A stretch of DNA of 64,000 bases. It comes from Alphaproteobacteria bacterium (GTDB lineage Bacteria; Pseudomonadota; Alphaproteobacteria; Rs-D84). The stretch's first letter is position 1, and each line of letters starts with the position of its first letter. Under the pieces are notes generated by a model. That model saw only the letters and a list, made by a program, of their open reading frames with translations. It did no database searches and had not been told where the DNA came from. A program made the position numbers and the translations under genes. This document shows positions 1-64,000 of this stretch, piece by piece. The stretch lies in assembly GCA_017472065.1 (NCBI GenBank), contig JAFURB010000004.1, positions 17,034 through 81,033 on the forward strand, read 5' to 3'.

Positions 1-503
1 ATTATTCCCGACCCAATTGCCAACGAATATTCTGGGATATATGGTGGCATGGTCTTGTTAATTAAATATGCCAAGATAACAACAAATATTCCTTCGATAA
101 ACAACCGCATTGATGGGGTTAAACCATTTGATGCCTTTTTAGACTGGGATGTAACTTTTTTATAATCGTCTGCAAACCCCAGCGCACCAAACATCACCAA
201 TGACAACAATGAAATCCAGCCCGGTAAATTATTATGCATTGGCATGAACAATATTGCACCAACCAATATCGCAACAACAACCAATATCCCACCCATTGTT
301 GGGGTACCGGCCTTTTTACGATGGGCCGCGGGTACATTTTCACTGATTGGTTGGCCGCGTTTTTGCCATGCATGCATCGCGCGAATAAAAGGACGACCAA
401 ACATCAACATGATTAAAAACGCAGTACCAAATGCGGCACCAAACTGCATCCAGCCACTGGCAAAAAATGTTAATCCATGGGATAAGAAATAATCGGTCAG
501 CAT
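1..503 (-). CDS. mraY: Phospho-N-acetylmuramoyl-pentapeptide transferase, 5' part (runs off the window start)
   Basis: Manual translation from the ATG at 503 (RBS AAGGAG) gives GQPISENVPAAHRKKAGTPTMGG and LGFADDYKK, both MraY motifs. Confidence 0.93.
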   Translation of the reverse strand, partial: MLTDYFLSHGLTFFASGWMQFGAAFGTAFLIMLMFGRPFIRAMHAWQKRGQPISENVPAAHRKKAGTPTMGGILVVVAILVGAILFMPMHNNLPGWISLLSLVMFGALGFADDYKKVTSQSKKASNGLTPSMRLFIEGIFVVILAYLINKTMPPYIPEYSLAIGSGI

Positions 504-562
504 AATACAAACTCCTTGCCTTATGCTGGTTATTCTATCACATAAAAATATGAAAATAAATC

Positions 563-874
563 TTATTTAATCAAACATTCAATCATTGTTTCGTCTGGCC
601 CCAGAAACATCGTCCACGCGTTACCTTTGCCCCACAAAACAACATTGGTATCATTTAAGAAACCACTGTATTTTGCGCCAGACGCACTTTGTGTCAATAC
701 CAATTCAACCGCATCCCCAGAAATAATTGCGTGCATGATGGCGCCATCATCTGAAAATTCCATTTCAACATTGTAATTTCCACACGAATAAGCGTTTTTT
801 TGTGAAACCGTTTCATTGCCATCGCATGCTGTCAGGCAACCCAATACCAACATAAAAATTATTGATTTTTTCAT
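563..874 (-). CDS. MliC/PliC-family lysozyme inhibitor lipoprotein
   Basis: Start MKKSIIF with lipobox LTAC; SASGAKY and LWGKG motifs; conserved Cys pair. Confidence 0.8.
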   Translation of the reverse strand: MKKSIIFMLVLGCLTACDGNETVSQKNAYSCGNYNVEMEFSDDGAIMHAIISGDAVELVLTQSASGAKYSGFLNDTNVVLWGKGNAWTMFLGPDETMIECLIK

Positions 875-890
875 ATTTTGTCCCCTTGGG

Positions 891-2936
891 TTAAAATATA
901 CCACCAACAACCGCACTGGACGCATCCTGATGCACAATGGGGGCCGGATTCGGCGATTGATTGGGCTTGAAAGCCTCGGTAATAATAGTGCCAGACGGGT
1001 CGGCCGATGCCGCAACACCAGTCGCGCGGTTTACACGCATAAATGTCATGCCATTTGGAACAGAAAACGGTTGATTCTTTTCATCCGCCAGGGCCGTTTT
1101 CATAAAGTCTGCAAACACACGCGCGGCCATATGTGAACCTGCACCCCGCCCCAGTGGCTTTGGATTATCAAACCCCAGATACACACCCGCAATCAGATTC
1201 TTGGTAAAGCCGACGAACCAAACATCTTTGACATCGTTTGTGGTTCCTGTTTTGCCGGCAATTGTATGACCAGAAACACGTGCCTGTTTGCCAGTACCAC
1301 GTTCAACCGCCCCCTGTAAAATCGATACCATTTGGTAAAGACTTTGCGGGTCAGACAGTGGTTCTGATTCATCCACAACTGTCGGCGGCAATAAATCAGG
1401 CGACCACTGAATCATTTCAGATTCAGCACCACCCAATACCCGGCCATATCGGTCGGCGATATAGTCAACCATTTTTGGGGTTATTGCATGGCCACCGTTG
1501 ACAAATGCAGAATATCCCAATACTAATTTTTCCAATGTTGTTTCGCCAGACCCCAATGCCATGGACAGATTAATGTTCTTCATATCATCGGGATAAACAC
1601 CGAAACGTTGGGCAACCTCTATCGATTCTGCTTCGCCGATTGTTTGCACCAGGCGAACCGTCGGCACATTGCGCGATGTTTCCAATGACAATCGCAACGG
1701 CACATCGCCCAAGAATTTTTTATCATAGTTTTCAGGCTTCCATTCACTTAAATCTTCGCGGACACCAACAATTGGTGCATCCAACAGTAAACTTTGTGGG
1801 CTGTAACCGCGTTCCAGGGCCGCCAGGTATACAAACGGTTTTATGGTTGATCCAACCTGGCGATATGCCTGGGTGGCACGGTTAAACGAACTGTCGCGGA
1901 ACGAATGGCCACCAACCATTGCAACAATGCGCCCGGTGTGCGGATTCATTGCAATTAATGCACCCTGCAATGGTTCCGCATCAGGATGATTTTTGTTATA
2001 CGCATCCAATTCTTTGACCAGGGCCGCCGTTGCCGCGCGTTGAAATTCTGGGTTAATTGTTGTTTTGATGTAAAGGCCCTGGTTATACAAAACCTCGCGA
2101 CCAAGGGTGCGTAGTAACTGGCGACGAACATCTTCGGCAAAATATTGGAAATCAGGTTCCATCTGGGCGGTAAAGCCGCTGTTGATATTTAATTCTTCGG
2201 CAGATGCGATGTCGGCATCCGATTGGGTTATATATCCTTCTTCGACCATGCGACGCAGAACATAGTTGCGACGTTCAATCGCATTTTCACGATTATTGGG
2301 TGCCTTGGGCAGGGATGCCAAAAACGCACACTGGGCCAGGGATAATTCCGACACAGGTTTATTAAAATACATCAATGCCGCCGACCCAACACCATATGCG
2401 CGTGCGCCCAAGAATATCTGGTTCATATACAGGGTCAAAATATGCTGTTTTGAAAATGTGCGTTCCAGGCGCAGTGCCAAAATCGCTTCTTTTATTTTAC
2501 GCGAAATAGTGCGTTCAGATGATAAAAAGAAATTCTTTGCAACCTGTTGTGTGATGGTTGATGCGCCAGAAAAACTGGCATTATACCCCATCATACGCAT
2601 CGCATTGTTTATGGCGGCACGAATTATTCCCTGGATATCAATGCCGGGATGTGTCCAGAAATTTTGATCTTCGGCCGCGATAAATGCATTTACCAACTGT
2701 GGTGGCATATCATCATAATCAATAAAAACACGGCGTTCCTCTGCATATTCAATTAACAAAGAACCATCCGCCGCATAAAGGCGTGTTGCCACCGGTGGCG
2801 CGTATGTCGCCAGGTTTTTATAATCCGGTAAATCATTTCCATAAATCAAAACCAATGCCGCAACCGCCGCAATACCCGCAGTAAAGCACCAGAATATTAT
2901 GTTCAAGAAAATACGCAGAATCTTTTTGAATTTCAT
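891..2936 (-). CDS. mrcA: Penicillin-binding protein 1A (transglycosylase/transpeptidase)
   Basis: EDQNFWTHPGID, GASTITQQVAKN, RKIKEA, GSTIKPF (SxxK), SRN and KTGT motifs. Confidence 0.95.
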   Translation of the reverse strand: MKFKKILRIFLNIIFWCFTAGIAAVAALVLIYGNDLPDYKNLATYAPPVATRLYAADGSLLIEYAEERRVFIDYDDMPPQLVNAFIAAEDQNFWTHPGIDIQGIIRAAINNAMRMMGYNASFSGASTITQQVAKNFFLSSERTISRKIKEAILALRLERTFSKQHILTLYMNQIFLGARAYGVGSAALMYFNKPVSELSLAQCAFLASLPKAPNNRENAIERRNYVLRRMVEEGYITQSDADIASAEELNINSGFTAQMEPDFQYFAEDVRRQLLRTLGREVLYNQGLYIKTTINPEFQRAATAALVKELDAYNKNHPDAEPLQGALIAMNPHTGRIVAMVGGHSFRDSSFNRATQAYRQVGSTIKPFVYLAALERGYSPQSLLLDAPIVGVREDLSEWKPENYDKKFLGDVPLRLSLETSRNVPTVRLVQTIGEAESIEVAQRFGVYPDDMKNINLSMALGSGETTLEKLVLGYSAFVNGGHAITPKMVDYIADRYGRVLGGAESEMIQWSPDLLPPTVVDESEPLSDPQSLYQMVSILQGAVERGTGKQARVSGHTIAGKTGTTNDVKDVWFVGFTKNLIAGVYLGFDNPKPLGRGAGSHMAARVFADFMKTALADEKNQPFSVPNGMTFMRVNRATGVAASADPSGTIITEAFKPNQSPNPAPIVHQDASSAVVGGIF

Positions 2937-3048
2937 AATATTTGAATTTTAAGACAAAGTCATACGATTTGCAAGCAACAAAAACTTGACAAGTTTGATA
3001 TTTGTGCTATTTTTAATTACAAATATTTACAACCAAGGAGTTATATGT

Positions 3049-3372
3049 ATGAAAGAAACACAGAAATCTATTGTTTTGGCAAGTAAAATTAGCGGCTTTG
3101 ATGCAGGTATTATGTGTGATTGCCAGTCCGGCATTAACGAACACCGGTCGTATCATGAAGTTTTGGCATATAATCCACAGTGGGGTTCGTTTATTATGAC
3201 ACCTGCTAATACAAAAAAAGCGCGCGATATACGATTTGCGGACGCCAAACGTGGTGATTTATTACTATGTACTCGTATAGAAGATGGAAATGATGTAAGC
3301 TACGTTGTTGACGAGTATTTGACATTACAAAAGATAGCAAAAGAATTTACAGAATCCCAAAAACAGAAATAA
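3049..3372 (+). CDS. Hypothetical protein
   Basis: RBS AAGGAG before the ATG at 3049, promoter-like TTGACA upstream, terminator downstream. Confidence 0.65.
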   Translation: MKETQKSIVLASKISGFDAGIMCDCQSGINEHRSYHEVLAYNPQWGSFIMTPANTKKARDIRFADAKRGDLLLCTRIEDGNDVSYVVDEYLTLQKIAKEFTESQKQK

Positions 3373-3400
3373 AAATCCCCGCAACTGCGGGGATTTTTTT
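3371..3400. terminator. Bidirectional intrinsic terminator
   Basis: AAAAATCCCCGCA-AC-TGCGGGGATTTTTTT between convergent genes. Confidence 0.85.
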
Positions 3401-6400
3401 ATTCCATGCTGGTGGTGATGATGTCACCGTATTGGCCGGCCTCTTCGCCACCGATATAACAGTAGATATGATTACCGATTTCGTTCATGAATGTATCATA
3501 TGCTTCCTGTTCGGCTTTGTCCAGATTGGCTTCTTTGATTGCCTTGGTCGCAAAGAAGGTTAATGCCCCACCCGCAACCGCCGTTACCGCACCGGTTATG
3601 CCGGCCGCCGTCTTGATATCTTTGGTGGAAACATCTGTGTCTTCTTCTGTCAGCGCCAGACGACATTCCGTCGCCAATTCATTTGCAGCAGTTTCCAGCG
3701 CCCGCCATTTTGGTTCGTCACCCCACTGCACATTTGAGGTTGAAATTCTTTGTTTATCTGTAATTGAATTTTTAAATTCACCCAATGCTGTACTCAACTT
3801 TGACACCTTATCATTATCAACACCGGCATCCAGGGCTGCATCAATTGCATAACGAACATATCTGGACAACTCGTCACTGTTACGATATGAGTACACATTA
3901 TTGACCGCACTTCGACAGTTCTTTAGCAACTGTTCTGGTGTTTTTCTGCCCATAATGCTTGTATTCAGGCCGGTCAAACCAGACAATTTTCCAAACATAT
4001 CACCACGTGCAATGCTGGATCCCATGTATGCACCACCGATACCGGTTCCAATCGCCGCAACCGGTGCCAGCCACCATTCAAGGTTTTTAACCTGGGATTT
4101 TTCTTTGTCTGCACGTGCATCTTTGCCAACCAGTTCGGCAATTTTTTCCAAATCTTTGCCGTCAATCCAGCTGCCACAGGTGAAACTGTCGCCGGCGGCA
4201 AAGTATGCCGTTGCCCAATCTGCACCTTTGTTAATTGCATCTTGGATATCTTTGTTGTCTGATTGTACATTTACGCGTACACGACAGAATGAACCGTACA
4301 ATTCATTACTGGCCACAAATTGATTTGGTTTCAGACCCGCGGTCGCATAGGTCGTTGGAACCTTGTTATTTTTCAATTTAGCCCACATAAATGTCGAACC
4401 TAAATCATTTTTACCCATAATTCCGCCAGAATTTGACGACATACACAGATTCTGTTGTTTCGTTAATTTGGCGTTATATTTGGCCTGGGCTTCGTATTCG
4501 ATATCCGTAATCAATTCACGGAACAACGAATTTGCAGCCTGGGTTGTTAAATATGTTTTGAACGATTCATAAATTGGTTCATCATAGACATCACCATCGG
4601 CATCCATTTCATAACAAATGCCTTCGTACCCCTTGGAATTGGCGCAAATCTTGTTACCATTGGCATCGGTTTTTTGAACTGTTTCGGTATCAACCGTCAC
4701 AGATTTAGAACCGCCCGCATCAACCCAACCATCGCGTACAGATGAACTGTTGCCCCAGTTGTTTGTTAAATTTGCACCCTGGGCCAGACGCGCCTGTTCG
4801 ATTTTCAGGTGTTCATCACAGACATCTGCACCCTTGACCGTGTTCATGCACAACCCCAATACGATTGTGTAATCCAGTACACCACCAACCTTGTTCATTG
4901 ATTTGTCAAAGTCTTCATCACCGCTTTTGGTCAAATCACCAACAATGTCGGTACGATTGCGATAGCAATTTGCATAATCTGTTCCGCACATTGTTTTTAC
5001 ACAACTGGTCGCGACGGATTGACACTGTTTTTTCATTTCTGCAATTGCGGCCATGCTGTAATTATTTGACAATGTCGCATTTAATGATGCAACAACACCA
5101 ATTGGATCAGGCTTGGTCATTTCATCATATTCTGGGAACAATGTATCAAACACACTGTTGTTCAGGTATGAATAAGAATATGCCTGGTTCTTGACCGATG
5201 CGTATGCATACTGGCAATTTGTGTCGGTGTTAACAATTGATTCACATCCGCGCTTGATTTGTTCGCGAACAGATTCCTTGTTAATGGATTCATTTGAACC
5301 ATTAAATACAGATGTATAACATACAGAACCAATACCTTCGCCACAGGTACGCATGGCGCATGAACGAATTGTTTCGCTGCACTTGTCCTTGGCACGGGTG
5401 TCAAATTTCTGCATTATATCTTGGATTTTTGAATCAACATATTTTTTGCGTTGATCAATTGCCGCTTCGAACACTTCTTCTTGGGCATCGATGTCGGACA
5501 ATTCGCCCTTGGTCGGTGTTTTTTCACGGAATGTCATATGACAATATTTATTTGCACCAATTGTATCCAGGCAAGATGTTTTCAGATAACGATTAACATC
5601 ACTTTTTGAAATTGCATCTGTGCCAGTGGCCGATGTTGTAATTGCGGTGACATCTTCGCTTTCCGATGCCAGGTTTGCCGCCGTAACTGTTTCCAGGGTC
5701 GAACCTTCGATACAACGGAACGGATTCGCGGTACACGCACCCAAGAAACACTGTTCAACAACCTTGTAGCATGTAGAAACCGCATTCATTGCCGCCAATT
5801 GCGCGCCGTCTTCTATCATAGATGACACGCGACCACCGATTGTCGAACTGGACGGTGTCCATGGATATACACCCAATAATTCTTTGACACCGGCACTTTG
5901 ACAACGGGCCAATGTTGAATCACAGAATAATGCCTGTTTGCGGAATTCTTTGGCAGTGGTACATAATTCAAAGTCTGCACCACAAACACTGTCTTTGTGT
6001 AAACATGATGTATAACGTTTAACGCATGTCGATGTATCATACTGGTTATTAATGGCCGCCGCAGAAATCCATTGCCCCATGGCACTGCCATCTGTTGGGT
6101 ATGTATAGTCCAATATTTCTTTGGTAACGGAATCCTGGGTTTTAATGTTGCCCAATGACGAAATCGATGATGTTCCAAACAAACTATTAACACCGGCGGC
6201 GGTACACTGGGATAAAACATTTAAGCACATTGGCATTTTGCCATGAAACAGTTTGCGGGTCGTACATTCTTCAAATTCAGAACCACATGCATCATCAGCC
6301 TTCATACATTCGGTGTATGCATCGGCGCATTCTTTGTCAGACAGCGATGCAGTTGTATTCGTAACCGTCGTCGTTGTGGCCGCAGAATTGATGTATGCCG

Positions 6401-6524
6401 TCAATGTTGGCAAACGACGCGATGTCGCAGTGTTCATAACACTTGGCCGTGCCGTCGCCGCGTATGCCGCAGGAATCGCGGCAAAAATAGCCAACAAACT
6501 AACTGTTTTTTTGAATAAAGACAT
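3399..6524 (-). CDS. Large secreted cysteine-rich repeat protein (1041 aa), function unknown
   Basis: Signal peptide (AAYA|A), Thr-rich linker, internal Cys repeats, C-terminal Gly-rich hydrophobic segments. Confidence 0.85.
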   Translation of the reverse strand: MSLFKKTVSLLAIFAAIPAAYAATARPSVMNTATSRRLPTLTAYINSAATTTTVTNTTASLSDKECADAYTECMKADDACGSEFEECTTRKLFHGKMPMCLNVLSQCTAAGVNSLFGTSSISSLGNIKTQDSVTKEILDYTYPTDGSAMGQWISAAAINNQYDTSTCVKRYTSCLHKDSVCGADFELCTTAKEFRKQALFCDSTLARCQSAGVKELLGVYPWTPSSSTIGGRVSSMIEDGAQLAAMNAVSTCYKVVEQCFLGACTANPFRCIEGSTLETVTAANLASESEDVTAITTSATGTDAISKSDVNRYLKTSCLDTIGANKYCHMTFREKTPTKGELSDIDAQEEVFEAAIDQRKKYVDSKIQDIMQKFDTRAKDKCSETIRSCAMRTCGEGIGSVCYTSVFNGSNESINKESVREQIKRGCESIVNTDTNCQYAYASVKNQAYSYSYLNNSVFDTLFPEYDEMTKPDPIGVVASLNATLSNNYSMAAIAEMKKQCQSVATSCVKTMCGTDYANCYRNRTDIVGDLTKSGDEDFDKSMNKVGGVLDYTIVLGLCMNTVKGADVCDEHLKIEQARLAQGANLTNNWGNSSSVRDGWVDAGGSKSVTVDTETVQKTDANGNKICANSKGYEGICYEMDADGDVYDEPIYESFKTYLTTQAANSLFRELITDIEYEAQAKYNAKLTKQQNLCMSSNSGGIMGKNDLGSTFMWAKLKNNKVPTTYATAGLKPNQFVASNELYGSFCRVRVNVQSDNKDIQDAINKGADWATAYFAAGDSFTCGSWIDGKDLEKIAELVGKDARADKEKSQVKNLEWWLAPVAAIGTGIGGAYMGSSIARGDMFGKLSGLTGLNTSIMGRKTPEQLLKNCRSAVNNVYSYRNSDELSRYVRYAIDAALDAGVDNDKVSKLSTALGEFKNSITDKQRISTSNVQWGDEPKWRALETAANELATECRLALTEEDTDVSTKDIKTAAGITGAVTAVAGGALTFFATKAIKEANLDKAEQEAYDTFMNEIGNHIYCYIGGEEAGQYGDIITTSME

Positions 6525-6605
6525 TCCCAGACTCCATATACTTTTGATTTATTTTAACATAAAAAAGCAATATTGGAAAGGGAAAAATAGTCAAATCTAA
6601 GACAA

Positions 6606-7565
6606 TTATCCAATTTCAGACAGCAGATATTTCAATTCATCCATATCATCGGGCAGGCGTGTTTTGAAACGCATATTTTCACCCGTTATGGGATGCGTAA
6701 ATTCCAATAATTCTGCATGTAACATTTGACCATCGTGTTCACGCAGAAATTCCAGCAGTTCTGGATTCTTGACAGACCCCAGGCGCGATGCGCCGCGTCC
6801 ATAAATCGGGTCACACAACACCGGAAAACCATGTGACGACATATGAACACGTATCTGGTGTGTACGACCCGTCATTAATGTACAGCGAAATTGTGTAACA
6901 CCGGCGCGTGGAAAGGCATTTATAACATCAACCTCGGTATGGGCGGGTTTGCCACCGGTCTTAACCATTGTCATTTTTTGACGATTACGGGACGAACGCG
7001 CAATATTGCCTGTGATTGTGGCACTTTCCCAATTTGGAATACCCCACGCAAAACAGACATATTTGCGGGTCAAATCGTGCGCTGAAAATGTTTTAATCAA
7101 TCCGCGGTATGCCGCATCTGATTTTGCAAAAACCATAACACCACTGGTATCCTTGTCCAGGCGATGCACAACCCCGGGACGCGTATCGCCCCCCAGCGCC
7201 GATAAATGTGTATGCGCCAAGATATTTTGAACCAATGTTCCCGTTTTATTCCCCGCCGACGGATACATAACCACACCACGCGGTTTGTTTATAACGATTA
7301 TATCATCGTCTTCAAACAAGATATCCAGGTCAAAATCAGTCGAAATGTTTTCTGTGGCAACATCGGTCTGGGCATCTGGCACCACCACAGAAAAAATATC
7401 CCCCGAACGCGTTTTTTCAGAAAATTTAACCGCACAACCATCGCGCGTTACATTAAATTTTTGTATTTCACTGCGTGAAAATTCGGGCATCTGGGTGGCC
7501 AAGTATTTATCAACCCGAACACCGACATCTGTATCACCAACAATAAATTCGCGAACATCTGACAT
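6606..7565 (-). CDS. rluD: RluA-family pseudouridine synthase (RluD-like, with S4 domain)
   Basis: INKPRG, RPGVVHRLDKDTSG, TGRTHQIRVH and QMLHA motifs. Confidence 0.88.
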   Translation of the reverse strand: MSDVREFIVGDTDVGVRVDKYLATQMPEFSRSEIQKFNVTRDGCAVKFSEKTRSGDIFSVVVPDAQTDVATENISTDFDLDILFEDDDIIVINKPRGVVMYPSAGNKTGTLVQNILAHTHLSALGGDTRPGVVHRLDKDTSGVMVFAKSDAAYRGLIKTFSAHDLTRKYVCFAWGIPNWESATITGNIARSSRNRQKMTMVKTGGKPAHTEVDVINAFPRAGVTQFRCTLMTGRTHQIRVHMSSHGFPVLCDPIYGRGASRLGSVKNPELLEFLREHDGQMLHAELLEFTHPITGENMRFKTRLPDDMDELKYLLSEIG

Positions 7566-7577
7566 AAAAAACAACCC

Positions 7578-8048
7578 TTATTCATAATCATCCCAATCAG
7601 GACCACGCGTACACTTGGCGAAATCAACAACAAAATCACGGCCGCCATCACCGTCAATTTCACATGTCAAAATACCAGTCGTTGTTTCATCATCAGAATC
7701 ACGCGATGCATGAATCCACGCAAAATTTATAGTCTTTGGCATCGCCACACATGCCAGGCGCAAATGATGCGAACTGTTACCATTGGGGTCAATCCATGCC
7801 TGGACACTGCCCCCCAGACCATAACATGGAAAACCGTCCAGATAATACAGCATCAATCCACGACCAATTAGTGATGAACGCCCCTTAAACTCGCCACGAT
7901 ATTCATTTAGTGGACGGCCGGTGACGGCCTGCCAATCGGTACTGGTTGAAAAAATGGAAACCCGTGGTTGGACCGGGGTTTCGGTTGCACAGTACGCAGG
8001 CGCATAAACAAATAAACCAAACAATATTGCAAATATTTTATTTATCAT
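7578..8048 (-). CDS. Hypothetical exported protein
   Basis: Signal-peptide-like N-terminus MINKIFAILFGLFVYAPAYC; overlaps the upstream stop. Confidence 0.7.
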   Translation of the reverse strand: MINKIFAILFGLFVYAPAYCATETPVQPRVSIFSTSTDWQAVTGRPLNEYRGEFKGRSSLIGRGLMLYYLDGFPCYGLGGSVQAWIDPNGNSSHHLRLACVAMPKTINFAWIHASRDSDDETTTGILTCEIDGDGGRDFVVDFAKCTRGPDWDDYE

Positions 8049-8562
8049 TTTGCCCCCCATCAACAACCAAATATGCATCAATGCTTTTTATGTCCGATGT
8101 TACCGGCGCGGCCAGCACATGACGAAATTCTGATACACCGCCTGCATCCAACAATGTTGCAGATGGCATAAATTTCTGTTCAAAAATTTTGCGGCCATTT
8201 GCATCACGCAACACAATCATTATATCCGGCATGCCATATATGTCCGCAGTCTGGTTCGTGATTGTTCCAGACACAGCCAATTGGCGTACCCCGGATTCAT
8301 TTGTTATAACCGCGTGTTCTGTTACGCGGGCAACCAATGGCGCATCTTTGTCCGGGTCTGGTTTATGCGTAACAACAACCGCAACCACAAATACAATCAC
8401 CGACAACAGCGCACACAATGATGCAAAGAACATTAAAAACGCATTTTTACGCGCCGGTGCCGCAACCGTCCATGTATTCCCACATATCGCACAACGCACA
8501 GACGCCCCCGGGCGCGATGTCATATTGTATTCTGTTTTACAAAAATCACATGTAATCTTCAT
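8038..8562 (-). CDS. Zinc-ribbon membrane protein with DUF3426-like periplasmic domain
   Basis: MKITCDFC...VRCAICGNTW, a TM helix, then LAVSGTITN...PDIMIVLRDANG. Confidence 0.8.
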   Translation of the reverse strand: MKITCDFCKTEYNMTSRPGASVRCAICGNTWTVAAPARKNAFLMFFASLCALLSVIVFVVAVVVTHKPDPDKDAPLVARVTEHAVITNESGVRQLAVSGTITNQTADIYGMPDIMIVLRDANGRKIFEQKFMPSATLLDAGGVSEFRHVLAAPVTSDIKSIDAYLVVDGGQNDK

Positions 8563-8585
8563 ATCGTTATATATACCATAAAATA

Positions 8586-9917
8586 TTATAAATTCAACAG
8601 GCGATATTTCGCACGAACACGCGTTTGAATTTCGCGTATCGCGTTCATGTAATCTGCGGCTGTTGCGTTCTTGTTCGCGGCAACACCACCAAACAATTGT
8701 GTGGCATCGGTGCCAGGCATGCGTTCATAATGCGCCGCCAATGATGCCATGCGCGTCAATTCCGCCAACGACACATCAGAAAAATTAGCCGTCGACGAAC
8801 CAATATCCCAATAATAGTCTGAATCCTTGGAATCTTCGATACGATCATATACAACAAGTCGTGGGGTAATAGAACCCGCAAAACCGACGGTGGTATATAA
8901 TGCCTCTATCCGGCCAGATGTCATATCCAAAGACTGGGCAATTTTCAACACCGCCGGTTGTTCTTGATAATTAGAGTCATATGCATCAATAGATAAACCA
9001 GACAATGTTAAATTTGTTACCCATAAATCCGCCACAGAAAAAGATGAAAATTTACCAACATCACGCAGGGTGAATGTATTCGATACCTGCATCGTGCGAC
9101 CATCCGATGATAAACCACCGGCCACGGTTGCAATTTGCGATGTATATGTCGAATCAATTGATGTGCGGTTCTGGAAAATCATATCGCGCACAACAGCGGT
9201 TTTCATGGTTAAATCTTCGGACAATTGTAGTGCGGACACATCAAAAAATTTCGCATTACTGATATCATGTCCACCCAGATTCAATGGCGACATCATCGTG
9301 GCATCGGCAATATCATCCGATGGAACACGCCACAGATATAATGCATTGTCACGCTTTACCCCCGTTGTGCCAATAATACCATCAGATGTATCCAGCCCCA
9401 TATCAACCGTATCATTTCGCCATGCGCCATACGCACCATATGCACGCGTACCATCAACAAATCCCATGTTGCCACCACCTATATTAACAATTTCACGCGT
9501 GCGAATTGGTGTTATGTCCGGCGATGTATAAACAACAACACCTTGCAGGGTGGCACTGCCCGTGGTGTCGGTGGATTTTAATATGCGTAACTGATATTTA
9601 TCAGCATCCTGGGCGATTACCGGTGACAGACCATATTCTGTCAATTCAGCAATATTTACACGGGTTATATTTTTACCAACAGTACGCAATAAACCATCAC
9701 GGTTTTCAACAATATATCGTTCCAGAACATTTTGAATCGCGTTCATGTTTTGCGTTATCGCAATATTCTGGGTGCGAATCGCAGCACTTTGATGATATTG
9801 AAATACAAACGGTATCACCAACGCAGCCAGCGCAACACTTAGCAACAATTCTACCAACATGCTGCCACGGGATTGGTGTGAAAGAAAATCGCTAAAGATA
9901 TTTTTTGACCGTTTCAT
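8586..9917 (-). CDS. Shufflon PilV-N-like minor pilin/adhesin 3
   Basis: Prepilin site RG|SMLVE; YLWRVPSD..ATMMSPLNLGGHDISNA resembles the PilV constant region. Confidence 0.72.
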   Translation of the reverse strand: MKRSKNIFSDFLSHQSRGSMLVELLLSVALAALVIPFVFQYHQSAAIRTQNIAITQNMNAIQNVLERYIVENRDGLLRTVGKNITRVNIAELTEYGLSPVIAQDADKYQLRILKSTDTTGSATLQGVVVYTSPDITPIRTREIVNIGGGNMGFVDGTRAYGAYGAWRNDTVDMGLDTSDGIIGTTGVKRDNALYLWRVPSDDIADATMMSPLNLGGHDISNAKFFDVSALQLSEDLTMKTAVVRDMIFQNRTSIDSTYTSQIATVAGGLSSDGRTMQVSNTFTLRDVGKFSSFSVADLWVTNLTLSGLSIDAYDSNYQEQPAVLKIAQSLDMTSGRIEALYTTVGFAGSITPRLVVYDRIEDSKDSDYYWDIGSSTANFSDVSLAELTRMASLAAHYERMPGTDATQLFGGVAANKNATAADYMNAIREIQTRVRAKYRLLNL

Positions 9918-9918
9918 C

Positions 9919-11139
9919 TTATTCCGTTGGTAATACTGATTGTTCCATGCCAACACTTTGCCAGCCAGACTTTATTATATCATCAAATTCATTTTTTGAT
10001 GGCATCGACGGCATTGTGGCACGCGTGATATTAAATTTAGAAAACTGTGGTGGCGTCGTAGATGGAAATACCCAACGGCCAATCTGTAATGGCGCGGTCG
10101 TTGACATCAGCAATTCGCCCGACACCGTTAAACCAAAGTTTTCATAGAATATAATTTCTTCGGTGGATAAAAATGGCGCAACAACCGTACCGGTGGATAT
10201 GCCTGTAAAACCACCGACCGTTTTGGTTGAATCTGATTTCAAAACAAAATCACGCGACACATTGATAGAATCTGTGACGGTCGCACGATCTGTTATTACA
10301 CGCCCCAAGGTTGTATATCCGTTACCATTTAGTTTATCTGCAGTAATATTCTTAAAACCCGTAATATCCCCAGACACCCGCATATCATCGATAAATACAT
10401 CACCGCCATCCATATTTGCGCCCGATGAAAAATATACATTTTCAGCCGTCACATCATCTGCATTTACAAAAAATGCGTTTGCATTTGCAACCTTGGCAGA
10501 ATCGGCCAATACCGTCGCGATATTATAGACATTATACCCACCCATATTCAAATCGCGTTCCATTACATTTAATTTATCTTCACCAGATGTTGCACGATGC
10601 AGATATCGTGATGTATCTTCGCCGGCAACATCACGTGTAATGCGGTATATTAAATTGCCCGGCGCAAAATCAGGTGCCGAAACCGCCCAAGACGGTCCAT
10701 ACGCAACACCATCGTCACCAACAATCGCCGCATCTGGACCAATGTGCGATGCAATTCGCGATGCAGACAACAAATCATCACCAATTTCATACGCCAGATA
10801 TACATCTGTTATTGTTGCACCGCGCACCGCATATTTATCAATCATACCAGCGGTTGGAATATCTGATATTGTGGCCAGTTCTGCATCATCCAGTTTAATT
10901 TGCGCGACATCTGGCCATTTATCTTGGTTCATGCGAACAAAATTCAAAACATCATCACGCACATCCATAATCTGTTTTGCATGCGCCATATCACGAACAG
11001 TTTGGGTACTGCGCGCAATTTGGTTATACACAAACGGCGTGGCCAGTGCAATAATCCCCAGTGCCAATAAAACCTCTAGGATACTGGCACCGCGCGTTTC
11101 ATCTGTAAAGATTTTTACCCTAGATACAGTCACTGCCAC
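9919..11139 (-). CDS. Shufflon PilV-N-like minor pilin/adhesin 2
   Basis: Prepilin site RG|ASILE; YLHRATSGEDKLNVMERDLNMGGYNVYNI. Confidence 0.75.
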   Translation of the reverse strand: MAVTVSRVKIFTDETRGASILEVLLALGIIALATPFVYNQIARSTQTVRDMAHAKQIMDVRDDVLNFVRMNQDKWPDVAQIKLDDAELATISDIPTAGMIDKYAVRGATITDVYLAYEIGDDLLSASRIASHIGPDAAIVGDDGVAYGPSWAVSAPDFAPGNLIYRITRDVAGEDTSRYLHRATSGEDKLNVMERDLNMGGYNVYNIATVLADSAKVANANAFFVNADDVTAENVYFSSGANMDGGDVFIDDMRVSGDITGFKNITADKLNGNGYTTLGRVITDRATVTDSINVSRDFVLKSDSTKTVGGFTGISTGTVVAPFLSTEEIIFYENFGLTVSGELLMSTTAPLQIGRWVFPSTTPPQFSKFNITRATMPSMPSKNEFDDIIKSGWQSVGMEQSVLPTE

Positions 11140-12487
11140 CTGCCATTAAACACTGTTTGATTTTTATACGATTTTCAAGACGCTGCCAAAAAACATATTG
11201 GCATATTAAATTCTGGGCCATTGATTTGGAATTATAAACACCACCAAAATCAACAATTACATCACGGCATGTTATCGTGTCGCCGGTATCAGATTTAACA
11301 TCTTTGATAATAGCAAAATTATCATTATTAATTGAATTAACCAATACATCTGGCATCAATGATGCACCCGATGGACGAATATCTAAAATCGTTGCCCCAC
11401 CCGACCCATCAGATAATCCCTGGGATGTCTGGTCACGAACGGTGATATTTGATGTGTATATGGTGCCGGCCTCTATACCGCTTTTGGTGCTGTATTCCAA
11501 TGTATCATAATCAATAAACACATCTTGACCGCGGGCAACATTAAGGTATGAATCAATATCAAGACGTTCAACACTGAAATTTATGCGATTGGTAACAACA
11601 CTGCCATGAACATGCCAATTGGCCGGACCGGTAAACGCACTGCGCCCGGCCGTCATTGATAAATCATAGACAGATGCCGCGTTCGCGGTAAATCCACCCG
11701 TGTCACCAAATTTAGAAATCGTGCGCGCATCAATCGACCCCAACATTAATGTGCCACGCGACAATGCCAGGGCGGCTTCGCCGGTACGATTTTGAAATAC
11801 TGTTTTGTTTGCAAAAATATTCTTAATATCATTTTTTAATTTACGACCAGATTCTGTACCAGTTACAGTTAATGTCGTAAATTGTCCCGATGTAAATTCG
11901 GCACGCGACGCAAAAACATTGTTTGCACCGCGAAATGAAAATTCACCCATATCTAAATCTGCTAAAAAACCACTGTTATCTAAATTCGGTTCGTTACGAC
12001 GAACGACATCAGAATAATCATCGGTTAAGACAATACCAACACGAACACCGTCATCAATTTGAGATGCATAAAAACCAATTCGACGCGCCAATTCTGCCAA
12101 TTCTAATTCTGTCATATTGCCGCCCGTCACATCCAGGTACGCAGAAACCTGGGTTGGCGTTTTATCCATAACCAGAATTATTTCCTGGCCCAGGGCGGTA
12201 CGCGGCACAAATCCCAATGGCAACCCATATGGTTCCAGCAAATCTGTGAACGCATCACCACCAACAACCGTTTGACCATACGCGATATGACGGGCGTTTT
12301 CACGAATAAAGATTCTGGCCGCAGTGGATGCATGATTAATTTGACGGGTGGTGGCAAACATCTGGGAATCCATCGCGCGCGACGCAACACGCGATGCAAT
12401 AAACGGCACAAAGGCAAAAATCAATGTTAATGCCAATAATGCTTGGACTAAAAAATTACCTGATTGCCTGTACACTTTTGGAAACAA
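11120..12487 (-). CDS. Shufflon PilV-N-like minor pilin/adhesin 1 (Q at +5)
   Basis: TTG start with a G-rich RBS; SG|NFLVQ; YGLPLGFVPRTALGQ and LAELARRIG. Confidence 0.7.
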   Translation of the reverse strand: MFPKVYRQSGNFLVQALLALTLIFAFVPFIASRVASRAMDSQMFATTRQINHASTAARIFIRENARHIAYGQTVVGGDAFTDLLEPYGLPLGFVPRTALGQEIILVMDKTPTQVSAYLDVTGGNMTELELAELARRIGFYASQIDDGVRVGIVLTDDYSDVVRRNEPNLDNSGFLADLDMGEFSFRGANNVFASRAEFTSGQFTTLTVTGTESGRKLKNDIKNIFANKTVFQNRTGEAALALSRGTLMLGSIDARTISKFGDTGGFTANAASVYDLSMTAGRSAFTGPANWHVHGSVVTNRINFSVERLDIDSYLNVARGQDVFIDYDTLEYSTKSGIEAGTIYTSNITVRDQTSQGLSDGSGGATILDIRPSGASLMPDVLVNSINNDNFAIIKDVKSDTGDTITCRDVIVDFGGVYNSKSMAQNLICQYVFWQRLENRIKIKQCLMAGGSDCI

Positions 12488-12632
12488 TCCCCCCTGACCT
12501 TTTATTCAAGAATAGCAATTGAAAAAAAATATTGCAATCAGTTTTCAGATAGACTACCATTACCAATGTTGATTTTGATATGATGATAAAATCAACAGAA
12601 AGAATATTTCCATTTAATTAAAAAGAATAAAT

Positions 12633-12944
12633 ATGCAAAATAAAAAAAATCAATCCAATGTCGGACAAATGATTCAGCGTTGCCATAAATGGCGCCAAAA
12701 GAGAAAACAATATATCGATTTGGCACGCCAGACATCCGATGAAATCGAACGCGAACGCTTGTTGCAGGCCGCAGAACACTATGGCCGCATCGTGAACGCC
12801 GAACAGGGTAAAATTGATTCAAGTCGTGATACCAAGGAAAAAGCCGCCGCTGAAAAAGCCATGGCCGAGGCAGAAGTAGCATCCACAGAAAAAGATGATG
12901 AAGAAGAAAGCCCTTTTCCTGATTTCATAACAAATTTGAATTAA
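12633..12944 (+). CDS. DUF4167-like protein
   Basis: QYIDLARQ...LLQAAEHYGRIV matches the alphaproteobacterial DUF4167 pattern. Confidence 0.65.
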   Translation: MQNKKNQSNVGQMIQRCHKWRQKRKQYIDLARQTSDEIERERLLQAAEHYGRIVNAEQGKIDSSRDTKEKAAAEKAMAEAEVASTEKDDEEESPFPDFITNLN

Positions 12945-13005
12945 TTAATATTTACAATATTTTCACACTTTTAATTGTTGAAATTTAGCACGGTTTTGCT
13001 ATTGT

Positions 13006-14592
13006 ATGCCAAAAGGAAGTTTTAGCATGGATAGCAATTATACCGTTTTAGCACGCAAATACCGCAGTCAAGATTTTCAAACACTTATCGGACAAGATGT
13101 TCTGGTTAAAACACTGACCACGGCAATTAATACAGGGCGCATTGCACACGCATATATTTTTACTGGGATTCGCGGAACCGGAAAAACCAGTACGGCGCGT
13201 ATTTTGGCCAAGGCATTAAATTGTCTATCATCCGATAATGCAACGGCAACACCGTGCGGTGTGTGCGAAAATTGTCGTTCAATTGCAGCCGGTCAACATA
13301 TTGATGTTATGGAAATTGACGCGGCATCACATACGGGCGTTGATAATATGCGTGATATCCTGGATGCGGCACAATATCGCCCAACAAACGGTCGTTACAA
13401 AGTATATATAATCGACGAAGTTCACATGTTATCAACCAGTGCGTTTAACGCATTGCTGAAAACACTGGAAGAACCACCTGCACATGTTATCTTCATCCTG
13501 GCAACAACCGAAATAAGAAAGGTACCGGTTACAATTTTATCGCGGTGTCAACGATTTGATTTGATGCGTGTGCCGGTTGATACACTGAAAAAACATTTTG
13601 CATGGATTGCCCAGCAAGAACATATTGAATTAACAGATGCTGCAAATGAATTATTGGCACGCGCGGCCGACGGTTCGGTGCGTGATGGATTGTCATTACT
13701 GGACCAGGCAATCGCACAAACCGGTGGCAAAGTTGACGAGGCCGCAGTTCTGGACATGCTAAAACGCGCAGACCGTGGCGTGGTTGTTGATTTTATGAAA
13801 ACCATTTTGTCGGGTAATACGGCCGCGGCACTGGACAAGGTTGATGCAATCTATAACAATGGCGCAGATTTATCAATGCTGTTGCTGGATATGATGGAAT
13901 GGACACACTGGGCAACGCGTATGCACCCCAGTTTGCATGCCGGCGATGTTATAAATTCACCATACACCGCAGATCAACGCGCACAAATCCGCGAAATTAA
14001 CAAGACTGCAACATTAAATACACTGTCCCGCATCTGGCAGGTTATGGTGGCCGCCGTCCCAGAAATGCAGGCCAGTGGAAATCAAAAACAATGCTTTGAC
14101 ATGTTGGTGGTACGCATAATGCATGTCGCAAATATGCCAACGGTCGAAGAACTGATTAAACAGGCCGATACCAATCGTCCAAATGTTGGCGCGGTAAAGG
14201 ATGCATTAAACAATCGCGCGGCATCCGGGGAAAAAAGCATACCAGAAAAACCCGCCACGATACAAATTACAACGGCAGTTGAATTGGCAACACAATTACA
14301 AGAATCCAAAGAAATTTTATTGTATTCGTATTATTCCAGCAATATCGAGGTTGCAGAAATCACCGTTGGAAAAATCAAATACTTTGACCGCAAGGGTGAT
14401 GCAGACTTTGCACCGCGTTTGGCATCATGGTTGATGGATAAAACAGGTATGCAATGGCAACTGGAACGCATGGTTGAATCTGTACACACACATACAATTA
14501 CAGAACAAAAACAGGAAGAATTGGCCGCAGATCCAATGATTGCCAGCGCAATGAGTTTGTTTGAAAACGCAGAAATCGTGGGGGTAAAATAA
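13006..14592 (+). CDS. dnaX: DNA polymerase III subunit gamma/tau
   Basis: LARKYR, GIRGTGKTS, CGVCENC, IIDEVHMLS and SRCQRF motifs. Confidence 0.96.
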   Translation: MPKGSFSMDSNYTVLARKYRSQDFQTLIGQDVLVKTLTTAINTGRIAHAYIFTGIRGTGKTSTARILAKALNCLSSDNATATPCGVCENCRSIAAGQHIDVMEIDAASHTGVDNMRDILDAAQYRPTNGRYKVYIIDEVHMLSTSAFNALLKTLEEPPAHVIFILATTEIRKVPVTILSRCQRFDLMRVPVDTLKKHFAWIAQQEHIELTDAANELLARAADGSVRDGLSLLDQAIAQTGGKVDEAAVLDMLKRADRGVVVDFMKTILSGNTAAALDKVDAIYNNGADLSMLLLDMMEWTHWATRMHPSLHAGDVINSPYTADQRAQIREINKTATLNTLSRIWQVMVAAVPEMQASGNQKQCFDMLVVRIMHVANMPTVEELIKQADTNRPNVGAVKDALNNRAASGEKSIPEKPATIQITTAVELATQLQESKEILLYSYYSSNIEVAEITVGKIKYFDRKGDADFAPRLASWLMDKTGMQWQLERMVESVHTHTITEQKQEELAADPMIASAMSLFENAEIVGVK

Positions 14593-15053
14593 TGAAACAA
14601 GAATACGGACGTTCTTTGATTGAAATTGTTGGCGCAATCGCAATTGGCACAGTCATGACGGCGGCTGCGATTGGCATGTATCGCATGATGCGCGAAAACA
14701 ATGCACGCACAATTGCAGATTCACAACTGGAACAAATCGCAGGCGATGTAAAAATGTTGCTGGAAATGCGTGGCGACTATTCCGGGGTGTCGGTTGATTA
14801 TTTGATTAAGGCTGGCGCACTTAAATCCGACAAATCGCCATTAGGGGGCGACCAATGGTCCGTGGTTTCAAGTGCAGACGGTGAATCTTTTTCTATTAAC
14901 CTGACAGAATTAACCCAGGGTGAATGTGCATACTTTTCAACTGCGATTCCAAAATGGGCAACCAGTATTGTCGTCAACGGATTCGAAGTGCGCGACAATT
15001 CCGACAGATGCTTTTCAACACCAACCAACCAAATATCGTTTATCATAGAATAA
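14592..15053 (+). CDS. Type IV pilin, PilS-like (candidate major pilin)
   Basis: G|RSLIE prepilin site with hydrophobic helix; GDYSGV..LIKAG..SPLGG; C-terminal Cys pair. Confidence 0.75.
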   Translation: MKQEYGRSLIEIVGAIAIGTVMTAAAIGMYRMMRENNARTIADSQLEQIAGDVKMLLEMRGDYSGVSVDYLIKAGALKSDKSPLGGDQWSVVSSADGESFSINLTELTQGECAYFSTAIPKWATSIVVNGFEVRDNSDRCFSTPTNQISFIIE

Positions 15054-15731
15054 ATGAATAAAAAAATTGTGGCTTTGATTTTTTCGTGTTTACTGGGGGC
15101 ATGCACCGCATATGTCAGTCCAGCGCGCGACACATGGTCACAATACCTGATCGGGGCAAGTTTCAGTGATATGAGTGACACCGCACGCATTGCAAAGCGT
15201 CCGGTATATTTGGGGGCCGGTGGTCGATTGGTGTTAAGTGACGATGTAACAAAGCCAGTGTCCAATTATGGCGACAAGTTATCAAATGACAATGCACGCG
15301 TTATAAAATATATGTCTGAACTGGAATTTGAATTATATGACGCATTGCGAAAGCCGGGAATTTCTGTTCAACGCGCCGGCACAGATGTTGTGGTGATTTT
15401 GGTGCGCGATGCATTAATGGAATTAAATGCCGCCCAGATTTCCGTCAGTGGTGAAGACACACTGAACACAATCAGTCGAATATTAAAAAAATACGATGCG
15501 ACATTTATTGAAATCGCAGGATACACCGATGCGATGCGTGACGAACGGGCGGCAAATGCGTTGTCTATGGATATGGCGCAACGCGTCGGCGTTTATTTCA
15601 GCCAACATAACATCAACACAACGCGTATGTTCATCGTTGCGCGTGGTGCCGCACGACCAATTGCCGCCCAGGATAATATCGGTCGCCTGACAAACAGACG
15701 GGTTGAATTGCGTATTGCCCCGGCAAGATAA
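15054..15731 (+). CDS. OmpA-domain lipoprotein
   Basis: Lipobox LGAC; IAGYTD; NRRVELRI. Confidence 0.85.
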   Translation: MNKKIVALIFSCLLGACTAYVSPARDTWSQYLIGASFSDMSDTARIAKRPVYLGAGGRLVLSDDVTKPVSNYGDKLSNDNARVIKYMSELEFELYDALRKPGISVQRAGTDVVVILVRDALMELNAAQISVSGEDTLNTISRILKKYDATFIEIAGYTDAMRDERAANALSMDMAQRVGVYFSQHNINTTRMFIVARGAARPIAAQDNIGRLTNRRVELRIAPAR

Positions 15732-15806
15732 CTTTCCCTTTCCATTTATATTTTTTATTGCTATAGTTTGTTTGCTAATAAAACAAAAAACTAAAAGGAT
15801 GGAAAA

Positions 15807-16472
15807 ATGGCAACAAAAACAAATGTAAATCCAGCTGCAAAAAAATATGCTAAGACTGGTATTATCGCCGCCGTCGTTATCGCAGTTGCGGCATGTGGCG
15901 TATGGATTGTTTCAAGTTTGAACAACAATTCAGGCGCAACCGTCGAAGAATCTATGGAAGCGGTATCTGAAAACGCGGCAAATGGCGCAAACCTGCGTAT
16001 CGCGGTTATTCGCATGGATGCAATTCAAAGCGATGCAGTTGCGTTAAAAGACCTGCGTAAACAAAAAGAAAATTACGAAGAAAAACTGCGTAATGAACTA
16101 ACCAAGCGTCAAAAAGAATTAGAAAAAGAAAAGGCTGAAATCGAAAAATCCCAAGATGTTTTATCACGCGAAGCATTGCAACGCCGTGTCGTTGACTATC
16201 AAGGTCGTGTAAATCAATTGCAACGTGATTTGACAGAACGCGCACAAAGCATCGAAATGTCTTATCAAAAAGCATTAAATGATTTGCAGACAAAACACCT
16301 GGATCCAATTATCGAAGGTACAATTGCAAAAAAGAAATTATCATTGGTTGTTGACGGTCGTTTCGCACGCATCGGCGCAGACGAAGAAAACCTGGATATA
16401 ACAAATGAAATTGTCAAAGCATTGGATAAAAAAGTATCCAAGGTAAAAATGGACACACCAAAAGGTTTCTAA
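15807..16472 (+). CDS. skp: OmpH/Skp-family chaperone
   Basis: RIAVIRMDAI, a long coiled coil, and DITNEIVKALD. Confidence 0.8.
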   Translation: MATKTNVNPAAKKYAKTGIIAAVVIAVAACGVWIVSSLNNNSGATVEESMEAVSENAANGANLRIAVIRMDAIQSDAVALKDLRKQKENYEEKLRNELTKRQKELEKEKAEIEKSQDVLSREALQRRVVDYQGRVNQLQRDLTERAQSIEMSYQKALNDLQTKHLDPIIEGTIAKKKLSLVVDGRFARIGADEENLDITNEIVKALDKKVSKVKMDTPKGF

Positions 16473-16492
16473 GTTAGAACCAAGAAAAAATT

Positions 16493-16515
16493 AATCCCCC
16501 AAACGGGGGATTTTT
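16493..16515. terminator. Bidirectional terminator
   Basis: AATCCCCC-AAAC-GGGGGATTTTT. Confidence 0.8.
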
Positions 16516-17839
16516 ATTTTCCCAAACACAACTGACCAAATGTCATATCCAGGATTTCATTGGCGGTGATTGTTCCAAGTATTTTGCCAATCGCATCCGA
16601 TGCACGACGGGTGTGTTCTGCAAAAATGTCATAGTTGTCCCCCGCCCTGATTGCGTGTGATAATTCGTTATGTGCGGTTTCCAGCAATGATTTTGTACGC
16701 GCGTTTATTGATAAATCAGATTCACGTCCGTCAAACATTTCATGAATTTTTTTATGCAAAGTATCCATAAAACTATCCATACCATCGCCCGTATGTACAG
16801 ATACGCAAATCAAGTTTTCAGAGTTCAAAGTGCAAAGTTCAGATTTGGATAACATATCTGATTTATTGATAATAATTATTTCATTATTTGCACTTTGCAC
16901 TTTGCACTTTGCACTTTGTTGTTCGTGTGTGAACACACGAATAACAATATCTGCATTTTCTATTTCATTTTTGGTGCGTTCAATACCAATCGATTCAATT
17001 TCATCCGTCGTTTCGCGAATACCAGCGGTATCAGCCAGGTTTACCATATATCCATCAATATCAACGGTCGATGACACAACATCACGCGTGGTACCGGCAA
17101 TGTCCGATACAATTGCACGGTTGGAACCAACCATATAATTAAAGATTGAAGATTTACCAACATTAGTTTCACCCACCAGTGCAACATTTATCCCACCACG
17201 AATTGCACGCGATGCGCGATAGCCTTGTAACGCGACGCCAATTTCATCGTATAACTTTTGTGTGCGTTTTTGAATTGTTTCACCAATATTTGCCGGCAGG
17301 TCATCTGGACTGTAATCCAGCATTGCCGCCGCAAACGCGGATATTTCAACCATAGACCCGCGCCATGTGTTGTAAATTTCACTGTCCCGGCCCAGCATAG
17401 ATTGCAGGGCGTGTTTGCGCTGCTGGTCTGTTTGGGCATCCAACAGCGCCGCCAATCCGTCAACGTCCGCCAAGTCCATTTTATTATTATAGAACGCACG
17501 GCGTGAAAATTCCCCCGGTGTTGCCATACGCATATTTAATGACGACAAATATTCAAATACCGCGCTGATTACCGCCGGCGCACCGTGGGTGTGTAATTCA
17601 ATTACATCTTCGCCGGTGAAACTGTGTGGGGCGGGGAAATAAATTACCAGGCATTGGTCAATTAATTCACCCGCGCTATCACGCAGGTTTGTAAAATACG
17701 CGCGGCGCGGTGTGATTTCGTTTTTATTCACAAATCGTGCAAATATATCCCCCAGGTTTTCGCCCGATATGCGTACAACCGCAACACCAGATTTTCCATG
17801 CCCGCTTGATAATGCAAAGATTGTATCGTTGTTATTCAT
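16514..17839 (-). CDS. mnmE: tRNA modification GTPase MnmE
   Basis: DTIFALSS, SFTGEDVIE, GETNVGKSS, GTTRD, DTAG, NKSD and C-terminal CLGK. Confidence 0.96.
   Translation of the reverse strand: MNNNDTIFALSSGHGKSGVAVVRISGENLGDIFARFVNKNEITPRRAYFTNLRDSAGELIDQCLVIYFPAPHSFTGEDVIELHTHGAPAVISAVFEYLSSLNMRMATPGEFSRRAFYNNKMDLADVDGLAALLDAQTDQQRKHALQSMLGRDSEIYNTWRGSMVEISAFAAAMLDYSPDDLPANIGETIQKRTQKLYDEIGVALQGYRASRAIRGGINVALVGETNVGKSSIFNYMVGSNRAIVSDIAGTTRDVVSSTVDIDGYMVNLADTAGIRETTDEIESIGIERTKNEIENADIVIRVFTHEQQSAKCKVQSANNEIIIINKSDMLSKSELCTLNSENLICVSVHTGDGMDSFMDTLHKKIHEMFDGRESDLSINARTKSLLETAHNELSHAIRAGDNYDIFAEHTRRASDAIGKILGTITANEILDMTFGQLCLGK
16816..16918. repeat. Inverted pair of heptamer tandem arrays inside mnmE
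   Basis: 16816-16843 TTTCAGA GTTCAAA GTGCAAA GTTCAGA; 16887-16918 (TTTGCAC)4 TTTG. Confidence 0.9.
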
Positions 17840-17840
17840 A

Positions 17841-18431
17841 TTATTTGTTTCCAGTTATTTCTTTTAATGCCATTGGGACCAGGGTTGACACATCGGCGGT
17901 TGGATTTTGATTTACTAATTTTTGTGCCATTTCCAAGATATCCAATCTGCGATACCCTAATGATTCCAGTGCCATAAGCAAATCAGGCAATGCCGATGAT
18001 GTGCCAGATGCACCCGTGTCGGGGGCAAACAGTGTGGCGGACACCCCACCAACCTTGTTTTTCAATTCAACAATGATTTTTTCAGCAACTTTTTTTCCGA
18101 CCCCGGGGGCGGTTGCAATTGTTTTTGCATCCCCCGTTGCAATTGCGGACATTAACATATCGGTGCTGATTGTCCCCAGGATGGCCATTGCAACCTTGGG
18201 CCCCACGCCCGACACACCAGTCAGCATATTGAATAAATTCTGGGTGGCCAATGTTGTAAAGCCAAACAGACGGATTGAATCTTCGCGTACAACGGTTTCA
18301 ATCCACAATTCAACCGTAGATTTATGGGTCAGGTATTCGGGGGTATAAACCTTGTATCCGACGCCATGTGTCAATAAAATTACAAATCCGTCACCAATAT
18401 AGTCAACTATGCCTTGCAATTTTCCAATCAT
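17841..18431 (-). CDS. ruvA: Holliday junction branch migration protein RuvA
   Basis: MIGKLQG, GVGY, VSGVGPK, PGVGKKVAEKIIVELK and ALESLGY motifs. Confidence 0.96.
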   Translation of the reverse strand: MIGKLQGIVDYIGDGFVILLTHGVGYKVYTPEYLTHKSTVELWIETVVREDSIRLFGFTTLATQNLFNMLTGVSGVGPKVAMAILGTISTDMLMSAIATGDAKTIATAPGVGKKVAEKIIVELKNKVGGVSATLFAPDTGASGTSSALPDLLMALESLGYRRLDILEMAQKLVNQNPTADVSTLVPMALKEITGNK

Positions 18432-18482
18432 CTGTTATCCTTTTGGGGTAATTTTAATCTAATTAAATCAAAAGGTCAAACT

Positions 18483-19199
18483 ATGAGTGGACACAGTAAA
18501 TGGCATAATATTCAGCACAAGAAAGGCGCAGCCGATGCAGCACGCAGTGGTCTGTTTACAAAATTGGCACGCGAAATCACAATGGCGGCAAAACTGGGGG
18601 ATAAAAATCCAGACAATAATCCGCGTTTGCGTCTGGCTATTTTGACAGCACGCAAAAATTCTATGCCGAACGATAATATCAAACGCGCAATCGAAAAAGC
18701 ATCAGGCGCAAATACCGAAAGTTACGAAGCCGTTCGTTACGAAGGATATGGTCCAGGTGCCGTGCCTGTTATTGTAGAAGCATTGACCGACAATCCGCGC
18801 CGTACCGTGCCAGAAATCCGCAATATCTTTGCTAAAAACGGTGGAAACATGGGCGAAGAAGGCAGCGTTGTATTTATGTTCACACGCGCAGGCCAGATTA
18901 TGTATCCGGCATCAATTGGTAAAACCGAAGATGAAATGATGGAAATTATCATGGATGCAAATGCAGACAATCTGGAAACAAGTGAAGAAGGATTTATTAT
19001 CACAACCAAGCCAGAAGACTTTATCAATGCCCAGAAATTCTTGGCTGATAAACTGGGTGAACCAGAACAGGCAGAATTAACATGGATTCCAAATATGCCA
19101 ATGGATCTGGATGATGAAGCATATGCAAAAATCGAAAAGTTGGTTGATGCATTGGATGCGAACGACGATGTTCAAAAAGTATTCACCGCCGCTGCATAA
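18483..19199 (+). CDS. yebC: YebC/PmpR-family protein
   Basis: MSGHSKWHNIQHKKG and RYEGYGPG. Confidence 0.95.
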   Translation: MSGHSKWHNIQHKKGAADAARSGLFTKLAREITMAAKLGDKNPDNNPRLRLAILTARKNSMPNDNIKRAIEKASGANTESYEAVRYEGYGPGAVPVIVEALTDNPRRTVPEIRNIFAKNGGNMGEEGSVVFMFTRAGQIMYPASIGKTEDEMMEIIMDANADNLETSEEGFIITTKPEDFINAQKFLADKLGEPEQAELTWIPNMPMDLDDEAYAKIEKLVDALDANDDVQKVFTAAA

Positions 19200-19212
19200 T
19201 GAAATACAGAAC

Positions 19213-19250
19213 AAAAAAAAATAACCCACCAAATGGTGGGTTTGTTTTTT
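19213..19250. terminator. Bidirectional terminator
   Basis: AACCCACCA-AA-TGGTGGGTT flanked by A and T runs. Confidence 0.8.
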
Positions 19251-19264
19251 ACATTGTGTTGTCT

Positions 19265-21664
19265 TTATATCTTGGCGCGAACTTCTTCGACCTCGTAACA
19301 TTCGACACGGTCGCCTTCTTTTAAGTCATTATACTTGTCAAAAGACATACCGAATTCAACGCCACCGGATACTTCTTTGACCTCGTTCTTTTCACGACGC
19401 AGTTCGCCAATTTTGCCATCATAGATAACAACATTGTTACGCAACAAGCGAACAAATGCATCTTTCTTGATGGTGCCTTCACTCATACGGCAACCGGCAA
19501 CGCGGATGCCTTTGCCAACGGTGAACAGGGCGATAACATCAGCGTATCCAATAAAGTTTTCTTTGCGTTCTGGGGCCAATTTACCAGACAAGATTTCTTT
19601 GATTTCATCGGTGATGCGATAAACAACACTGTGATAACGGATATCAACATTGTTGCTGCGCGCCATGTCACGAACAACAGAATCCGCACGAACATTAAAC
19701 GCAATTACGACCGCGCCAGATGCCGTGGCAAGACGGATGTCACCTTCGGTAATCTGGCCAACACCAGACGACAGAATATCAACACCAACCTTGTCCGTGT
19801 TGATTTCTTTTAACATGTCAACGATGGCCTCAACAGAACCTTGAACGTCTGCACGCAAAATAATTGGCAGGATAAGTTTCTTGGACTCATCTCGTTTGGC
19901 AAACAATTCTTCTAGGCTTGAACGTTTAATGGCGTTTGCCTTGTCCTTGGCCAATTGTGTGCGGTATGCGGCAACTTCGCGTGTTTGGGCTTCGGTTTCC
20001 ATAACGCGCAATTCGTCACCGGCATTTGGTACAGAATCCAATCCCAGAACAACGGTGGGCTGGCCCGGACGAACAGATTTTACACGCGTGCCATCCGATC
20101 CAATAAGACCGCGTACACGACCAAATGTTTCACCAACAACAAATACATCGCCAATTTTTAATGTACCCTGGCGCATTAATATTGTTGCAACCGCCCCAAG
20201 GCCTTTTTCCATTTTTGCTTCAACCACATATGCAACCGCAGGCATTTGGGCATCCGCGGTCAATTCCATCATTTCAGCCTGTAACAGAATCGCTTCTTCT
20301 AATTTATCCAGACCGATTCTTTTCGTTGCGGAAATTTCAACGCACTGGATATCGCCACCCATTTCTTCGACCTGGACTTCCTGTTGTAACAGGTCCATTT
20401 TAACACGTTGGGCATTTGCCTGGGGCAGGTCGATTTTATTAATCGCAACAATAAATGGAACGCCCGCCGCCCGGATGTGGTTAATCGCCTCTATCGTTTG
20501 TGGCATGATTGAATCGTTTGCCGCAACAACCAAGACAACGATGTCTGCCATTTGCGCGCCACGCGCACGCATAGCAGTAAATGTTTCGTGTCCCGGCGTG
20601 TCCAAAAAGGTAATCATTTGTCCGGATTTTGTTTTTACTTCGTACGAAGAAATATGCTGGGTAATACCACCTGCTTCGCCGGCAACAACATTTGCATTAC
20701 GGAACGCATCCAACAGGGATGTTTTACCATGGTCAACGTGCCCCACAACAGTCACAACCGGTGCGCGTGGTGTCATATTTTCTGGATTTGGTTCACGTTC
20801 CAATTGGTCTGCATACGGTTTGACAACAACGCGTTTTACCGTTGCACCAAATTCAGATGCAATCAATTCCGCAGTATCGGCATCAATAGACTGATTCATT
20901 GATACCATCATGCCCATTTCCATTAATTTTTTGACGACATTACCAACTTTTTCCGCCATCGCATTGGCCAGGTCTTTGACCGTAATCGTATCACCCAAGG
21001 ATACAACACGTTCAACCTTTTGTGGGGCAGAAAATACCGCACGGGCTTTTTCACGGAAACGTTTTAACGATGCCTCGGACCGGCGACGATTTGCACCACG
21101 CAGGCCGATTTCTTCGTCATCATCATCACCGCCCATAACAATGTCATGGATAGAAATTTTTCCAGATTTCTTGAAATCTTTCTTTGAATGTTTGTTTGGA
21201 CGCGTATCTTCGTCATCGGCATTATTACGACCACGACGCGCACCCGCCACCGCATTATTGGTAAATGTCTTTGGTGTGGCCGGTGCCGGTTTTGCACGCG
21301 GTTTAGATTCTTCGTCGGCATCTGACACAGTGGATACATTTTCACGCGCAGCCAGTTGTTCGCGCACCTGTTCGTATTCGCGTTCTTCGCGTTCAATTTC
21401 GGCGGCACGTTTCGCGGCGGCGGCCGCTTCGGCGGCTTCGCGGGCTTTGCGTTCTTCTTCGCGGGCCTTGGCCGCGGCCAATACAGCGCGCAGTTTTTCA
21501 TCGGCGGCATTTTTTGGTGTGGCCGATGGGGTCTTTGGTTCGTCACGCAATTCATTGCTGTTTGGTGCAATTACACGACGACGACGTTCAACAAAAACCG
21601 CGTCACCTTTCTTGCTGTGTACCGCATCAATTGTTACAGATTTTCCAAGTGTCAGTGTTGCCAT
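19265..21664 (-). CDS. infB: Translation initiation factor IF-2
   Basis: [28 protein letters not shown] and NKID motifs. Confidence 0.97.
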
Positions 21665-21687
21665 ATACTTGCTTCCTTCGTTAGCAA

Positions 21688-21764
21688 GCAGAGTTCAGAG
21701 TTCAGAGTTCAGAGTTCAGATGTTTTTAGTATCTGCACTCTGCACTCTGCAAACTGCACTCTGC
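21688..21764. repeat. Inverted heptamer arrays in the nusA-infB intergenic region
   Basis: (GTTCAGA)4, an 11-nt spacer, then TCTGCAC TCTGCAC TCTGCAA ACTGCAC TCTGC. Confidence 0.9.
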
Positions 21765-21766
21765 GA

Positions 21767-23305
21767 TTATTCTTCGTCCTGGGTTATGCCGTATGCAACC
21801 TCGCGCGCTTTCATAATAATGCGGCCCGCCAGGCGGCTTGACATATTGTCTTCGCCCAAGATTTCGACCAATTCATCAGATGCCAAATCCGCCAAATCAT
21901 CCAGTGATTTAATGCCGGCTGCACCTAATTTCATAATTGTTGGACGTTTGATAAATGTAAATGTTAACAAATCATCAGACATGCCCAATTTGTGACCCTG
22001 GTCAATATAATCTTGTTCGATTTTATTCAGATAATCTTTGGCGCGTTTTTGTAATTCGGCCGCCAATTCTGAATTAAAGCCTTCGATTGATTCCAATTCG
22101 CTTAATTCAACAAATGCGATTTCTTCGATTGTACGGAAACCTTCGGTAATCAGCAGATGTGCAATCATTTCATCCACATCCAGGCCCGCGATAAACAATT
22201 CTGTCTTTTCTTTGAATTCTTTGGCGCGACGTTCTTGTTCTTCGGTTTCGTTCATAACATCGATATTCCAGCCAGTCAACTGTGATGCCAAACGCACATT
22301 TTGACCACGACGACCAATTGCCAATGATTGTTGATCTTCGTTTACAACAACGGCGGCGGTACGGGTATCTTCGTCAACGATGATTTTTGCGACCTTGGCA
22401 GGTTGCATAGCGTTCACGATAAATACGGCCGGATCTTCGGAATACAAAATAACATCAATTTTTTCACCGTGGCATTCGTTGATAACAGGCTGGATACGAG
22501 TACCCTTGATACCAACAGTCATACCAACCGCGTCAATTGATGGATCAGCGGTTTCAACAGCGATTTTCGCATGTGAACCCGGCGCACGCGCAACAGATTT
22601 AATTTTGATAATGCCTTCATAGATTTCTGGCACTTCTTGGACAAACAGTTTTTCCATAAACATTGGATGTGTACGGGTCAGGAAAATTTGTGGTCCTGAA
22701 TTAGAACGCGCAACATCCATAATCAATGCACGAACACGATCACCAACGGTTAAACGTTCACCAGGGATTAATTCAGAACCCTTGATATAACCTTCGGCTT
22801 TGCCATTGATATCAACAAAGATGTTGCCGAATTCAATGCGCTTAACAACACCGCTGACGATGTCGCCAATATTGTCTTTGAATTCTTCGTATTGACGGCC
22901 TTTTTCAGCATCGCGAACGCGTGCAGTCATAATCTGTTTTGCCGTCTGGAACGCCATGCGACCAAATTCTGGTTCTGGCAATGCATCTTCGACCGTGTCA
23001 CCAACAACCGGTGATTTGGCATATTTTTTTGCCTGGTCAACCGTTAGCATTGTGTTTGGATCATATTCTTCGCCCATGCTTTCTGGGGATTCGATAACTG
23101 TAAACAAGCGTTTAACATAAATCGCACCGTTCTTGCGATCAATGTTTGCAACAATATTAAATTCTTCGCCATATTTATGCTTAGCGATTTTGGCAATCGC
23201 CGCTTCTAATGATTCAATAACAATTTCACGATCAATCATCTTTTCCTGGGCCAGTGATTCAATTGCAAGTAATAAATCCTGGCGTGGCATCGAAACAAAA
23301 GACAT
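21767..23305 (-). CDS. nusA: Transcription termination factor NusA
   Basis: FGRMAFQTAKQ, S1 and KH domains, SLAIGRRGQNVRLASQLTGW, acidic C-terminal repeats. Confidence 0.97.
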   Translation of the reverse strand: MSFVSMPRQDLLLAIESLAQEKMIDREIVIESLEAAIAKIAKHKYGEEFNIVANIDRKNGAIYVKRLFTVIESPESMGEEYDPNTMLTVDQAKKYAKSPVVGDTVEDALPEPEFGRMAFQTAKQIMTARVRDAEKGRQYEEFKDNIGDIVSGVVKRIEFGNIFVDINGKAEGYIKGSELIPGERLTVGDRVRALIMDVARSNSGPQIFLTRTHPMFMEKLFVQEVPEIYEGIIKIKSVARAPGSHAKIAVETADPSIDAVGMTVGIKGTRIQPVINECHGEKIDVILYSEDPAVFIVNAMQPAKVAKIIVDEDTRTAAVVVNEDQQSLAIGRRGQNVRLASQLTGWNIDVMNETEEQERRAKEFKEKTELFIAGLDVDEMIAHLLITEGFRTIEEIAFVELSELESIEGFNSELAAELQKRAKDYLNKIEQDYIDQGHKLGMSDDLLTFTFIKRPTIMKLGAAGIKSLDDLADLASDELVEILGEDNMSSRLAGRIIMKAREVAYGITQDEE

Positions 23306-23338
23306 TTGTTTTACTCCTTATACTTGTTTACGTGTCTT

Positions 23339-23377
23339 ATTAAAAGGCGGGGTTCTTTCAACCCCGCCCTTAAAAAA
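23339..23377 (-). promoter_or_regulatory. Terminator-like hairpin in the nusA 5' leader (candidate attenuator)
   Basis: Minus strand GGCGGGGTT-GAAAG-AACCCCGCC-TTTT, downstream of TTGCAA-N16-TAGAAT (23397-23424). Confidence 0.65.
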
Positions 23378-23479
23378 CTGATTTAAGAACAAGTCTATTC
23401 TAGCATCGAATCGATTAATTGCAAGGAAAAAGTAGAATATTATTTGACGGTTGGGCTTTTGGGTTTTATACTGTGTTTT

Positions 23480-24538
23480 ATGAAGATTCTTAATAAATAT
23501 TTTTCACGGCAACTTATCGCGATATTTTTTATGTTGCTGATGGTGTTGACGGGGTTGGCGTGGATGGTGCAAATCATGTCCATGATGAAATTCCTGTTGA
23601 ACTATGGCGTGAATTTGGGCAGTTTCTTGGGATTAACCGCATTAATGATACCTTTTATCATGTCGATTATCGTACCATTTGTTACATTTATTGCGGTAAT
23701 ATTTATCTACAACAAATTGATATCAGATAACGAAGTAACCGTGATGGCGGCATCGGGCATGTCACCAAAACAGATTGCAAAACCTGCATTGTGGTTGGCG
23801 GGGGTGCTGACGGTTTTACACCTGGGGTTAAGTGTTTGGTTGGTACCGGCCAGCCAATCAAAATTCTATGACACACAGTGGAATTTGCGTTACGGTATGG
23901 CCCACATGAAATTACAAGAAGGTGCATTTACCGAACTGAACGACGGGTTGGTCGTATATGTGGACAAGGTGTCTGGACATGACCTGGCCCAGGTGATGTT
24001 GTCTGATAAGCGTGACGCAGGCGCATGGCAGGCTATATTTGCAGAAAAAGGCAAATTGGTATCAACGCCACGGGGGCTGTCTATTGTTATGACAAACGGT
24101 TCGTTGCAGGCAACGGGCAATGCCATGGTAACCGGAACATTTGATACATTTGACATGGATTTGAATATTGTAGACAAAGGCGACAACACATCTTTTCGTG
24201 TTCGTCGTGTTCCAACAATTCAATTAATTAAATCTGTGTTGGATTCACCAGACATCAAACGCCATAAAACAGTTTTAACAGAATTGGCAAATCGTATTTT
24301 GATGCCGTTTATGAACCTGGTATTGGCCGCACTGTGTGTATGCATATTATTGCGTTCATCATTGTTGCGTCGCAGGGCCAGTGTTGCACCTGCGATTGCG
24401 GTCGCATCAATGGCGGCAGTGATGGCATTGTTTATGTCAGGCGCGAATATGATTGCCAGTCTTAGCGGATTATTCATCCTGGGCATACTTGAATTTGTGT
24501 TATTTATTGGTATATTATTCGTATTGGCCAAAAAATGA
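23480..24538 (+). CDS. lptF: LPS export ABC transporter permease LptF/LptG family
   Basis: ILNKYFSRQ, DNEVTVMAASGMS, GAF motif, multiple TM helices; lies upstream of lptD. Confidence 0.85.
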   Translation: MKILNKYFSRQLIAIFFMLLMVLTGLAWMVQIMSMMKFLLNYGVNLGSFLGLTALMIPFIMSIIVPFVTFIAVIFIYNKLISDNEVTVMAASGMSPKQIAKPALWLAGVLTVLHLGLSVWLVPASQSKFYDTQWNLRYGMAHMKLQEGAFTELNDGLVVYVDKVSGHDLAQVMLSDKRDAGAWQAIFAEKGKLVSTPRGLSIVMTNGSLQATGNAMVTGTFDTFDMDLNIVDKGDNTSFRVRRVPTIQLIKSVLDSPDIKRHKTVLTELANRILMPFMNLVLAALCVCILLRSSLLRRRASVAPAIAVASMAAVMALFMSGANMIASLSGLFILGILEFVLFIGILFVLAKK

Positions 24539-26559
24539 AGAAAACATCTGTGTTTTTAATGTTTGCGTATGCGGTATCAAATACCGCAGTGGCCAGTATG
24601 TCAATCAGTGCCGACGAACCCAAGACTATTACCGCTGATAAAATTGAATACGACATCAAAAGTTCTACGATAAAAACATCGGGACAGACAGAAATCATTA
24701 ACAAATCAGGCCAGCGCATGACACTGGTCGATTCTTATATTTCACAAGATGGTAATAATTTAACCGGTGACGATATCCGTTTGTGGATTGGTGATCATGT
24801 GTATATTGAATCTGCAAACATCGAAAGAACCGGCAATACAACCGTTGCGCGTGACGCATTGTTCACAGCATGCGATAACTGTGACAGTTTTGGTGATGCA
24901 TGGGAAATATCTACATACAAAATTGTATATAAAATGGATGAACGCATGCTGCGATTCTATAGTCCGGTGATGTGGGCATATGATATACCGGTGCTGTGGT
25001 TGCCATATTTTGAAATGCCAGACCCGGGGGTGAAATATAAAACTGGATTTTTAACCCCAGATTTTGAATCTACGAATAAAATGGGAACCCAGATAAACAT
25101 CCCAATTTATGTCAATTTTTCTGATACGCATGATATGACAGCAACATTGTCATATTTGACCCAGGAAAATCCTTTGTTCCAGATTGAACACCGGTTAAAT
25201 GCGTCGCATTCTGAATATCGTACCCAGGCATCTTATACATATAACAAGGCCGGGGAAAGTCGTTGGCATATTTTCAATGATGATGTTATCGAACTGGGGG
25301 ATAATGCACGCGCAACAATATTCTTGGAACGCGCATCAGATAAAACATATCTGCAGAAATATGGATTCTATAGCGACCAGCCTTATTTGGATTCTGGGGC
25401 AAAACTGGAATTGTTTGGACAATCATCGTATGTTGTCGCAGATGCACACATATTCCAAGAAATGCGTACAGAATATCGTGGCAACAGCACAATCCCCAGT
25501 GGCAATATTTTGCCAAATATTCGCGGTGTGTATCAAACCCAGCCGTTATTCAATGAAACATATATGACATTTATCACAGACATCCTGGGCGTGTCGGGGG
25601 ATGGCATGTCATCCCAGCGTTTAACCGGTGATGCACGCATAACATCACCATGGACACTGTGGGGGGGAAATCGCCTGACATTAAGTTTGGATGCGCGATA
25701 TGACCTGTACCATTTTGATAACACGGATTTAGTTGATGCGTACGATTTTTCCGGTTTCAAAAACAGATTCTTGCCCAGCGGATATGCCGAGTGGGGATTG
25801 CCAATGTTTCGGACATCACAAAACTGGACCCAGGTTATTGAACCGCGCGCACGCCTGACCGTGATGCGCCGAACAGAAGACGAACAGTTTAGTTTGAACA
25901 CCGATTCTGCAGGAACATTTTTGTCTGATTCAACACTGTTTTCTGACAACAGATTTTCTGGATATGATTTATGGGAAAATGGAACATTTGCAGACTATGG
26001 TATGCGTTGGTCCGCGTTTAACAATAACGATGGTTCAACCGCAGAAGTTTTCTTGGGCCAGGCATATGATTTTACCGACCGTGCCGCAACCGATATCAAC
26101 AGTGGTTATCATCACGGGGCAAGTGACTATGTCGCGCGCATTGGATATAACAACAATAAATGGTTAGATGTCGCGACGCGTTTTCGTTTAGACAGAACTG
26201 ATTTAGCATTGCGCCACATGGAAACATCAATGCATTTGGGAACATCTAAGAATTTCTTAAATGTGGGGCATATTTGGTCACAACAATTCGAAGATACAAT
26301 GGCGCGCGAAGATAATATTAACGAAGCCGTCATCGGTGCCGGGATTCAATTAACAAATCGTTGGGCATTGCGATGGAACGGTATCTATAACATGACCATT
26401 GGCGAATTTCAGCGTCATACCGGTGGATTTTTCTATGAACATCCATGCTATTATTTATCAATCGAATATCGTCGCGATAACGCGGTCAAAGAAGACTATG
26501 TCGGAACAACAACATTTCAATTCAGATTTGGGATGAGCATTGATGGCCAACGATATTAA
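24535..26559 (+). CDS. lptD: LPS assembly protein LptD
   Basis: ADKIEYD, FTACDNC, TGFLTP, DNRFSGYD, and a C-terminal barrel ending. Confidence 0.92.
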   Translation: MKKTSVFLMFAYAVSNTAVASMSISADEPKTITADKIEYDIKSSTIKTSGQTEIINKSGQRMTLVDSYISQDGNNLTGDDIRLWIGDHVYIESANIERTGNTTVARDALFTACDNCDSFGDAWEISTYKIVYKMDERMLRFYSPVMWAYDIPVLWLPYFEMPDPGVKYKTGFLTPDFESTNKMGTQINIPIYVNFSDTHDMTATLSYLTQENPLFQIEHRLNASHSEYRTQASYTYNKAGESRWHIFNDDVIELGDNARATIFLERASDKTYLQKYGFYSDQPYLDSGAKLELFGQSSYVVADAHIFQEMRTEYRGNSTIPSGNILPNIRGVYQTQPLFNETYMTFITDILGVSGDGMSSQRLTGDARITSPWTLWGGNRLTLSLDARYDLYHFDNTDLVDAYDFSGFKNRFLPSGYAEWGLPMFRTSQNWTQVIEPRARLTVMRRTEDEQFSLNTDSAGTFLSDSTLFSDNRFSGYDLWENGTFADYGMRWSAFNNNDGSTAEVFLGQAYDFTDRAATDINSGYHHGASDYVARIGYNNNKWLDVATRFRLDRTDLALRHMETSMHLGTSKNFLNVGHIWSQQFEDTMAREDNINEAVIGAGIQLTNRWALRWNGIYNMTIGEFQRHTGGFFYEHPCYYLSIEYRRDNAVKEDYVGTTTFQFRFGMSIDGQRY

Positions 26560-26578
26560 TCAAAGGACGGAAGGGAAT

Positions 26579-27397
26579 ATGAAAAAAGCACTGATATTTT
26601 TATCAATAATGTTTGCGATGCCGGCATATGCAGCATCGGTTGTTGCAACGATTAACGGTAAACCAATTACAGATACAGATGTAACATCGCGTACAACACT
26701 GATGGCAAAGCAAGGCAAAACATCGGCTGACAATCGTCGGGTGGCATTAAATGCAATTATTGATGATGCGGTTAAGTTGGCACATGCATCAAACTTTGGC
26801 GTGGTGCCAAGTGATGACGATGTTGATAAAGAACTGAAAAAAATGAAGTTGGGCGATTTGTCCGCAGCGGAACGCGATATGGCGCGCAGTGCGCTGAAAT
26901 CTGAAATCGCATGGCAGGTTCTGGTTGCGCGAACAATCGTACCAAACATTGATGTGTCTGCCGAAGAAATTGATGCAGAAAAAAAATCACTGGCGGTGGA
27001 ACACGGATTGCCCATTGAAATGACAATTGTGCGTCTGGTTAACATTCCGGAATCAGTTGCAAAAAAACTGACCACACCAAAAAATTGCGACGATGCAATT
27101 AAAATCGCAGAAGATTTAGGTGGCGCACCACAAAAGATTACAGCCATGCAATATGAATTAGCCACCGATGTTCGCGAACAAGTGGTGGCGTTAAAAAAAC
27201 TGACATGGTCGCCACGGGTGGATGGCAATGTTTTGTTGGTATGTGATTCTAAAAAGACCAAAGAATACGGTGACCTGGACGATATTATTAAACAAAACGC
27301 AGTATTCAAATCTGCGATGTTCCAGGCCGACCAGCAATTAAAACAATTACGACGCAAGGCAGTGATTGTTATTAACGACGACAGATACAAGATATAA
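26579..27397 (+). CDS. surA: SurA-like periplasmic chaperone
   Basis: VVATINGKPIT, C-terminal LRRKAVI; follows lptD. Confidence 0.75.
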   Translation: MKKALIFLSIMFAMPAYAASVVATINGKPITDTDVTSRTTLMAKQGKTSADNRRVALNAIIDDAVKLAHASNFGVVPSDDDVDKELKKMKLGDLSAAERDMARSALKSEIAWQVLVARTIVPNIDVSAEEIDAEKKSLAVEHGLPIEMTIVRLVNIPESVAKKLTTPKNCDDAIKIAEDLGGAPQKITAMQYELATDVREQVVALKKLTWSPRVDGNVLLVCDSKKTKEYGDLDDIIKQNAVFKSAMFQADQQLKQLRRKAVIVINDDRYKI

Positions 27398-27400
27398 ACA

Positions 27401-28501
27401 ATGACAAAGCAAATTTTATTTAACCTGAATGATGCAGAACTGGCCCAGTTTGTTGAACAAATGGGTCAACCAAAGTTTCGCGCCAAACAAATTCGCGAGT
27501 GGTTATTGCGTGGCGCACCTGATTTCGCATCAATGAAAAATATCCCTGATGCTTTACGCAAAGACCTGGATAAGGTGGCACAAACATTACCGGTTAAGAT
27601 TATTAAAAAACTGGAATCTGCAGACGGCGAAACAACTAAATTCTTGCTGGAACTGGGCGATGGCGAAACGATTGAGTGTGTTTTGATGCGTACAACATAC
27701 GGCAACAGTGTTTGTGTCAGTTCCCAGGCAGGTTGTGCAATGGGATGCCGTTTCTGTGCCAGTACACTGTTGGGTCTAAAACGCAATTTAACCGCCAATG
27801 AAATATTTGCACAAATATTGGTTGCACACTGGGAATTGCGTAGTGATAAATTTAGCGATAAACCTATTCGACCAAATGGTGATGTAAATAACAATGATGT
27901 TTCGCATATTGTTATTATGGGAACCGGCGAACCATTACAAAACACAGAAAATGTAATCGATTTTATTGAACGCGCGAATCGTGAAATGGGAATTGGATGG
28001 CGACGAATAACGGTATCAACATGCGGCATTGTGCCAGGTATCGAACGACTGATTGATTGGGGCCGACCAATAAATTTGGCAATTTCTTTGCATGCGCCAA
28101 CCGATGAATTGCGTTCACAAATAATGCCGATTAACAATAAATATAAATTAAGCGAAGTACTGGATGCGGCATGGCGTTTCACAGACAATCATAATCGGCA
28201 ATTAATGATTGAATACATATTGCTGGGGCGGCGCGATGAAAATGGGGAAACTGTTTTATACAACGCAACACCAGAATATGCAGAAAAGTTATCACAACTG
28301 TTACAAGGTAAAAATTGTATGGTGAATTTAATACCGTGGAACGCCGTTGATGAACGCGATTTTGCATCACCATCGGGTAACGCGGTGCATCGTTTCCAAG
28401 ATATCCTTATCAAGAACGGTATTCATACGCGTATTCGCCGCGAACGCGGAACAGATATCGGTTCGGCGTGCGGGCAATTGCGATTAAATAATGCAAAATA
28501 A
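27401..28501 (+). CDS. rlmN: 23S rRNA/tRNA m2A methyltransferase RlmN
   Basis: CVSSQAGCAMGCRFC, MGTGEP, SLHAP and ACGQL motifs. Confidence 0.96.
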   Translation: MTKQILFNLNDAELAQFVEQMGQPKFRAKQIREWLLRGAPDFASMKNIPDALRKDLDKVAQTLPVKIIKKLESADGETTKFLLELGDGETIECVLMRTTYGNSVCVSSQAGCAMGCRFCASTLLGLKRNLTANEIFAQILVAHWELRSDKFSDKPIRPNGDVNNNDVSHIVIMGTGEPLQNTENVIDFIERANREMGIGWRRITVSTCGIVPGIERLIDWGRPINLAISLHAPTDELRSQIMPINNKYKLSEVLDAAWRFTDNHNRQLMIEYILLGRRDENGETVLYNATPEYAEKLSQLLQGKNCMVNLIPWNAVDERDFASPSGNAVHRFQDILIKNGIHTRIRRERGTDIGSACGQLRLNNAK

Positions 28502-28524
28502 AAATCCCCAAGATGGGGATTTTT
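28500..28524. terminator. Bidirectional terminator
   Basis: AAAAATCCCCA-AGA-TGGGGATTTTT. Confidence 0.8.
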
Positions 28525-29857
28525 ATTTAGTTTTTTGAATACGACCAAATGTCAGCCATGCAATTTGTTGCAACACAGATGTCTTGTCGTTTATTTTACG
28601 CGCAACATCGGTATCACCATCTACAAAGAAAACTTTTGGCATCAAACCACGTGCCGGTTGACTAATTTCCATCGGCGCACCGTTAATCTGTGCAATTGTT
28701 TTGCAGATTTCGCGTTTAATTTCTTTGACGCGTTGTTTTTGTGCAAACCCAGAACACCAATCATCAACATCACGTTGCACTTCGGTATGAATTTGATGTC
28801 TTAATTTCTTGGACGGCTTGATACCATCGTCAAAATTAAATTGCCCTGCCCTGTCAAACTTAGTTGGTTGTAATTCAGCCAATTGTGCCATTTGGCGATG
28901 CAGTGAAATGCTTTGTTCATTTGTTTCTGCAATTGCCTGGGGCAGAACATGTTTAATTAGATTATCAAGACGCGATTCCAGGTCACGTTGACGCGGCCCG
29001 GGGATAGATGTCAGGGCAAATTTCTTGCCTGGGATTACGGCCTTGGCAGTCATATGTGTGCGATACACCTTGCGAAGGTGTTGTAATCTTTCCAGTGTCA
29101 AACCCAACAAAGCACGACGAAATGCCCACCATACGGTTTCGTTTACAATCTTGTGCATGCGGTTATTCAAATATGCAGGTGGCACATTACCAGAATCCAT
29201 AACACCCTGGACCAATGCCGCATTTTTATTCAGCATCGGGCGCGTTGGCGCGTGTTTAGCCGCCATTGGCCACATCATACCAAAATCCCATGAATCCAGC
29301 CCCTTAATCGTTTTAATATATTTATCATGTGTATCCTGGGGGACATTAGATGGTTTTTCGTACTGAAAAAACTTCATCTGTTCATACAGGTTTGTGTTCG
29401 CATGTTCTTGTTTTGGATAAAACAAATCGCCATATACACCATAAATTAAATCAAACGAGATATCTGACACGAACGCGCCACGGGGCGACTGGTTTCCCAT
29501 AATGCGTGTCGACTGCATTGCAATGCGATTATCATTACCAACCGTTACAAAACGCCATCCGGCGGGGGCAAATTTGTTCATTGATGCCAATATAAATCGC
29601 ATATCAAATACAGACATCTGATTTTTGATTTCTTTCTGGACCTGGGCCTTGTGTTCTTTGGCCATGGCTTGTGCAGTGCGTTTGGCATCGCGTTTTTTGT
29701 TATGCAATGGATCCTTGGACTGCTGGGGGCGTTCAACATATACCATACGCTTTACAAATTTTTTGCCGTCCTTGACCCGTTTACGCAACATCATGCCGCC
29801 CGGCACAGGTGCCGATACAGGTGTATTTTCTGTTTTGTTTTCTGTTTGCTCACTCAT
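28523..29857 (-). CDS. Hypothetical basic protein (444 aa)
   Basis: Long ORF ending in the shared terminator; no recognised motif. Confidence 0.75.
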   Translation of the reverse strand: MSEQTENKTENTPVSAPVPGGMMLRKRVKDGKKFVKRMVYVERPQQSKDPLHNKKRDAKRTAQAMAKEHKAQVQKEIKNQMSVFDMRFILASMNKFAPAGWRFVTVGNDNRIAMQSTRIMGNQSPRGAFVSDISFDLIYGVYGDLFYPKQEHANTNLYEQMKFFQYEKPSNVPQDTHDKYIKTIKGLDSWDFGMMWPMAAKHAPTRPMLNKNAALVQGVMDSGNVPPAYLNNRMHKIVNETVWWAFRRALLGLTLERLQHLRKVYRTHMTAKAVIPGKKFALTSIPGPRQRDLESRLDNLIKHVLPQAIAETNEQSISLHRQMAQLAELQPTKFDRAGQFNFDDGIKPSKKLRHQIHTEVQRDVDDWCSGFAQKQRVKEIKREICKTIAQINGAPMEISQPARGLMPKVFFVDGDTDVARKINDKTSVLQQIAWLTFGRIQKTK

Positions 29858-29922
29858 ATAAAAAACCTTAATACATATATTCTTTTCTTAGATTAAAAAA
29901 TCCGCATTACGCGGATTAATCT

Positions 29923-29999
29923 TGGTGGGTGTTGAGGGACTCAAACCCCCGACCCTCTCGGTGTAAACGAGATGCTCTAATCAACTGAGCTAAACACCC
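29923..29999 (-). tRNA. tRNA-Val(TAC)
   Basis: Cloverleaf GGGTGTT...AACACCC-ACCA; anticodon loop TTTACAC; followed by a hairpin at 29895-29918. Confidence 0.95.
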
Positions 30000-30115
30000 A
30001 AAGCCCAGCAATATTAACCTATACTTTTTCATTTGTCAAATATTTTTTGTGTATGTGATTATATTGGGGAAATATTATTATTTGCAAACCGCTAAATATG
30101 CTTTATAATTCCGAC

Positions 30116-30187
30116 TGCGAAGATGGAATTGTTCCTTTTTATGCTTGGATATATCAAGAGTATAAAGACGAATAATTTGTCTTCGCA
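30116..30187 (+). promoter_or_regulatory. Long hairpin in the pnp 5' leader (candidate RNase III autoregulation site)
   Basis: TGCGAAGA/TCTTCGCA, GAATTGTTC/GAATAATTT and TTTATGCT/AGTATAAA pair; upstream promoter TTGCAA-N16-TATAAT at 30082-30109. Confidence 0.7.
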
Positions 30188-30225
30188 ATGTAGAAAAGAA
30201 GAACAAATAAAAAATGGAGTAAAAA

Positions 30226-32388
30226 ATGGTATTTGGTTTATTCAAAAAAGATGCCAAATTAAACAACCCAGTTGTAGTCGAAGTACAATATGGTGACGAA
30301 GTGTTGCGCCTGGAAACAGGCCGCATGGCAAAACAGGCCAACGGTTCTGTGTTGGCAACAATGGGTGGCACAATGGTGCTGGCAACGGTATGTGCAGAAA
30401 AATCAGCCGTCGAAGGTCAAGATTTCTTTCCGCTAACCGTTGATTATCAAGAAAAATTTGCATCCGCGGGTCGTATCCCGGGGTCTCGCGATCGCCGCGA
30501 AGGCAAAGCATCAACCGCCGAAACATTAACTGCGCGTTTGATTGACCGTCCGATTCGACCACTGTTCCCAGAAACATTTAAGAACAAGGTTCAAATTATT
30601 GCCCAGGTATTTTCATACGATAAAAAGAATCAGCCAGATGTTTTGGCGATGATTGCGTCATCTGCGGCGTTGGCATTAAGCGGTGTTCCGTTCCAGGGTC
30701 CAATCGGTGCTGCGCGTGTCGGGTTTGCCGATGGTAAATATATTTTGAACCCATCTAAGAAAGCAACAGAAGAATCCGAAATGGATTTGGTTGTTGCCGC
30801 TACACGCGACGGTGTTTTAATGGTTGAATCTGAAATCGGTGAATTGGATGAACCAACAGTTTTAGGTGCGGTTAAATTTGGTTTTGATGCACAACAAACT
30901 GTTATCAATGCAATTAACGAATTGGCAGACAAAGCCGGCAAAGAGCGTTGGGAAACACCAGAAAAAACCGAAGAACAGTTGGCAATGGAATCTGATTTCG
31001 AACAATTTGCACCTGCTATTGAAAATGCATTGCAAATCAAAGAAAAATTGGTTCGCTTGGAAACTTTGGCCGATATCCATGCCGCGGCCAAGGCGCGTAT
31101 CCCAGAATTATTCCCAGAATCTGTACGCGCGACATCTACACTGGAATCATGGGCAGATGAAGTTGTTGAAAACCTGACGGCGCGTATTATGCGCGGCAAT
31201 ATCTTGGCCGGCAAACCGCGTATTGACGGTCGTGACAACAAGACAGTGCGTCCAATTGAAATTGAATTAGGCGTTTTGCCACGCGCACATGGTTCTGCGC
31301 TGTTTACACGCGGTGAAACACAGGCATTGGTGTCATTGACATTGGGTGGCGGCAAAGATGCATTGCCAATTGAATCATTGGACGGTGCCGAAGAACGCGA
31401 TTTCATCTTGAACTATAATTTCCCTGGCTATTCCGTTGGCGAATGCAAGGGTATCAAGGCCCCAGGCCGTCGTGAAATCGGTCACGGTAATTTGGCGTGG
31501 CGTGCGGTTCATCCAATGGTACCAACGCGTGCCGAATTTGATTATGTGATTCGTATCGTGTCCGACATCTTGGAATCAAACGGTTCATCATCAATGGCGA
31601 CAACATGTGGCGCAACATTGGCAATGATGGACGGCGGTGTTCCAATGAAACGCCCCGTAGCCGGTATCGCAATGGGATTGATTAAAGAAGGCGACGATTA
31701 CGCAATTCTGACAGACATCCTGGGCGACGAAGATCACTTGGGTGATATGGACTTTAAGGTAACTGGTACAGACCAGGGTATCACAGCGCTGCAGATGGAT
31801 ATCAAAATCACATCTATTACATTTGAAATCATGGAACGCGCGTTGGCCCAGGCAAAAGATGGCCGTATGCACATCTTGGGCAAGATTGAAAAAGCAATCA
31901 AAAAACCACGCGCAAATGTTTCTGAATTCGCCCCCCAGACATATACAATGAAAATCAACCCAGACAAGGTTCGTGAAGTAATTGGCAAGGGTGGTTCTGT
32001 GATTCAGGCACTGGTTCGTGAAACAAATACTATCATTGACCTGGAAGATGACGGTACAGTAAAAATCATGGCAACAACCAAAGAAGAAGCAGACGATGCA
32101 ATCGCCCGCATCAAAGATATTGTTGCAGAACCAGAAGTAGGCATGATTTACCAAGGAACTGTATCCGGGATAAAGGATTTCGGTTTGTTTGTAAAAATCA
32201 TGAACGGGTTCGAAGCCATGGTTCATATTTCTGAAATCACAGGTGAACGTATCGCTAAAATTGAAGATACAAAAATCAAAGAAGGCGACACGGTTTATGT
32301 TCGTTATCTGGGGGCCGACAAACGCGGTAAAACACGCATGTCTATGGTTGGCATCGACCAGAAAACGGGCGAAGAAATCAAGAAATAA
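30226..32388 (+). CDS. pnp: Polyribonucleotide nucleotidyltransferase
   Basis: FFPLTVDYQE, RLIDRPIRPLF, RREIGHG, ESNGSSSMA and GDMDFKV motifs; KH and S1 domains. Confidence 0.97.
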   Translation: MVFGLFKKDAKLNNPVVVEVQYGDEVLRLETGRMAKQANGSVLATMGGTMVLATVCAEKSAVEGQDFFPLTVDYQEKFASAGRIPGSRDRREGKASTAETLTARLIDRPIRPLFPETFKNKVQIIAQVFSYDKKNQPDVLAMIASSAALALSGVPFQGPIGAARVGFADGKYILNPSKKATEESEMDLVVAATRDGVLMVESEIGELDEPTVLGAVKFGFDAQQTVINAINELADKAGKERWETPEKTEEQLAMESDFEQFAPAIENALQIKEKLVRLETLADIHAAAKARIPELFPESVRATSTLESWADEVVENLTARIMRGNILAGKPRIDGRDNKTVRPIEIELGVLPRAHGSALFTRGETQALVSLTLGGGKDALPIESLDGAEERDFILNYNFPGYSVGECKGIKAPGRREIGHGNLAWRAVHPMVPTRAEFDYVIRIVSDILESNGSSSMATTCGATLAMMDGGVPMKRPVAGIAMGLIKEGDDYAILTDILGDEDHLGDMDFKVTGTDQGITALQMDIKITSITFEIMERALAQAKDGRMHILGKIEKAIKKPRANVSEFAPQTYTMKINPDKVREVIGKGGSVIQALVRETNTIIDLEDDGTVKIMATTKEEADDAIARIKDIVAEPEVGMIYQGTVSGIKDFGLFVKIMNGFEAMVHISEITGERIAKIEDTKIKEGDTVYVRYLGADKRGKTRMSMVGIDQKTGEEIKK

Positions 32389-32397
32389 GGTTGAGTT

Positions 32398-32763
32398 ATG
32401 AGACCAGAACAACTGAAATGGACAGATGAACAGTGGGCAGCGCACCTGGGGTGCGCTGCCACTGATGTTCCAGTACTAAAAAATTGGTTGGCTAAAAATT
32501 ATTATGCTGTAATTTTTCGACGCAAGAACTCTGGTAAGAGATATATCGAAATTGGGCGCCGGCATGACGCACCGTCAGGCGCAGTGCGTTTTACGCCGAT
32601 TGTATCAACTGAACCATGTGTTGCGACGCTGGACGAAATGGTAACGAAAGCTAATCAGCATGTTATACCTTCGTTGCAATTGACACGACTTTCAGCTGCG
32701 TTAAATATGGTTCCGCCAAAAACATTACAAATGTTGCACATTGAAAATCAAATACAACGATAG
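32398..32763 (+). CDS. Hypothetical protein
   Basis: Fills the gap between pnp and ybaB on the same strand. Confidence 0.65.
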   Translation: MRPEQLKWTDEQWAAHLGCAATDVPVLKNWLAKNYYAVIFRRKNSGKRYIEIGRRHDAPSGAVRFTPIVSTEPCVATLDEMVTKANQHVIPSLQLTRLSAALNMVPPKTLQMLHIENQIQR

Positions 32764-32781
32764 AACAGGGGGGGATACACA

Positions 32782-33081
32782 ATGGATATGGAATCTTTAA
32801 TGGCGCAGGCGGCAGAACTGCAAAACAAGGTTGCGGTGGCACAAGAAAACCTGGCCAAGACCGTTGTCAAAGGTATCGCCGCAAACGGCGCATGCATCGT
32901 TGACATGACCGGCAAATACGATTTGGTGAACATTGTTATTTGCCCAGATGTTTTATCATATGATGCGGATACGGTTGCAAAAATCGTTGCAGATGCATAT
33001 CGTGATGCAAAGCAAAAGGCCGACGAATTAATTGACCGCGTCATGGGCGAAGCCACCGCCGGTGTTCAATTGCCGATGTAA
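32782..33081 (+). CDS. ybaB: YbaB/EbfC nucleoid-associated protein
   Basis: LMAQAAELQ...VVKGIAANG; size and family pattern. Confidence 0.85.
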   Translation: MDMESLMAQAAELQNKVAVAQENLAKTVVKGIAANGACIVDMTGKYDLVNIVICPDVLSYDADTVAKIVADAYRDAKQKADELIDRVMGEATAGVQLPM

Positions 33082-33109
33082 AAAAATCCCCCAAACGGGG
33101 GATTTTTTT
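33080..33109. terminator. Bidirectional terminator
   Basis: AAAAAAATCCCCC-AAAC-GGGGGATTTTTTT. Confidence 0.85.
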
Positions 33110-33124
33110 CGTTTATCAACAATA

Positions 33125-33541
33125 TTATTTAACTGTTGTTGTTGCGTTACGATTCCATTTCCAAACTTCTTCGCCAGAACCCTGAACCAATGGACGTTCT
33201 TTGCCATAAGAAATCGTTGAAATACGTTTGGCATCAATACCATCGTTTACGATAACTTCTTTGGCAGCATTGGCACGTTTTGCACCCAATGCCAAGTTGT
33301 ATTCTGTTGAACCGCGTTCGTCGCAATTACCAGCAATCTGGATTTTGACATCTTCGTGGTTTTTCATATACAACGCCTGGCCCAACAGGTTGTTTTTCGC
33401 ATCTTCGGAAATTTCCGCAGAATTAAACGCAAAAAATACGCGTTGTTCGTTCAAATCAGCTGGTTCAACGATGCTGGAACCGCCACAGGCAGCCAACAGC
33501 CCCGCAACACCGGCCAAGATAGCAAAGTTTTTAATTTTCAT
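33125..33541 (-). CDS. pal: Peptidoglycan-associated lipoprotein
   Basis: Lipobox LAAC; GNCDERGSTEYNLALG; ISYGKERP. Confidence 0.93.
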   Translation of the reverse strand: MKIKNFAILAGVAGLLAACGGSSIVEPADLNEQRVFFAFNSAEISEDAKNNLLGQALYMKNHEDVKIQIAGNCDERGSTEYNLALGAKRANAAKEVIVNDGIDAKRISTISYGKERPLVQGSGEEVWKWNRNATTTVK

Positions 33542-33618
33542 GAAAATACTCCCTTGAGTTTCTGTTGCTCGTGTTCTATTCTATAACAAAAGTTACGAAA
33601 TATCAAGGAAAAACACAA

Positions 33619-34374
33619 ATGGAATATGACGGGTTACGCGAATTGTATCTGGCCGGCGTTCGTTGGGAAATTACGGATGTGCCACTGGTGCGTGCAAATA
33701 TTAAACAGGCCACACAACCGGCGCAAAACCCGGCATCTGCGGGTCGAACCGCAACATGCGTGGTGCCGCCAATTGCACCTGTGGCGCCGATATCTATTGA
33801 TACCGCCGTATCAATGGCGGCGCGCCCGGCGGATATCGATGCGCTTAATCGCATGATTGGTGAATTTAACCATCCGCTGCGTGCCAGCGCGACAAACACC
33901 GTCGGAATTCATGTCGCCACACAACCAAATGGTATGATTATTGTCACAGATATGCCGGGCGCAGACGATGACGCATCGGGCAAAATATTGACCGGCGCAT
34001 GTGGGGATTTGATGGATAAAATGCTGGCTGCGATTGGGATGGGACGCGAACATGTTTCAATTTTGCCAATGATATTCTGGCGGACACCAGGCGGACGCAC
34101 ACCATCACGCGAAGAAATTGATTTAGCCCAGCCATTTGTTAACCGCGCAATAGAATTGTTGAAACCACGGTTGATTTTAACACTGGGGACACTGCCCGCG
34201 ACCGAGTTAGCAGGGATAAACCTGGGACGGGCGCACGGCGTGCCGGCCGAAACAAAAAGCAATATTCCGGTCATGCCAATATACCATCCAAATTATCTGA
34301 TACTGAAACCTGCGGCAAAACGCGATGTGTGGAACGCGTTGCAAAATGTACAAAATTTGTTGAAAAGTGCGTAA
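33619..34374 (+). CDS. Uracil-DNA glycosylase family-4-like protein (divergent)
   Basis: LMDKMLAAIG, FWRTPGGRTPS, ILTLG and IYHPNYL motifs. Confidence 0.8.
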   Translation: MEYDGLRELYLAGVRWEITDVPLVRANIKQATQPAQNPASAGRTATCVVPPIAPVAPISIDTAVSMAARPADIDALNRMIGEFNHPLRASATNTVGIHVATQPNGMIIVTDMPGADDDASGKILTGACGDLMDKMLAAIGMGREHVSILPMIFWRTPGGRTPSREEIDLAQPFVNRAIELLKPRLILTLGTLPATELAGINLGRAHGVPAETKSNIPVMPIYHPNYLILKPAAKRDVWNALQNVQNLLKSA

Positions 34375-34417
34375 AAATAATTAATAATTCGCCCATAGTG
34401 TTACAAAGGAGCCTACT

Positions 34418-34975
34418 ATTAAACCAACATTAAATCGTGATAATCGCCGCGATGCCGGCCCACGTATAAATAATCGGATTTTTGCTAAATCCGTTCAGGT
34501 AATCAGCGCAGATGGCCAGAATCTGGGCATTATGCAGACCGCAGATGCAATCGCAATGGCGATGGATTTGGGGCTGGATTTGGTCGAAATGAACGCAAAC
34601 GGTCCAACACCAATCGCAAAAATTATGGACTATGGCAAATTCAAGTATGAACAGAAAAAGCGCGCGTCCGAGGCCAAGAAAAATCAAAAAACCACAGAAA
34701 TGAAGGAAGTTTGGGTCAAACCTTTTATCGAAGAAAATGACCTGAACATCAAAATGAAAAAGGTTCTGGAATTCTTGGGCGACGGGAATAAAGTTAAAAT
34801 TGCTGTTATGACCAAGGGGTCTAAAAAAGTTTTGGCCCGCGGTAAGGATGCAGTACCAGAATTGTTCGCGCGAATTTTAGAAATCGTTGGTGAACGCGGG
34901 ACATTGGAATCAAAATCAAAGCCCGACGAACGAACAAAATCTATTATTGTTGCGCCCGCAAAGGCAGGCAAATAG
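34418..34975 (+). CDS. infC: Translation initiation factor IF-3, ATT start codon
   Basis: RBS AAGGAG then an in-frame ATT at 34418; PRINNRI and [11 protein letters not shown] motifs. Confidence 0.92.
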
Positions 34976-35025
34976 AATTGATAAAAAAACTGGCAGTGCC
35001 AGTTTTTTTGTTCTATAATCGGCGC

Positions 35026-36069
35026 ATGTCTAAGATATTATCATTTTTATTTGGCCCAAAAGCCGCGAAAACGACGGCTGGGGCGTTGGCTGAAAAATTC
35101 GGCCTGAAATTACAAGGGGATAAAAACGCACCAGTGCGTGGGGTGGCACCGATTGCAGATGCACGCGCAGGGCAACTGGCGTTCTATTCTACGGAAAGAA
35201 ACAGTGCGGCGTTCAAAATCCTGCCGATAGAGGTGTTAAAAAACACACGCGCAACGGTGATTTTGTTGCAACCGGATCAGGTCAAAGATGCACCAAAGGG
35301 CGCAACATTACTGATTACAGACAGTCCGCGTGGAAATATTGTAAAAATATTAGGGGAAATTTATCGCGAAAAACCACGTTTTGGTGTTCATCGCAATGCA
35401 GATGTTGCACGCGGTGTATTTTTCCGCAAAAAGCGCACTGTATATGTGGGACAGTTCGCAACAATCGAACGCGGCGCGGTTATTGAGCCTGATGTTAAAA
35501 TTTACCCAAATGCTTTTATTGGGCGCAATGTTGTTCTGGGGCGTGGCACAGTTGTTCAAACCGGCGCACATATCGAAAATGCAACGATTGGCGCAGATTG
35601 CGTTATCAACGCAAATGCGGTTATCGGCAAAGATGGTTTTGGTTACACCCGCCAAAATGGCAAAAATGTATTTATTCCACATGTGGGACGCGTTGTTATT
35701 GGTGACCGCGTATCAATTGGTGCAAACACATGTGTTGATCGTGGCGCAATGACAGATACACGCATCGGCAATGGAACCAAGGTTGATAACCTGTGCCAGA
35801 TTGCACACGGTGTTGTTATTGGCGAAGAATGTTTTATCGCGTCGGGTGCTGGCCTGGCGGGCGGGGTTGTTGTTGGCGACCGCGCGTTGTTGGGGGGGCA
35901 TGTCGGTATTGCCAATGGGGTTAAGATTGGCAACGACGCATCCGTTGGCGCGAACAGTGGTGTTTTCAGAAATATTCCAGACGGTCAATCACATATGGGG
36001 TATCCAGCAGGTCCGGGGACTGAATTTATGCGCCATTATGCTTGGTTAAAAAAACACTCTAAACAGTAA
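35026..36069 (+). CDS. lpxD: UDP-3-O-acylglucosamine N-acyltransferase
   Basis: Hexapeptide repeats; [19 protein letters not shown] and [10 protein letters not shown] motifs. Confidence 0.93.
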
Positions 36070-36088
36070 GGCAAAAGGGGACATAAAC

Positions 36089-36529
36089 ATGATTGATGCA
36101 AAAGGTATCGAGGCCATAATTCCACATCGTGGAAACATGCGATTGGTTGATGAAATTCGTGAATATTCAGACACATCGGCGGTTGGTATAAAATATGTTC
36201 GTGATGACGAATTTTGGTGCGCGGGACATTTTCCAGACAAACCAATTATGCCCGGTGTTCTGCAGGTCGAAGCGTTGGCACAAACCGCATGCTTTGTCGC
36301 GTTTAATCGCATGGACCCGAATGAGGCCGCACAAACATTGGGATATTTTACCACAATGGAAAAGATTAAATTTTCACATATGGTACACCCGGGTGACAAA
36401 CTGGAATTACATGTCGAATTGTTAATGAGCAAAATGAAACTGTACAAATTCCACGGCATTGCAATGGTGTCTGGCAAAAAGGTAGCCGAGGCAACATTTA
36501 CAGCCGTTCTGCAACATCGTGATTTGTAA
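36089..36529 (+). CDS. fabZ: 3-hydroxyacyl-ACP dehydratase
   Basis: IPHR and GHFPDKPIMPGVLQVEALAQ. Confidence 0.95.
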   Translation: MIDAKGIEAIIPHRGNMRLVDEIREYSDTSAVGIKYVRDDEFWCAGHFPDKPIMPGVLQVEALAQTACFVAFNRMDPNEAAQTLGYFTTMEKIKFSHMVHPGDKLELHVELLMSKMKLYKFHGIAMVSGKKVAEATFTAVLQHRDL

Positions 36530-36552
36530 AAATCCCGCGAAATGCGGGATTT

Positions 36553-36831
36553 TTAATTGCCAAACAGTTTGATACCAATATTATCAAATTCGGGTGGATA
36601 TCCCAATCGTGCGGCCAATTCAAAGAAATGATACACCGGTATGGCCAGGGTACCTTGTTCGTACGCAGTGATAAATTCTGGGGCCGTGTGCAACATTTGG
36701 GCAATTTGTTCCACAGATAAATTTCGGTCACATCGCACAGATTTTATTACATCCCCCAGATATTCATAAAAATCTTGTGTTCCGTCTGGGATTATAAATT
36801 CCAGTGGTAATTGTTTTACATCTATTGTCAT
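36553..36831 (-). CDS. XRE-family HTH protein
   Basis: LGDVIKSVRCDRNLSVEQIAQML...ITAYEQG; RBS GGGGGGA. Confidence 0.8.
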   Translation of the reverse strand: MTIDVKQLPLEFIIPDGTQDFYEYLGDVIKSVRCDRNLSVEQIAQMLHTAPEFITAYEQGTLAIPVYHFFELAARLGYPPEFDNIGIKLFGN

Positions 36832-36847
36832 TTGTCCCCCCGTTGTC

Positions 36848-37036
36848 AAAAAAAATACCACCTAATAAAATTAAGTGGTTGGAGAGTAACAAACTATAGT
36901 AAGCATAGTCGGTGTATTCAATATATTTCACACGTCTCCAACCATTTGTTGTTGGAGATTTTTACGTTCCAAATATATTGGAACAACTTACTATGGGTTC
37001 GTTACCACCCATACTGACAAAATCATCAGTACAATG
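36848..37036 (-). ncRNA. c4-like antisense RNA/attenuator leader, copy 1
   Basis: Promoter TTGTAT-N16-TATAAT (37039-37066); a series of hairpins; antisense segments GTAACGA and ATAGTAAG complementary to downstream CTTACTAT-AGT-TTGTTAC; terminator ACCAC..GTGGT followed by a T run. Confidence 0.7.
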
Positions 37037-37090
37037 GGATTATATACCATATTTATGAAAATACAAATAGGATTTTTTGCTTATATAAAT

Positions 37091-37125
37091 AATAGAATCC
37101 ACAATTGCACTCTGAACTTTGAAAA
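37091..37125 (-). repeat. Solo end of the heptamer element
   Basis: Reverse complement TTTTCAAAGTTCAGAGTGCAATTGTGGATTCTATT matches 56959-57007 apart from two missing heptamer units. Confidence 0.8.
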
Positions 37126-37149
37126 CAATCCCGCGAAATGCGGGATTTT

Positions 37150-37743
37150 TTACAAACATGCAAATGCGGCGGCGTTATTCTTTAACACAAACCAGCCCAT
37201 ACGATAATCTGTTGCATATACGGTTACCAAGAACATCGCAATTATCCCAATTACCAATATAACATTTGATCGTTTGCCACGCATCGCATACAGCGAAATG
37301 TTATAAAACAAAAACAGTATATACGCATCAACCAACATACTGATGACCCATAATGACACGCAATTAAATGCCAGCGCATTTACCCCCAATATCACAGGAT
37401 ACATGAAAAATACAGATGCCAATGCCTTAATCGCGATTTCCCAGTCGCGTTCACCACCGGTTATTTCAGATACCAACATCAACAGTCCGCCCATAACAAA
37501 CAGTATTCCAACCGCCATTACCGGGGTTATAATTAACGCATTGAACAATGCACCAACCGTGAACGATGCACCGGTTAGCATATTAATACCAAATACCAAC
37601 ACGCCCCCCAGCAATCCCCACAGGAACGCTTTGAACATGGCTTCTTCCATATTTCCATCGGCAACAATTTTTGTAAAATAACGGCGCGGATTTATAACAA
37701 TATCACGTACATGTTTTATGGCGCGCTTTAATTTCTTTATCAT
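37150..37743 (-). CDS. Yip1-domain membrane protein
   Basis: IVINPRRYF followed by about five TM helices. Confidence 0.7.
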   Translation of the reverse strand: MIKKLKRAIKHVRDIVINPRRYFTKIVADGNMEEAMFKAFLWGLLGGVLVFGINMLTGASFTVGALFNALIITPVMAVGILFVMGGLLMLVSEITGGERDWEIAIKALASVFFMYPVILGVNALAFNCVSLWVISMLVDAYILFLFYNISLYAMRGKRSNVILVIGIIAMFLVTVYATDYRMGWFVLKNNAAAFACL

Positions 37744-37810
37744 TTTATTCCCCCAGATTTGATTATTTATATTTTTGCTTTATAATTACAAAAAATCAAC
37801 GGAAAAAGTG

Positions 37811-39148
37811 ATGATGAAAATAACTATTGCAGGACGACCAAATACAGGCAAGTCCACACTATTTAACGCACTGACGGGTACACGGGATGCATTGGTGCAT
37901 GACCGCCCAGGTGTTACACGCGACACAATTGGTGGCGTTTTTGCCGACCGACCATATCAATTGATGGATACAGCAGGCTTAGAAAACGCGAAAAATGGAA
38001 TCGCATTGGATTCTACGAATATGGCAATTGATGCAATTGTTCAGGCCGATGCAGTTCTGTTCGTGGTTGATGGGCGCGTAGGATTGACAAACGAAGATTT
38101 GGATTGGGCGCGATTGGTTCGACGCAAGACAAAGGCACCGGTATTATTACTGGTAAATAAATCCGAATCTGGAAAACGCATGGCGGATGTGCATGATTTC
38201 TATAAACTGGGGTTCGGGGAACCACAATTGATTTCAGCCGAACACAAACGCGGATTTGATGCAATTTATGATTTCCTGGATAAAATAGCAGGCGACGATA
38301 GCATTGATGAACCGGCCCCAGAAAAGCAAGCCGACACACGCGTAAAAATCGCAATTATGGGTCAGCCTAATGTTGGAAAATCAACACTGGTTAATCGCGT
38401 ATTAGGAACCACACGACAAATCGTTATGGATGCACCGGGAATTACACGCGACACGGTTAAAATCCCAACTAAGTTTTATGGTCGTGATATTGTTTTGATG
38501 GATACAGCCGGTCTGCGCCGCAAGGCAGGTGTCAAAGACGATGTTGAGACATTGTCAGCACTGAAATCACTGGATGCGATTGGCAAGGCAGATGTTGTCA
38601 TACTGGTCGTGGATGCCACCAAGAATATTGAAAACCAGGCACTGGGGATTGCAGGACGTGTTTATGATGCCGGCAAAATACTGTGCGTGGCATTGAATAA
38701 ATGGGATCTGGTTGATGCGGCGGAACGCGATGAAAAATTACTAAAATTAAAGCATCAGTTTTCAAATTCTTTTCATCAAATTATCAAACCGTTAATCCTG
38801 GCTATTTCTGCAGAAACAGGTATGGGGGTTCAAAACCTGTTCAAACGCGTGTATGAACAGTGGGACATTTCATCTTCGACATCACCAACCAGTCTGATTA
38901 ACCGTATTGTCGAAAAACTGGTTGCAGAACGTCAACCACCAATGTCGCGACTGAAACGACCAATGAAATTAAAGTTTGCACGCCAGACGGGCCGTCATCC
39001 AATGCGTATAACAATTAATGTTGGTGGCGCATCGGATATTCCAGAATCATATACGCGATATCTGCGACGCGGTATCGCAACGGCGTTAAAATGGGAACAC
39101 TTGCCCATTGTAATTGAATATAAAAAGGCAGATAATCCATTTGACTGA
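37811..39148 (+). CDS. der: Ribosome biogenesis GTPase Der
   Basis: Two G domains (GRPNTGKS, GQPNVGKS, DTAG twice); C-terminal KH-like YTRYL. Confidence 0.95.
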   Translation: MMKITIAGRPNTGKSTLFNALTGTRDALVHDRPGVTRDTIGGVFADRPYQLMDTAGLENAKNGIALDSTNMAIDAIVQADAVLFVVDGRVGLTNEDLDWARLVRRKTKAPVLLLVNKSESGKRMADVHDFYKLGFGEPQLISAEHKRGFDAIYDFLDKIAGDDSIDEPAPEKQADTRVKIAIMGQPNVGKSTLVNRVLGTTRQIVMDAPGITRDTVKIPTKFYGRDIVLMDTAGLRRKAGVKDDVETLSALKSLDAIGKADVVILVVDATKNIENQALGIAGRVYDAGKILCVALNKWDLVDAAERDEKLLKLKHQFSNSFHQIIKPLILAISAETGMGVQNLFKRVYEQWDISSSTSPTSLINRIVEKLVAERQPPMSRLKRPMKLKFARQTGRHPMRITINVGGASDIPESYTRYLRRGIATALKWEHLPIVIEYKKADNPFD

Positions 39149-39155
39149 CATTGGT

Positions 39156-39185
39156 AAAAAACACTGGCAAATGCCAGTGTTTTTT
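39156..39185. terminator. Terminator (ACACYGGCA family)
   Basis: AAAAAACACTGGCA-AA-TGCCAGTGTTTTTT. Confidence 0.85.
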
Positions 39186-39237
39186 ATTTGATAATACAGT
39201 ATATATTTCCTAGAATTACCTGTAAGAACAAAGGAAG

Positions 39238-40326
39238 ATGGAAATGAAAATCTATGAACAGACAGAACTGGATTTCAAAGATGTGTTAATCAAACCAAAA
39301 CGGTCTTATATTAATTCTAGATCTGAAACAGATGTTACTCGCGAATACAAGTTCAAATGGTGTCCACGCAAAATTATTGGTACCGGCGTTATCACGGCAA
39401 ATATGGCGACCGTTGGGACATTTGAAATCGCAAAACATATGATGCAAAACAAGATGTTTTGTTGTCTGCACAAACATTATTCATTGGATGAATTGATTAA
39501 ATTTATCACTGAAAATGATTGCAGCGAATATGTGTTCTTGTCAATGGGGCTGCGTGATGACGATATCGAAAAAATATATACGATTTTGGACCAATATCCT
39601 GATAAATGTCGCAATATATGTATTGATGTTCCAAATGCATATATTCCACGCGTCAAAGAACTGGTGATTCGCATGCGACAAAAATATCCAGATATTTTGT
39701 TAATGGTGGGTAATGCGGTTACAGCAGAACTGGTCGAAGATTTAATATTATCCGGGGCTGATATTATCAAATGCGGCATCGGCAGTGGCAGTGCATGTAC
39801 CACCCGTCGCATGACTGGTGTTGGTCGGCCACAGTTATCAACAATATTCGAATGTGCCGATGTGGCGCACGGCATTGGCGGTATGATTTGTTCCGATGGT
39901 GGAATCGTACATATCGGCGATGTTGCCAAGGCATTTGGTGCCGGTGCAGACTTTGTGATGATGGGTGGATTCTTTGCCGGATGCCTCGAAGCCGCCGGTG
40001 ATATTATCACGAAAAAATTCCAAGTAAATCAAATCGATGAAAATGGCGAATTTTTAATCGAAACAAAACAGTTCAAGGTATTCTATGGCATGTCGTCTGA
40101 ATATGCCCAGAAAACCCACTATTGCGGAATGCCGTCATATCGTGCCAGCGAAGGCAGATTTGTAGAAGTTCCATTAAAGCCATCAATCGACCGGCTTTTA
40201 CAGGATATTTTGGGAGGTCTGCGGTCATGCATGACATATATCGGTGCGCGCCGGTTGAAAGACATTTCAAAATGCACAACATTTTATCGCGTGAACACAC
40301 AACTAAATACTGTGTTTGAAAAGTGA
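39238..40326 (+). CDS. guaC: GMP reductase
   Basis: LDFKDVLIKPKRS, GIGSGSACTTR, FYGMSS, YRASEG and GGLRSCMTYIGA; no CBS domains. Confidence 0.9.
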   Translation: MEMKIYEQTELDFKDVLIKPKRSYINSRSETDVTREYKFKWCPRKIIGTGVITANMATVGTFEIAKHMMQNKMFCCLHKHYSLDELIKFITENDCSEYVFLSMGLRDDDIEKIYTILDQYPDKCRNICIDVPNAYIPRVKELVIRMRQKYPDILLMVGNAVTAELVEDLILSGADIIKCGIGSGSACTTRRMTGVGRPQLSTIFECADVAHGIGGMICSDGGIVHIGDVAKAFGAGADFVMMGGFFAGCLEAAGDIITKKFQVNQIDENGEFLIETKQFKVFYGMSSEYAQKTHYCGMPSYRASEGRFVEVPLKPSIDRLLQDILGGLRSCMTYIGARRLKDISKCTTFYRVNTQLNTVFEK

Positions 40327-40327
40327 T

Positions 40328-40357
40328 AAAAAACACCGGCAAATGCCGGTGTTTTTT
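40328..40357. terminator. Bidirectional terminator (ACACCGGCA family)
   Basis: AAAAAACACCGGCA-AA-TGCCGGTGTTTTTT. Confidence 0.85.
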
Positions 40358-41573
40358 ATTCATATCTTAAACTGTCGATTGGGTTTAATTTTGCAGCCTT
40401 CATCGCAGGCATAACACCCGATGACAGCCCCACAATAACCGCAACAGATACCGATAATACAACCGGCCATATGCTGAACGGGACATTATATCCCAGAATC
40501 CCACGACCAACACCCTGGGCCAGCCCTACCCCAAGAATCAAACCAATCATAGACCCCAGGAACGATATCATTATCGATTCTGCAAGAAACTGAATAATAA
40601 TATGACGTTCACGGGCGCCGATGGCCTTGCGTATGCCGATTTCGCGTGTGCGTTCCGCAACCGATACCAACATCATGTTCATAATGCCAATCGCACCAAC
40701 CAATAATGATACCGCTGCAATCGCAATCAGCAATAATTTCAAATAACCCGTTACTGTGTTCATGGTTTCCATAATCTGTTTCATGTCCATGATTTGAAAG
40801 TCATCAACAACATCGTCTTTTAATTTGTGCCGTTGACGCAACAGGGTTGTTATCTGTTCAATTGCCAATGCATTGTCGGATTCTGGATACAATTTTAACG
40901 CAATCATATTTACCGAATTTGGAAATCTCGATCCCTGAAGACGCTTTTTCAGTGTTGTAATTGGAACAATTACCATGTCATCTTGGCTGCCCATGGCGGA
41001 ATCACCCTTGGCCTTTGTAACACCGATGATTGTAACGGGGGTGTTTTGGATACGAATAACTTCGCCCACTGGGTTTTGTGGCAACCCCAGTTCTTCGGCG
41101 GTTTCTGGGCCAACAACCGCATATGTTGATGCGTTGCGTACCGCCGACATATCAAAAAATGTACCGTATTCTATTTCAATGTTTTGAACCGTGGTATAGT
41201 CTGGATACACACCCATCATTGATGTCCCCCAGTTTTTATTACCATAAATTACCTGGGCAGATCCGGGTTGAACCGGCGTAATCGCCATGACATCGGGCAA
41301 TTTTGCAATAAACTGGGCATCGTCAATTGTTAATGTTTGACGGTTTCCCGTACGCACACCGGCACTTTGCGCCGCGCCGGCACGAATCATAATCGTATTT
41401 GTGCCAAGGGATGAAAACTGGTCCGTGATTTGATGTTGAACCGTTTCACCAACAGCAACCATAATAACCACCGCCATAACACCGATAATAATCCCCAATA
41501 CTGTCAAAAAAGAACGGATTTTGTTACCGCTGATGGAAAGCCACGATTCTTTTAGAATATCATTAATACTCAT
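40356..41573 (-). CDS. MacB/FtsX-family ABC transporter permease
   Basis: RSFLTVLGIIIG, GIMNMMLVSVAERTREIGIRKAIGA and PIDSLRYE. Confidence 0.92.
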   Translation of the reverse strand: MSINDILKESWLSISGNKIRSFLTVLGIIIGVMAVVIMVAVGETVQHQITDQFSSLGTNTIMIRAGAAQSAGVRTGNRQTLTIDDAQFIAKLPDVMAITPVQPGSAQVIYGNKNWGTSMMGVYPDYTTVQNIEIEYGTFFDMSAVRNASTYAVVGPETAEELGLPQNPVGEVIRIQNTPVTIIGVTKAKGDSAMGSQDDMVIVPITTLKKRLQGSRFPNSVNMIALKLYPESDNALAIEQITTLLRQRHKLKDDVVDDFQIMDMKQIMETMNTVTGYLKLLLIAIAAVSLLVGAIGIMNMMLVSVAERTREIGIRKAIGARERHIIIQFLAESIMISFLGSMIGLILGVGLAQGVGRGILGYNVPFSIWPVVLSVSVAVIVGLSSGVMPAMKAAKLNPIDSLRYE

Positions 41574-41598
41574 GTTTTATGCCCCCTGCCCCGTGTGT

Positions 41599-42321
41599 TT
41601 ATAAATTATCATCGTTTTTCGGTATTTTGCCGTCATAGTTTATTTTACCATCGCGAATATGAATCAGTCTGTTGGCGTATTTTGCAATATCAAATTCATG
41701 GGTAATCATTACAATTGTAATCCCCAGATCATGATTTAATTCTTTGAAGAACTTTAATATCTCGTTCCCCATTTTACTGTCTAATGCACCAGTGGGTTCG
41801 TCGGCCAATATCAATTTAGGTTCGCCCGCCAATGCGCGCGCAATGGCAACGCGTTGTTTCATACCACCTGACAATTGTGTCGGCAAATAAGATTCAAACT
41901 TTTCCAATCCCACACGTCGCAGCATTTCACGCGCACGACGCTGACGTTCTTCGCGGGTCATGCCACGATACATTAACGGCAGCATAACATTGTCCAGTAC
42001 ACTGCGTTTTGGCAACAAATTAAACTGCTGAAAAACAAAGCCAATGTATTCATTGCGAACCAGTGCCAGTTCATCTGTTGTTAAACCCGTCACATCATTT
42101 CCGTACAGTTCATAAACACCACTGGTCGGTGTATCAAGCGCACCAATAATATTCATACATGTCGATTTGCCCGACCCAGACGGCCCCATAATCGCAACAA
42201 ATTCCCCAGATTTTACAGTAAAATTTATATCAAATAAAACCTGCTGTTCACCGCCCAGTTCCAGTGGAAAACTTTTATTGATGTGTTTTAGCGAAATTAT
42301 TATCTCGGACGATTTTTTCAT
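41599..42321 (-). CDS. ABC transporter ATP-binding protein (MacB/LolD-like)
   Basis: [23 protein letters not shown] and ADEPTGALD. Confidence 0.93.
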
Positions 42322-42433
42322 AACTCTCTTTCCCTGTATTTCCCGGATATTATACCATAAAAAATAAATACAAATAAATTGATTTATATTCAATATTGAC
42401 AAAACATGATTTAGTGGTATTATAATTTGCATC

Positions 42434-43444
42434 ATGTCAAAGATTAAACAAATTTTTGAATACACAATTGACCGGATTTTCCCGGTGGGCGTGGTTGTGC
42501 GCGATTTGCCGTATGTCATGATTTTCAAAACCACACATTGGTGTTGGTATAATTGCCCACATTGCTGTGAATCAGCGGGAAAAAATCAGCCGGCCGAATT
42601 TATCCCAGCCGATGTTATAAAATTCTATACAGATTCCGCCAGGGCCGATCCAAAATTTACAAAAGAAATTGTTTTAACCGGTGGCGAAATAATGGCATCA
42701 TATAAATTCGATATAGAAAACTATGTCCCCGATTTAATGAATTATATTGCCGGTCACGGTATCAGGTTGGACATAAAAACAAATGGCGCATGGATTCGCA
42801 ACAAAGAATTACGCACCAAAATTGTCCCAGATTTAATAAATATAAACGAACTTAATTCAAAATATCGCCGTTTACCATACCAGATTTCTTTGTCACTGGA
42901 TAAATACCATCCAAACGCACTGGAAAACACATATAAAATTATATGTGAATTGATGCGGCGCAACAAAAACAAGCCTATGATTTTGCTGCATATATCTGGA
43001 TTTATGGGACAAGATGCGATGTATAATGAATTGCTGGCAAAATTATTGAAAAATCCAAAAATTAAAATTGAAAACGCATATGTTGCATCAACATCTGGTA
43101 ACGCAATTCCATTACATGTTATAAATCGTTGTGTGGCACTGCGCCCATCGTTTGATGCGTTGCTGTTTGCAGGTGGACGCGCCAAAAATTTACCAGAAGC
43201 ATTTCCAACCAAAAACCCAACATTTGAAATTATAAATGACGATGCAAATCTATTAATGGCGTTTGATTCTATGGGCAATGTAACACTGGGGGAAAATTCC
43301 GGACGAAAAATAACGGTCCCCTGGCGCGACAAAGATGGAAATCCCCGGAATTTGCCGGCAATTAAACATGATTTAGTAAAACGCGCACGATATGAACAAT
43401 TGCGACAAAAAATAATTGATTTGAAACGAATTTTCGTTAAATAA
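42434..43444 (+). CDS. Radical SAM protein of unknown function
   Basis: CWYNCPHC (CxxxCxxC), LTGGE, KTNG and SLDKYH. Confidence 0.85.
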   Translation: MSKIKQIFEYTIDRIFPVGVVVRDLPYVMIFKTTHWCWYNCPHCCESAGKNQPAEFIPADVIKFYTDSARADPKFTKEIVLTGGEIMASYKFDIENYVPDLMNYIAGHGIRLDIKTNGAWIRNKELRTKIVPDLININELNSKYRRLPYQISLSLDKYHPNALENTYKIICELMRRNKNKPMILLHISGFMGQDAMYNELLAKLLKNPKIKIENAYVASTSGNAIPLHVINRCVALRPSFDALLFAGGRAKNLPEAFPTKNPTFEIINDDANLLMAFDSMGNVTLGENSGRKITVPWRDKDGNPRNLPAIKHDLVKRARYEQLRQKIIDLKRIFVK

Positions 43445-43451
43445 AAAATCT

Positions 43452-43482
43452 AAAAAAACACCGGCAAATGCCGGTGTTTTTT
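43452..43482. terminator. Bidirectional terminator (ACACCGGCA family)
   Basis: AAAAAAACACCGGCAAATGCCGGTGTTTTTT. Confidence 0.85.
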
Positions 43483-44359
43483 ATGACAATTTTTCTATTA
43501 ATTCTTCCAGTTGGGTTCGTGTCGCAAATGATATGATAATTTGACCTGCCCCACCCCGTCTTTCAACGATTTTTACCGGCGCATCGATATTTTTTGCGAT
43601 TTTTGATTCCATTTCACGAACGATTTTCGTATCAATAGTTCTTGAAACTTTTTCCCGGCGTTTACCAGCTTTTTTGCCAGAATTTACCATTGCCTGGGTT
43701 TCAGCAACAGACATGTTATTACCAATAATTTGATGCGCCAATTCGGTTGGATTTTCTGCAACCGCAATTGTACGGGCATGAGATGCGGATATTTGCCCCT
43801 GCTCTACTAATTCTTGGACAGATTCTGGCAATGTTGTTAAACGCAAAATATTGCGAATATAACTGGCCGATTTGCCAATCAAGCGCGCAACATCATCCAA
43901 ACTGTATGCACACTGGGTCATAATATTTTGATATGCGTTTGCTTCTTCTATGGGGTTCAGGTTTTCACGCTGAACATTTTCAATCAGCGCAATTTCCATC
44001 GCATTTTCATTGCTAAGTGTTTTTACCAATGCCGGTATTTCGTTTAATCCGGCCAGTTTACTGGCACGATAACGACGTTCGCCTGCGACAATTTCATACA
44101 TGTATGGACGCCCCGTCACAGTCCGCAACAAGATTGGTTGTAAAACACCCTTTTCGCGAATAGATGCCGCCAAATCTTTTAATTCTTCTTCGCTGAAAGT
44201 TTTGCGTGGCTGGTCAGGATTGGCACCAATTTGAACCAATGGTATATTTTTGACAACAACGCGTTCCCCACCGGCTAAAACAGAAATATCCGGAATTGTA
44301 CCCTTGGCCATTTGCAGGTCGGCCAAACCACGCCCTAGTCCAAATTTATTCGATGACAT
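43481..44359 (-). CDS. parB: Chromosome partitioning protein ParB
   Basis: GLGRGL, NPDQPRK, GERRYRA and ENVQRENLNPIEEA. Confidence 0.96.
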   Translation of the reverse strand: MSSNKFGLGRGLADLQMAKGTIPDISVLAGGERVVVKNIPLVQIGANPDQPRKTFSEEELKDLAASIREKGVLQPILLRTVTGRPYMYEIVAGERRYRASKLAGLNEIPALVKTLSNENAMEIALIENVQRENLNPIEEANAYQNIMTQCAYSLDDVARLIGKSASYIRNILRLTTLPESVQELVEQGQISASHARTIAVAENPTELAHQIIGNNMSVAETQAMVNSGKKAGKRREKVSRTIDTKIVREMESKIAKNIDAPVKIVERRGGAGQIIISFATRTQLEELIEKLS

Positions 44360-45140
44360 TTTCTAATCCTTCGGTTTTTTCAACTACTTCGGTTGCGACA
44401 CGCAAATACGCCTGGGCGCCCGGTGATTTGAAATCATAAAACAGTGCGGGTTTGCCGTGACTTGGTGCCTCAGACACGCGGACATTGCGCGGAACAACCG
44501 TCTTGAACACAGTTGTGCCAAACGCGTTACGCACATCGTCTTCGACGGCGCGTGTTAGACCATATTGTTTTGCATACATCGTTAGCAACACACCCAAAAT
44601 TTCCAGATTTGGATTCCATTTTTCACGAACCGCAGAAATAGTGTCTGTTAATTGTGTTAATCCTTCAAGTGCATAGAATTCACACTGTAATGGTATAATC
44701 ACAGAATCGGCCGCCGTCAGCGCATTAACCGTCAAATACCCCAACGCCGGCGGACAATCCAGTAAAATATAGTCATAATGTTCGGCAACCGTACGCAACG
44801 CATCACGCAGACGAAATTCTGGATTATCCATACCCAACAAATCTATTTCTAGTCCCGCCAATGCCTGGGATGATGGCAACAGATGCAATCCCGGTACCGC
44901 CGTTGATAAAATATTATCTGTGATATTTGCCGTCCCCATAATAACACCATACGCACTTTGACGATGGTCGGCACGAACAAACCCCAAACCCGTCCCAGCA
45001 TTACCCTGGGGATCTAAATCAATTAACAAAACCCGGCGTTTAATTGCGGCCAACGACGCACCAATATTAATTGCAGTTGTCGTTTTACCAACACCACCTT
45101 TTTGATTTGCAAACGCAATAATTTTTACCATCCTTTCCAA
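44346..45140 (-). CDS. parA: Chromosome partitioning ATPase ParA
   Basis: NQKGGVGKTT, DLDPQGN, DCPP and EAPSHG. Confidence 0.96.
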   Translation of the reverse strand: MERMVKIIAFANQKGGVGKTTTAINIGASLAAIKRRVLLIDLDPQGNAGTGLGFVRADHRQSAYGVIMGTANITDNILSTAVPGLHLLPSSQALAGLEIDLLGMDNPEFRLRDALRTVAEHYDYILLDCPPALGYLTVNALTAADSVIIPLQCEFYALEGLTQLTDTISAVREKWNPNLEILGVLLTMYAKQYGLTRAVEDDVRNAFGTTVFKTVVPRNVRVSEAPSHGKPALFYDFKSPGAQAYLRVATEVVEKTEGLENVIE

Positions 45141-45249
45141 TCCTGATAAATTAGTTTAAGTTCTTTCTAAGGTTATAAAAACACATCGATTCGGTCAAGA
45201 CATTAAAAAACGCACCATAAAAACACACTATAAACAACATATTATTTTT

Positions 45250-45265
45250 TATTTCATGTGAAACA
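45250..45265. promoter_or_regulatory. parS-like site 1
   Basis: TATTTCATGTGAAACA versus consensus TGTTTCACGTGAAACA, upstream of parA. Confidence 0.7.
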
Positions 45266-45358
45266 CACGCTTTTTTTCAACAACACAAACAAAATACAAA
45301 AATGCCGGCATTTGCCGGCCAAAACATCACTTTTATGTAATTACAATAAATTACACGG

Positions 45359-45374
45359 TATTTCATGTGAAATT
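45359..45374. promoter_or_regulatory. parS-like site 2
   Basis: TATTTCATGTGAAATT; first 14 bp identical to site 1. Confidence 0.6.
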
Positions 45375-45933
45375 ACCGGTCAAAACGCACAAAAATAATA
45401 AAACCATCACCTGTTTTCGACGGTGTTAATTCATAATTAAATTTATATTTGCGTTTTGCATCCATAATTTCTTTTTCTATTTCCCGGCCTTTTAGCAAAA
45501 AAAGCCGGCATTTTGTGCGCGCAACATAATCCATTATCTTGGTCAATGATGCAAATGCACGCGCAGTAAACACCAAATCATCGTTTTTGGCCGGTAATTG
45601 CCGGACAAAATCTTCAAGTCTGCCGTGATAGATTTCCAGGTTTTTTAAGCCCAATTCTTCTTTGACCGCACGCAAAAAAGAAACCTTTTTGCCAATCGAT
45701 TCGATACATGTGACATGCCACCCCAAAATCGCCAGTACAACCGCCGGAAATCCAGCACCACTGCCCATATCTGCGATACGAACATCGCGTGGCAAAACAT
45801 CCGCCAATTGCGCTGAATCCGCAATATGGCGCGTTTGTATATCGTTTAGCGTACTGGGGGCGACCAGATTCATCCGCGCCGACCAGTCACGCAACAGTTT
45901 TTCATATTGTTCAAATTTGACTTTATTACTCAT
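45373..45933 (-). CDS. rsmG: 16S rRNA m7G527 methyltransferase RsmG (GidB)
   Basis: RHIADS, DMGSGAGFP, ARAF and LKG; upstream of parAB. Confidence 0.93.
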   Translation of the reverse strand: MSNKVKFEQYEKLLRDWSARMNLVAPSTLNDIQTRHIADSAQLADVLPRDVRIADMGSGAGFPAVVLAILGWHVTCIESIGKKVSFLRAVKEELGLKNLEIYHGRLEDFVRQLPAKNDDLVFTARAFASLTKIMDYVARTKCRLFLLKGREIEKEIMDAKRKYKFNYELTPSKTGDGFIIFVRFDR

Positions 45934-45954
45934 AAGCGGTATTCTAGCATAATC

Positions 45955-47571
45955 ATGAGAAAAATAGAAAGTTTATTTATTGGGGTTGGGCTGTGTGCCG
46001 TCGTGGCGGTTATTGGCGGTGCATTATTTGTACACACAACCAAGCCCACAGAAACAAAAACAACCGCTTTTCCAACAACGCAATATGGTGCGTTCTTGGC
46101 CGCGCAACACGCAATATATGTCAACGATTTTGAAAATGCGGCGCTGTTTTCAAATCAATTAACCAAGACAGAATACACAACCGTTCAAAACACTAAATTC
46201 TTGTCAGAGTTCTTAAGCGGGAAAATGCCCCAAGATGCAAAATTACTAAAAGACGAAAAGGGGCCGGCTGCACGCATTATTTATGATGCACACCTGGTTT
46301 CCCAGGACGAGTGGAAGGCATTTCACAATCGTCACAAAACCGATAAATCTGCATTATCTGCACCATTTCGTATTTGGTCGGCGATTGCAAATGATTGGCG
46401 TACAAACACGTTCAAATTTATAGAAAAATTACCAACAAACGATTCTTGGAAATCATTTATTCGTGGCCAGATTTACGCTGAAATGGGCGACATTGACAAG
46501 GCAAATATTGAATTCGCCAAGGTTCATCCAGATTTCATGAATATAAACGATTATTTGTATTTAATGTCGTTCTATAATCATTTCGAATTATTCGAAGATG
46601 CGCGCATATTACACGATGATTTTGTTGCACGGCCCGGCGGTATGTTCTTGGCAGATTTTGATGAATATCCAAAATGGGAAATGTTTTCAGGATACAAAAA
46701 TCAATTGGCATTTAGTTTGATTCAATCTGTGTCACATACACAAATCATGATGTATTCAGATTTGGCGATGCTGTTTTTAAGATTTGCAGAAGTTACCGCA
46801 CCAGATTTTAGCAAGAACAATGATGCAATTAATTACTATCTGGGGCAGTATTTTTATACAAACACCGGCGATTATGTGGCGCATTTTGATAAAATATCCC
46901 AATCTTCGCCGTTCAAATTGTTCGCAGAACTACGCATCGCAGAACGCAGTGGCGATATATCAAGATTAACAAAAATACTGGATGATAATCCGCTGTTTGT
47001 GCCGGCAATAAATACCGTCGTTGCCAAATCTGTTAAAAACGGCGACAAAAGGGCGGCACTGCGTGTTATCAATCGCGCATTAAAGTCTGATAATATTGGC
47101 GACCTGGGCCGTGCGTTTTTTATGAAGATGCGCGCCCAGGTAAACTATGTATTCGGCGATTTGGATGATGCACAGTCTGATTTGCATGCGGCATCCGATA
47201 TACTGGGGGCAGATGGTGATATTTTATCATTACAGGCAAAAATTTGGGCCGCCCAGAATCGCGAAATTGAAAACGCGTATGAATATGCAATGACAATGGT
47301 TCGGCAAAATCCATCCGATGTTTTTGCATGGGATACACTGGGACGCGTTGTTGCCACCCGCGAAGGGGCTGATGCAGCACTGGAATTATTAACTAGGGTA
47401 GGGGAAGTATCAAATACATGTTCATCACTGTTTGAAATTATGGGTGATTTATATAAACAATTGGACGACTGTGACAATGCGCGCAAGGCATACAAACGCG
47501 CAATTGAATTATCAGATGACGGTTTGGTTGTCGTTCCAAAAATAGAAAGAAAAATAAGGAAATTACAATGA
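45955..47571 (+). CDS. TPR-repeat exported protein
   Basis: N-terminal anchor, YGAFLAA, WDTLG, and GDLY..ARKAYKRAIEL. Confidence 0.8.
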   Translation: MRKIESLFIGVGLCAVVAVIGGALFVHTTKPTETKTTAFPTTQYGAFLAAQHAIYVNDFENAALFSNQLTKTEYTTVQNTKFLSEFLSGKMPQDAKLLKDEKGPAARIIYDAHLVSQDEWKAFHNRHKTDKSALSAPFRIWSAIANDWRTNTFKFIEKLPTNDSWKSFIRGQIYAEMGDIDKANIEFAKVHPDFMNINDYLYLMSFYNHFELFEDARILHDDFVARPGGMFLADFDEYPKWEMFSGYKNQLAFSLIQSVSHTQIMMYSDLAMLFLRFAEVTAPDFSKNNDAINYYLGQYFYTNTGDYVAHFDKISQSSPFKLFAELRIAERSGDISRLTKILDDNPLFVPAINTVVAKSVKNGDKRAALRVINRALKSDNIGDLGRAFFMKMRAQVNYVFGDLDDAQSDLHAASDILGADGDILSLQAKIWAAQNREIENAYEYAMTMVRQNPSDVFAWDTLGRVVATREGADAALELLTRVGEVSNTCSSLFEIMGDLYKQLDDCDNARKAYKRAIELSDDGLVVVPKIERKIRKLQ

Positions 47572-48431
47572 AAATATCTGTGATTGGGGCAGGCGCGTGG
47601 GGAACTGCGTTGGCTATTGCAGCGGCCCGTGGTGGGTCAGATGTTGTTTTGTGGTCATATGATGGGGAATACAAACATTTTGACGGTGTTGAAATGCCTG
47701 CAAATATAAGTATTACACCAGACATGTCTAAGATAAATGAAAGTGATGCATGGCTGATTGTGACACCGGCGGCTTTTTTCCGCGAAACACTGCGTAAGGC
47801 ACGCGCGTTTTATAATAATCAACCAATTATCATCTGTACCAAGGGCGCGGAAAGTTCAACCGGCGCGTTTACATCTGAAATGTTGCGTGATGAATTGCCA
47901 GAATGCAAAGACAGTGGTGTTTTGTCAGGTCCACAATTCGCAGCCGAGGTTGCATGTGGCATCCCAACAGGATCAACACTGGCCGGGACAGAAACCGCCA
48001 TTAAAGTCGGCAAACAAATACTTAACCAACTGTATATCGAAGAAAGTGACGATGTTATCGGCACCGAAATGTGTGGCATGGGGAAAAATGCAGTCGCACT
48101 GATTTGTGGATACAATTCGATTGCATGTCGTGGCGAAAATGATCGGGCAATGCTGTTCACACGCGCATGGAACGAAGTGGTTGACCTGGGGATTGCATCA
48201 GGTGCAAAGACACGCACATTTTTGCGGTTGTGCGGAATAGGGGACTTGTTCTTGTCGGCGACATCGGCAACCAGTCGCAATTACGCAGGCGGTATGGCAA
48301 TTGCGCGTGGCATGCCACCCGCCGGCACAGTTGAAGGCCTGTTCGCCCTGGGCGGTTTAATTGCACGTGCAAATGCATTAAATGTTCCAACCCCCGTTTT
48401 ATGTGAAATGCGCGATAAAATGGGACTATAA
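47568..48431 (+). CDS. gpsA: NAD(P)H-dependent glycerol-3-phosphate dehydrogenase
   Basis: IGAGAWGTALA, CTKG, LSGP, GIGDL, SRN and VEG motifs. Confidence 0.93.
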   Translation: MKISVIGAGAWGTALAIAAARGGSDVVLWSYDGEYKHFDGVEMPANISITPDMSKINESDAWLIVTPAAFFRETLRKARAFYNNQPIIICTKGAESSTGAFTSEMLRDELPECKDSGVLSGPQFAAEVACGIPTGSTLAGTETAIKVGKQILNQLYIEESDDVIGTEMCGMGKNAVALICGYNSIACRGENDRAMLFTRAWNEVVDLGIASGAKTRTFLRLCGIGDLFLSATSATSRNYAGGMAIARGMPPAGTVEGLFALGGLIARANALNVPTPVLCEMRDKMGL

Positions 48432-48440
48432 AAAACAAAT

Positions 48441-48470
48441 AAAAACACCGGCAAATGCCGGTGTTTTTTT
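48441..48470. terminator. Bidirectional terminator (ACACCGGCA family)
   Basis: AAAAACACCGGCAAATGCCGGTGTTTTTTT. Confidence 0.85.
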
Positions 48471-48483
48471 ATGTCTAAAATTA

Positions 48484-49542
<1,059 letters not shown>

Positions 49543-49657
49543 CTAAAATAAGTATTCATAAATATGCTTTCACAACTATAAAACGGGGATTGGCAAAAAT
49601 CAAGATGGCCACATAAAAAAAGTTTGACTATTTATTTTATGTGATATTATAAGGCGT

Positions 49658-50008
49658 ATGCGAAAGACAATTAAAAATCATAGCGATTTTGCCGTTACAC
49701 CCGATGATTTATCGGGTATGTCGTCGTACTTTATCGTACGGGCAAAATATGCAAAATTTCCAAATGACGCGCGTTATGGATTAATTGTAACAAAACGAAC
49801 ATTCAAACATGCCGTGGACCGCAATCGGGCAAAGCGATTATTGCGCGACTGGATTCGTTTCCACAATGATATGATGTTGCCTAATATGGACTATATCTTT
49901 GTAGCACGTGCGCCAATTTTACGGGCAACGCGTGACGATGGACGCACCGCCATGCGTAAGGCGTTGCACTGGATAAAAAAAACATATAAAAATGAATCCG
50001 AAAAATAA
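49658..50008 (+). CDS. rnpA: Ribonuclease P protein component
   Basis: RYGLIVTKR...AVDRNRAKRLLR. Confidence 0.92.
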   Translation: MRKTIKNHSDFAVTPDDLSGMSSYFIVRAKYAKFPNDARYGLIVTKRTFKHAVDRNRAKRLLRDWIRFHNDMMLPNMDYIFVARAPILRATRDDGRTAMRKALHWIKKTYKNESEK

Positions 50009-50234
50009 TCCATGTATTACAAAGCGGCTGGCGATGGCCATGGTACGCATGTATCAGGTATGCATTTCCCCATTTACAGGCGGCCGTGCGGCGTGTCGAT
50101 TTACCCCAACATGCAGTGAATATACGCGCCAGGCAATTGAAAAATACGGCACAATCCGTGGTACATACATGGGGTTTAAGCGAATTCTACGATGTCGGCC
50201 CGGCGGTGGTTTCGGATATGACCCGGTGCCGTGA
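49992..50234 (+). CDS. yidD: Membrane protein insertion efficiency factor
   Basis: YQVCISP, CRFTPTCSEY, RILRC and GYDPVP. Confidence 0.93.
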   Translation: MNPKNNPCITKRLAMAMVRMYQVCISPFTGGRAACRFTPTCSEYTRQAIEKYGTIRGTYMGFKRILRCRPGGGFGYDPVP

Positions 50235-50306
50235 TTGCTTGACAAGTGGATACATTGTGATAAAATTTAAGGATGCGATAAGAAAATATATAAAAGGATT
50301 TATAAA

Positions 50307-50744
50307 ATGTCATTTCGTGCAACCGTGGAATCTATGTCGAAAATCATGGATGACATGGGGATTACTGAATTAAACCTGGAACGTCAGTTTTTATTTGGAC
50401 TGTATCGTAAACATATTCATTTATCAAAACAACAAGCCACAGCGGTTGCTGTATCTGCGCCAACATTATCAGATAAAAAAATCGGTGGTGCATCAGAAAC
50501 TAAAATCAATGGATACGCATTAAAATCGCCAATGGTGGGTGTTGTATATCTGGCACCAGAACCAGGCGCAAAACCATTTGTAACCGTTGGCACATCGGTC
50601 AAAGCAGGGGACACAGTTGCACTGGTCGAAGCGATGAAAACATTTAACCCAATCAAATCTGACAAAGATGGTGTTGTAAAAGAAATCTTGGTCACAGATG
50701 CGGCGGCGGTTGAATTTGACCAACCTTTAATTGTTATTGAATAA
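50307..50744 (+). CDS. accB: Acetyl-CoA carboxylase biotin carboxyl carrier protein
   Basis: KSPMVG, EAMK and VEFDQPL. Confidence 0.94.
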
Positions 50745-50745
50745 T

Positions 50746-52095
50746 ATGTCACAAATTAAAAAAGTTTTAATTGCCAATCGTGGTGAAATTGCCCTGCGTA
50801 TTATTCGCGCGTGTCGCGATATGGGTATTCGTACGGTTGCGGTTTATTCAACCGCAGACAGGGACGCAATGCATGTACAATTGGCCGATGAATCTGTGTG
50901 TATTGGACCAGCGGCGGTTCGTGATTCATATCTGAACGAATCTGCGATTTTGACGGCGGCGTTATTGACCAACGCAGATGCAATTCATCCAGGATATGGA
51001 TTTTTATCTGAACGCGCAGACTTTGCACGCAAGGTTGAACAGCATAAAATGATTTGGATTGGCCCGTCACCTGATATGATTGAAAAAATGGGGGACAAGG
51101 TTAATGCAAAGCGTACTGCAATTGAATGTGGTTTGCCGGTGGTGCCGGGTTCTGATGGCGCGATTACAAGTCTGGAACACGCAATTGAATGTGCACAGAA
51201 AATTGGATATCCCGTTATGTTAAAGGCCGCCGCAGGTGGCGGTGGACGCGGTATGCGCGCAATCATGTCACAAGACGACATGGCAGAAGCATATCAATTA
51301 ACCAAGAACGAGGCACAATCTGCATTTGGCGATGATACACTGTATATGGAAAAACTGTTAACGCATCCGCGCCATATTGAATTTCAGGTCTTGGGCGATA
51401 CACATGGCAATGTTGTGATATTTGGTGAACGCGACTGTTCATTACAGCGCCGCAATCAGAAAGTTATGGAAGAGTGTCCTGCGGCAATATTAACCCAGAA
51501 ACAGCGCGACGATATGATAGAGGTGTGTAAGTCCGCCGCCAAGAAAATGGGATATACAAATGCCGGTACATTTGAATTTATGTTCGAAGATGGTAAATTC
51601 TATTTTCTTGAAATGAATACCAGATTACAGGTTGAACATCCAGTTACAGAAATGGTGTATGGGGTTGACCTGGTGCGTGAACAAATCCGTATTGCAGCCG
51701 GCGAAAAATTAGGATACAACCAATCAAATGTTATTCCAAACGGACACGCAATCGAATTTCGTATCAATGCCGAAGATCCAGATACATTTATCCCAAATCC
51801 GGGTAAAATTACATTGTATGCACCGGCGGGTGGCATGGGTGTTCGCGTGGACAGTGCGGTCTATACCGGATACACAATCCCGGCGACATATGATTCTATG
51901 ATTGCCAAACTAATTGTGCATGCGCCAAATCGTCCAGCATGTATTATGCGTGCGGCACGCGCATTGGATGAATTTGTTATCGAAGGGGTTAAAACAACAA
52001 TCCCGTTGCAACAAAAGTTATTGGCCAACAAAGATGTTAAACAGTTAAACTTTGATAACAAATGGCTGGAAGCATTTTTGAAAAAAGACGAATAA
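50746..52095 (+). CDS. accC: Biotin carboxylase
   Basis: [25 protein letters not shown] and [14 protein letters not shown]. Confidence 0.96.
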
Positions 52096-52123
52096 TAAAA
52101 TGCCGGTATTTACCGGTGTTTTT

Positions 52124-52318
52124 TTAATTTTTTGGCATTGAATCAAATGGGTATTCCATCGCAATAACCAGCGATATTTTTTGGTATATATTTAGTGGCC
52201 CACCATGCGCGATTATATGTTTATATTTGGATTCAGTTACACACAAAATATTACACATATCAATAATCGTATATCCGCGCAGTTTTCGCATATATTCTAT
52301 TTCCTGGCCAAATGTCAT
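52124..52318 (-). CDS. Small XRE-like HTH protein
   Basis: FGQEIEYMRKLRGYTIIDMCNIL; RBS AAGGGG. Confidence 0.72.
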   Translation of the reverse strand: MTFGQEIEYMRKLRGYTIIDMCNILCVTESKYKHIIAHGGPLNIYQKISLVIAMEYPFDSMPKN

Positions 52319-52342
52319 GATTATTCCCCTTTTTTGTGCAAG

Positions 52343-52553
52343 TAAAAACCACCACTTTTACAGGGGTGGTCGGGTGTGCTCAAAATCATACAACAAATGA
52401 TCTCGCTGCTTTTGGTAAAACCTATTTTATAACAGCGAACACCCGACCAGGGTCAGGTAAACGATGCGAAAAACATTCGCAACATATTACGACGCAATTC
52501 GCATCGTGTTGTATGGGTCTTGAGCGACCCGAACCCACATCCCTGTGGATTCT
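52343..52553 (-). ncRNA. c4-like antisense RNA/attenuator leader, copy 2
   Basis: -10 TATACT (52559-52564); hairpin GGGTC-GCTCAA-GACCC then ATACAAC, complementary to downstream GTTGTATG-ATT-TTGAGC; TGGTCGGGTGT/ACACCCGACCA helix; terminator ACCACC..GGTGGT-TTTT. Confidence 0.72.
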
Positions 52554-52670
52554 ATGTTAGTATAAACTAATAAAACACCAAAATCCAACACAAAATCAAT
52601 ATCACTGCGTGGCAATAAATATTTATTATTTGCAATTGGCAAAATGTCTGTTATAATCAGTGGGCTTTGC

Positions 52671-52746
52671 GGGTGGTTAGCTCAGTTGGTGAGCCGCGTT
52701 ACCTTGACATCGTAAAGGTCGTCGGTTTCACGGACATAACACCCCC
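52671..52746 (+). pseudogene. Degenerate tandem copy of tRNA-Val(GAC)
   Basis: First 20 nt identical to the tRNA at 52760; anticodon loop TTGACAT kept; D, anticodon and T stems damaged; no CCA. Confidence 0.8.
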
Positions 52747-52759
52747 GAAGAACAGTTTT

Positions 52760-52836
52760 GGGTGGTTAGCTCAGTTGGTTAGAGCGTTACGTTGACATCG
52801 TAAAGGTCGTTGGTTCGAGTCCAATACCACCCACCA
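52760..52836 (+). tRNA. tRNA-Val(GAC)
   Basis: GGGTGGT...ACCACCC-ACCA; anticodon loop TTGACAT; TTCGA in the T loop. Confidence 0.95.
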
Positions 52837-52844
52837 GATTTTAT

Positions 52845-52874
52845 AAAAAAACACCGGCATTTGCCGGCGTTTTT
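52845..52874. terminator. Bidirectional terminator (ACACCGGCA family)
   Basis: AAAAAAACACCGGCATTTGCCGGCGTTTTT. Confidence 0.75.
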
Positions 52875-53592
52875 ATTTTCCATTTTTTGCATTAAATTTT
52901 TGTTTGCCAACGGTCACAAACTGGTCGGCATATGTTGTTTTTTGGATTTCTTTGACCGGCGATGTCCAATACACCGCGCCATCAGTTAAACGAACCGCAT
53001 ATAAATTTTTATCTGCGCCAACAACAAATGCCGCATCGCCCACAATTGTAAATGGGGCGGCAACACTGATATTAACACACCATTTTTTTACACCAGATGT
53101 GGCATTAACACAACAAAACGCATCCCCCAGACCACCGACATAAACCGAATTGTCACGAACAATTGGCATGGCCACAATGTCCAGAACAGATGCGCCACCG
53201 GTCAGGTTACTGGCCCGATAAATATCGGCAATCCACATTATTTTGCGTGTTTTTGGTTCTATTTTCACCAATTCACCCGTTGTTAATCCGGCATATACAT
53301 ATTTGCCAGCGCACACAGGGGCAATTTCTGCATCAACAGAATTGGTTGTTGGAAAACCACTGAAAATCTTGCGATTATTGGACCAGATTGTGTTAGATTT
53401 ATCACGGGTATACGGACAATCAATCGCCGGCATTGAATACGCCACATCCGGCAGGTTTTCAATCTGGGTCCCCAGAACCGTTACCGATGATGTGTCAAAT
53501 ATCGCCGTGCGTGTTCCTGGCAAAATCGGGTCGTGTTTGTCACATGCCGATAATGCCAAAACCGATAAAATCCCCAGCAGTGTCCGTTTCAT
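52873..53592 (-). CDS. PQQ-like beta-propeller lipoprotein (short BamB-like)
   Basis: Lipobox LSAC; ILPGTR; TGELV..IMW, SGVKKW and DGAVYW repeats; follows a YfgM-like gene. Confidence 0.72.
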   Translation of the reverse strand: MKRTLLGILSVLALSACDKHDPILPGTRTAIFDTSSVTVLGTQIENLPDVAYSMPAIDCPYTRDKSNTIWSNNRKIFSGFPTTNSVDAEIAPVCAGKYVYAGLTTGELVKIEPKTRKIMWIADIYRASNLTGGASVLDIVAMPIVRDNSVYVGGLGDAFCCVNATSGVKKWCVNISVAAPFTIVGDAAFVVGADKNLYAVRLTDGAVYWTSPVKEIQKTTYADQFVTVGKQKFNAKNGK

Positions 53593-53602
53593 GTCACAAG
53601 CC

Positions 53603-54256
53603 TTAGCGCAAAGTGGTGGCTGTACCAACAATTGATGCCGGTGCATCTTTGTCGTTCAAGATTTTATCCAACCATTTGTTGGCCGCGTCACGATTGCCGT
53701 CTGCTAAATATTTCTGGGCGATTGTCAATGACGCGGTGTAATAAAATGGCGAGTTCTTTGTATCCAAATCAGCCAGATATTTTTCAACATCTGTGGCACT
53801 CATATCATCGCCACGCGCATTTACAACATGCAAACGGGCCAGGTCACGAAAATCACGCGTATTGCCATCTTCGGCCAGGCGTTCTAACTTTTTCACATCT
53901 GCATCCAGCAAGTATGACTGGAACAGTGCCAGGTCCGCCGTCGCACCCGATGCATCATCGGCAAAACGCGCCAGGTTATTTGCATCAATGCTTGCCAATG
54001 CTTCTTCGTACATTTCGGCGGTATGCATTTTCTGGGCTGCGATATGACGCGCACCAATCTGGAAACCAGTCGCAATAATCATTATTACCAATGCCGCCGC
54101 AACCAAGTGACGATAATATTTCTTAATAAATTTTAATGTTTTTTCGTTATTGACATCTTCCCACACTTCACGATACAGGGCGTCTTCGGCATATTCCTGG
54201 CGTGTTTTTTTATGTTTTGGGGCGACTTTCTGATTTCTTGATAAGATTGATGACAT
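53603..54256 (-). CDS. YfgM/DUF2659-like TPR membrane protein
   Basis: LYREVWEDV...KFIKKY, a TM helix, and SPFYYTA. Confidence 0.72.
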   Translation of the reverse strand: MSSILSRNQKVAPKHKKTRQEYAEDALYREVWEDVNNEKTLKFIKKYYRHLVAAALVIMIIATGFQIGARHIAAQKMHTAEMYEEALASIDANNLARFADDASGATADLALFQSYLLDADVKKLERLAEDGNTRDFRDLARLHVVNARGDDMSATDVEKYLADLDTKNSPFYYTASLTIAQKYLADGNRDAANKWLDKILNDKDAPASIVGTATTLR

Positions 54257-54311
54257 TTTTATAAATCTCCTGTGCTTGATAATTGTTGAATTATGATATA
54301 CTATAAAAGTT

Positions 54312-55223
54312 ATGAAAAAGCAAATCAAGAACGCTTTACCGGTACAAACAAATACTTCATTGGTGGCCGCCCGTGGGGTCAGTGACGAATCAGGATTGGC
54401 GCAATACATTCAAACCGTGCAGAAAATTCCAATCTTGACCGCCGAAGAAGAATATGAATACGCCACACAATGGGTGAAAAATCATGACCAAAATGCCGGG
54501 GAAAAATTAGTGGCATCACACTTGCGGATGGTGGTATCGGTGGCGTATGATTTCAAAAACTATGGTATTCCGGTCGGCGATTTAATTGCCAGTGGTAATA
54601 TGGGCCTGATGCAGGCGTTACAGAAATTCGACCCAGAAAAAGGTTTTAGATTTTCGACATACGCAATGTTCTGGGTGCGGGCAGAAATTTATGAAACAAT
54701 CCTGAACAACTGGTCAATTGTGAAAATTGGAACATCTGCAAATCAAAAACGCGTGTTCTTTAACCTGGCGCGAGCAAAACGCGCGCTGGGCATTATGGAC
54801 AACAATCTTAGCGATGACCAGACCAAACAAATCGCAGAGTATCTGGCCGTGCCGGAAAACGATGTAAAGCGTATGGCAACACGGGTTGGGGCGCGCGATG
54901 TTTCACTGAATGCGCCGGCACACACCGGCGACGAAGGTTCAACAGATATCTTATCTAATCTGCCAGACAATCGATCAAACATCGAAGATTCGTTGGAACG
55001 AATTGAATTTCGTCGGCGCGGATATGAAATGTTGCGTAAACATCTGGATGCGTTGCCAGAACGCGACCGCGAAATATTAAAGGCACGCAGATTGTCTGAT
55101 CCGGTGGCAACACTGGAATCACTATCACAAAAATACGGAATTTCACGCGAACGCGTGCGACAGATTGAAGAACGCGCGTATAAAAAACTGCGCGATGCGA
55201 TATTAAAAGAAGCCCAAGGGTAA
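54312..55223 (+). CDS. rpoH: RNA polymerase sigma-32 factor
   Basis: LVASHLRMVV, GNMGLMQA, RpoH box NWSIVKIGTSANQKRVFFNL, and ISRERVRQIE. Confidence 0.93.
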   Translation: MKKQIKNALPVQTNTSLVAARGVSDESGLAQYIQTVQKIPILTAEEEYEYATQWVKNHDQNAGEKLVASHLRMVVSVAYDFKNYGIPVGDLIASGNMGLMQALQKFDPEKGFRFSTYAMFWVRAEIYETILNNWSIVKIGTSANQKRVFFNLARAKRALGIMDNNLSDDQTKQIAEYLAVPENDVKRMATRVGARDVSLNAPAHTGDEGSTDILSNLPDNRSNIEDSLERIEFRRRGYEMLRKHLDALPERDREILKARRLSDPVATLESLSQKYGISRERVRQIEERAYKKLRDAILKEAQG

Positions 55224-55229
55224 TCGAAT

Positions 55230-56255
55230 ATGCGTTTTTTGAAAATGTTTGGTATTGCGGCACTGACCTGGGTTGTATCTGGGGCAGGGGCCAACGCAAT
55301 CGAGTATGATGCAGGTAAATTTAATTTCAAATTAACCGGTTATGGTACCAGTGGTATTATTCAGCCTGATTTTGAAACACCGCTGTTTATTGGCGATTGG
55401 CGCGTGCGTGGCCAGGCAACATTTGCCGCAACCGATGCACATAAATTAGGCGCGGTATATTCAATCGATGCCGCCGCCACCGATGATGGCAAGGCTTTTC
55501 GTGAAGCGTTCGGTTTCTATGAAATGCGTGACATGGGACGCATTGAAATCGGTTTTACGGATTCTATTGCACGAAAACTGGGGGTGGGGTTGCCGGATGT
55601 TGGGGGACTGCGAATAAACGATCGCCCAATATTTCATAAAAAGATTGTTCCAGAAGGTCCTGTTATTTCCGACACAACATTAACCACAGGGCGGGGTGGT
55701 TTACGCGTAAATATCGTATCGGCACCACGGTCGGGCGCGCAATATGGTATGTCATTGGCAGGGATTACAGATGACTATGATTTTACAGTTGATGCAGGGT
55801 TAAAAATTCGCCGCCCATCTGGGAAATTAAAGCGCGCGTTCACAGTTGGCGCATCTTTTATGGATAACCCACATGGTTTCAGCACCGATGTCTATGCACC
55901 GGCGGTTACAGCTGATTTTCGCGCCCAGGTCACAGCCGGCATGAATATTCAGTACAACAGTTGGATTTGGGGAACAACCGCGCGTGTAATCTATGATCGC
56001 AACCCAATCGGCCCGGTATCAGACGGAATCGTTGCCGGCACCGGGGTCAGTTATGATTTATTGAAATACAGCGTATCTTTGACATACATGTTTTCAGACA
56101 CAGGTGTTTGGAACCATGATGTAGATGATTTTATGGACCACATGTTAATCGGATCTTTCCGGTATAAATACAGTGAAAATGTCGATGGATGGATATCACT
56201 GGGGGTTACATCAAAGACACCATTTGTATCGGCCGGGATGCGGTTGACCTTTTAA
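55230..56255 (+). CDS. Outer-membrane porin-like beta-barrel protein
   Basis: Signal peptide, GRIEIGFTD, amphipathic strands, C-terminal GMRLTF. Confidence 0.75.
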   Translation: MRFLKMFGIAALTWVVSGAGANAIEYDAGKFNFKLTGYGTSGIIQPDFETPLFIGDWRVRGQATFAATDAHKLGAVYSIDAAATDDGKAFREAFGFYEMRDMGRIEIGFTDSIARKLGVGLPDVGGLRINDRPIFHKKIVPEGPVISDTTLTTGRGGLRVNIVSAPRSGAQYGMSLAGITDDYDFTVDAGLKIRRPSGKLKRAFTVGASFMDNPHGFSTDVYAPAVTADFRAQVTAGMNIQYNSWIWGTTARVIYDRNPIGPVSDGIVAGTGVSYDLLKYSVSLTYMFSDTGVWNHDVDDFMDHMLIGSFRYKYSENVDGWISLGVTSKTPFVSAGMRLTF

Positions 56256-56300
56256 TTTTTATAATATAAAATCAATTTTGAAACACAGAAAGGAGAAGGT

Positions 56301-56936
56301 ATGAAAAAATTAGTTTCTTTGTTTGCAATTGCTGCGTTAACAGCATGCACAACCGTTAATCCATACACAGGTCAAACACAGACCGCAAAATCAACATGGG
56401 GTACCGCAATCGGCGCAACAACCGGCGCATTAATCGGCAGCCGCAACAGCAGCGAAGGCGCATTAATCGGCGCACTGGCCGGCGCGGCCGTCGGTGGTGG
56501 CGTTGGATATTATTTGGATGTTCAGGCCGCAGAATTGCGTCAAGAATTAGCATCAACCGGTGTTCAGGTTGTTGAATCTGATGACAATATTCGCCTGATT
56601 ATGCCGGGCAATATCACTTTCAAGACAGATTCAGCCGACATTAATTCTTCGTTCTATCCGGTATTAAATTCTGTTGCCAAGGTTTTGAATAAATATTCAA
56701 ATTCAACCGTTATGGTTTCTGGCCATACAGACAGCACCGGCAGCGCAGATTATAATTTAGCACTGTCTAAATCACGTGCACAATCGGTTGCGGCATACCT
56801 GCAGGGTCAAGGTGTAAAATCATCACGATTTGAAGTGATGGGTATGGGGTCATCTAATCCAATTGCATCAAATGCAGATGCCGCAGGACGCGCACAAAAT
56901 CGTCGTGTGGAAATTAAAATTATCCCAAATAAATAA
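56301..56936 (+). CDS. OmpA-family lipoprotein with glycine zipper (YiaD-like)
   Basis: Lipobox LTAC, NPYTG, glycine zipper, GHTDSTG and NRRVEI. Confidence 0.9.
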   Translation: MKKLVSLFAIAALTACTTVNPYTGQTQTAKSTWGTAIGATTGALIGSRNSSEGALIGALAGAAVGGGVGYYLDVQAAELRQELASTGVQVVESDDNIRLIMPGNITFKTDSADINSSFYPVLNSVAKVLNKYSNSTVMVSGHTDSTGSADYNLALSKSRAQSVAAYLQGQGVKSSRFEVMGMGSSNPIASNADAAGRAQNRRVEIKIIPNK

Positions 56937-56962
56937 AAAATCCCCCGGACGGGGGATTTTTT
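56935..56962 (+). terminator. Terminator
   Basis: AAAAAATCCCCC-GGAC-GGGGGATTTTTT. Confidence 0.85.
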
Positions 56963-57196
56963 CAAAGTTCAGAGTGCAAAGTTCAAAGTGCAATTGTGGA
57001 TTCTATTAATTAAACTTCGATAAATAAAAGTTTATCGCAGTAACTCATAAAGCCGTCACCCCGGCGCAGGCCGGGGTCCATTGCATTCCACCCAGTTTCA
57101 AAATTGAGAAGAACACAGTGGATCCCGGCCTTCGCCGGGATGACGACAGTGTCTAATTGTTCCTCTGAACTTTGCACTATGCACTTTGAACTTTGA
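56961..57196. repeat. Heptamer-array inverted-repeat element enclosing a REP doublet
   Basis: Left arm TTCAAA GTTCAGA GTGCAAA GTTCAAA GTGCAA; right arm TCTGAAC TTTGCAC TATGCAC TTTGAAC TTTGA. Confidence 0.85.
57054..57145. repeat. CGTC-type REP inverted doublet (REPIN-like)
   Basis: CGTCACCCCGGCGCAGGCCGGGGTCCA ... TGGATCCCGGCCTTCGCCGGGATGACG. Confidence 0.85.
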
Positions 57197-57380
57197 TTTA
57201 AACTTTTATTTAGCGAAGTAACATTTTCACAAAAAAATACCCTTGCCTAAAACCGGTAAAACCGTTAGAATACACGACATAGAAAGGGAAAACACATGCC
57301 GAATCTAATGGGACGATTTTCTTAGGCATAAAATCAATTAAAAAATTCCCTGTTTTCTGCATAAATTCACTCCCTATTTT

Positions 57381-58469
57381 GTGCCGAAAATAATCGTCGG
57401 TTTATTTGCCGCACTTTTTGCAATGCTTTGCTGGGGTGGGGATGCAAATGCCGCAACCGTTTTTAGTGGGGCATGTTATAACACGACCGCTAGACATTCT
57501 AAATATTATTATGCGAATTACTCTGGCAATCTTGGAAACGCATATTCATCGAGCGAAGAAGTGGATATTTCCACATATTCATCAGGAACATGTACAGCTG
57601 GAACACAATATGTAATACAAGCAAGTACAAATGGCGAAGCACTTGATATTGGCAATATGGAAACCAGCCTGGCCAGGATTTATTCGTGTACGGCATGTGC
57701 CGATGGATATGAACTGGCGACCAGTGATGGACCATTTATATATGGCAATACCGACACAATTCAATGTAACAGTTTGCTTAATCTTACAGTTCAAGAGTGC
57801 GTGAAAATAAATGCCGGTGGCGGTGGCACCACATGTACATCCAGTAATTGTGTCAGTTCTGATTGGGTCACATACAATAATGCGTATATAAAGCGTACGG
57901 CACGTTCATGCACCGACAGTACAACATGTACATCAACCATACAATATGGATGTAATTATGGATATTATAAGACATCTGGATCGTCGGCCTATTTGACATC
58001 TGCATCTGGATGCAGCAAATGTCCACCATATACAGTAAATGGTACATCGTATGCAACAACAACCGCTATGCGCGATGCAGTCAATGTCCAGTCGTGCGTG
58101 GTTGATGCGGTTGGTGGTGTCACCGAATTCCAAGATGCATCTGGAACATTTGTAATGGCCGCGCCATATGGTATGGAAACCACGCCCCCCAAATATTGCT
58201 CGTTTTCACTGGGCAATTGTGCGGGATATACCGCCGTATGTTCCACAACATCTGGCACGACATATGCCGTCGTATCAGGAACCAAGACAAACAGTACATC
58301 TGGTACATATTGTTGGTGTAATGCAAATGGAAAAAGTTTTCTGGTCGCAAATATGAACAGTTATTCAACCTGCGCGCAAAGTTGCAAAAATGGATGCCAA
58401 ACAGCATTTGTGGGACATTCAGAAAATAACTATAATCCTATGGTTTCGTATACAGCATTAGGATGTTAA
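57381..58469 (+). CDS. Secreted Cys/Thr/Ser-rich protein
   Basis: GTG start; signal peptide (ANA|A); CTACADGY, CNYGYY, CSKCP and YCWC motifs. Confidence 0.75.
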   Translation: MPKIIVGLFAALFAMLCWGGDANAATVFSGACYNTTARHSKYYYANYSGNLGNAYSSSEEVDISTYSSGTCTAGTQYVIQASTNGEALDIGNMETSLARIYSCTACADGYELATSDGPFIYGNTDTIQCNSLLNLTVQECVKINAGGGGTTCTSSNCVSSDWVTYNNAYIKRTARSCTDSTTCTSTIQYGCNYGYYKTSGSSAYLTSASGCSKCPPYTVNGTSYATTTAMRDAVNVQSCVVDAVGGVTEFQDASGTFVMAAPYGMETTPPKYCSFSLGNCAGYTAVCSTTSGTTYAVVSGTKTNSTSGTYCWCNANGKSFLVANMNSYSTCAQSCKNGCQTAFVGHSENNYNPMVSYTALGC

Positions 58470-58499
58470 AAAAACACCGGCATTGACCGGTGTTTTTTT
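58468..58499. terminator. Terminator (ACACCGG family)
   Basis: AAAAAAACACCGG-CATTGA-CCGGTGTTTTTTT. Confidence 0.85.
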
Positions 58500-58568
58500 A
58501 TCTTTTATAAATATTGATTTGTGCAAAATATGCTTTATAATCCACAAGACAATAAAAAAGGCATATAA

Positions 58569-60560
58569 ATGGCAAAAAAATATTTAATTACATCTGCGTT
58601 ACCGTATGTTAACAACAATCTGCACATTGGGCATTTGGTGGGATGTTGGTTACCCAGTGATGTTTATGCACGTTTTTGTCGTGCGCGTGGACGCGATGTT
58701 TTATATGTTTGTGGGGCTGATGAACACGGCACAACCAGCGAAGTCGGTGCCAGAAAAGAAAATATGCCAATCGAAGAATATGTCGATAAATATCGCGCGG
58801 CACATGAACAATCTGTGCGTGATTTTAATCTATCATTTGATATTTATGGACGGACACATACAAAAAGACACCATGATTTAATCCAATCATTATTTTCGCG
58901 TCTGGAACAAGAAAATATGATTGTGGAAAAGTCTTCTATGCAGCCTTATTCTGTTAACGAACAGATGTTCTTGGCCGACAGATTTGTTATCGGCACATGT
59001 CCAAAATGCGGATATGACGGGGCATATGGAAACGAATGTGGTAAATGTGGGGCAACACTGGAACCAGAACAACTGATTAATCCACACAGTGCAGTTGATG
59101 CAACATCGCCGGTGGAAATGCGGGAAACCAAGCACCTGTATTTCCGCACCAGCGCAATGCAAGACAAATTGCGTACATGGATTGATTCACGCAAAGGATG
59201 GTCCAAGACAGCGTTGGCAATCGCAAATAAATGGTTAGAAGAAGGCCTGCATGACAGTCCAATTACACGCGACCTGAAATGGGGGATTCCGGTTAACAAG
59301 CCAGGATATGAAAACAAGGTTTTTTATGTTTGGTTTGATGCGCCATGGGGATATGTTTCTATATCCCAGGCGGCAAATGAAAATTGGGCAGACTGGTGGC
59401 ATGGTGGCGACGATGTTACATATGCCCAGTTTATGGCCAAAGATAATGTATCGTTCCATTCTATATTTTTCCCAGCCCAAGAATTAGCCATGAACGACAA
59501 CTGGAAAACAGTTGATATATTAAAAGGTTTTAATTTCTTGAACTTTAATGGTGCCAAAATTTCTAAATCAACCGGCAACGGGATATTCTTGAACGATGCA
59601 ATAAATGATGCACCGGCCGATTGTTGGCGGTATGCGCTGATGGCAAGTGCGCCAGAAACAGATGATACAGATTTCACAATCGCGCGCTTTGCCGATATTG
59701 TGAACAAGGACCTGAACGGGATGTTGGGGAACTTTGTATCACGCGTGTGCAAATTAACTGCGAAAAACTTTGGTAATAATATTCCAAATGCAGGCGCAAT
59801 GGATTCAGATTTAGAATCACAAATTAATGAAAAATTGAACGAATTAACCACGGCGTTGGATGCATGTGAATTTCGTGCATCGATTGCGGCGTTGCGTGGC
59901 CTGTATGCGATTGGTAATGAATATATGACAAAAATGGAACCATGGACCTTGGTTAAAAATGGCGACATGGATGCGGCGGGGGCGGTGTTAAATACATGCA
60001 TGCAATTAATTGATTTATATGCGCGTGTGTCGGCGCCATTTATCCCGGCCAGCGCAACAAAAATGCAGAACGTGTTTGTAACACCCCATGATTTATCTTG
60101 GCCAGAAAATTTTGAGCCACGCATTGAAAATGGGGCGGAATTTGTTGTGCCAGAAAATCTGTTTAATCGTATTGATGAAGAAATGGTTGCGCGTTTAACT
60201 GAAAAATACACACCAAGCAAAGAAGACACCACACCAAAACCGGTTGTTGCGAAAATAATATCTGTTGAAAATCATCCAACACGTGATGATTTGCATATTT
60301 TGTCGGTGGATTTCGGGGCAGACGCACCGGTACAAATCGTATGCGCCGCACAAAATGTGCGCGCCGGGATGATAAGTGTACTGGCACCGGTTGGGGCGCA
60401 ATTGCCAACAATCAAAAAACCAATTGCCCAGCGTACTGTGGCCGGTGTTGAATCGTTTGGCATGATGTGTGGGGCGTCCGAACTGGGTATTGGTGATGAT
60501 GATAAAAATATCATCGAACTGGGCGACGATATGATTGTCGGTGATGTGTTTACAAAATAA
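58569..60560 (+). CDS. metG: Methionine--tRNA ligase with C-terminal tRNA-binding domain
   Basis: LPYVNNNLHIGH, DEHG, Zn knuckle CPKC/CGKC, YVWFDA, KISKS and C-terminal GVESFGM. Confidence 0.95.
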   Translation: MAKKYLITSALPYVNNNLHIGHLVGCWLPSDVYARFCRARGRDVLYVCGADEHGTTSEVGARKENMPIEEYVDKYRAAHEQSVRDFNLSFDIYGRTHTKRHHDLIQSLFSRLEQENMIVEKSSMQPYSVNEQMFLADRFVIGTCPKCGYDGAYGNECGKCGATLEPEQLINPHSAVDATSPVEMRETKHLYFRTSAMQDKLRTWIDSRKGWSKTALAIANKWLEEGLHDSPITRDLKWGIPVNKPGYENKVFYVWFDAPWGYVSISQAANENWADWWHGGDDVTYAQFMAKDNVSFHSIFFPAQELAMNDNWKTVDILKGFNFLNFNGAKISKSTGNGIFLNDAINDAPADCWRYALMASAPETDDTDFTIARFADIVNKDLNGMLGNFVSRVCKLTAKNFGNNIPNAGAMDSDLESQINEKLNELTTALDACEFRASIAALRGLYAIGNEYMTKMEPWTLVKNGDMDAAGAVLNTCMQLIDLYARVSAPFIPASATKMQNVFVTPHDLSWPENFEPRIENGAEFVVPENLFNRIDEEMVARLTEKYTPSKEDTTPKPVVAKIISVENHPTRDDLHILSVDFGADAPVQIVCAAQNVRAGMISVLAPVGAQLPTIKKPIAQRTVAGVESFGMMCGASELGIGDDDKNIIELGDDMIVGDVFTK

Positions 60561-60572
60561 AAAGGGTAAAAT

Positions 60573-60884
60573 ATGTGGAAAGTAAATGTTTATATTAAAA
60601 CAGCACCGTCTTCGATGGGATATTTGACAAAGATAAGTCTGCCATGTTGGCAATGTCGCGAAAAAACACTGAAAGATGATAAATATGTACCTGTGTGTCG
60701 AAATGGTGGAAAATGCCGGGTGGCTGAATATATTTCTAAAAGACTGCCAAATGTAGAATATAAAATAGTAAATGAATCCATGCCAGAGATTACCATTTTA
60801 ACACAGAATATCAATGAAATGGAACGTGCATACACAATCGCAAATCGCGCAATAAGATTGGCCAGACATCAATTATTTAGATAA
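60573..60884 (+). CDS. Hypothetical Cys-containing protein (paralog A)
   Basis: RBS AAGGG; aligns by eye with the next ORF. Confidence 0.72.
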   Translation: MWKVNVYIKTAPSSMGYLTKISLPCWQCREKTLKDDKYVPVCRNGGKCRVAEYISKRLPNVEYKIVNESMPEITILTQNINEMERAYTIANRAIRLARHQLFR

Positions 60885-60894
60885 GGGTACTTAA

Positions 60895-61206
60895 ATGGAA
60901 AAAAAAATGACAATCTATGTAAAATCGTCCCCAACATCCAAAGAATATTTTCATATGGTGGATGTTAAATGTTATTGTGGGGACTATATTTTGCCAGGAT
61001 GTAAAAAGTGTAAAAACTGTAACAAATGTAATGTTATTGATGTCTTGCGAAAACATAATCTAAATGTGGAATATAATCCAAATTCATCAGATAATCGCAC
61101 GGCAACAATTATTGTAAAAAATATAAATGAATTGGGACGGGCCTATGAAATGGCCGACCGGGCAATTAAATTTTGTTGTTGCAAGCCAAAACATAAAACC
61201 AAATAA
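60895..61206 (+). CDS. Hypothetical Cys-containing protein (paralog B)
   Basis: Shares YxKxxP, NVEY and NINExxRAYxxAxRAI with paralog A. Confidence 0.72.
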   Translation: MEKKMTIYVKSSPTSKEYFHMVDVKCYCGDYILPGCKKCKNCNKCNVIDVLRKHNLNVEYNPNSSDNRTATIIVKNINELGRAYEMADRAIKFCCCKPKHKTK

Positions 61207-61752
61207 ATGAACAACAATAAATTGCGTGTTGTATTATTGTCTTGCTGTGCGCCGTGTAGCGCGGGTGCAATACAGCAATTAAAAGACGGCGCAATTGACG
61301 GTGTTGATGATTTTATTGTTCTGTTTTTTAATCCAAATATTTTCCCAGAATCCGAATATACAAAACGCATGGCTGAACAGATAAAATACTGTGAATCCAT
61401 TGGTGCAAAATATGCGGTTCTGGAATATGATCATGATGCGTGGCGCGCGGCGGTGCGCGGATTCGAAGACGCCCCCGAACGCGGCGCGCGGTGTTCACTG
61501 TGCTTTGAATATCGTTTCCGTCGCGCGGCGCAATTTGCACGCGAAAATGGATACAACGCGATTGCAAGTGTGTTGGGTGTTTCCCGACACAAAGACCAGA
61601 CCCAAGTGGACACCGCCGCACAACGCATGTGTGATGATATCGAATACCTACCCATCAAATGGGATGAAAATTTACGCGTACAGATAAACCGCAATTCTGA
61701 TTTTTATCGTCAAAATTATTGCGGGTGCGAATTTAGTATAAGAAAGATATAA
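61207..61752 (+). CDS. queH: Epoxyqueuosine reductase QueH
   Basis: CCAPCS, FFNPNI, PERGARCSLC and YRQNYCGCEFS. Confidence 0.92.
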   Translation: MNNNKLRVVLLSCCAPCSAGAIQQLKDGAIDGVDDFIVLFFNPNIFPESEYTKRMAEQIKYCESIGAKYAVLEYDHDAWRAAVRGFEDAPERGARCSLCFEYRFRRAAQFARENGYNAIASVLGVSRHKDQTQVDTAAQRMCDDIEYLPIKWDENLRVQINRNSDFYRQNYCGCEFSIRKI

Positions 61753-61778
61753 AAACACCGGCATTTGCCGGTGTTTTT
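61751..61778. terminator. Bidirectional terminator (ACACCGGCA family)
   Basis: AAAAACACCGGCATTTGCCGGTGTTTTT. Confidence 0.85.
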
Positions 61779-61795
61779 GTGTTGTTTTTTTATCC

Positions 61796-62239
61796 TTATC
61801 TGCCTTTGACATGTTCGTTATTAAATATGTGCGCGCCAAATGTTTTTTCAATACGATTGGACAGACATCTGCCACCAATGATTCTTTGGGGACAATTTTC
61901 AATTCCGCATATACAACCCAATGGTTTTAAACTAACCGTGATTTTGGCCGTATTGTTGCCCACATGATTGAAGTGCAGGGGGTAACCTTCTTTGAGATAA
62001 AGATATGAATTATGTGTTGCATCAACCTGGGACGATATACTTTTGACACATGTGGCCGTACCATAAAAAGCAATCGATTCTAAAAATTTACGCAATTTTT
62101 GTTCAGATAATTCGCATTCATATGTTTCTATAACATGTCCCACATCTTCTTGAAATTCAATTGTTGTGTCGTATATAAAACTTTTTTTAATCTGATCTAT
62201 CTTGTTCTGATCTATATTGTTTTGCATTGGATATTCCAT
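61796..62239 (-). CDS. Hypothetical protein with CxCxxxxC..C motif
   Basis: RBS AGGTGG; upstream TTGACA promoter-like element; ends at the terminator. Confidence 0.65.
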   Translation of the reverse strand: MEYPMQNNIDQNKIDQIKKSFIYDTTIEFQEDVGHVIETYECELSEQKLRKFLESIAFYGTATCVKSISSQVDATHNSYLYLKEGYPLHFNHVGNNTAKITVSLKPLGCICGIENCPQRIIGGRCLSNRIEKTFGAHIFNNEHVKGR

Positions 62240-62546
62240 ATATTTGTACCACCTACATTTTACCTAGATACTAGCAGCCAGAAATAATTTGTCAATATAT
62301 AAATCCCCGGGATTATCCCGGGGGGGTGCGATATGTTCGACAATAAAAAACACCAGGATTTTTTACATTTGTATTATTTGTAAAAATATTCGGTTCCGGC
62401 ATAAACGACCCTGTGCGGTTGTTTGTTTTACCCCTACGCGATAAAAAGTACACAACGAATCGGGAAACAGTCAACAAATCATTATATTTGCGATTTGGCA
62501 AAAACCAGTCTATAATGGGTTTAATAAACATAAAAAAAGGCACATT

Positions 62547-63422
62547 ATGTCATCTATTTTTGTTTTCCCAGGTCAAGGCGCACAAAGTGTTGGTATGGGA
62601 CGCGAATTGTATGAAAATAACCCAGACGCACGTGCCGTGTTTGATGCAGTGGATGTGGCGTTGGGGGAAAAACTGACCGATGTTATATTTAATGGACCGG
62701 CGGAAACACTGACACTGACGGCAAATGTTCAGCCGGCAATTATGGCCACATCTATTGCAATGTTACGCGCATCGGGTGCAAAATTGCCAGAATATGTCGC
62801 AGGTCACAGTTTGGGTGAATATACCGCACTGTGTGCGGCGGGTGCGTTATCTGTTGGGGACGCGGCAAAGTTATTACGCGTACGCGGAAACGCAATGCAA
62901 AGCGCCGTACCGGCCGGCATGGGATTAACCGCGGTGATATTGGGACTGGATATTGATGCGGTGCGCGAAATTTGCAAACAAACAGACTGTGATGTGGCAA
63001 ACGACAACAGTCCAGGCCAGGTTGTAATTTCAGGCATGCGTGATGTGGTTGAACACACAATGCAAATCGCCAAGGAACGCGGCGCAAAGCGCGCAATGCC
63101 ATTGGCATTATCTGTGCCGGTTCATTGTCGCGCACAAATGCCGGCCGCCGACGCAATGCGTGCGGCATTGGATTTGGTTGAATTACAAAAACCAGTTGTG
63201 CCGATCATATTAAATAAAACATGTGAACCAACAACTGATGTTAATGAAATCAAAGACGCATTGGTGTACCAAATGACACATGGTGTTCGTTGGCGCGAAA
63301 GTGTTTTGAACATGGCAAACATGGGTATCACAGAACAGATTGAGGTTGGACCAGGAAATGTTTTAACAGGTCTGTGTTCACGCATAACAGATAAAATAAC
63401 CGCTAAGAAATTGGAGATATAA
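62547..63422 (+). CDS. fabD: Malonyl CoA-ACP transacylase
   Basis: FPGQGAQ, QPAI, GHSLGEY and EVGPG. Confidence 0.95.
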   Translation: MSSIFVFPGQGAQSVGMGRELYENNPDARAVFDAVDVALGEKLTDVIFNGPAETLTLTANVQPAIMATSIAMLRASGAKLPEYVAGHSLGEYTALCAAGALSVGDAAKLLRVRGNAMQSAVPAGMGLTAVILGLDIDAVREICKQTDCDVANDNSPGQVVISGMRDVVEHTMQIAKERGAKRAMPLALSVPVHCRAQMPAADAMRAALDLVELQKPVVPIILNKTCEPTTDVNEIKDALVYQMTHGVRWRESVLNMANMGITEQIEVGPGNVLTGLCSRITDKITAKKLEI

Positions 63423-63424
63423 TT

Positions 63425-64000
63425 ATGTTTGATTTATCAGGACGCGTTGCATTAATCACGGGTGCCACCGGCGGTATCGGTGTCGCAATCGCTAAAAAGA
63501 TGAAGGAAGCCGGTGCAACCGTCGTTGTATCGGGTCGCAACACTGCAAAAATGGACGCAGAATTTGGTGACGATTACATTAAAATTCCATGTGACCTGGC
63601 GGCCGAAGGTGGTGCGGTTGATTTGGTTATGAACACGATTGAAGCCACTGGTAAAATTGATATTTTAATTAACAATGCCGGTATCACACGCGACACATTA
63701 TTAATGCGTATGAGTGATGAACAATTTGACGAAGTTATAAATACAAACCTGCGTTCTTGTTTCAAGATGTGTCGGGCGGCAATTATGCCAATGATGAAAA
63801 ATCGTTTTGGTCGTATTATTAATATGGCATCAATCATCGGTACAATTGGTGGCCCAGGCCAGGCAAACTATGCCGCATCCAAGGGTGGTATGATTGCAAT
63901 GACAAAATCTATCGCCGCCGAGGTCGCATCACGCGGCATCACTGCAAACGCGATTGCGCCGGGATTTATCAAAACACCAATGACCGATGTTTTGCCAGAA
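63425..64000 (+). CDS. fabG: 3-oxoacyl-ACP reductase, 5' part (runs off the window end)
   Basis: TGATGGIG, NNAGITRD, GQANYAASK and IAPGFIKT; follows fabD. Confidence 0.94.
   Translation, partial: MFDLSGRVALITGATGGIGVAIAKKMKEAGATVVVSGRNTAKMDAEFGDDYIKIPCDLAAEGGAVDLVMNTIEATGKIDILINNAGITRDTLLMRMSDEQFDEVINTNLRSCFKMCRAAIMPMMKNRFGRIINMASIIGTIGGPGQANYAASKGGMIAMTKSIAAEVASRGITANAIAPGFIKTPMTDVLPE

Follow-up and report, generated by a model that had tools for sequence, protein, structure and literature searches.

The XRE cassette and its leader

The window, that is, the whole stretch of 64,000 nucleotides that we analysed, belongs to a genome that seems to fit Candidatus Enterousia in the order Rs-D84, as these are described in PMC12306168. 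On its minus strand lies a gene for an XRE-type helix-turn-helix (HTH) protein, preceded by a promoter, a long leader and an intrinsic terminator (Table 1). An earlier note, made from the sequence alone, had proposed this promoter-leader-terminator-gene layout, and every motif listed there is present between 36848 and 37066; its HTH assignment agrees with the Pfam match. The G-run that serves as ribosome-binding site has counterparts of 6 to 8 nucleotides in other copies of the leader. Homologs of the XRE gene, 75% identical, occur in another MAG, where a leader of the same type is found upstream.

Leader and gene form a compact cassette of about 600 bp, with fabZ, lpxD, a membrane-protein gene and der as neighbours. 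The absence of phage genes remarked on earlier was borne out: the vicinity of the cassette showed neither an integrase nor an attC site nor a phage gene, and blastn searches with the cassette against phage and plasmid records gave no match. The cassette appears to be mobile or rearranged. It is missing from one contig of run X16, in which the joint is visible, and another MAG has it at this locus in the opposite orientation. The bounding terminator hairpin has 2 exact matches, versus 0 expected, and both copies enclose the cassette. A MITE-like repeat adjoins the cassette.

Table 1. Features of the XRE cassette, its leader and the second leader in the window.
Feature	Position	Strand	Basis
Terminator hairpin common to fabZ and the XRE gene; cassette boundary, copy 1	36531-36551	+	exact repeat
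XRE-type HTH gene, 92 aa	36553-36831	-	Pfam HTH_3, 27.4 bits (cut-off 23)
G6 run, ribosome-binding site, 4 nt 5' of ATG	36836-36841	-	sequence reading
Intrinsic terminator: 10-bp stem and 3-nt loop (36879-36857), T-run to 36848	36848-36879	-	terminator scan
S3, TCTCCAACCA, antiterminator partner of S2; overlaps terminator base	36876-36885	-	sequence reading, covariation
3' strand of P2, GTTTGTTAC; pairs with hairpin A loop	36886-36894	-	minimum-energy fold, covariation
Hairpin B (ACTAT-loop-ATAGT); loop is 3' strand of P3	36893-36909	-	stem 98.7% paired
P6 stem and conserved A/U-rich loop	36908-36934	-	columns invariant or nearly so in alignment A1
S2, TGGTTGGAGA, partner common to S1 and S3	36935-36944	-	S2:S3 96.4% paired
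A-run and S1; S1 is TCTCCAAC (36958-36951), pairs with S2 to form P5	36951-36963	-	P5 98.2% paired
P4, variable hairpin	36966-36984	-	hairpin kept; length and sequence vary among copies
Segment X, ATAGTAAG, 5' strand of long-range helix P3 (second 'antisense' of the earlier note)	36987-36994	-	minimum-energy fold, duplex test
Hairpin A (GGGT-loop-ACCC); loop is 5' strand of long-range helix P2	36995-37010	-	stem 93.3% paired
P1 hairpin, 5' end of the RNA	37011-37032	-	95.4% of cells paired; both-side changes in 8/8 pairs
Promoter TTGTAT (37066-37061), 16-nt spacer, TATAAT (37044-37039)	37039-37066	-	sequence reading
Bounding terminator hairpin, identical copy 2, behind membrane-protein gene 37150-37743(-)	37127-37147	+	exact repeat
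Second leader ('copy 2'), diverged, same architecture	52338-52562	-	fold -92.2 kcal/mol, z -8.22

The promoter is absent from the output of a consensus promoter scan because its -35 element fits only 3 of 6 positions. Among 76 distinct relatives of the leader, a -10-like consensus is found at -10 to -4 and a TTG at -33 to -30, relative to the model start; the -10-like consensus is as far from the first hairpin as in the window's copy. Logan contigs from RNA libraries reach part of the cassette (36667-36904 in record 14 of X17 and 36678-36859 in record 18 of X18, DNA carry-over being possible); the stretch 36910-37057 lies outside all RNA-library contigs, and such contigs are uninformative on transcription, ends, levels and absence.

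The 212-nt leader folds with -66.3 kcal/mol, compared to -43.4 +/- 4.3 kcal/mol for 200 shuffled sequences, none of which folded as well (z -5.28). All helices of the earlier note are upheld, among them the three hairpins P1, A and P4. The partner of segment X in the minimum-energy fold is 36896-36903, and the stretch from 36903 to 36886 on the minus strand reads CTTACTAT/AGT/TTGTTAC. This stretch had been taken for the target of two upstream antisense segments. The two-part complementarity itself is real, as judged by the minimum-energy fold and by the duplex test given below. The 'antisense' and 'target' segments are paired together in cis in that fold, however, and they are the two strands of one co-varying intramolecular helix, not separate antisense and target pairs. 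The supposed targets (36886-36903) come before the terminator, some 45 nt away from the G-run, and thus off the ribosome-binding site. The second leader reported for the window also exists. It precedes an ORF of 64 codons' worth of protein (64 aa, 52124-52318, minus strand) that gave no Pfam match, and its score against our covariance model (17 bits, E 0.037) marks it as strongly diverged.

Covariation and spread of the leader family

Covariation in homologs, which had been put forward as a check on the structure, was found in the 76 relatives and is present in eight helices. Of all cells at positions that should pair, 89.9% were paired compared to 71.9% after shuffling (0 of 500 shuffles reached 89.9%), and pairing fell to 40-51% when partners were slid by 1-3 columns; these counts overstate independence, as the sequences are relatives and the alignment used (A2) was fitted to part of the structure under test. 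The core of P2 was 92.3% paired with co-variation in 5 of 5 pairs, the alternative helix S2:S3 had changes on both sides in 5 of 8 pairs, and the terminator stem was 97.1% paired across the family. At one pair of hairpin B, 56 sequences have UA and 16 have AU. The segments S1, S2 and S3 change in concert across subfamilies, in support of the earlier suggestion that TCTCCAAC and TCTCCAACCA compete for the GTTGGAGA segment. The overlap between the 3' arm and the terminator was also read correctly, S3 sharing 3-4 nt with the terminator base. Small variations are seen as well, distant copies having an additional small hairpin within the P6 loop. At paired positions G.U was found in 239 cells and A.C in 25, and the structure is therefore that of an RNA on the strand of the gene.

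The columns of P3 in alignment A2 are 53-58% paired and out of register, so that P3 depends entirely on an alignment-free duplex test of the long-range pairing. In this test, cognate strands had a mean energy of -16.7 kcal/mol versus -7.1 kcal/mol for non-cognate strands, and the cognate strand was the best partner in 53 of the 76 sequences. The two-part addresses formed by these strands were mutually orthogonal in the 10 copies examined from the genome itself. Two leaders, L011 and L012, precede the same gene and have the same P1, yet their addresses differ in a compensated manner.

With the covariance model built from the relatives, 20 matches were obtained in the 0.83-Mb genome that contains the window. 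Of the 61 genomes searched in the genus, 58 contained leaders (150 matches among those listed and 599 further ones). For the order the figures were 88 of 101 genomes and 15 of 19 genera, and a few copies lie in Alphaproteobacteria outside it. The pattern does not arise by chance, since it is conserved at hundreds of loci; the leader is a member of a large, lineage-expanded family of folded RNAs in gut bacteria with small genomes. The search of related genomes proposed earlier thus extended the family well beyond two copies, and the module is not peculiar to a lone XRE gene, because genes of many sorts, 20 or more in this genome, have such a leader in front of them. A literature search for regulatory and leader RNAs in 'Enterousia' returned no paper with that name among the matches listed.

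In nearly all copies the element lies between a promoter and a gene on the same strand. Among 86 distinct leaders, 7 precede another leader; behind 69 of the 79 others lies an ORF on the same strand that has a Shine-Dalgarno-like motif, and in 61 of these 69 the start codon is at most 30 nt from the U-run. The products are small HTH proteins or secreted proteins, which are often rich in cysteine, and the genes have no common metabolic theme. At L050, four leaders follow one another, each with its own -10 box and terminator. Such tandem arrays suit leaders no better than they suit genes for stand-alone small RNAs.

Relation to sRNA-Xcc1 and C4 RNAs

The Rfam family that resembles the leaders most is sRNA-Xcc1 (RF02221), an 88-nt RNA of Xanthomonas campestris that is found in integron cassettes, genomic islands and prophages of Proteobacteria. 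Many Proteobacteria, plant-associated ones and others, have it annotated as an sRNA that acts in trans and is linked to virulence. Chen et al. 2011 call it trans-acting in their title, and the region upstream of it may already have been described in that work. On a Northern blot of X. campestris, its domain was detected at about 100 nt (PMC2996969). PMC12189769 describes five tandem homologues in Xylella and, in its Table 4, one Xylella genome in which sRNA-Xcc1 adjoins C4 and IsrK RNAs. A preprint places symE downstream of sRNA-Xcc1 loci.

When seven loci of the leader family were compared to RF02221, three distant members matched the whole 87-position model with 39.1, 37.4 and 33.7 bits (E 3e-4 to 7e-3), all below the gathering threshold of 53 bits. 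RF02221 had no match at E <= 10 in 36400-37250 and none in the genome, and our own model (R1), run with filters off against 20 true sRNA-Xcc1 loci, found nothing convincing (best hit partial, E 0.13). The architectures resemble each other. The outer helix of RF02221 corresponds to S2:S3, and its inner hairpins correspond to P6, including an A-rich internal loop, and to hairpin B; the two families meet in the same three-way junction, and their elements align one to one. Upstream of the region covered by the Rfam model, the true sRNA-Xcc1 loci have a hairpin A and a segment X as the leaders do, and in the 20 loci these pair with the B loop and the stretch before S3. The duplex test gave a mean of -27.9 kcal/mol for cognate versus -20.5 kcal/mol for non-cognate strands there, the cognate strand beating the median non-cognate one in 18 of 20 loci. 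Tandem arrays occur in both families, and sRNA-Xcc1 is found on mobile DNA (PMC12189769), as the leaders may be.

The two families also differ in several respects. The leaders have an intrinsic terminator after S3, whereas the sRNA-Xcc1 loci inspected have a ribosome-binding site directly after it, and a terminator-like hairpin stands in the latter where the leaders have P4. Antirepressor (Bro-N/P22_AR_C) or Rha genes follow sRNA-Xcc1, as seen for 4 of 10 scanned downstream proteins, in contrast to the small HTH and secreted proteins that follow the leaders. Finally, sRNA-Xcc1 is filed as a trans-acting sRNA gene and the family described here consists of leaders. We regard the leaders as a probable distant branch of sRNA-Xcc1.

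The c4 RNA of phages P1 and P7 and the CI RNA of phage P4 are located in operon leaders, and they either end transcription of a regulator gene prematurely or block its translation. In the c4 system, two short antisense segments are complementary to two targets that cover the ribosome-binding site of the gene that follows. C4 antisense RNA and Icd regulate the expression of Ant (PMC8201110). In both systems (seqA/seqB/seqC in P4 and a1b1/c4/a2b2 in P1), a central segment is complementary to upstream and downstream twins. C4 RNA is a stable RNA of about 77 nt that is processed from its leader by RNase P. The leader family has this arrangement of segments repeated on both sides of a central one in common with c4 (RF01695) and P4 CI, but it pairs intramolecularly in the ground state, has no prophage context and no icd/ant-type genes, and occurs in at least 20 copies per genome before unrelated genes. 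No match to C4 or c4-a1b1 was found in seven family loci at E <= 0.1 or in 20 sRNA-Xcc1 loci at E <= 0.01. At the gathering thresholds, Rfam identified two tRNAs only in the whole window, and at E <= 10 it found terminator look-alikes only in 36400-37250 (Trp_leader and others, all below gathering). Membership in the c4 family is therefore not supported. The analogy as such stands as a resemblance, given that the nearest family, sRNA-Xcc1, precedes phage antirepressor genes.

Probable attenuation and alternative readings

We favour, with a probability of roughly 0.6, the reading that 36848-37035 on the minus strand is a structured 5' leader of about 185 nt that acts in cis as a transcription attenuator of the XRE gene, with termination as the computed default. 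Transcription would begin directly 3' of the TATAAT box, and the RNA would adopt one of two folds that preclude each other. In the OFF fold, the hairpin A loop and segment X would pair with the hairpin B loop and the segment next to it (P2 and P3), forming a long helix that encloses P4, P5 (S1:S2) and P6. S3 would be free and the terminator complete, so that RNA polymerase would halt near 36848-36855. The ON fold would have hairpins A and B closed locally and the long helix open; S3 would then pair with S2, displace S1 and take 3-4 nt of the terminator base beside the U-run, and polymerase would continue into the gene. A putative effector may shift the balance; candidates are proteins, RNAs, small molecules and the transcription rate.

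The helices of both folds co-vary, P3 being seen to do so in the duplex test only. Nested-fold calculations give the OFF fold as the ground state: for 68 of 70 leaders, S1:S2 together with the terminator came out more stable than the fold with S2:S3, the mean difference being 13.0 kcal/mol. We infer that the ON fold is populated nonetheless, and its lower stability in these calculations counts against a switch. As in classical attenuators, the element is proximal to the promoter, the terminator stands before the gene and one segment has two partners. Unlike them, it has no conserved leader peptide and no known ligand or protein, and its switch is coupled to a long-range bipartite helix with a sequence private to each copy.

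The first alternative, which we regard as possible though unlikely, is control of the c4/P4 CI type. Here a stable small RNA, for instance the S2-to-S3 domain as a counterpart of the 88-nt sRNA-Xcc1, would be released and, acting in trans, would pair with S1/S3 or the address of transcripts being made at that locus, resulting in feedback on termination or translation, or in immunity. Such action would fit the complementarity of S2 to both an upstream S1 and a downstream S3 in one transcript. The private, orthogonal addresses and the compensated differences between L011 and L012 point the same way, but neutral compensatory drift also yields divergent helices. Self-contained tandem units exist, and the sRNA-Xcc1 domain was seen as an RNA on the Northern blot (PMC2996969). 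The antirepressor and Rha genes behind true sRNA-Xcc1 loci speak for this alternative too, as does the terminator-like hairpin after their A/X domain, which would free an RNA with both antisense segments. In the leaders, on the other hand, P4 is followed by an A-run and not by a U-run, and both strands of the address are paired within one molecule in the ground state and would not be free to act in trans. The lack of C4 and c4-a1b1 matches, also in the 20 sRNA-Xcc1 loci, and of phage genes or blastn matches in phages and plasmids further argues against it.

Stand-alone genes for trans-acting small RNAs, each with its own promoter and terminator and with the downstream genes as mere neighbours, are an improbable alternative to the attenuator. 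The -10 box and terminator in every copy, the arrays without intervening genes (five homologues in tandem in Xylella, according to PMC12189769) and the view of sRNA-Xcc1 as trans-acting in the literature are in its favour. It is opposed by the 61 of 69 copies with a gene start at most 30 nt from the U-run, which leaves no room for another promoter, and it gives no role to the covariation of S1, S2 and S3 that overlaps the terminator.

We give similarly little credence to a riboswitch with the same two folds, in which a ligand or ion would be bound by the P3-P4-P5-P6 junction and the P6 loop. Conserved unpaired nucleotides in junction and loop, variable helices and a terminator platform would suit such an element. 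Riboswitches for cyclic-di-GMP occur in many copies per genome before surface-protein genes, and the copy number and the surface-protein genes of the present family recall this pattern. However, the regulated genes lack a metabolic theme, searches of 31 genomes from the genus gave neither a GGDEF nor a RelA_SpoT domain, a DAC domain was not found in the genome itself (80% complete), and the related sRNA-Xcc1 loci control phage regulators. That the element has no function as RNA, being chance hairpins or a DNA structure of a mobile element, is hardly credible: the mobile or rearranged cassette and the adjoining MITE-like repeat would fit, but the excess of G.U over A.C, the eight covarying helices and the conservation across the order and beyond, before unrelated genes, do not.

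If the attenuator reading holds, one RNA device governs a large share of the variable genes, those for surface proteins, secreted proteins and small regulators, in an uncultured, host-dependent lineage that has lost most classical regulators. The hosts of the element are gut bacteria with genomes below 1 Mb and apparently without stringent response and cyclic-di-GMP. With one leader per 20-40 kb in such a genome, this would to our knowledge be among the densest uses of a single cis-regulatory RNA. It would also recast sRNA-Xcc1: this RNA appears here as part of a longer leader, in which a second domain lies upstream as its partner and which can fold in two ways, and its function would thereby gain a testable mechanistic frame. 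A wider proposal, which we put forward as rather doubtful, is that a phage-type RNA-RNA module of sRNA-Xcc1 stock, similar to c4 and P4 CI, was domesticated as the main gene-control device of the lineage. In that case 20 to more than 40 genes per genome, most of them coding for small HTH regulators or for proteins that are secreted or exposed at the surface, would each follow a self-terminating leader whose two-part address is private to it. The domain from S2 to S3 (a helix of 7-9 bp followed by R-C-C/U) would be excised like a tRNA precursor and would act in trans on leaders of the same S type, thereby coupling sets of cassettes, and the 'sRNA-Xcc1' of Proteobacteria would be the 3' domain of a longer cis-acting leader, not a free-standing gene. 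The co-varying segments S1, S2 and S3 and the private bipartite helix are well suited to clean compensatory mutation.

Several other candidates were considered and set aside. A leader peptide (a GTG after S2 with a frame of 55 aa) would have its start codon in the co-varying P6 stem, and this codon is absent from other copies, for example L002. Mimicry of Shine-Dalgarno and anti-Shine-Dalgarno sequences by S2 and S1/S3 was suggested by a common GGAG core, which is missing in copy 2. A NusG paralogue was sought as a partner, and a single NusG was found in the genome. A cis-antisense RNA on the plus strand (TTGTCA-17-TAAAAT at 36843-36871, terminator-like sequence at 36934-36959) is rejected as a trait of the family: downstream of the element, nothing beyond the T-run is conserved in 75 relatives, and the excess of G.U over A.C on the strand of the gene also counters it; the apparent reverse terminator is P5 read backwards after the conserved A-run.

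The XRE leader and its proposed alternative folds

The earlier note had described a promoter, hairpins, antisense segments with their targets and a terminator ahead of a lone XRE-HTH gene, and by direct reading of the sequence we found each of these elements in its place (Table). A scan for consensus promoters passed over this promoter, of which the −35 box has 3 of 6 matches. The 92-aa ORF behind the leader matches Pfam HTH_3. In a folding computation the 212-nt leader reached −66.3 kcal/mol, which is lower than for shuffled sequence by 5.3 standard deviations, and the segments that had been regarded as antisense were paired with their proposed targets within the same molecule.

Features in and around the leaders (window coordinates unless a locus or contig is named)
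Feature	Position	Strand	Description or basis
XRE cassette between two identical 21-nt terminator hairpins	36531-37147		promoter, leader, gene, one terminator copy; ~600 bp
XRE leader elements	36848-37066	−
Promoter TTGTAT, 16-nt spacer, TATAAT		−	read from sequence
Three local hairpins		−	read from sequence
TCTCCAAC opposite GTTGGAGA		−	read from sequence
Second TCTCCAACCA		−	read from sequence
Two segments complementary to upstream segments		−	read from sequence
Terminator, 10 bp + T-run		−	read from sequence; also called by terminator scan
G6 ribosome-binding site, then 92-aa ORF	36836-36841 (G6)	−	3' of terminator
MITE-like left-end sequence beside XRE cassette	37085-37125
Diverged second leader (copy 2)	52338-52562	−
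49-nt direct repeat, 80% identity	52696-52744 and 52784-52832		just upstream of copy 2
tRNA gene	52760-52833
MITE-like element, ~240 bp	56963-57200		directly 3' of terminator
Secreted cysteine-rich protein	57381-58469
Four leader units in a row (L050)	L050 875-1673 (G073 C1)		−10 box and terminator in each
G8 ribosome-binding site	L012, ~2990		paralogous cassette
G7 ribosome-binding site	G000 C16:88562
G-run locus	G000 C16:88751+

The elements follow one another from 5' to 3' as helix P1, hairpin A, segment X, the variable hairpin P4, an A-run, segment S1, a short loop, S2, helix P6, hairpin B, the 3' strand of P2, S3 and the terminator. The P6 loop is A/U-rich and conserved, with a small extra hairpin inside it in distant copies. 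In an alignment of 76 distinct leader sequences (A2), 89.9% of the cells were paired as compared to 71.9% in column shuffles (0 of 500 reached the observed value) and 40–51% when partners were slid by 1–3 columns; these counts come from related sequences, and A2 had itself been fitted using five of the helices scored. Paired cells amounted to 95.4% in P1 (both sides change in 8 of 8 pairs), 93.3% in hairpin A, 98.7% in hairpin B, 98.2% in P5 (S1:S2) and 97.1% in the terminator. In the core of the long-range helix P2, where the A loop pairs with the strand before S3, 92.3% of the cells were paired and all 5 pairs co-vary. Since the columns of the adjoining helix P3 were out of register (53–58% paired), we tested the long-range pairing independently of the alignment. 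The duplex of hairpin A and segment X with the leader's own B and P2 segments had a mean energy of −16.7 kcal/mol, versus −7.1 (sd 3.0) with segments of other leaders, and the cognate partner was the best one in 53 of 76 leaders, weak cognates being mostly very distant copies or hits that the model had cut short. The 239 G.U cells against 25 A.C cells at paired positions show that the structure is formed by RNA of the same strand as the downstream gene, which rules out a DNA-level structure or an antisense transcript.

S2 can alternatively pair with S3 (96.4% of cells paired, both-side changes in 5 of 8 pairs), and S1, S2 and S3 change together across subfamilies, also in copy 2, which lacks the common GGAG core. 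As the last three or four nucleotides of S3 also form the base of the terminator, beside the U-run, S2:S3 is an antiterminator. S3 begins directly after the 3' strand of P2, and from this geometry S2:S3 and the long helix would be incompatible, because their coexistence would demand an impossible pseudoknot loop of zero length; hairpin B and the full P3 would likewise exclude each other. The OFF state would then consist of the long helix, P5 and the terminator, and the ON state of locally closed hairpins A and B together with S2:S3. Two such exclusive states would also explain why both the local stems and the long-range helices co-vary. By nested-fold energies, the OFF state was favoured in 68 of 70 leaders, on average by 13.0 kcal/mol at full length and by 8.4 kcal/mol while the terminator still lacks its 3' arm. 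Termination is therefore the computed default, and read-through would require an effector or kinetic control. The leader is best read as a cis-acting attenuator predicted to terminate by default.

Distribution of the leader family and comparison with C4 and sRNA-Xcc1

The leader is a member of a family and not a lone module. In a DNA search of relatives, matches were confined to the leader's 3' half and fell at many loci per genome, ahead of differing genes. We used a covariance model (R1) of five local helices built from an alignment of twelve leaders (A1), with E-values that are rough because calibration was shortened. R1 had 20 matches in the own genome (E 6e-27 to 2.7e-4). Within the genus it was positive in 58 of 61 genomes, where 150 matches were listed and 599 further ones lay beyond the listing; per-genome counts reached the 44 candidates scored and are thus lower bounds. 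In the order, matches fell in 15 of 19 genera (88 of 101 genomes), several other genera having a single copy. Among 149 genomes from other families of the class, 8 further ones were positive (E ≤ 1e-4), all of them small (0.9–2.3 Mb), and four loci retrieved from such genomes had the architecture of the window leader. Diverged copies escape R1: copy 2 scored only 17 bits, and folds into the same layout (z −8.22).

The comparison with C4 models that the earlier note had suggested was negative: neither Rfam C4 nor c4-a1b1 was matched, whether at the gathering score or with a limit of E ≤ 10. The sole family recurring in an Rfam scan of seven loci (E ≤ 0.1) was sRNA-Xcc1 (RF02221), with full-length matches in three distant copies at 33.7–39.1 bits, under the gathering score of 53 bits. 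In the alignments, the outer helix of RF02221 corresponds to S2:S3 and its two hairpins to P6 and B. This model matched 39 of 151 genomes of a phylum sample, 24 of them above the cut-off, and had no match in the own genome.

We then read 20 true sRNA-Xcc1 loci (L095–L114). As in the window family, a hairpin A and a segment X are present, here 5' of the Rfam model, and their pairing partners are the loop of B and the strand that precedes S3; cognate duplexes averaged −27.9 versus −20.5 kcal/mol and were stronger than the median non-cognate one in 18 of 20 loci. A terminator-like hairpin lies where the window family has P4, and a ribosome-binding site directly follows S3. R1 gave no convincing match in these 20 loci, so the link rests on sub-threshold matches and shared architecture. 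On these grounds we put homology at roughly two in three; the lineage-expanded leaders probably form a distant, hitherto unrecognised branch within the sRNA-Xcc1 family.

At the true loci the conserved unit extends beyond the Rfam entry, which represents just its 3' domain: upstream lie a hairpin and a variable segment, both pairing with that domain, and also a terminator-like hairpin. In L095, short complementary stretches flank the Rfam domain just before and after it, and could hide the ribosome-binding site. Downstream of true loci, 3 of 10 scanned proteins were of the Bro-N antirepressor type (2 with P22_AR_C) and 1 of 10 was Rha. In the literature, sRNA-Xcc1 is an 88-nt RNA detected on Northern blots (PMC2996969) that precedes symE in an integron cassette, the most widespread one of Xanthomonas (bioRxiv 10.1101/2025.06.18.660453), and an ORF6N gene in APSE phages (bioRxiv 10.1101/2020.03.17.996009); five tandem copies occupy a Xylella island, and in another Xylella genome it adjoins IsrK and C4 (PMC12189769). 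The c4 analogy is accordingly fair for the neighbourhood of the nearest family, not as a family assignment.

Downstream genes, tandem units and possible cassette mobility

Another leader lies within 200 nt downstream of 7 of 86 distinct leaders. Of the remaining 79, 69 precede a same-strand ORF with a Shine-Dalgarno-like motif, starting at most 30 nt away in 61 cases. Most of 64 downstream products had no Pfam match; the others included HTH_3 (10), the cysteine-rich repeats Ephrin_rec_like (3), TNFR-like (2) and NCD3G (2), Flg_new (2), and Type III DNA methylase, Stealth, OMP beta-barrel and Trypsin (1 each). A crude rule assigns a signal peptide to 32 of 70 distinct downstream ORFs. Secreted cysteine-rich proteins are numerous, encoded at 57381-58469 in the window and at many other loci (e.g. 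L033, L034, L075), some matching these eukaryote-type repeats, and form a large, fast-evolving share of the gene set of these reduced genomes. Neither GGDEF nor RelA_SpoT was found in 31 genomes of the genus, and the own genome (80% complete) has one NusG and no DAC domain; common signalling systems appear to be missing from the lineage.

A −10-like consensus lies upstream of the leaders at a fixed distance from P1. Tandem arrays comprise two to four complete units, all having a −10 box and a terminator, with no intervening gene (L050, L024, L053/L054, L077), and an X segment common to adjacent units of L050 suggests recent duplication. In one genus (L068, L073, L076 (G094)), a second S2-like/S3-like pair lies between terminator and gene, as though a further switch had been added on top of the first. 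G-run ribosome-binding sites of 6 to 8 lie behind many leaders; such runs are slippage-prone and could tune or switch translation.

The genes adjoining the XRE cassette are ordinary chromosomal ones (infC, lpxD, fabZ, der) in an assembly of 0.83 Mb (17 contigs, ~43% G+C). One contig of run X16 lacks the cassette, joining 36538 to 37140 through 6 other letters with a single hairpin. A related MAG keeps the lpxD-fabZ-[cassette]-membrane protein-der locus with the cassette in the opposite orientation, and has a second copy between another convergent gene pair in which P2/P3 sequences are different but compensated. This pattern suggests insertion, inversion or deletion through recombination at the terminator hairpins. 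Sequence flanking the cassette on its 5' side is part of a MITE-like repeat that is present at least a dozen times in the genome. The MITE-like element in the window has terminal inverted repeats of a repeated 16-nt unit, and related pieces are often situated ~200 nt ahead of other copies of the leader and where contigs start (C5, C6, C9, C11, C13). Near copy 2, one member of the 49-nt direct repeat lies within a tRNA gene and the other precedes it by ~90 nt, an arrangement resembling a partial duplication of the tRNA of the kind left by integration events.

What the first reader, a model, noticed from the sequence alone, without database searches (positions are those of the whole stretch)
52124..52564. 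Second c4-like module: different sequence, same pairing architecture, different specificity code
Seen on the minus strand: TATACT; hairpin GAATCCACA..TGTGGGTTC; hairpin GGGTC-GCTCAA-GACCC then ATACAAC; third stem ACGATGCGAA..TTCGCATCGT; ACCTGACC pairing with GGTCGGGT; helix TGGTCGGGTGT/ACACCCGACCA enclosing GTTGTATG-ATT-TTGAGC, the exact complement of CATACAAC and GCTCAA; overlapping terminator ACCACC..GGTGGT-TTTT; then an RBS and a 64-aa XRE-like gene. Every element maps one to one onto the module at 36.8-37.0 kb, with compensatory changes in the helices and both antisense:target pairs. Inference: a dispersed family of orthogonal RNA-gated HTH cassettes (heteroimmune, like P1 versus P7), either domesticated or minimal selfish elements. 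I know of no description of this arrangement, but could not search.
Basis: partly seen in the sequence, partly recalled or inferred. Interest (0 to 1): 0.85.

Follow-up and report, generated by a model that had tools for sequence, protein, structure and literature searches.

The report
Self-addressed c4-type RNA leader family
This stretch is one of about 26 copies in a tiny gut-bacterial genome of a phage-type (P1 c4 / P4 CI) antisense-RNA leader, each copy carrying its own private pairing code in front of a small regulator or envelope gene, so it is a striking expansion of a known kind of RNA switch rather than a new kind.

Summary
Every listed element is present on the minus strand of 52124-52564. 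The genome (834 kb, 80% complete) holds 26 such modules, not two. In each of the 26, the upstream hairpin loop (X) plus tail (Y) pairs best with that copy's own Y'/X' (own -17.9 against cross -5.5 kcal/mol).

The layout is not undescribed. It is the a1b1-target plus c4-antisense plan of phages P1 and P4 (Rfam clan CL00128). By that plan the upstream hairpins are the target and the enclosed three-way junction is the antisense RNA. The junction scores 41.4 bits on Rfam sRNA-Xcc1, below its cut-off of 53. Rfam's C4 and c4-a1b1 models do not match.

The differences from the phage systems:
- a 9-10 bp closing helix;
- a conserved competing anti-stem;
- an intrinsic terminator that overlaps the 3' arm;
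- no second (a2b2/seqC) target;
- non-phage downstream genes (8 HTH, 14 envelope or secreted, 4 other or none);
- matches in 145 of 151 genomes sampled from the order.

Most likely function: a self-specific RNA switch that sets termination against read-through. The direction of the effect is unresolved. Verdict: new variant of a known kind; interest 0.62.

The parts
52559..52588 (-). Putative promoter: -35 TTGGAT (52588-52583), 18-nt spacer, -10 TATACT (52564-52559)
   Evidence: Read. Not called by the consensus scan. In the six aligned HTH-type paralogues the matching GCGGTATAAT block is invariant. Inferred.
52531..52552 (-). Hairpin 1 (GAAUCCACA-GGGA-UGUGGGUUC)
   Evidence: The type-B paralogues keep it with compensatory changes (CACA/TGTG, CAAT/ATTG, TAACA/TGTTG; read).
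52515..52530 (-). Hairpin 2 (GGGUC-GCUCAA-GACCC), which presents target site X in its loop. It is the counterpart of hairpin 2 of c4-a1b1 and P4 seqA.
   Evidence: The same geometry is seen in P4 and in 19 of 20 true sRNA-Xcc1 loci by eye.
52518..52525 (-). Target site X (GCUCAAGA), complementary to X'
   Evidence: RNAduplex.
52507..52515 (-). Target site Y (CAUACAACA), the single-stranded tail 3' of hairpin 2, complementary to Y'
   Evidence: RNAduplex.
52461..52507 (-). Stem 3 (ACGAUGCGAA...UUCGCAUCGU). It sits where P4, IsrK and the type-C paralogues have a first terminator, but here it lacks a U run.
52451..52458 (-). Anti-stem (ACCUGACC), which competes with the 3' arm for the 5' arm of the closing helix
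   Evidence: The anti-stem:5'-arm helix is 89.3% paired on 16 copies, and 3 of its pairs change on both sides.
52368..52448 (-). c4-type three-way junction, the presumed antisense RNA. The closing helix is 52448-52439 with 52377-52368.
   Evidence: Rfam sRNA-Xcc1 41.4 bits, E 9e-6, cut-off 53. R1 79 bits. The closing helix is 99.3% paired with 4 covarying pairs. The leader-less RNA folds into it.
52404..52437 (-). Hairpin I of the junction
   Evidence: all 5 pairs change on both sides.
52384..52402 (-). Hairpin II of the junction. Its loop and 3' arm carry seed Y' (UGUUGUAUG, 52395-52387).
52378..52385 (-). Seed X' (UUUUGAGC) in the junction strand next to the 3' arm
   Evidence: P4 CI RNA has its second seed in the same place.
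52365..52367 (-). ACC tail after the closing helix. With the GGU start it resembles the RNase P determinants of c4.
   Evidence: GGT start in 18 of 26 own copies and RCC tail in 13 of 26. Processing itself was not tested.
52344..52370 (-). Intrinsic terminator (ACCACC-11 nt-GGUGGU-UUUUU), overlapping the 3' arm by 3 nt
   Evidence: The extended terminator is 92% paired on 16 copies. Not called by the scan.
52124..52330 (-). RBS (AGGGG, 52330-52326) and a 64-aa ORF, a probable divergent XRE-type HTH
52097..52122 (.). Two-way terminator hairpin shared with the converging accC gene
36839..37047 (-). Sister module (type A). X is GGUAACGAAC (37006-36997) and Y is AUAGUAAGU (36994-36986). The R1 match is 36839-36969 and the terminator is 36879-36857.
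36553..36831 (-). 92-aa XRE-type HTH gene behind the sister module
   Evidence: Pfam HTH_3, 27.4 bits against a cut-off of 23.

Best explanation
The module is a lineage-specific relative of the phage c4/a1b1 system (P1/P7 immI; P4 CI RNA with seqA; Rfam sRNA-Xcc1).

One transcript starts near 52552. It first carries a target site: loop X of hairpin 2 plus the tail Y. It then carries a c4-type three-way junction whose hairpin-II loop (Y') and junction strand (X') are complementary to that site. An intrinsic terminator, an RBS and a small HTH gene follow.

The 5' arm of the junction can pair with an upstream anti-stem or with the 3' arm. The end of the 3' arm can pair with the 5' arm or with the terminator. 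The RNA therefore switches between two forms:
- a closed form: X:X' and Y:Y' paired, anti-stem hairpin formed, full terminator, transcription stops;
- a c4-like form: closing helix formed, terminator weakened, read-through into the gene.

Occupancy of X/Y by the cognate Y'/X' chooses between the two. The Y'/X' can come from the same transcript or from a processed copy acting in trans. The processed copy is probably cut by RNase P at the GGU start.

Each of the roughly 26 co-resident leaders has a private X/Y code, so each senses only its own RNA.

Shown here: the anatomy, the covariation, the copy-specific pairing and the two conserved competing helices. Inferred: transcription, processing, action in trans, and the direction of the effect.
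For: 1. Same plan as P4 on real sequence. P4 runs PLE, hairpin 1, hairpin 2 with GUGAGAA in its loop, tail UUCACAGG, then a C4-family junction (74.9 bits) with CCUGUGAA in the hairpin-II loop and UUCUCAC in the junction. P1 has c4-a1b1 and then C4.
2. Rfam sRNA-Xcc1 matches the junction at 41.4 bits, E 9e-6. By eye, 19 of 20 true sRNA-Xcc1 loci from other Pseudomonadota show the same upstream loop-plus-tail complement.
3. There are 26 copies. Ten of them were found only by the model and still obey the rule by eye.
4. The own partner is best for 26 of 26 copies, -17.9 against -5.5 kcal/mol. In genome G069 it is best for 19 of 22.
5. Both competing helices are conserved. The closing helix is 99.3% paired. 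The anti-stem is 89.3% paired and the extended terminator 92%.
6. Three near-identical leaders differ mainly in the code columns: 12 of 34 code columns vary against 24 of 189 others, p = 0.0038. Orthologous leaders in other species carry different, compensated codes.
7. Folding of the window copy. The full leader takes the closed form (P(terminator) 0.99). With X and Y blocked, P(closing helix) rises from 0.00 to 0.64 and P(terminator) falls to 0.44. The leader-less RNA folds into the junction.
8. All 25 loci with a homologue of the 64-aa gene have the leader directly upstream.
9. RNase P RNA and RnpA are present. The junction starts with GGT in 18 of 26 copies and is followed by RCC in 13 of 26.
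10. A contig from an RNA library covers 52279-52462 with no differences and bridges the terminator. This is weak: it is a contig, and DNA carry-over is not excluded.
Against: - Rfam's C4 and c4-a1b1 models give no match at E <= 10 on either window module. Model R1 does not hit P4 or P1. sRNA-Xcc1 stays below its cut-off, and the 36.8-kb module has no Rfam match. Kinship rests on architecture, not on sequence score.
- There is no second target (a2b2/seqC) at the RBS or elsewhere. For 25 of 26 copies no exact X-gap-Y site lies outside the copy's own module. The P1 mode of blocking translation therefore cannot apply.
- The direction of control is open. In P4 pairing gives termination. In the fold model of this copy, a trans RNA bound to X/Y would favour read-through.
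- That shift was seen only for the window copy. In the type A and type C copies tested (3 of 3) the anti-stem hairpin stayed dominant, at 0.67-0.99.
- RNAfold cannot model the pseudoknot of cis pairing together with the closing helix, so P(closing) = 0 in the free state is partly an artefact.
- The promoter and the leader terminator were not called by the consensus scan.
- In relatives 9 of 52 copies and in G069 4 of 22 copies by eye lack a canonical two-block duplex within 150 nt. Three of the nine are later units of tandem arrays.
- There is no direct evidence of transcript ends, processing or action in trans.
Confidence: 0.65

Rival explanations
1. Purely cis-acting attenuator. X:X' and Y:Y' are only long-range helices of one structured leader that sets termination before the gene. 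No free RNA acts in trans, and the 'codes' are ordinary drifting helices.
For: - The minimum-energy fold of the whole leader is the intramolecular form, z = -8.7.
- The terminator lies 20-45 nt before the start codon, with no room for a separate promoter.
- No second target exists in the genome.
Against: - The homologous P4 and P1 RNAs act in trans (PMC4825925 and PMC5320573, passages read).
- Variation is concentrated in the X/Y columns while the other helices stay nearly fixed among paralogues. This fits selection against cross-talk, which a cis-only helix does not need.
- Tandem arrays of 2-5 units occur without genes between them (L109, L058, L051, L065). One copy has no downstream gene (C5:15646). 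Both point to the RNA itself as a product.
Confidence: 0.2
2. Stand-alone trans-acting sRNA genes whose real targets are imperfect sites in other mRNAs. The upstream complement is only a folding or processing aid, or a built-in decoy. The terminator is simply the sRNA's own, and the downstream gene is unrelated.
For: - sRNA-Xcc1 was isolated as a discrete 88-nt sRNA (PMC2996969, passages read).
- Tandem arrays and the orphan copy.
Against: - The leader was found in front of all 25 loci with homologues of the 64-aa gene, across species.
- The RBS follows the terminator closely in most copies.
- For 25 of 26 copies no exact second site lies outside the module. Imperfect targets were not assessed against a proper background.
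Confidence: 0.1
3. A DNA-level repeat. The palindromes would be recombination or transposition sites of a miniature mobile element rather than RNA structure.
For: - Copies lie within 400 nt of three contig starts (C5:274, C11:260, C13:287).
- The leader was swapped between close relatives at the same locus.
- A 524-nt indel variant removes the whole cassette.
Against: - Pairs include G-U in one orientation only, and all 26 copies are oriented with a promoter upstream and a U-run terminator downstream.
- I noticed no terminal inverted repeats or target-site duplications in the sequences read. No dedicated search was run.
- The loop-to-tail complementarity has no DNA-level rationale.
Confidence: 0.04

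Closest known systems
Phage-plasmid P4 immunity: CI RNA (seqB) with seqA and seqC
   Same: - The order is the same: promoter, hairpin 1, hairpin 2 with site 1 in its loop, site 2 in the tail, then a three-way-junction RNA with the complements in the hairpin-II loop and the junction strand.
- The antisense RNA is made from the leader of the operon it controls, and the outcome is premature termination (PMC4825925, passages read).
- The type-C paralogues here even keep a terminator after Y, as in P4.
   Different: - The closing helix is 9-10 bp against about 16.
- There is an anti-stem next to the 5' arm.
- A U-run terminator overlaps the 3' arm.
- There is no seqC copy at the RBS.
- There is no phage context.
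- There are about 26 copies per genome.
- Rfam C4 does not score it.
P1/P7 immI: c4 antisense RNA with a1b1 and a2b2 (Rfam RF01695 and RF03163, clan CL00128)
   Same: - Two-site pairing, an upstream a1b1 element in the same transcript, and specificity set by a few bases.
- GGW start and ACC-type tail, as at the RNase P site of c4 (PMC5320573, section 16 read).
- That P1 and P7 are heteroimmune through these bases is recalled and is also stated in PMC5320573.
   Different: - In P1 the working target a2b2 covers the RBS of icd. Nothing like it exists here.
- The downstream genes are not icd or ant.
- Neither covariance model matches.
sRNA-Xcc1 family (Rfam RF02221)
   Same: - It is the best Rfam match: 41.4 bits here, up to 47 in this genome and 51.1 in relatives.
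- Same three-way junction and ACC tail.
- By eye, 19 of 20 true members carry the same kind of upstream cognate hairpin.
- It is known upstream of genes (symE in Xanthomonas integron cassettes, preprint 10.1101/2025.06.18.660453; an ORF6N gene in APSE phage, preprint 10.1101/2020.03.17.996009) and in tandem arrays in Xylella (PMC12189769). Passages were read in all three.
   Different: - The score is below the cut-off of 53, and the 36.8-kb module has no match at all.
- True members have a terminator and 45-100 nt between the target and the junction. The window copy has stem 3 and an adjacent anti-stem instead.
Group 1 C4-like sRNAs of Acinetobacter baumannii AB5075
   Same: Many copies (21) of a c4-type RNA in one bacterial genome, outside an obvious phage role, with a variable specificity loop, an upstream conserved stem-loop ('Region 1') and apparent processing at GGW (PMC5320573, section 16 read).
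   Different: - Those RNAs match Rfam C4.
- The section read reports no copy-specific complementarity between Region 1 and the loops.
- No gating terminator and gene arrangement is described there. Their supplementary figures could not be seen.
IsrK / STnc1160 of the Salmonella Gifsy-1 prophage
   Same: An upstream hairpin RNA (a structural homologue of P4 SeqA) is followed in the same read-through transcript by a processed RNA that shares complementary sequence with it. The authors propose that this RNA modulates termination (PMC4825925, passages read). Rfam isrK overlaps the a1b1 element on P4.
   Different: IsrK has its own terminator and acts as an activator of translation on the long transcript. 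The isrK model gives no meaningful match here (12 bits against a cut-off of 50, on the opposite strand of the 36.8-kb region).

Membership tests
C4 antisense RNA (Rfam RF01695, clan CL00128) | Covariance-model score at or above the gathering score (45 bits) | tested here: not met
   No C4 match at E <= 10 on 52050-52850 or 36500-37200. Positive controls: P4 74.9 bits and P1 68.8 bits.
C4 antisense RNA (Rfam RF01695, clan CL00128) | Closing helix plus two hairpins, with one seed in the hairpin-II loop and one in the junction strand | tested here: met
   Structure counts on 16 copies, fold of the leader-less RNA, and comparison with the P4 sequence.
C4 antisense RNA (Rfam RF01695, clan CL00128) | Complementary a1/b1 target upstream in the same transcript | tested here: met
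   RNAduplex -23.0 kcal/mol for this copy. The own partner is best for 26 of 26 copies.
C4 antisense RNA (Rfam RF01695, clan CL00128) | Second target (a2/b2 or seqC) over the RBS of the controlled gene | tested here: not met
   No exact X-gap-Y site outside the own module for 25 of 26 copies. The one exception has only 12 specified bases.
C4 antisense RNA (Rfam RF01695, clan CL00128) | 5' end made by RNase P at GGW, with an RCC(A)-like tail | tested here: inconclusive
   GGT start in 18 of 26 copies and RCC tail in 13 of 26. This copy has GGU and ACC. RNase P RNA and RnpA are present. Cleavage cannot be tested with these tools.
C4 antisense RNA (Rfam RF01695, clan CL00128) | Acts in trans on its target | not testable with these tools
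   Indirect only: variation concentrated in the code columns, tandem arrays and an orphan copy.
C4 antisense RNA (Rfam RF01695, clan CL00128) | Prophage or plasmid immunity context | tested here: not met
   The neighbours are accC, tRNA-Val and a BamB-like gene here. Elsewhere they look like ssb, rho and other core genes, named by eye from the ORF list.
c4-a1b1 (Rfam RF03163) | Covariance-model score at or above 46.7 bits | tested here: not met
   No match at E <= 10. Controls: P1 51.0 bits and P4 44.1 bits.
c4-a1b1 (Rfam RF03163) | Two hairpins, with the second loop and the following tail complementary to the c4 seeds | tested here: met
sRNA-Xcc1 (Rfam RF02221) | Covariance-model score at or above 53 bits | tested here: not met
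   41.4 bits, E 9e-6. No match for the 36.8-kb module. The best in this genome is 47 bits. In 31 genomes (G000 plus 30 relatives) none is over the cut-off.
sRNA-Xcc1 (Rfam RF02221) | Full-length match to the three-way junction (model positions 1-87) | tested here: met
   Alignment.
P4-type immunity leader | A terminator directly after the upstream target (the IsrK/SeqA element) | tested here: not met
   In the window copy stem 3 is followed by UUUA only. The type-C paralogues do have a hairpin plus U run.
XRE-type HTH (Pfam HTH_3 and relatives), for the 64-aa ORF | Profile match | tested here: inconclusive
   Pfam gives no family at E <= 1. hhalign against five paralogous HTH proteins gives 70% probability, E 4e-5, over 36 columns. 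The 92-aa protein of the sister module does pass HTH_3.

The most novel reading that the evidence does not exclude
An order-wide natural library of mutually orthogonal, self-addressed c4-type RNA switches.

- There are 20-30 per roughly 0.9-Mb genome of gut Alphaproteobacteria near Candidatus Enterousia.
- Each gates one envelope or secreted-protein gene, or one small XRE regulator.
- The two-part codes (X, Y) are kept apart by selection, recombine independently (the five-unit array in L109), and move between loci as whole leaders.

If the processed RNA relieves its own leader's termination, as the fold model of this copy suggests, each unit would be a positive-feedback, all-or-none switch. 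The cell would then have phase-variation-like, independently switchable surface genes without any DNA rearrangement.
Probability: 0.3. Interest if true: 0.85.

Novelty: new variant of a known kind. Interest (0 to 1): 0.62.

Why it matters
- It shows that the phage immunity device of P1 and P4 has been taken over on a large scale as a general gene-by-gene leader. It occurs about once per 32 kb in a reduced genome and was found in 145 of 151 sampled genomes of the order.
- Dozens of co-resident copies keep apart through a short two-part code. This is a natural test of how many orthogonal RNA-RNA pairs one scaffold can support, and a ready source of parts for synthetic biology.
- It links three Rfam entries that are filed separately or only partly together (C4, c4-a1b1, sRNA-Xcc1). 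True sRNA-Xcc1 RNAs also carry an upstream cognate target. This bears on how sRNA-Xcc1 is read in Xanthomonas and Xylella, where target prediction has looked elsewhere.
- It gives a testable handle on regulation in an uncultured gut lineage that has few other recognisable regulators.

Tried and rejected
- Rfam at gathering thresholds found only the two tRNAs in the window.
- Shuffling the seed against 150 nt of upstream sequence gave weak z-scores (median about -2 in relatives). AT-rich seeds find many alternative partners. I relied instead on own-versus-cross comparison at homologous positions. In that test the segments were defined from each copy's own best duplex, which favours the diagonal.
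- RNAduplex on long upstream regions was too noisy to rank partners.
- The search for a second target found none. Imperfect targets were not judged against a background.
- Model R1 found nothing in P4 or P1.
- The consensus scan called neither the promoter nor the leader terminator of this copy.
- Read laying used contigs only, so transcript starts, ends and strand cannot be read. Stretches without cover in the RNA runs (for example 52480-52640 in X19) are not evidence. The 524-nt joint in X20 was laid at 90% likeness and may come from a related organism.
- Automatic detection of the helix arms failed for many copies. I used model-based alignments instead.
- Scripts 27 and 81 stopped on an index error after printing part of their output. 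One search repeated the count for all 26 copies.
- Signal peptides and 'canonical duplex' counts (43 of 52; 19 of 20; 18 of 22; 10 of 10) were judged by eye, with no dedicated tool.
- Chen et al. 2011 on sRNA-Xcc1 is not held.
Additional file 1 of PMC2864571 describes c4 and c4-a1b1, and the supplementary figures of PMC5320573 may bear on whether copy-specific upstream complementarity was already noted. I could see neither.
- Literature searches made: 'sRNA-Xcc1', 'c4-a1b1', 'c4 antisense RNA', and 'CI RNA / phage P4 / seqA / seqB'. None of the listings or passages seen describes this lineage's family. That is no proof that it is unpublished.
- Structure prediction, complex prediction, the protein atlas and the representative-protein search were not used.
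Full report
WHAT IS THERE

In order:
- a TATACT box (52564-52559);
- hairpin 1 (52552-52531);
- hairpin 2, GGGUC-GCUCAA-GACCC (52530-52515), followed by AUACAAC;
- a long stem 3 (52507-52461);
- ACCUGACC (52458-52451);
- the helix GGUCGGGUGU/ACACCCGACC (52448-52439 with 52377-52368), enclosing UGUUGUAUG and UUUUGAGC;
- a terminator that overlaps the 3' arm (52370-52344);
- an RBS and a 64-aa ORF (52318-52124).

The two enclosed blocks pair with GCUCAAGA and CAUACAACA at -23.0 kcal/mol. The whole leader folds at -92.5 kcal/mol, z = -8.7, and none of 200 shuffles does as well.

IT IS ONE OF MANY

Rfam at curated thresholds sees only two tRNAs in the window. At permissive thresholds the enclosed helix (52360-52448) matches sRNA-Xcc1 (RF02221) over its full length at 41.4 bits, E 9e-6, with a cut-off of 53. 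The 36.8-kb module matches nothing.

The same Rfam model found four more places in the window's genome, which is 834 kb in 17 contigs and 80% complete. A regular expression for the closing helix found 16 correctly oriented copies. I aligned these (A1) and built covariance model R1. R1 finds 26 copies in the genome, ten of them new. In the window it finds exactly two, at 52330-52470 and 36839-36969.

On A1 the three-way-junction structure is 91.2% paired. Fourteen of its 21 pairs change on both sides, no shuffle of 500 reaches that, and sliding the partners drops pairing to 33-57%.

There are three variants of the closing helix: GGUUGGAGG, GGUCGGGG and GUCAGGAGG.

EVERY COPY HAS ITS OWN CODE

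In all 16 first copies the loop of hairpin 2 (X) and the tail after it (Y) are complementary to a block in the hairpin-II loop (Y') and to the junction strand next to the 3' arm (X'). The ten copies found only by the model obey the same rule by eye.

I compared each copy's seed with every copy's target segment. The own partner is best in both row and column for 26 of 26. The own mean is -17.9, the cross mean -5.5 (sd 2.6), and the smallest margin is 1.8 kcal/mol. The segments were defined from each copy's own duplex, which favours the diagonal.

Further support:
- In an independent single-contig genome of the genus (G069, 22 copies) the figure is 19 of 22, -17.2 against -5.4.
- In 52 copies from other genomes I counted 43 canonical two-block duplexes by eye. 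Three of the nine misses are later units of tandem arrays that share the first unit's target.
- Three nearly identical leaders (C7:9797, C13:287, C11:260) differ mainly in the code columns: 12 of 34 vary, against 24 of 189 elsewhere, Fisher p = 0.0038.

WHAT IT IS LIKE

I fetched P4 and P1 and ran Rfam on them.

In P4 the CI RNA is a C4-family member (74.9 bits). Upstream of it lie c4-a1b1 (44.1 bits) and an overlapping isrK match. Reading the P4 sequence gives this order:
- the promoter PLE;
- hairpin 1;
- hairpin 2 with GUGAGAA in its loop;
- a tail UUCACAGG;
- a terminator;
- about 110 nt of spacer;
- a three-way junction with CCUGUGAA in the hairpin-II loop and UUCUCAC in the junction before the 3' arm;
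- GCCA;
- a second GUGAGAA...UUCACAGG over the next RBS.

P1 has c4-a1b1 (51.0 bits) followed by C4 (68.8 bits).

The plan of the window module is therefore the a1b1/seqA target followed by the c4/CI antisense RNA.

The same holds for sRNA-Xcc1 proper. Twenty-four of 151 genomes sampled across the phylum have matches over the cut-off. In 19 of 20 loci fetched I see, by eye, an upstream G-rich hairpin whose loop and tail match the hairpin-II loop and junction, usually followed by a terminator.

In print:
- The IsrK paper states that P4 CI RNA, processed from the leader, pairs with seqA upstream and seqC downstream and causes termination. It also states that SeqA RNA is a structural homologue of IsrK (PMC4825925, passages).
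- A. baumannii AB5075 has 21 C4-like sRNAs with a variable specificity loop, processed at GGW (PMC5320573, section 16).
- sRNA-Xcc1 lies upstream of symE in Xanthomonas cassettes (preprint 10.1101/2025.06.18.660453, passages) and of an ORF6N gene in APSE phage (preprint 10.1101/2020.03.17.996009, passages). It occurs in tandem arrays in Xylella, next to C4 and isrK matches (PMC12189769, passages).

So the arrangement is known in kind.

WHERE IT DIFFERS

1. Sequence models do not connect it to C4. There is no C4 or c4-a1b1 match at E <= 10, and R1 does not hit P4 or P1.

2. There is no second target. For 25 of 26 copies no exact X-gap-Y site lies outside the copy's own module.

3. A conserved anti-stem lies just 5' of the junction, and a U-run terminator overlaps the 3' arm. 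The alternative pairing (anti-stem with 5' arm, extended terminator) is itself conserved, at 89.3% and 92% paired with changes on both sides. The closing helix is 99.3% paired. Two mutually exclusive helices that are both kept is the mark of a switch.

4. The context is not phage. This copy lies between accC and tRNA-Val. Other HTH-type copies are single-gene cassettes between genes that look like core genes, named by eye from the ORF list.

5. The downstream genes are of these kinds (signal peptides judged by eye):
 - eight small XRE-type HTH proteins;
 - fourteen proteins with signal-peptide-like or membrane N-termini, including a PAP2 phosphatase, an outer-membrane beta-barrel, a Listeria-Bacteroides-repeat protein and several Cys-rich proteins without a family;
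 - two small unknown ORFs;
 - two with no convincing ORF.

6. Scale. R1 matches 145 of 151 genomes sampled from the order at E <= 1e-4, and 107 of 107 in the genus.

The nearest named relative is a Candidatus Enterousia MAG with AccC 97% identical (L126). Holders of the stretch are animal gut and faecal metagenomes from 10 studies.

HOW IT PROBABLY WORKS

The terminator lies 20-45 nt before the start codon, so the gene depends on read-through.

RNAfold puts the full window leader in a closed form. X:X' has probability 0.98 and Y:Y' 0.92. The G-rich 5' arm of hairpin 2 pairs with the start of the 3' arm. The anti-stem hairpin has probability 0.87 and the full terminator 0.99. Without the leader the RNA folds into the c4-like junction and the terminator shrinks to a weak hairpin. 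With X and Y blocked, the closing helix rises from 0.00 to 0.64 and the terminator falls to 0.44.

Three cautions apply:
- The closing helix together with cis pairing is a pseudoknot that the program cannot score.
- In the three other leaders tested (two type A, one type C) the anti-stem hairpin stayed dominant.
- These are equilibrium folds, not co-transcriptional ones.

My reading is that pairing between Y'/X' and X/Y decides between the terminated and the read-through form. A processed copy can act in trans on nascent leaders of the same code. It probably starts at the GGU of the closing helix, as for c4. GGT starts 18 of 26 copies and an RCC tail follows 13 of 26. RNase P RNA and RnpA are present.

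The P4 precedent predicts repression. The fold model of this copy predicts relief. I leave the direction open.

Points that favour a trans-acting product over a purely cis helix:
- the homologues act in trans;
- variation is concentrated in the code;
- tandem arrays of two to five units occur (L041, L051, L058, L065, L104, L109), and in L109 X and Y are recombined between units;
- one copy has nothing downstream (C5:15646).

The structural alignment is far better than shuffled controls.

The 64-aa gene has homologues in 22 of 110 sampled genomes of the genus. All 25 loci (24 in relatives plus the window's own) have an R1 match directly upstream. Their codes differ between species with compensating changes. 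One locus whose Y pairing is broken (L097) also has an in-frame stop in the gene.

EXPRESSION

Only contigs of RNA libraries were available. One contig, with no differences, covers 52279-52462 and bridges the terminator. This is compatible with read-through but does not show transcription or ends.

VERDICT

This is a real and very well supported RNA family. The claim of an undescribed arrangement does not. It is a new variant of a known kind, notable for its copy number, its private codes, its built-in terminator switch and its use on host envelope genes.

Noticed in passing
window 52668-52745 (+), next to tRNA-Val 52760-52836 (+): A degenerate second copy of the 5' two-thirds of tRNA-Val(GAC). 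Neither ARAGORN nor Rfam calls it. It is absent at the same locus in the closest named relative (L126), where the leader is also of another type. A stretch carrying a partial tRNA plus a new leader seems to have recombined in.
   Followed up: partly
L126:2555-3065 compared with window 52090-52770 (alignment A8): A relative with 97% identical AccC has, at the same accC/tRNA-Val locus, a type-A leader with a different code in front of the homologous 64-aa gene. The two sequences align again from the 3' arm and terminator onward. Whole leaders are exchanged between loci. Two more distant relatives (L127, L128) have no module within 1.2 kb of accC.
   Followed up: partly
window 52097-52620: A contig of run X20 joins 52096 to 52621 with 12 other letters between. 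It therefore lacks the whole promoter-leader-HTH cassette. The reads were laid at 90% likeness, so the contig may belong to a related species.
   Followed up: no
L071-L090 (true sRNA-Xcc1 loci of other Pseudomonadota): By eye, 19 of 20 have an upstream hairpin whose loop and tail are complementary to the hairpin-II loop and junction of the sRNA, usually followed by a terminator. The terminator loop often contains CACCCGUCAG, which resembles the 3' arm. Rfam 15 lists no clan for RF02221, but it looks like part of the C4 / c4-a1b1 clan.
   Followed up: partly
L109:1694-2778 (-), also L058, L051, L065, L104, L041: Tandem arrays of two to five complete modules about 180-240 nt apart. In L109 the array sits directly upstream of a homologue of the 64-aa gene. 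Its units combine three X and three Y sequences in different pairings, as if the two halves of the code recombine.
   Followed up: partly
G000 C5:274, C11:260, C13:287 (contig starts); alignment A2 columns 103-160: Three contigs begin within 300 nt upstream of an HTH-type module, and these share about 100 nt of upstream sequence. The repeats probably break the assembly, so 26 copies is a lower bound. The promoter spacer of these copies holds an imperfect inverted repeat (CCGYRT-TTTTT-ATGCGG), which could be an operator for the HTH protein.
   Followed up: no
L097 (G130:C26): This is the one homologous locus in which the Y:Y' pairing is broken. Its HTH reading frame also has an in-frame TAA. 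Leader and gene may be decaying together.
   Followed up: no
G000 C16:24715 and C10:72427; C11:260 and C16:21244: The paralogous secreted proteins (about 300 aa) and the near-identical 80-aa HTH genes (one residue different) sit behind leaders with different codes. The breakpoint between the shared and the different sequence lies at the terminator.
   Followed up: partly
window 49658-50234 (+): rnpA (the RNase P protein) and yidD lie 2 kb from the module. The RNase P RNA is at G000 C12:123556-123890.
   Followed up: yes
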